The position numbers and the translations under genes are program-made. A stretch of 64,000 bases of DNA from Eledone cirrhosa (taxonomy: Eukaryota), in assembly GCA_964016885.1 (NCBI GenBank), contig OZ024752.1, positions 15,996,001-16,060,000 of the forward strand. The letters run 5' to 3'. Positions 1 to 64,000 of the stretch are shown here, piece by piece. Numbering within the stretch: position 1 is the first letter of the stretch; every line of letters starts with the position of its first letter. The notes beneath the pieces are model-generated. The model was not told the DNA's origin. It was given only the letters and a program-made list of their open reading frames with translations, and made no database searches.

Positions 1-200
1 GGAGATCTCTCTGCACTTGTCGTTACATGGTACCATGGGCCCAGCACTGTGTGTCAATAATTGTCACAAGTGTAGTGTTTGTACCAGAGTTTTCAAGTCA
101 CTGGCTGGACTAAAAAGTCAAACTCGTTCAGCGGATCGGTAGAGGTTCTCCTACATGGATACACGGTACTGCCCGTCCTCGAAAACGAGTTGGCAGCCAC
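1..200 (+). mobile_element. 3' end of RTE-type LINE-derived element (C-terminal C2H2-like finger), running into a TA/TATG tail
   Basis: Frame 2 reads [22 protein letters not shown]. It is the reverse complement of 60827-61029, where the same segment reads [22 protein letters not shown]. Confidence 0.7.
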
Positions 201-222
201 TATATACATATATATACATATG

Positions 223-294
<72 letters not shown>

Positions 295-302
295 TGTATG
301 TT

Positions 303-339
<37 letters not shown>

Positions 340-494
340 GTATGTTTATATATATATATGTATGTATGTATGTTTATATATATATATATGTATGATTGTA
401 TGTTTATATATATATATAGATATATATATGTATGTATGTTTATATATATATAAATATGTATGTATGTTTATATATATATATATGTATGTATATT

Positions 495-539
<45 letters not shown>

Positions 540-637
540 GTATGTATGTATACATATATATATATATATATATGTATGTATATATATATATATGTATATA
601 TACATATATATATATGTATATATATATGTATATATAC

Positions 638-707
<70 letters not shown>

Positions 708-746
708 GTATATATACATATATATATACATATATATATATATATG
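201..746. repeat. (TA)n/(TATG)n microsatellite
   Basis: Direct reading. Confidence 0.97.
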
Positions 747-986
747 TGCACAAGTGAAACGATCGATTTCATGTCACAATTGGAGCCTGTCGACATATAA
801 CACGCAAGATCCTACACTTTCTGATGCATACACACGCCAGCAAACACCTCCTACACACAGATTCCAGGGTTCGCGCTTGACTGTACACGTGTCTGTGTTC
901 GCGTGGCACTGAGTGCTGCGGTGCCGTCGTCGGTGTTGAATGCTTCCTAACATTTACTCTTCCTCCCCCCATCATTTCTCATGAAC

Positions 987-1096
<110 letters not shown>

Positions 1097-1901
1097 ATAT
1101 ATATATATATGTACAGAGGTATCCACAGTAAGTTGTGGGGTCTATTCTGCATGAAGAACTCGATGTAATCCATATGTTGAAATTTTGTAGGTTAAGATAA
1201 ATGCCGGTAAACAATAAAACATTAAAAGGAAAACAGAGTCATGATATAAGTTAAAACAATAAAATTAAAAATCAAGCCATTAGAGATATACTTCACTGCT
1301 TTACGATCGTTTCTAGGTGATGATAATACATTGTAGCTATACTCCGTTATTTATCTATGTATGGTTAGTTACAAAATATCAGATAAAGAGAATCTTTACT
1401 TACATGCATTTCACCAGCTGTTTTCAAAAGCAATAATAATTTTATTCAGAATTAGTAGTATGTTATTATCATGTCCTTATTTGGAGGTAGTTGAAGAACT
1501 AACCAATCAAATTGTTTTTTTTTCATATGGTGTTAAGATGAAAAGTAATACACTTTGGTTGAGGTCATGACCCTTTGAAAGGAATGGTTGAATGGCGTTA
1601 ATAGAATTGGCATACAAATCTATTAGGAGGAAAGGGATTGTCAAACTGATAGTTGAATGTATCTGGTATAGTGAAGTTTAAAAGGAATGTAAAAATATGT
1701 ATATATATATATATATGTTATATATATATACATATGTTATATGTATATATATATATATAACCAAAGACTAATATGGTTCATTGATTCCTAAATGAATATA
1801 GTTTTACAATAGATTAAAAGCACTCTACAAAGAAGTGTTCTGGAGTTAGTAATATTATTCAAAATATTAATAAATGAATACGTTCACCTAATCAAAATAT
1901 A

Positions 1902-1967
1902 TGTTTTATTATATATATTTCGGAGGTACTGTGCTGTTTTTTCAGTACGCACTCACCAGATAAAATA
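1902..1967 (-). ncRNA. Degenerate type I hammerhead ribozyme (family A; core CUGGUGA)
   Basis: Minus strand: tattttat-CTGGTGA-gtgcgtactg...cagtacctcc-GAAA-tatata-TA-ataaaaca. One core substitution. Confidence 0.55.
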
Positions 1968-2900
1968 TATGAATTGATGTATGACATACCTCAACTGTCT
2001 TCATAGTTCAATTCCAGTATTGGCAGTGATTTATTACGACAAATCTCAATATTTATATACACAAATAATAACATGATAAACATAAATTTAATGAAGAAGA
2101 GGATGTGGAGCGAGAAATAGGTATAAGGAGTGGGTGAGTATGAGAAAATGTAAGAAGAAATAAAGAGAGAGATATAGATAGAAGAGAAGAGAGAAGAACA
2201 GAGAGAAAAAATAAGATAAGATAGAAGAAGAAGAGGGAGAGAGAAGAGGGAAGACGTAACCGCAAAAGGGAAAGAATGAAAGAAAGAAAGAAAGAAAGAA
2301 AGAAAGAAAAGAGAAAGGGACATGATGCCTGACCGTTGTTTTCAAATATTAAGTCAAACAGAAGCGACCAATTAAATTCTGTGAAATTGTTAATATCTTT
2401 TGTATTTGGTTATGTTTGAGCTAATTATACTAATGTATTATATCAAAATTAAACAATATAAAAATATTTTCTATAATAATCAGAAGCATAGTTCAATTAA
2501 TAAATATATTCAATATTTTGTTACAAAATTCAAAAATCAAAAGCATTTTTACCTATCAAGCAAGTTTACAAACATAATACATATGTATAAGGATATTTAC
2601 CACAACATTTCGCAGATCACCATCAGTATATGCATTTTATATAATGTTTAGAATTATTATCAGAATTATTCATTTTACCTTATAAACAATTGTCATTTAC
2701 TTATAGGATTAATAAGTAGATATATTTACTCTTGAAAGTATTATTATTTCGATTTTAATTTCGTAACTATATCATAATATCCTAATATATGTCACCAACC
2801 CAAATATTTAAAGCTAAATCTCCCCTTGTTTTGCCTGTTAAACAGATGGTATGACTCCAGTTCGGTGCACCCATTTTTTTTTCCTCACAACCCTTTTTTT

Positions 2901-3425
2901 AATAATTGCTTCTACTTTCGGCTGAAGGCCAGCAATTATCCCAGTGTATTACTGGTGCTTTATTTTATCGACACCGTAAGGATGAAAGGCAAAGTTAACC
3001 TCGGCGGGATTTGAACTCAGACCATAAAGGGCCGTAACACTTTGCTGCAAAGCATGGCGTCCGACCCTCTACCGATACTGCCAATCCACCATACCTTTTT
3101 TAAATAATTGTTTCTACTATTGGCACGAGGCCAGCAAATACCCAGTGTATTACTGGTACTTTATTTTATCGACCACGTAAGGATGAAAGGCAAAGTTATC
3201 CCCTTTTTAAAATAATTGTTTCTACATTTGGCACAAGGCCAGCAATTACCCAGTGCATTACTGGTACTTTATTTTATCGACCCCGTAAGGATGAAAGGCA
3301 AATTAACCCCTTTTTAAAATAATTGTTTCAACATTTGGCACAAGGCCAGCAATTACCCAGTGCATTACTGGTACTTCATTTTATCGACCCCGTAAGGATG
3401 AAAGGCAAAGTCAACCTCGGCGGAT
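2901..3425 (-). mobile_element. tRNA-derived SINE (family 1) followed by three tandem ~105-120 bp partial copies
   Basis: B-box-like gagttcaaatcc on the minus strand. The body ctttgcctttcatccttacggggtcgataaaataaagtaccag is shared with many copies in the window. Confidence 0.85.
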
Positions 3426-3961
3426 GCAGGTTTGTAATGAATTTTATAGAAATATATTCCAAACATGTAGAGAGTGCGTAGGAGCAAACTTAAATTTCAT
3501 GTAAATGATTTCTAGTGGTCGAAATTATATAAGTTTCCTATAGTTATGCAATATATTTTCTTGTAGTCATGCAATATAGATCATGAACGAGAGGCAACAT
3601 ATTCAAAGTAGCTCAATATCTATATAAGGAGTTGAAAATCAATTTTAGAAATTGGCATGTATTTGGTTAGATGTAAGACAGCAGGTTAAAAATGAACCAA
3701 AATTCTCGATCTCCAAGGCAACAGCTGGTTTATTGTAAAAGAACGTTTCTACCGATAAAGAAAAATAAGTGATTCGATGTTCATGCAATCGATCTTAATA
3801 CAATAAACAGTTATTGGGTAATTGCGTGCACATAAAGATTATTTAGGTTTTAGTTTGATTAGATTTTAAAAAGATCGTTATTGTCTTCAATAAAATACGG
3901 TATTCTAAATTGTTCACTTATTGAATCTTGTTAAAAATTCGACAAACAGCGAATGACGTTC

Positions 3962-4125
3962 TTTCTTCTTCTTCTTCTTCTTCTTCTTCTTCTTCTTCTT
4001 CTTCTTCTTCTTCTTCTTCCTGGGGGGGGGCCGTGGTGACAGAGTCCTCAAGCATGTCTTCCAGAAGCAACTCACCCTGTATTGATCTGGCTGGATCCCT
4101 AATTGACACCAGCAGAGTCGACCCC
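3962..4125 (-). mobile_element. Probable LINE 3' end with (GAA)n tail
   Basis: About 19 (TTC) units abut a GC-richer segment. Minus frame ...FWKTCLRTLSPRPP is loosely RTE-like. Confidence 0.35.
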
Positions 4126-4204
4126 CACACACACACAGACATATATATATATATATATAACCGTTATGCAACAGCTATGACCTCATCTGTTGAAATGCTA
4201 CAGC

Positions 4205-4259
4205 TGTCTGATGAGTTAATTGCTGTTGCCTAACGGTTATCACCGAAATATATACAACA
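4205..4259 (+). ncRNA. Degenerate hammerhead (U16.1 replaced by C), preceded by an inverted partial copy of itself at 4157-4189
   Basis: tgt-CTGATGA-g..gctgtt/aacggt..c-GAAA-tatata-CA-aca. Confidence 0.4.
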
Positions 4260-4787
4260 TCGACTATAAATAGTGAGTCTTGTTTCTCTAGACATTCATC
4301 TGTTTATCGCAAGGCCAGTAAGATGAATATTAAAACTCTACTTTAGTATTGAGTACTCCGTTCCCTCAGCTGTCAACCACATATAATATATATATATGTA
4401 TATATATATAAATGTGTGTGTGTCTGCGTGTGCGTGTTTATGTGTGTGTTTGTGTGTGTATGTATACTCCGTTTTTGTATTTTATTTGCAAGATTACTTA
4501 ACTGAAACCGTGTGTTGCAGCATAATGTTATACTTTGGGAGGGTCATGCTGCCAATAAAAACACACGCACATTTTGCTTTCAATTCAATTTATCACAAAT
4601 TTCCAGTTGGTTGTTTTAATAACCAGATCGTTGTTTATTTAAAGCCAACGCTCTAATTTACTTTTCTGTCTCTTCTTTTTGCTGTCCTACACGATCTCGT
4701 TTTCCTGTGTATTTCAAATAGATTATTTATTTAGACTTTACTTCATGACGTAATTCCCTCTCGCCTGCTTTCATTTCGCATATATAG

Positions 4788-4869
4788 ACTTCCCTGATGA
4801 CGAAAGGCTTCTCCGTACGTTTCTTCGGAAACTATGTTTATTCCCTTTCAGAAACTAATTAGTTGGAGT
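4788..4869 (+). ncRNA. Type I hammerhead ribozyme with enlarged loop II
   Basis: acttcc-CTGATGA-c-gaaagg...cctttc-a-GAAA-ctaattag (palindrome)-TT-ggagt. Confidence 0.65.
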
Positions 4870-5635
4870 GAAATTTTAGTAAGTAAGTTAATTTTATAAT
4901 TTTCTTATTTTACGTCTCTCATATTATTGTTCTGCATCCCCATGCATTGAACCACAAAGTTACTAAGACAAAACCTATATATTTGCTAGCATAAGTATGT
5001 ATCTGTGTATATATATGTTACTAGATATACTAATTCTTTATATATATATATATATACAAATATAATTCAGCGAGAATCGTATTTCGGCTGGTAGAAAAAG
5101 CGAAACGAAACGCAAAATCGGAGAAATGCTGGCAAGCGCTCAATAGTTAAAAAACTAGAGTTAAACATACAATGTGTGTATGTATACGTACATACATATA
5201 TGTATACAGACGTACAGTAGTATGTATATATATACATACATGCACACATATATATATGCACATATGCGTTTACCGCACATTTATTATAATGCTTGTTTTG
5301 TTTGTTTGTAAACAAACAAACAGCCGAATTACGCCGTACAGTGTTTAGGCAACCACGTCACCTTTTTGTTTCAACACTGACACAGGAACGATGTACTAGT
5401 TTCAAGCTTATTAGCTATCGTCAGCATCGTATACCAAACAAATCGAGCATTATAATAAATGTTCGGTAAACCGATACGTGCATATATATATATATGTGTG
5501 CATGTATGTATATATATATACATACTACTGTACGTCTGTATACATATATGTATGTACGTATACATACATACATACTTACATTTAAGTAAGTGCCGTACTA
5601 AGAGTGAGAAATGAAATTTCGTTTCATTCTATTCC

Positions 5636-5675
<40 letters not shown>

Positions 5676-5764
5676 ACCAGTAAGACCCCGCCCACTCTAC
5701 TACCTCAAGTATTGAGTACTTTGGTGCGTTATGGTCCACCTGGTTCCTTACCACATTTCCTTCG

Positions 5765-5804
<40 letters not shown>

Positions 5805-6488
5805 AGGGTGAGAGAGAAAGAAGTAGAGAGGTTGGTAGGAAAGACTCCGACACCAAATATAATGTGATGAAACACTTTATATAATCCATTATTGCCCGAA
5901 GAGTTAAGTCAACAACACACATGGGAATGTATAAAATCCAATAAGAGCAACGAAGAGTGACGACTCAAAAATTATCAGTTAGTGGAAATATTTCTATCCT
6001 GGCCACCTGAATAAGCCGTATTTGTAGGAATGTTCTGTTTGCTTGCTGGCGTTTTTAAAAATATAAAATAACCCAAGCAGAAGATTTTCATTTTTATCTC
6101 CAAATATATTAACTAATACATCTCTAAGATAATCTCATATATATATATATAACTCTAATACTCTGCGATCACTTGCTTCCTTGTTTGTCTGTAATGTAAT
6201 ACAGCCAAAATAGCGCACAATGGGAAAATACTTTCAAAGGAAGTTGACTCTCAAATGTGAATACAAATGGAATAAAACAAATTTTGCGTAAATTGGAGAA
6301 CGGATTACTGAGAAATGGGGTTTTTCCGGGTACCTTCATAAACAGAGAGAAAGAAAGATAGAGAGCAAGAAATAGTGGTTATGGGAGAGTAGATTGAATG
6401 AGAGATATAGAGAGAGGGAGAGGAGAGTAAGAAGAATGGAAGAGAGACAGAGAGATGGTGGTGTTGTTGTATATATATATATATGTGA

Positions 6489-6529
<41 letters not shown>

Positions 6530-6824
6530 TGTGTGTATATATATGTGTGTGTCTATGACCACTGTATGTGTATATAGTTCACAGACACACACATATATAA
6601 CTACACACACACACATACATATATATTTACATGTATATACACACACACACACACATTTATATATATATACATACACTTACACATATATAGGCCTTCCAGT
6701 TTCATTTCACATTATATACATGTCTGTATATATTTTGATTATTTAAAAATTATTTTTAAGTGAACATGATTTTTTTTAAATATTTTGAAGTGGAACATGA
6801 TACAACGGGACATGGGGGGTCTAG

Positions 6825-6874
<50 letters not shown>

Positions 6875-6878
<4 letters not shown>

Positions 6879-7190
6879 AAGTCGGTCTGTGTGTGTGTGT
6901 CTGTCTGTCTATCTGTCTGTGTACAAATGCTAGGGTCCTTTTAACTTTTGAAGTACTAGGCCGATTTCAACCAAATTTGGCACACGTATTGCTTATATGC
7001 CAGAGCAGGTTTTGAACCAAATATTGGGGCCGAAAAATCGATTTTGTGTGTGTATCTGTCTGTGTACAAATACTAGGCTCCTTTTAACGTTTGAAGTACT
7101 AGGCCGATTTTCTTCAAGGAATGATATTTCTATGTCCAGACAAACAGGCTGTCATTCATTTCCCGAGGAACGCCGAGTACATCTGCTAGT
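6875..7190 (+). mobile_element. Non-autonomous Helitron-like element
   Basis: Has a gtct-type microsatellite and a ccgatttcaaccaaatttggcacac motif, and ends cccgaggaacgccgagtacatctgCTAGt (hairpin remnant plus CTAG). Confidence 0.6.
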
Positions 7191-7276
7191 CTGATGTATA
7201 TTCATCCTTATCGAGCCCTCTTTGGATTTTAGTGTTCAAATGTATTATTATTACTATATATATATATATATATATT

Positions 7277-7597
7277 TAGATTTTGAGTTTATGTTGGTTG
7301 TATACCAACACCTTAGTATGCAGCCTGGAGCACTCGACGAAGTGCGCAGGTTGGTTTGGTTACTCCGGAGTATTGTAAAATAAAGTTAAATAAAAGTCCA
7401 ATGATTAAAATTTAGCTTCGTTTATTACTGCTATATATATTTCAGTGACAGCCATCTTTGGCTGTGACCTCTTGAGGCAGTTTGAATTAGTATGGTATAG
7501 ACAAGTACATATGTTGTTTAGGTGTATGATATTGTCAATACTCTGATATGCCCAGTTCCTTGTTGGGTTGTTAATTCACTGGGGAACTGGAGTCATA
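7277..7597 (-). mobile_element. Hammerhead-bearing element (family C); ribozyme at 7427-7481 has a mutated core (CUCAAGA)
   Basis: Near-identical to the reverse complement of 48260-48578. Minus strand: actgc-CTCAAGA-ggtcacagcca aaga tggctgtcact-GAAA-tatata-TA-gcagt. Confidence 0.75.
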
Positions 7598-8141
7598 TGA
7601 ATTCAAACAAACGAATTTCAGTGTCACAGGTCCCCTTCTCCGCTCATTGATCAGTTATTAGAACATTCCTCATTCTAAGTGTTGTTATTGTTGGAGTTAG
7701 CTTAAAAATTGATAAAATGGTAGAAGGGACAAGGTGTTAAAGGAACAAAATAACAAAATAACAAAAAAAAAAAAAAAAAAAAAAAAGAGTGTCAACTATC
7801 CAGTCCACAAACTGGATACTTCTAAATTGTTAGCAGCAGCAAGATATAAGCTGACCACTACAACAACAACAGTACCAAAATAATGGTGGAGGTCAAATGT
7901 ACTGAACAATAGCAGGGAAAAAACACGACAGGGAGCCTCACCCCAGAAAGAATTCTATAGACTTCTGACTGAGGAATGCTCTCAGAACTGAACAATGGGA
8001 AGTTTGACACTTTTTTTGTTATTTTGTTATTTTACTCAGTCTCTGTTCCCATTTAATATTATTGATACTCTGCTCCCCAAGTACATCGAGTGCTCATCTT
8101 GGCATATCGTCTCTGAATGCAATTCAATCACCCCTCTACTA

Positions 8142-8185
<44 letters not shown>

Positions 8186-8810
8186 CGTGTGTGTGGAAGA
8201 AACAGAGGTTGTGTAATTGCTGGATAAAGTATATTTATAGGTAAAAGGAAACACGAATGGGGGATAATTTCCGTTTCATCAGTTGTCTGTTGGATATTAT
8301 GGATATTTGTACACATTAAAGACAAGATATCTAGCTCCAGAGCATCAATAACTAAAGAAAGTAATTGGGGGAAAAAGTAGAGGGAGAGAAAATATAACAG
8401 AAGAAAAATATATTTATATATGATGTGTGTGTATAGATTTATATAAATATATATACATATATACATATGTATATAGGTGTGTGCGTGTGAAGTGTATATT
8501 ATTGTATATATATAATTATATAAATATATAAATTATATAAATATATATATATATGTGTGTGTGTGTGTCTTTGTCTGTGTATATGTGTGTATGTGTATGT
8601 GTGTTTGTTTCTGTGTGTGTGTGCATCTTTGTGTGTGTGTTGGTGTGTGTGTGTATCTTTGTTTGTGTGTGTGTATGTGAAGTGAAATCTCAATGTAGAT
8701 GACTATTGTGACATTCATATTTCATCATGAGTTCCTTTCAGTTTCGAAATTTATCAATGGCTACACTTTCGATAGTATCTTTATCGGCAAATTGCAGACA
8801 GCCGAGGGAA

Positions 8811-9556
8811 CGTTAGAACGTCAGATAGAATAGTAGAGTCGCTAGAACGTCAGATAGAACGGCAGAGTCGTTAGAACGTCGGATAGAATGGTAGAGTCGT
8901 TAGAATGTCGGATAGAATGGTAGAGTTGTTAGAACGTCAGATAGAATGGCAGAATCGTTAGAATGTCAGATAGAATGGCAGAGTCGTTAGAACGTCAGAT
9001 AGAATAGTAGAGTCGTTAGAACGCCAGATAGAACGGCAGAGTCGTTAGAACGCCAGATAGAACGGCAGAGTCGTTAGAACGTCGGATAGAACGGCAGAGT
9101 CGTTAGAACGTCAGATAGAATGGTAGAGTTGTTAGAACGTCAGATAGAATGGTAGAGTCGTTAGAACGTCAGATAGAATGGTAGAGTCATTAGAACGGCA
9201 GATAGAACGGTAGAGTCGTCAGAACGTCGGATAGAATGGTAGAGTTGTTAGAACGTCAGATAGAATGGTAGAGTCGTTAGAACGTCAGATAGAATGGTAG
9301 AGTCGTTAGAACGTCAGATAGAATAGTAGAGTCGCTAGAACGTCAGATAGAATGGTAGAGTCGTTAGAACGTCAGATAGAACGGCAGAGTCGTTAGAACG
9401 TCGGATAGAACGGCAGAGTCGTTAGAACGTCGGATAGAATGGTAGAGGCGTTAGAACATCAGATAGAATGGTAGAGGCGTTAGAACGTCAGATAGAATGG
9501 TAGAGGCGTTAGAACGTCAGATAGAATGGTAGAGGCGTTAGAACGTCAGATAGAAT
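8811..9556 (+). repeat. 29-bp minisatellite (cgttagaacgtcagatagaatggtagagt), about 25 copies, forming the head of a SINE whose body continues to ~9662
   Basis: Direct periodicity, followed by ...ctgagtttaaatcccaccgaggtcaactttgcctttcatc. Confidence 0.92.
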
Positions 9557-10204
9557 CATTTGAGTATTCGTTTCGGCTCTCTGCTTTCTGAGTTTAAATC
9601 CCACCGAGGTCAACTTTGCCTTTCATCTATTCTAGGTTGATAACAGTACCAGTCTAGTACAGAGCTCAATTCTTCTTCTATATCTCTTCTCACTTCCATT
9701 CTCTCACTCTCCCTAACCTTCTTTGGGAGAGATCTGCTATATTCAGTCCTGGAGAAATGTGCTTTGTCAGGTTTTAAAATGCCGCATGTCAATACAGCAC
9801 CCCTATCTCCTTCAGAATTTACAGGTACTTGCATGCAATTCACATGTAGAACATATTCTATATATTCTATATTAATTTCACACTTAAAACAAATTGTATT
9901 ATGTCATAATACAGTGTGGCCCAAACTTCACTATTTTATATTTATTAAGATGTGATATGGTCTCAGGACTTTTTTAAATCATTTAGATTTTCGCAAATAT
10001 GATATTTGTGAAGGCGGTTATTCGCATGTGAGTAGGGCTTTATGGGCTATTGTAAATTAGCAGTAGCACTAGCACAGCGTGATTCTAAATAGAGGTGTTT
10101 ATCGAAGCAGACACAGTATGTTTATTATTAAAAAAATTACATATATACCCAGTTGTGGTTATTTTACGGTTACTGAGGTGGTTGGATATGTAACATCTTA
10201 TACG

Positions 10205-13200
10205 GTTGTAGGAGTGGTGTCGTGTAACTGTTGTAGGAGTGGTGTCGTGTAACTGTTGTAGGAGTGGTGTCATGTAACTGTTGTAGGAGTGGTGTCGTGT
10301 AACTGTTGTAGGAGTGGTGTCGTGTAACTGTTGTAGGAGTCGTGTCGTGTAACTGTTGTAGGAGTGGTGTCATGTAACTGTTGTAGGAGTGGTGTCATGT
10401 AACTGTTGTAGGAGTGGTGTCGTGTAACTGTTGTAGGAGTGGTGTCGTGTAACTGTTGTAGGAGTGGTGTCGTGTAACTGTTGTAGGAGTGGTGTCGTGT
10501 AACTGTTGTAGGAGTGGTGTCGTGTAACTGTTGTAGGAGTGGTGTCGTGTAACTGTTGTAGGAGTGGTGTCGTGTAACTGTTGTAGGAGTGGTGTCATGT
10601 AACTGTTGTAGGAGTGGTGTCGAGTAACTGTTGTTGGAGTGGTGTCATGTAACTGTTGTAGGAGTGGTGTCGTGTAACTGTTGTAGGAGTGGTGTCATGT
10701 AACTGTTGTAGGAGTGGTGTCGTGTAACTGTTGTTGGAGTGGTGTCGTGTAACTGTTGTAGGAGTGGTGTCGTGTAACTGTTGTAGGAGTGGTGTCATGT
10801 AACTGTTGTAGGAGTGGTGTCGTGTAACTGTTGTTGGAGTGGTGTCGTGTAACTGTTGTAGGAGTGGTGTCGTGTAACTGTTGTAGGAGTGGTGTCATGT
10901 AACTGTTGTAGGAGTGGTGTCGTGTAACTGTTGTTGGAGTGGTGTCGTGTAACTGTTGTAGGAGTGGTGTCATGTAACTGTTGTAGGAGTGGTGTCGTGT
11001 AACTGTTGTAGGAGTGGTGTCGTGTAACTGTTGTAGGAGTGGTGTCGTGTAACTGTTGTAGGAGTGGTGTCGTGTAACTGTTGTAGGAGTGGTGTCATGT
11101 AACTGTTGTAGGAGTGGTGTCGTGTAACTGTTGTTCGAGTGGTGTCATGTAACTGTTGTAGGAGTGGTGTCGTGTAACTGTTGTAGGAGTGGTGTCGTGT
11201 AACTGTTGTAGGAGTGGTGTCATGTAACTGTTGTAGGAGTGGTGTCGTGTAACTGTTGTAGGAGTGGTGTCGTGTAATTGTTGTAGGAGTGGTGTCGTGT
11301 AACTGTTGTAGGAGTGGTGTCGTGTAACTGTTGTAGGAGTGGTGTCGTGTAACTGTCGTAGGAGTGGTGTCGTGTATCTGTTGTAGGAGTGGTGTCATGT
11401 AACTGTTGTTGGAGTGGTGTCATGTAACTGTTGTAGGAGTGGTGTCATGTAACTGTTGTAGGAGTGGTGTCGTGTAACTGTTGTAGGAGTGGTGTCGTGT
11501 AACTGTTGTAGGAGTGGTGTTGTGTAACTGTTGTAGGAGTGGTGTCGTGTAACTGTTGTAGGAGTGGTGTCATGTAACTGATGTAGGAGTGGTGTCATGT
11601 AACTGTTGTAGGAGTGTTGTCGTGTAACTGTTGTAGGAGTAGTGTCATGTAACTGTTGTAGGAGTGGTGTCGGGTAACTGTTGTAGGAGTGGTGTCGTGT
11701 TACTGTTGTAGGAGTGGTGTCGTGTAACTGTTGTAGGAGTGGTGTCATGTAACTGTTGTAGGAGTGGTGTCGTGTAACTGTTGTAGGAGTGGTGTCATGT
11801 AACTGTTGTAGGAGTGGTGTCGTGTAACTGTTGTAGGAGTGGTGTCATGTAACTGTTGTAGGAGTGGTGTCATGTAACTGTTGTAGGAGTGGTGTCGTGT
11901 AACTGTTGTAGGAGTGGTGTCATGTAACTGTTGTAGGAGTTGTGTCATGTAACTGTTGTAGGAGTGGTGTCGTGTAACTGTTGTAGGAGTGGTGTCATGT
12001 AACTGTTGTAGGAGTGGTGTCATGTAACTGTTGTAGGAGTGGTGTCATGTAACTGTTGTAGTAGTGGTGTCATGTAACTGTTGTAGGAGTGGTGTCGTGT
12101 AACTGTTGTAGGAGTGGTGTCATGTAACTGTTGTAGGAGTGGTGTCGTGTAACTGTCGTAGGAGTGGTGTCATGTAACTGTTGTAGGAGTGGTGTCATGT
12201 AACTGTTGTAGGAGTGGTGTCGTGTAACTGTTGTAGGAGTGGTGTCATGTAACTGTTGTAGGAGTGGTGTCATGTAACTGTTGTAGGAGTGGTGTCGTGT
12301 AGCTGTTGTAGGAGTGGTGTCATGTAACTGTTGTAAGAGTGGTGTCATGTAACTGTTGTAGGAGTGGTGTCATGTAACTGTTGTAGGAGTGGTGTCATGT
12401 AACTGTTGTAGGAGTGGTGTCGGGTAACTGTTGTAGGAGTGGTGTCGTGTAACTGTTGTAGGAGTGGTGTCGTGTAACTGTTGTAGGAGTGGTGTCATGT
12501 AACTGTTGTAGGAGTGGTGTCGTGTAACTGTTGTAGGAGTGGTGTCATGTAACTGTTGTGGGAGTGGTGTCGCGTAACTGTTGTAGGAGTGGTGTCATGT
12601 AACTGTTGTAGGAGTGGTGTCGTGTAACTGTTGTAGGAGTGGTGTCGTGTAACTGTTGTAGGAGTGGTGTCATGTAACTGATGTAGGAGTGGTGTCATGT
12701 AACTGTTGTAGGAGTGTTGTCGTGTAACTGTTGTAGGAGTAGTGTCATGTAACTGTTGTAGGAGTGGTGTCGGGTAACTGTTGTAGGAGTGGTGTCGTGT
12801 TACTGTTGTAGGAGTGGTGTCGTGTAACTGTTGTAGGAGTGGTGTCATGTAACTGTTGTAGGAGTGGTGTCGTGTAACTGTTGTAGGAGTGGTGTCATGT
12901 AACTGTTGTAGGAGTGGTGTCGTGTAACTGTTGTAGGAGTGGTGTCATGTAACTGTTGTAGGAGTGGTGTCATGTAACTGTTGTAGGAGTGGTGTCGTGT
13001 AACTGTTGTAGGAGTGGTGTCATGTAACTGTTGTAGGAGTTGTGTCATGTAACTGTTGTAGGAGTGGTGTCGTGTAACTGTTGTAGGAGTGGTGTCATGT
13101 AACTGTTGTAGGAGTGGTGTCATGTAACTGTTGTAGGAGTGGTGTCATGTAACTGTTGTAGTAGTGGTGTCATGTAACTGTTGTAGGAGTGGTGTCGTGT

Positions 13201-55328: not shown

Positions 55329-56291
55329 ACTAGACATGAAAAATGCGCAAGCTCAAAAGTGCCACAGAATGTTATAATAAACCTTCAAAAGTGTGGGACT
55401 AGAGTTGTTGCTAAAAAATATTGTAATCATTATATATCGTACATTCTGTGGCATCCTTTATAAAAATAGCTTAAACCAACGAAGCCTTTATTTTTACGCT
55501 ATTTCACTTAGTTAATTCTTAGAGTGTAACATATAAAAATAAATACATCTATGTTTAATGTAATAACAGCTATAAATAATTACGTAATATTATTATCATA
55601 TACTCATAGTAACAAAATAATTGTGTTGAAACTTAATATGATGCTTATATGAACGATCAAATCTATAATGATAATTTCTTAAATATACTAATAGTAAAAT
55701 AATTTAGTTATCTATTGTTACATTTTCATAGAACTATAATATTAACAATCGTATTGCATTATCAAATTTTTATCACTACAAACTTTCATATTGGAATTAC
55801 CTTAAGCCACTTATTATTACTTCGCTTTCGTACTTTTACAGCTGTAGATATTGCGCTGTATCTTATATCTAATATCAATATCTCGTGGTAATTTGCATGA
55901 AGTGTAAAATAGGTTTATTAATAACTTTAATATGAAATGTATTATACAGGGCTGCGGAGTCGGCCAAAAATTGACTGGCTCCAACTCAGGATCCGATACT
56001 CCATTATTTCCTAAATTTCAGCTCCGCAGCTCTGTTATTATATTAATTAATTTATTTTATAGTTGTAAATGATATTTTTATTTTTATATGTTACACTCTA
56101 AGAATTAACTAAGTGAAATAGCGTAAAAATAAAGGCTTCGTTGGTTTAAGCTATTTTTATAAAGGATGCCACAGATTGTACGATATATAATGATTACAAT
56201 ATTTTTTAGCAACAACTCTAGTCCCACACTTTTGAAGGTTTATTATAACATTCTGTGGCACTTTTGAGCTTGCGCATTTTTCATGTCTAGT
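55329..56291. mobile_element. ~215-bp near-perfect inverted repeats (55329-55543 and 56077-56291) around a ~530-bp spacer
   Basis: actagacatgaaaaatgcgcaagctc... pairs with ...gagcttgcgcatttttcatgtctagt. One mismatch seen. Confidence 0.85.
55947..56034. mobile_element. 88-bp hAT-like MITE
   Basis: TIRs cagggctgcggag / ctccgcagctctg. The 8-bp flanks gtattata / ttattata match at 7 of 8 positions, as for a target-site duplication. Confidence 0.65.
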
Positions 56292-56337
56292 AATATATGT
56301 CTGTATGTCTGGCTGTCTGTATTACGACATTATGACG

Positions 56338-56376
<39 letters not shown>

Positions 56377-56377
56377 G

Positions 56378-56440
<63 letters not shown>

Positions 56441-56559
56441 TGTGTGTAACGCTTTTCGAAATATTTACTTCTGCGTTTACAGATTGATTTTTTTAGTTTC
56501 AGAAGATCCCGTTGAGTGTGAAAGCAGCGATTCTTTGCTTAAACTTTAATCTGTTATTT

Positions 56560-56640
<81 letters not shown>

Positions 56641-56646
<6 letters not shown>

Positions 56647-56902
56647 TATATTCGTGTACAGATATTTTTGCATACACAATAAGAAAATAGAAATAAAAGT
56701 ATTTATTCCGCGATTAAGTATTTATTTTCTCCGCACGGAAAAAAACCCTGGTAATCTACGACGAATTTTTTTTATAAGCACAAAATGTAGACATCATCCC
56801 GAGGCCGAGCTATTTCGTACTTCTCTGTACTGTTTCAGAAAGGAGGGATAAACATGCCAATCTATGTTTAGAATCCCGAGCAACGGCGGGCCATTCTGCT
56901 AG
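56641..56902 (+). mobile_element. Non-autonomous Helitron-like element
   Basis: Ends atcccgagcaacggcgggccattctgCTAGt. Confidence 0.65.
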
Positions 56903-57019
56903 TATTTAACTAAAATAATTAAAATGAACATGGTGACCTTTAAGGGGGATTTTTTGACTGAAATAGAAAGTGACGTTCGAACGATTATCCTCCACCTCCA
57001 ACTAATTTGCCCTCCGCCA

Positions 57020-57190
57020 CTTGTTCCAAGCTTACTGGAGAGAGAATATATTGCCCCGGGGGACAGCCACTGGAACAGCCACTCCACGTTGCGGGGGTCG
57101 ACCTGCGAGTGGCCAACTCCGCTCCGATAACAGTGAGTAAGGATGTGGTCCAGGGGTCGAGAACGCCAGAAGTCTTATTACGCAGTTGTG
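57020..57190 (-). pseudogene. Decayed C-terminus of a CRE-like (restriction-like endonuclease) non-LTR retrotransposon
   Basis: Across frameshifts: KTSGVLDPWTTSLLTVIGAELA / VDPRNVEWLFQWLS / AVPRGNIFSL. Compare the CRE pattern ETxGxxGxx...GDPRxxxxLxQRLSxAxxRGNAxx. Confidence 0.6.
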
Positions 57191-58199
57191 TATGTTGTGT
57201 AGATCTGAATTTTGATAGTTCTTAATTCAGTGAAAATGTTTAGGGTTAACCTGAATATATGGATGTATTTTAACACCTCCTGTTTGTAAACATGTCGTAT
57301 TCACTACTGTTAATCATATGTGAAAACAGAATCAATTGGTATCCCATTCTTCATACAGGATCAAATGTGAGCTAAGCATGGCTAACTGGTTAAGGAGTTC
57401 GATTCGCAATCCTTAAGCTTTGTGATTGGCCTGTGCCTTGTCATTGAAATTGGGTACATGGGAACAGTTTGGAAGCTGATCCGATAGGCAGTACCTTTAA
57501 TTGGAAGGGCCAGGTTTGTTATGCTAAATCCCCGTAAGAACTACATTAACGATCACGCGTGTCTGTTGGGACCGGATTAGTGTACTAGTCAAACAGGAAC
57601 TGACGAAGGTTGTCTTATACAAGAGGTGGTTTCATAAAAGTGAAACATTACAGCTGTATCGGTGAATCTCAACAAAGAGCTACACGAAAATTCAGAACAC
57701 ATATATATTAAATTATATTACATAAGCAGCCCAGCTGAAGCAGGATTTAGAAAAATAATTCTAGATACCTGGAACGATATTGGTGAGACAGGAGATCTCC
57801 ATAGAAAGTAATGAATACTTATTAAAACAGAAGCTGCGACAGATAAGGAAGTGCCAGCTAATGATAAAATACTTTGGTTGAAAAGATGAATAGAAAGCAG
57901 CCAAAAAGCTTGAGATGAGAACTGAGAGTTGAAGCAAAGCGGTTTGTTCCAGAATAATCAGAAGAGATTGTTGGAGAAACTGGAGGGAGGAGAACTACAC
58001 AAACGTGAAGTACCAGGAGCACAGCGAAGCAAAGATCTTGTAAAGGCAGAGGTGGATAGATGAAGTAGAAAAAGAACTGAAACAGTAAAACAGCAGATTG
58101 ATATAATAAAACCTCCAGAGTCCATTAGAAAACAAAGTGCAACACTACCTAATTAGAAGGAGGAAGAACGTTGAAATACTGAGACAAGGGCTGATAGTC

Positions 58200-59330
58200 C
58201 TGTTAAATGCAAGACTCCATAACTGAAGTATCCCGAATAGGATTACTAATGGTAGAACAAACCTGATAATTTATAATTAACAGAAAGAATCTGATATTTC
58301 AAATTACAGAGCAGTAATTTGGCTTTCTCTACTATGGAAACTTTCTATAATTTTTTTGCAGAGGTTTTCTATGCTCACGTAAAGGAACAGAACTAATGAA
58401 GAGAAAGGATGCTGAGAAACTTCAAGAGCATCAAATACCACCTATTAATTAACAACATTACAAAATAAAAAAAAACTTGGTTAGCAACAAATACCACCTA
58501 ACAATTGTCAACATTACAATAAGTAACTGCAAAATAAGAAAAACTGGATTAGAAATTGTGTGGATCGGTTTCAAGAAAGTATAAAATATGGTCCTCAAAT
58601 TTGGGATTTTGAAGACACTCACGTTATTCTGAAATAACTGAAAAATTTAAGCCTGATGGGGTGGAGAACATATTTAACAATAGGGGGAATCTCACTTGAC
58701 AGAATGAAAATAGAACGGGCGGGAGGGAATAGTGTATTGTTTGTCATTGCTCTCACTCCAGTTTCTACAAAATTGGGGAAAACAAAAGCTGGATATGATT
58801 TAGGAAACATTGAAAGAATGTCTAACGTTTGCCGTTCATGGATAACCTAAGATTTTACGGCAAGGATAAGAAAGAACTGGAAACACTTATAAGCTCATCG
58901 AGAGTATTTAGTAATAACATAAAAATGAAGTTTGGCATTTCCAAATGTAAACTTCTTGTGATGAAGATAGGTGAATACAATAAAAGTGAGAGGATCAATT
59001 TATCAAACGAAGAGAAGATTCTATATATTGCTACAGATGATGGATATGAATATATGAGAGTTTGGAAGCTGTTGGTATCAAACATCGGCTAATGAAAATA
59101 AAATCAGGAATGGTTATCTACAAAATTTAAAGACATTGAAATCCAAACTCAATGGTATAAACACTATCGGCACCATGGGATCAAGAGCAGTATCCACCAT
59201 TATATATAACACAAGAAGATAATTTAGACGAAAGAAGAAATTTGCTAAAAAGGAAAGATAACAAAAATTAATAGAAATGGGCTCCCTCAATAGTGAGATG
59301 TTCGATGATGACTCTTTGAGAAAAAAAACA
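58200..59330 (+). pseudogene. Heavily decayed Dong/R4-clade RT fragment
   Basis: IVWIGFKK; LFVIALTPVSTKL; FMDNLRFYGKDKKELETLISSSRVFSNNIKMKFGISKC...GYEY, compared with R4 FMDDLKLY...FSxDIxMxFGxxKC. Confidence 0.8.
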
Positions 59331-59599
59331 CAAAACCATGGTGGCATGATATCTAGGGTAAGCGCCATGTCCCATCTGGTCTCCTCCAATCTACAAGCTC
59401 ACACTCAGAGCGGAGCCATTCACTCGAGCCATGCTCACCTCTCTCACCCACCTTTGAACAAATTGCTTTGAAGGCAGCACTTTCTTATCCATCCAGATTT
59501 TTCTCTTCAAACGAAACCTAAGTGCTCACCTTCAAGCCTTTCAAGCGAGTCCACCATAAAACCTCTGTTATGTTGGAAGGCGGCGGGACAATCCTTAAT

Positions 59600-60111
59600 A
59601 ATAATTGTTCATGATTTAGGCACAAGTCCAACAATTTTGTGTTTTTTTTGGGGGGTGGGGGGGGCAAAGTCGATCAAATCGACCCCAGTGCGTTACTGTA
59701 CTTTATTTTTTCGACCTCGTAAGGATGAAAGGCAAAGTTAACTTCGGCAGGTTTTGAATTCAGAACGTAAAGGGATGTAACTGTGTACCGCAAAGCATGT
59801 TGTTCAACGCTCTACCGATTCTACCATTACCCCAATGACAGGAAGAAACTCCGACAAGAAATGGAAACAAAACTGAAGAGGAAAAAGGCATCATTGATGA
59901 TGATGAAAATAATAATAATAATAATTGTGTCTACTTTTGGCACAGAGCCAACAATTACTCAGTGCATTACTGGTAATTTATATTATCGACCCCGTAAGGA
60001 TGAAAGGCAAAGTTAACCTCGTCGGGATTAGAACTCAGAAGGACAAGGGCCGTAACTCTATGTGTCAAAGCATGGCGTCCGATCCTCTACCGATACTGCC
60101 AATCGACCTCC

Positions 60112-60168
<57 letters not shown>

Positions 60169-60260
60169 TGTTTCTACTTTTGGCACAAGGCCAGCAAATT
60201 ATCCAGTACATTACTGGTACTTTATTTTATCGACCCCGTAAGGATGAAAGGTAAAGTTGA
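59600..60260 (-). mobile_element. Three SINE family 1 copies separated by (AAT)n
   Basis: Diagnostic cores at about 59700, 59980 and 60220. Confidence 0.85.
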
Positions 60261-60721
60261 TAATAATAATAATATGAATTTGAATAAAATATTTATATTA
60301 CATTAGATCATTTCTTAATTCAATTTAAAGTAATTAACCATCACAATAAAGTAATTTTTTAAATTTTATGCGTTAATTTTTACTGGGAGAAATCTCAAAC
60401 CAATTTACTTCTATATCTGTCATTGAGAATCAACTTCGTTCTCCATTTAATCCTGATCATCAAGATAAGCAAGTTCAATTTAAGCAATTTTCTTAAATAT
60501 GATGCTTTATAATTTTACAATCAGAATCTTAATTCCTATTCTATATTGTAAATACTATTGGAAGAAATTCCTTCTTGATATTCATATTATTTCAATCTCA
60601 CACTGCGTAAAAATATGTAAAAAGATCAAATTTAATTAGATTTGTCTCTCGATAGCAGTGAATGAAATTATTTCTTTTCCGCACGCTGTTTTATAAAACG
60701 TTTTCAATAATACATACATGC

Positions 60722-60752
<31 letters not shown>

Positions 60753-60826
60753 AGTACATACATACATACATACATACATACATACATACATACATACATA
60801 CATACATACATACATACATACATACA

Positions 60827-61436
60827 TGGTGGCTGCCAACTCGTTTTCAAGTACGGCCACTACTTTATATCAATGTAGGAGAACCCCTACCGATGCGCTG
60901 GACGAGTGTGACTTTTTGGTCCAGCCAGCGACTTGAAAACTCTGGTACAAACGCTACACTTGTGACAATTATTGACACCGAGTGCTGGGACCATGGTACC
61001 ATGTGACGACAAGTGCAGAGAGATCTCCAGATATAAAGAAATGCCTGTGCCGTGAAGCTTTTATAGTGAGCAAAGGCACTGCACAAAGCCAGTCCCACTC
61101 TCTTAACCAAGATGATATTTACCAAAAAGAAGAACAAGTCAACATCATTGGATACCATCAGGGTTGCAGGTGGTATATCAGAGTTTTCCTTCTCCTAGAA
61201 TTCTGCCTTGACAAAGGCTAAGGGGTCATCTCTCTCGGTGATTTTGGATGGCCATTGACTCTTAAGAGCTCCTTTTCCCTTTGACAGATTTTGTTTTTAG
61301 TTCTGCAGGATGTCCAAAGTCACCCTCCTCACCAAGAAACATTGGTGGGGTTGCCAGTTTCGTCGCCAACGACCCGACCATGAGACAGGTTGTACTGGGA
61401 TACATGTTACCAGTAGCACCAACTGGTGACCTGACA
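60827..61436 (-). mobile_element. ~610-bp internally deleted RTE-type non-autonomous element flanked by (CATA)n
   Basis: The 5' part has ggagaaggaaaactctga (RTE 5' UTR-like, from recall). The 3' part encodes a C2H2 finger and runs into (TATG)n. Confidence 0.65.
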
Positions 61437-61524
61437 TACATACATATATACATAAATGGCTTCATACATGCATACATACATATGCATGAATACATACATG
61501 CATAAAAACACACACACACACATG

Positions 61525-61588
<64 letters not shown>

Positions 61589-61772
61589 GTAATAATAATA
61601 TATTTGAAGACTAAAATCAAAAGAGGGCTCGATAAGGATAAATATATATCAAATATATAAGAAACTCAGAAGATCCTGAGTTTCAGAAGATCCCGTTAAG
61701 GGTGAAAGCAGTGATTCTTTGCTTAAACTTTAATCTGTTATTTTAATAAATATATATATATATATATATATA

Positions 61773-62294
61773 TAAAAACAAATAACGAAACGAAATTAAA
61801 TAACTCACTTTTGTATGACTGACGCTTAAACAATTAAGTTAAAAATGTACATCCACATATGTATACTGAAATACTAGTATGCATATGAATACACACACGT
61901 ATACATATGTATATGTACCAAGTTTTTCACTGGTCACTTTACCGTGAGTGTCCAGCTATTCTGTATGTAAACACACAGACAAACCGGTTTTTAGAGTCAT
62001 ACTGGTTTTTGAGGAAACACCTTTCCTCTATTCTCCGGAAAGCCAGACAAGGAATATTGAACTAGTTTCGTTGTTGTTACAACTCATCAGCAATATTTAC
62101 CTATCTACCGGCCTTTCTGGAGAATCGTAAAAGCACATATCGTTATATGCTTTTTCTATGAAAATTAGTAGTGGGCAGACTAATTTGCATAGAGTGTGAG
62201 TACGTACCGGTTCAACGGAGACGATAAAAACAAATAACGAAACGAAATTAAATTTCGTTTCGTTTGTAACTCACTTTTGTATGACTGACGCTTA

Positions 62295-62299
<5 letters not shown>
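61773..62299 (-). mobile_element. Retrozyme-like element: ~452-bp unit plus ~60-75 bp terminal direct repeat, in (TA)n
   Basis: 61773-61833 is repeated at 62225-62299, the second copy with a 14-nt insertion. Contains a hammerhead. Confidence 0.8.
62053..62097 (-). ncRNA. Minimal type I hammerhead ribozyme, fully canonical core
   Basis: aatattg-CTGATGA-gttgt aaca acaac-GAAA-ctag-TT-caatatt. All stems pair perfectly and G10.1-C11.1 is present. Confidence 0.9.
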
Positions 62300-62340
<41 letters not shown>

Positions 62341-62347
<7 letters not shown>

Positions 62348-63132
62348 CACTTATTTTCTAATGTTTGTTGGGTGAGTTGGAATTTGGCCGGAGTATCGCT
62401 AAAAAGCTTTCTCCGATATTGTATTTATTTACTTACTCTTGGCGCAGCAGATTTGAAAAAAATTCCCGGTATAAGGTTAGCATTTCTTTGTTTATTTTTT
62501 ATATATGAATAGTGATTGTTTCTTATATCTCATTCTGTTATTTTGCCCGAGAAAATATGTGTGTGTCATCAAATGTTGTACACACATAGATATTTTTTCA
62601 ATTTCCAATTGAGTTCTTAGCACGTGGCCTGAATTCCTTTCAGAGTTCATTGTCACGCGCATGTATTGTTTTTTGGGCGGTAATTCACTTCCTCATTTTT
62701 TTAATCAGTTCGAGCACCTCTTTCAGAACTGCTGGACTGGCAACCTGACAGATACCTCAGGCAGAGAAAGTGATTATCGCTAAATGCTGATGTTGGTTAG
62801 ATTATCAATATTAGTATTATTGGGGCACCCACTGATGAATTATAGGATCCCACTCGAATATATATCTATTGATGGTATACAAGCTCCTACATAAATTGGT
62901 ATAATTTCACCCAAATTGTAGGAATCCTATAATGAAACGAGACGTCCGTCTGGGAAGAGATATATTAGATATGTCTCATTTGAAATAATACAGCCAATTT
63001 TCCACGCAATACTTTTAGTTAGCACCCCGAACACATAATTGGGAATATAATCACTTATTTCCTAATGTTTGTTGAGTGAGTTAGAATTTGGCCGGAGTAT
63101 CGCTAAAGTGCTTTCTCCGATATTGTATTTAT
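62341..63132 (+). mobile_element. Retrozyme-like element: 704-bp unit plus 88-bp terminal direct repeat, in (TA)n (family R)
   Basis: 62341-62428 is repeated at 63045-63132. Homologous to 30233-31076. Confidence 0.82.
62828..62954 (+). ncRNA. Type I hammerhead ribozyme with a structured stem II insertion and a GUC site (family R)
   Basis: ccca-CTGATGA-attataggat...atcctataat-GAAA-cgagacgtccg-TC-tggg. Stem II is a perfect 10 bp. Confidence 0.83.
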
Positions 63133-63219
63133 ATATATATATATATATATATAAAATATTAAAAAAATAATGAATAAAACAATGAAACAGTTCCTTATAT
63201 TAAACAAAAAAAGTTCATT

Positions 63220-63363
63220 ATTTAACGATCGTTTCTAGGATATATATGTGTTAGAATTGGCATGCATATTCAACAGATCTATGTACAAAATTATACAAAA
63301 TTATACAAACTATCAAGATTAAATATACATACCAAACACACATATATGCCGTCTTCAGGAAGG
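63220..63363 (-). ncRNA. Hammerhead-like motif with stem I lost
   Basis: CTGAAGA-cggc atatatgtgt...acacatatat atccta-GAAA-cgatcg-TT. Confidence 0.4.
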
Positions 63364-63398
63364 ATTGGACACTACCGTAAACTCTTGGTAGATTTATC

Positions 63399-63437
<39 letters not shown>

Positions 63438-63790
63438 CGTTTTTGAATTTGTTTTGCGAGATTTCTTTCTTATATGGCAGCATATACATATATATATTCA
63501 TACATCTATACATGCAGACATTCATTCCTAGATATATTGATGTATACGGTAAATGCATGCAAAACTTCCTTTACAGGAACACAAGTGCAGCATATAAGTA
63601 TATATGTCCACTATACTTGAACATGCAACAGATACAATATGTGTGTTGCATGTTTTGTAGCTAATACCTTCCTACACAGAGATATATGTGTATGTTATTC
63701 TGCTTCACATATGGAAGTATACACATGGAAAACATTTACTTCTGTGTGTGTGATAGAGTGAGAGACAGAGCCTCTGTGTATGTGTGTGTT

Positions 63791-63825
<35 letters not shown>

Positions 63826-63917
63826 TAAATATATTTAGATGTATTCATGTGTATATGTATGTACGTATATATATTTATATATATATATTTTTTTATATAT
63901 ATATATATATAATATAT

Positions 63918-64000
63918 TAATTGTTTCTACTTTAGGCACAAGGCCAGCAATTACCCAGTGCATTACTGGTACTTTATTTTATCGACCCCGTAAGGATGAA
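63918..64000 (-). mobile_element. SINE family 1 3' part, cut by the window edge
   Basis: ggcacaaggccagcaattacccagtgcattactggtactttattttatcgaccccgtaagg. Confidence 0.85.

Follow-up and report, generated by a model that had tools for sequence, protein, structure and literature searches.

The insert at 62341-63132 of the window, as the whole analysed stretch of 64,000 nt is called here, raises the question of what kind of mobile element it is, which RNA was its template and whose enzyme copied it. A sequence-only reading had seen in it one non-coding 704-bp unit plus an 88-bp repeat of its own end, set in (TA)n, and had taken it for a possible retrozyme or, alternatively, for a Penelope pseudo-LTR repeat. 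Self-comparison of the insert bears out this layout. Positions 62341-62428 and 63045-63132 are identical in 83 out of 88 bases, and from this terminal repeat a period of 704 follows. The insert, assigned to a family designated A, thus runs 1.12 times round a 704-bp unit and is bordered by (TA)n on both sides, with the following features.

62301 to 62345 (no strand): (TA)n target, left flank; 57 of 73 family A insertions have (TA)n on their 5' side
62341 to 62428 (+): 5'-truncated upstream unit (pseudo-LTR), unit positions 617-704, the first 5 bases overlapping (TA)n
62429 to 63132 (+): full 704-bp non-coding unit of family A, the head-to-tail period in arrays of up to 4.7 units
62823 to 62954 (+): predicted type I hammerhead ribozyme, from motif, folding and compensatory changes
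62951 to 62972 (+): first 22 nt past the predicted cut, where 5' ends of genomic copies pile up
63090 to 63132 (+): fixed 3' end, putative start of reverse transcription; 71 of 73 A insertions end at unit positions 698-704
63133 to 63152 (no strand): (TA)n target, right flank; on the 3' side, (TA)n is present in 69 of 73 A insertions

In circularised units, the longest ORF beginning with ATG specifies 56 amino acids in family A and 54 in family B, introduced below. The GC content of the non-coding A unit is 0.355, below 50%. None of 12 ORFs taken from the window was matched by Pfam, and the idea that the 3' end is the start of a Penelope ORF ('FLxxC') found no support among the ORFs read. The A unit is predicted to fold strongly, with z = -6.5 as a linear molecule (relative to 20 shuffles) and -8.2 as a circle. 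A strand bias of folding was seen for A (z -8.2 versus -2.1) and none for B (-3.6 versus -4.3). Contigs of two sequencing runs cover the 704-bp unit, but such contigs are uninformative on ends, strand and circles. The right flank at 63153-63360 is itself a repeat, and the same stretch occurs inverted in locus L078.

The hammerhead is composed of the core CUGAUGA at 62832 (62832-62838) and GAAA at 62934, with a predicted cut after C62950, in agreement with the single ribozyme and the cut proposed earlier. Stem I comprises 4 bp (62828-62831/62951-62954), stem II (62839-62933) has 10 bp enclosing 95 nt and is branched, and stem III is short with a palindromic loop. Since Rfam at gathering thresholds yielded no match anywhere in the window, A and B copies included, the hammerhead call is based on motif, folding and covariation. 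Units that retain both core strings intact number 56 of 70 in A and 40 of 45 in B. When A and B are compared, 4 of 30 named hammerhead pairs show double compensatory changes, once in stem I, twice in stem II and once in one branch, and 97.8% of cells pair; because effectively two lineages are compared, this covariation is support that carries neither statistical weight nor a probability. In the three sequences tried, the predicted minimum is lower than the catalytic fold by 3.0, 4.5, and 6.3 kcal/mol, and within a family the hammerhead is not better conserved than the rest of the unit. A GGGC string before stem I can pair with GCCC past stem II in 12 of 13 aligned copies, the sole exception being the A copy of the window with one mismatch (62823-62826/62848-62851). 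That this pairing of loop I with stem II is real is a guess, since both strings never vary. Self-cleavage of the A hammerhead RNA is predicted from the motif, the folding and the covariation.

Other hammerheads are present nearby. A second minimal type I motif (window 62053-62098, minus strand; core at 62090, stem I of 7 bp, a loop with the palindrome CUAG, cut after 62060) lies inside a repeat at about 62000-62170. It belongs to a different family recurring at 88-98% in other fetched loci, and the repeat is probably another Penelope-type end. A simple scan, run without a chance control, showed hammerhead-like motifs at 33456-33501 (-), 5394-5424 (-), and 4794-4864 (+). Yet another canonical type I family with a 20-nt stem II region was seen in flanks of Penelope loci (L077:303, L078:8286).

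A diverged homologue of the insert had also been pointed out in the window.

30233 to 31076 (-): family B copy, a 744-bp unit plus a partial unit of about 100 bp, with an intact hammerhead

It is 65% identical to the A insert over 870 columns, and the two halves of its own 100-bp terminal repeat are 97% identical. Its hammerhead core is found at 30541 and the predicted cut after 30427, 191-194 nt from the B end. The corresponding distance in the A insert is 182 nt, so both the offset of about 180 nt downstream of the cut and the similar arrangement of the homologue were correctly noted. Stem III of the B hammerhead is a single base pair with a palindromic AAUU loop. A deletion in stem III was considered and dropped; the majority of B copies has the same short form, which is therefore a variant.

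The genome, 3.0 Gb in 1796 contigs, was searched for both families. First-look candidates numbered 2375 for A and 3375 for B, which are not copy numbers, and the 40 scored for each showed 95-98% identity; shorter queries gave 1341-1381 candidates, again not copy numbers. After dropping duplicate loci and chains touching the edge of a locus, 73 A and 50 B insertions were retained. Beside the A ends listed above, all 50 B insertions end at unit positions 742-744, and all 27 insertions of a third family, C, at 727-730. Most queries included the 3' end, and a mid-unit query without it was used as a control: all 30 loci obtained, the window copy among them, end at 701-704. No second 3' end was detected among the 73 A, 50 B, and 27 C insertions, which thus lack the optional tail of 30-40 bp and the inverted 5' copies of Penelope-like elements. 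The 5' ends are scattered. The shortest copies measure about 170 bp, the longest 4.7 units in A and more than 4 kb in B, and the upstream partial units vary from a few bases up to whole units across copies. A fixed 3' end, variable redundancy and multimers were what mapping of copy ends had been expected to show.

L188:3393-4388 and L256-L285 (- for L188): family C, with a subfamily at 92-95%

Family C has a unit of 730 bp, 82% identical to B, with a fixed 3' end and variable 5' ends as in A and B. A variant of B carries an internal duplication of 250 nt, resulting in units of 995 and 1245 nt (L035, L037, L047, L122), and the junction of this duplication resembles the 3'-end motif. On the 3' side, (TA)n is present in 47 of 50 B insertions. 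Weak candidates for target-site duplications were found in three of 73 A and two of 50 B insertions, none of them a convincing duplication outside TA. A, B, and C are young dispersed families, located on many contigs and sharing one fixed end.

From the fixed 3' ends, the variable 5' ends, arrays of up to about five units and the lack of visible target-site duplications it follows that the 88-bp repeat is a truncated upstream unit, a pseudo-LTR of the Penelope type, and not an LTR. A plant LTR retrozyme, which would have fixed LTRs each with a type III hammerhead and 4-bp duplications, was rejected, as the repeat length varies among copies and the hammerhead is of type I and lies outside the 88-bp repeat. 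The insert likely belongs, as a non-autonomous Penelope-like element, to a known class, the animal non-LTR retrozymes. The retrozyme label suits the type I hammerhead, the head-to-tail units, the non-coding sequence and the low GC content. Both labels of the sequence-only reading apply to the insert, then, and only the choice between them falls away. Its remark that the unit seems long for an animal retrozyme does not stand, because 704 bp lies within the range of 51-972 bp given in bioRxiv 10.64898/2026.07.22.740005. Two outcomes named as adverse did not occur: instead of fixed LTRs with target-site duplications a repeat of varying length was found in the A and B insertions, and none of the 73 A, 50 B, and 27 C insertions continues into an ORF as fragments of a coding element would.

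The 5' ends are not evenly distributed along the unit. Within 22 nt past the predicted cut (the cut base being counted for A), 16 of 73 A, 14 of 50 B, and 7 of 27 C insertions begin, while the 22 nt before the cut contain three 5' ends in B and none in A and C. The uniform expectation for a stretch of 22 nt is 2.3 in A and 1.5 in B. This pile-up was spotted post hoc in A and B; the prediction was recorded, and C was then examined as a test. It is uneven among queries (8/30, 1/30, and 9/27 for A; 7/33 and 9/30 for B). Stops at the cut occur in copies of about 175 bp as well as in copies of about 890 bp. A short TA tract just past the cut could have attracted junctions, and it holds 9 of the 16 ends counted near the cut in A and 10 of those in B; a longer TA tract at position 430 of the A unit has no 5' ends. 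A stall of reverse transcriptase at the folded ribozyme could produce a similar pile-up. In copy L211 the sequence skips from the first base past the cut to a position 25 nt before the cut, as a template jump off a cut end would produce (n = 1). The ends piled up right after the cut suggest that hammerhead-cut RNA was copied, and run-off on cut RNA is probably the cause of the pile-up. By starting just past the predicted cut, they also hint at cutting of the RNA in the animal, and they point to cut linear RNA as a frequent template.

In a strict circular scheme, double cleavage would yield a monomer, a host ligase would close it, and the resulting 704-nt circle, read at least one time round, would be the main template. 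The concordance of haplotypes within arrays is in line with this scheme. Considering all common sites, discordance within an insertion amounted to 15/103 in A and 14/332 in B, compared to about 44% between insertions. Once two A sites located in runs of simple sequence and, in B, seven sites of the duplicated first 250 nt had been filtered out, 4/76 in A (all in L027) and 7/274 in B remained, compared to 45% and 47% between insertions. Likewise, every unit of arrays L047 and L122 shows the 995-nt variant of B, and 92 of 93 A as well as 58 of 58 B units run across the internal cut site free of a deletion. A monomer could be released from insertions containing two or more hammerheads, which number 15 of 73 in A and 7 of 50 in B; the A copy of the window has one. 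A few copies are exactly one unit long, a weak, query-biased point, and circles have been demonstrated for coral, mussel and axolotl retrozymes (PMC7229834). Yet a closed circle offers no reason for a stop at the cut, and among over-length insertions, 8 of 30 in A and 7 of 33 in B have a second-pass stop there; these stops are easier to explain by a linear template with the downstream ribozyme uncut. Furthermore, array L027 mixes haplotypes. Haplotype sharing as such is compatible with one circle being read repeatedly, and also with a tandem donor of uniform sequence or with local duplication at a later time. Divergence within A insertions equals that between them (0.030), and the X-Y-X-X-Y pattern of array L020 suggests local duplication. 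A circle as the main template appears rather doubtful, and the chances that circles had some part in making the arrays are about even.

Penelope-like elements with a GIY-YIG domain were searched for as candidate enzyme donors. This search gave 10,596 candidates, the best-scoring 150 of which were listed and 40 loci read. They contained Neptune-like and Poseidon-like families, labelled in part from motifs in PMC8557442, plus a fragment of another kind. For the family of this fragment, 85,974 candidates were obtained; 130 were scored and showed 96-98% identity, many with open frames of 713 amino acids.

L147:1501-3639 and L141-L195 (- for L147): Hydra-clade Penelope family, very abundant, young, with open 713-aa frames

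The 713-aa ORF of L147 contains RWR (RWK-like), DKT, a CxCX5C linker and, at its C terminus, the GIY-YIG motif, and the element inserts in (TA)n. By these motifs the candidate partner matches the Hydra clade as described in PMC8557442. A Pfam scan of its protein was blank; 834 homologues were found. The end motif of the element runs into (TA)n in 36 of 87 instances and into its next unit in 45.

Comparison of this end with the unit junctions of the retrozymes gave results of different strength. The B junction matches it in register with 79% identity over 39-46 nt, and none of 2000 shuffles was as good. For A, 15 of 2000 shuffles were as good, and an internal Hydra site scores 9 versus 10 at the junction; for C the number was 23 of 2000. 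Four ends of three other Penelope families did not match A or B (348-936 of 1000 shuffles as good). Among 55 Hydra loci no further sequence in common with A or B was detected and the A/B hammerhead was absent; A and B are therefore not simple deletion products of the Hydra element. In all but one of the instances examined, the Hydra family has a hammerhead-like core of its own, a non-canonical CAGAAGA variant, and a Neptune-like family (L071, L080) resembles it in having a CAGAAGA core close to its end. The Hydra family also shows inverted pieces and, occasionally, a longer end. Neptune-like and Poseidon-like partners were rejected: their ends do not match, and among the 40 GIY-YIG loci a single A fragment turned up, some 2 kb away from an element. 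A distant Hydra protein query revealed no second Hydra family among 30 loci read, only the same one. A closer partner than the Hydra element may exist unseen, since 40 loci from the best-scoring 150 of 10,596 candidates were read. The Hydra-clade element is the likely enzyme donor for A, B, and C, the end match being strong for B and weak for A and C.

61583 to 61774 (no strand): Hydra element end plus inverted 5' piece, 94-99% identical to the L161 element, a separate insertion 600 bp upstream of A

The proximity of this fragment to the A insert is explained by the abundance of the Hydra family. End fragments occur in the window at 7192, 32242-32489, 37813-37945, 50637-52178, and 56445-56636 as well, and several of all these have inverted junctions. 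The window also harbors broken reading frames of a non-LTR retrotransposon without Pfam match (33941-35750, minus strand), whose motifs, we presume, recall the R4/Dong type, a satellite of 392 copies of a 25-bp unit with 96% matches (10205-20012), and minisatellites at 8811-9556 and 40691-42293.

There is good reason, on these grounds, to count the insert among the animal non-LTR retrozymes, as a non-autonomous Penelope-like element for which the abundant Hydra-clade Penelope element supplied the reverse transcriptase-endonuclease. The unit would be transcribed, and the borrowed protein would recognise the motif of about 45 nt at the unit junction and nick (TA)n DNA. Reverse transcription would be primed at the internal junction, some 180 nt 3' of the ribozyme, an assumption that leans on PMC11167929, in which a Penelope protein is reported to prime inside its RNA downstream of a hammerhead. 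Copying would proceed 5'-ward and stop at a variable place. If the template had been cut by the hammerhead, run-off at the cut would generate copies of about 175 bp or, one unit further on, of about 890 bp. If the site was uncut or religated, copying could pass the cut and its own start, giving rise to 1.12-unit copies and arrays. The over-length template might be a ligated circle or linear read-through of a tandem donor.

The same non-autonomous element might be driven by a Neptune-like or Poseidon-like family or by a closer relative that went unseen, in which case the resemblance to the Hydra end would have arisen by convergence in AT-rich sequence. Several families of the RT-GIY-YIG type, with long frames, exist in the genome, one of them has a minimal hammerhead about 120-190 nt before its end, and the A match to the Hydra end is weak. 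We nevertheless consider another driver unlikely: none of the three other families tested has an end that matches A or B, the similarity of B is in exact register with the insertion end of the Hydra element itself, and the distant protein query led back to the same Hydra family in the 30 loci read. Far less probable still is that the ribozyme is irrelevant and the copies are trimmed 3' ends of a longer coding element or a locally duplicated satellite. Signs of local duplication in L020 and the common occurrence in the window of 5'-truncated ends of coding Penelope elements would agree with it, but toward the 5' side the A, B, and C insertions enter another unit and never an ORF, and they are dispersed over many contigs with one fixed end.

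Copying by the Hydra-clade enzyme can be extended to a wider picture, which is put forward as a whole and only tentatively. A viroid-sized ribozyme RNA would parasitise the enzyme via the priming motif of about 45 nt alone, its host element having lost a canonical hammerhead of its own; the ribozyme would be a structural variant in which stem II, of 95 nt, has two branches and forms a pseudoknot with loop I; and the copies would record cutting in the germ line, with both cut linear RNA and religated circles being reverse-transcribed.

Retrozymes are assumed to move via circular RNA with a borrowed Penelope enzyme, and in the sole in vitro study of a Penelope protein the ribozyme was dispensable (PMC11167929). 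What the present analysis adds to the known class is a candidate enzyme identified by name and a sign of cleavage in the genomic copies. The intact 713-aa protein, together with a delimited junction motif, makes up a testable pair, genomic evidence is offered for cut RNA as template, and the three related families constitute a ready comparison. For a hammerhead in octopus or another cephalopod, PMC8557442 was the only literature found. A search of titles and abstracts, outside most subscription papers, Repbase and the element lists of PMC8557442, listed no paper on families A, B, and C or on 5' ends at the cut.

Several known systems are close to these families. Animal non-LTR retrozymes were defined in PMC7229834 (Cervera and de la Pena 2020), with circles of 170-400 nt seen on northern blots, and units of 51-972 bp linked to Penelope pseudo-LTRs were described in bioRxiv 10.64898/2026.07.22.740005 (Li, Clavereau and Pollet 2026) from 35 species, the invertebrates being three insects and one anthozoan. 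Like these, A and B consist of non-coding, AT-rich, head-to-tail units, each with a type I hammerhead and strong self-pairing, occur together with Penelope elements and are, at 704 nt for A, within the published lengths. As in axolotl retrozyme motifs, stem III is weak and its loop palindromic, and stem II of B has U-U at its base. They differ in being longer than the northern-blot circles and known here from genomic copies, in a stem II enclosing about 95 nt with two branches, and in copies of which most are monomers truncated on the 5' side or 1-2-mers, one end being fixed in (TA)n. According to a 2020 review (PMC7761336), animal retrozymes show no motif pointing to a partner; in A and B, similarity to the candidate partner, of the Hydra clade, is confined to the end motif of about 45 nt.

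With Hydra-clade Penelope-like elements, described together with non-autonomous Chlamys elements in PMC8557442 (Craig et al. 2021), they have (TA)n targeting, 5' truncation and partial tandem pseudo-LTRs in common, and with the Hydra family of this genome also the end motif, strong in B and weak in A and C, whereas A and B lack an ORF. That paper reports a canonical hammerhead for the clade, in contrast to the CAGAAGA core variant of the family found here. The non-coding Chlamys elements such as MRC1 resemble A, B, and C in their pseudo-LTRs, head-to-tail multicopy insertions and 3'-end similarity to autonomous families (weak for A and C, strong for B), but they are from green algae and without a canonical hammerhead. 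For Poseidon of Anolis, internal priming downstream of the hammerhead at AT-rich DNA was observed in vitro (PMC11167929; Frangieh et al. 2024), to which the putative fixed start in A, B, and C corresponds. Poseidon of Anolis is autonomous, did not need its hammerhead in vitro and yielded no RNA reads with ends at the cut, whereas in the families described here genomic 5' ends pile up at this very position.
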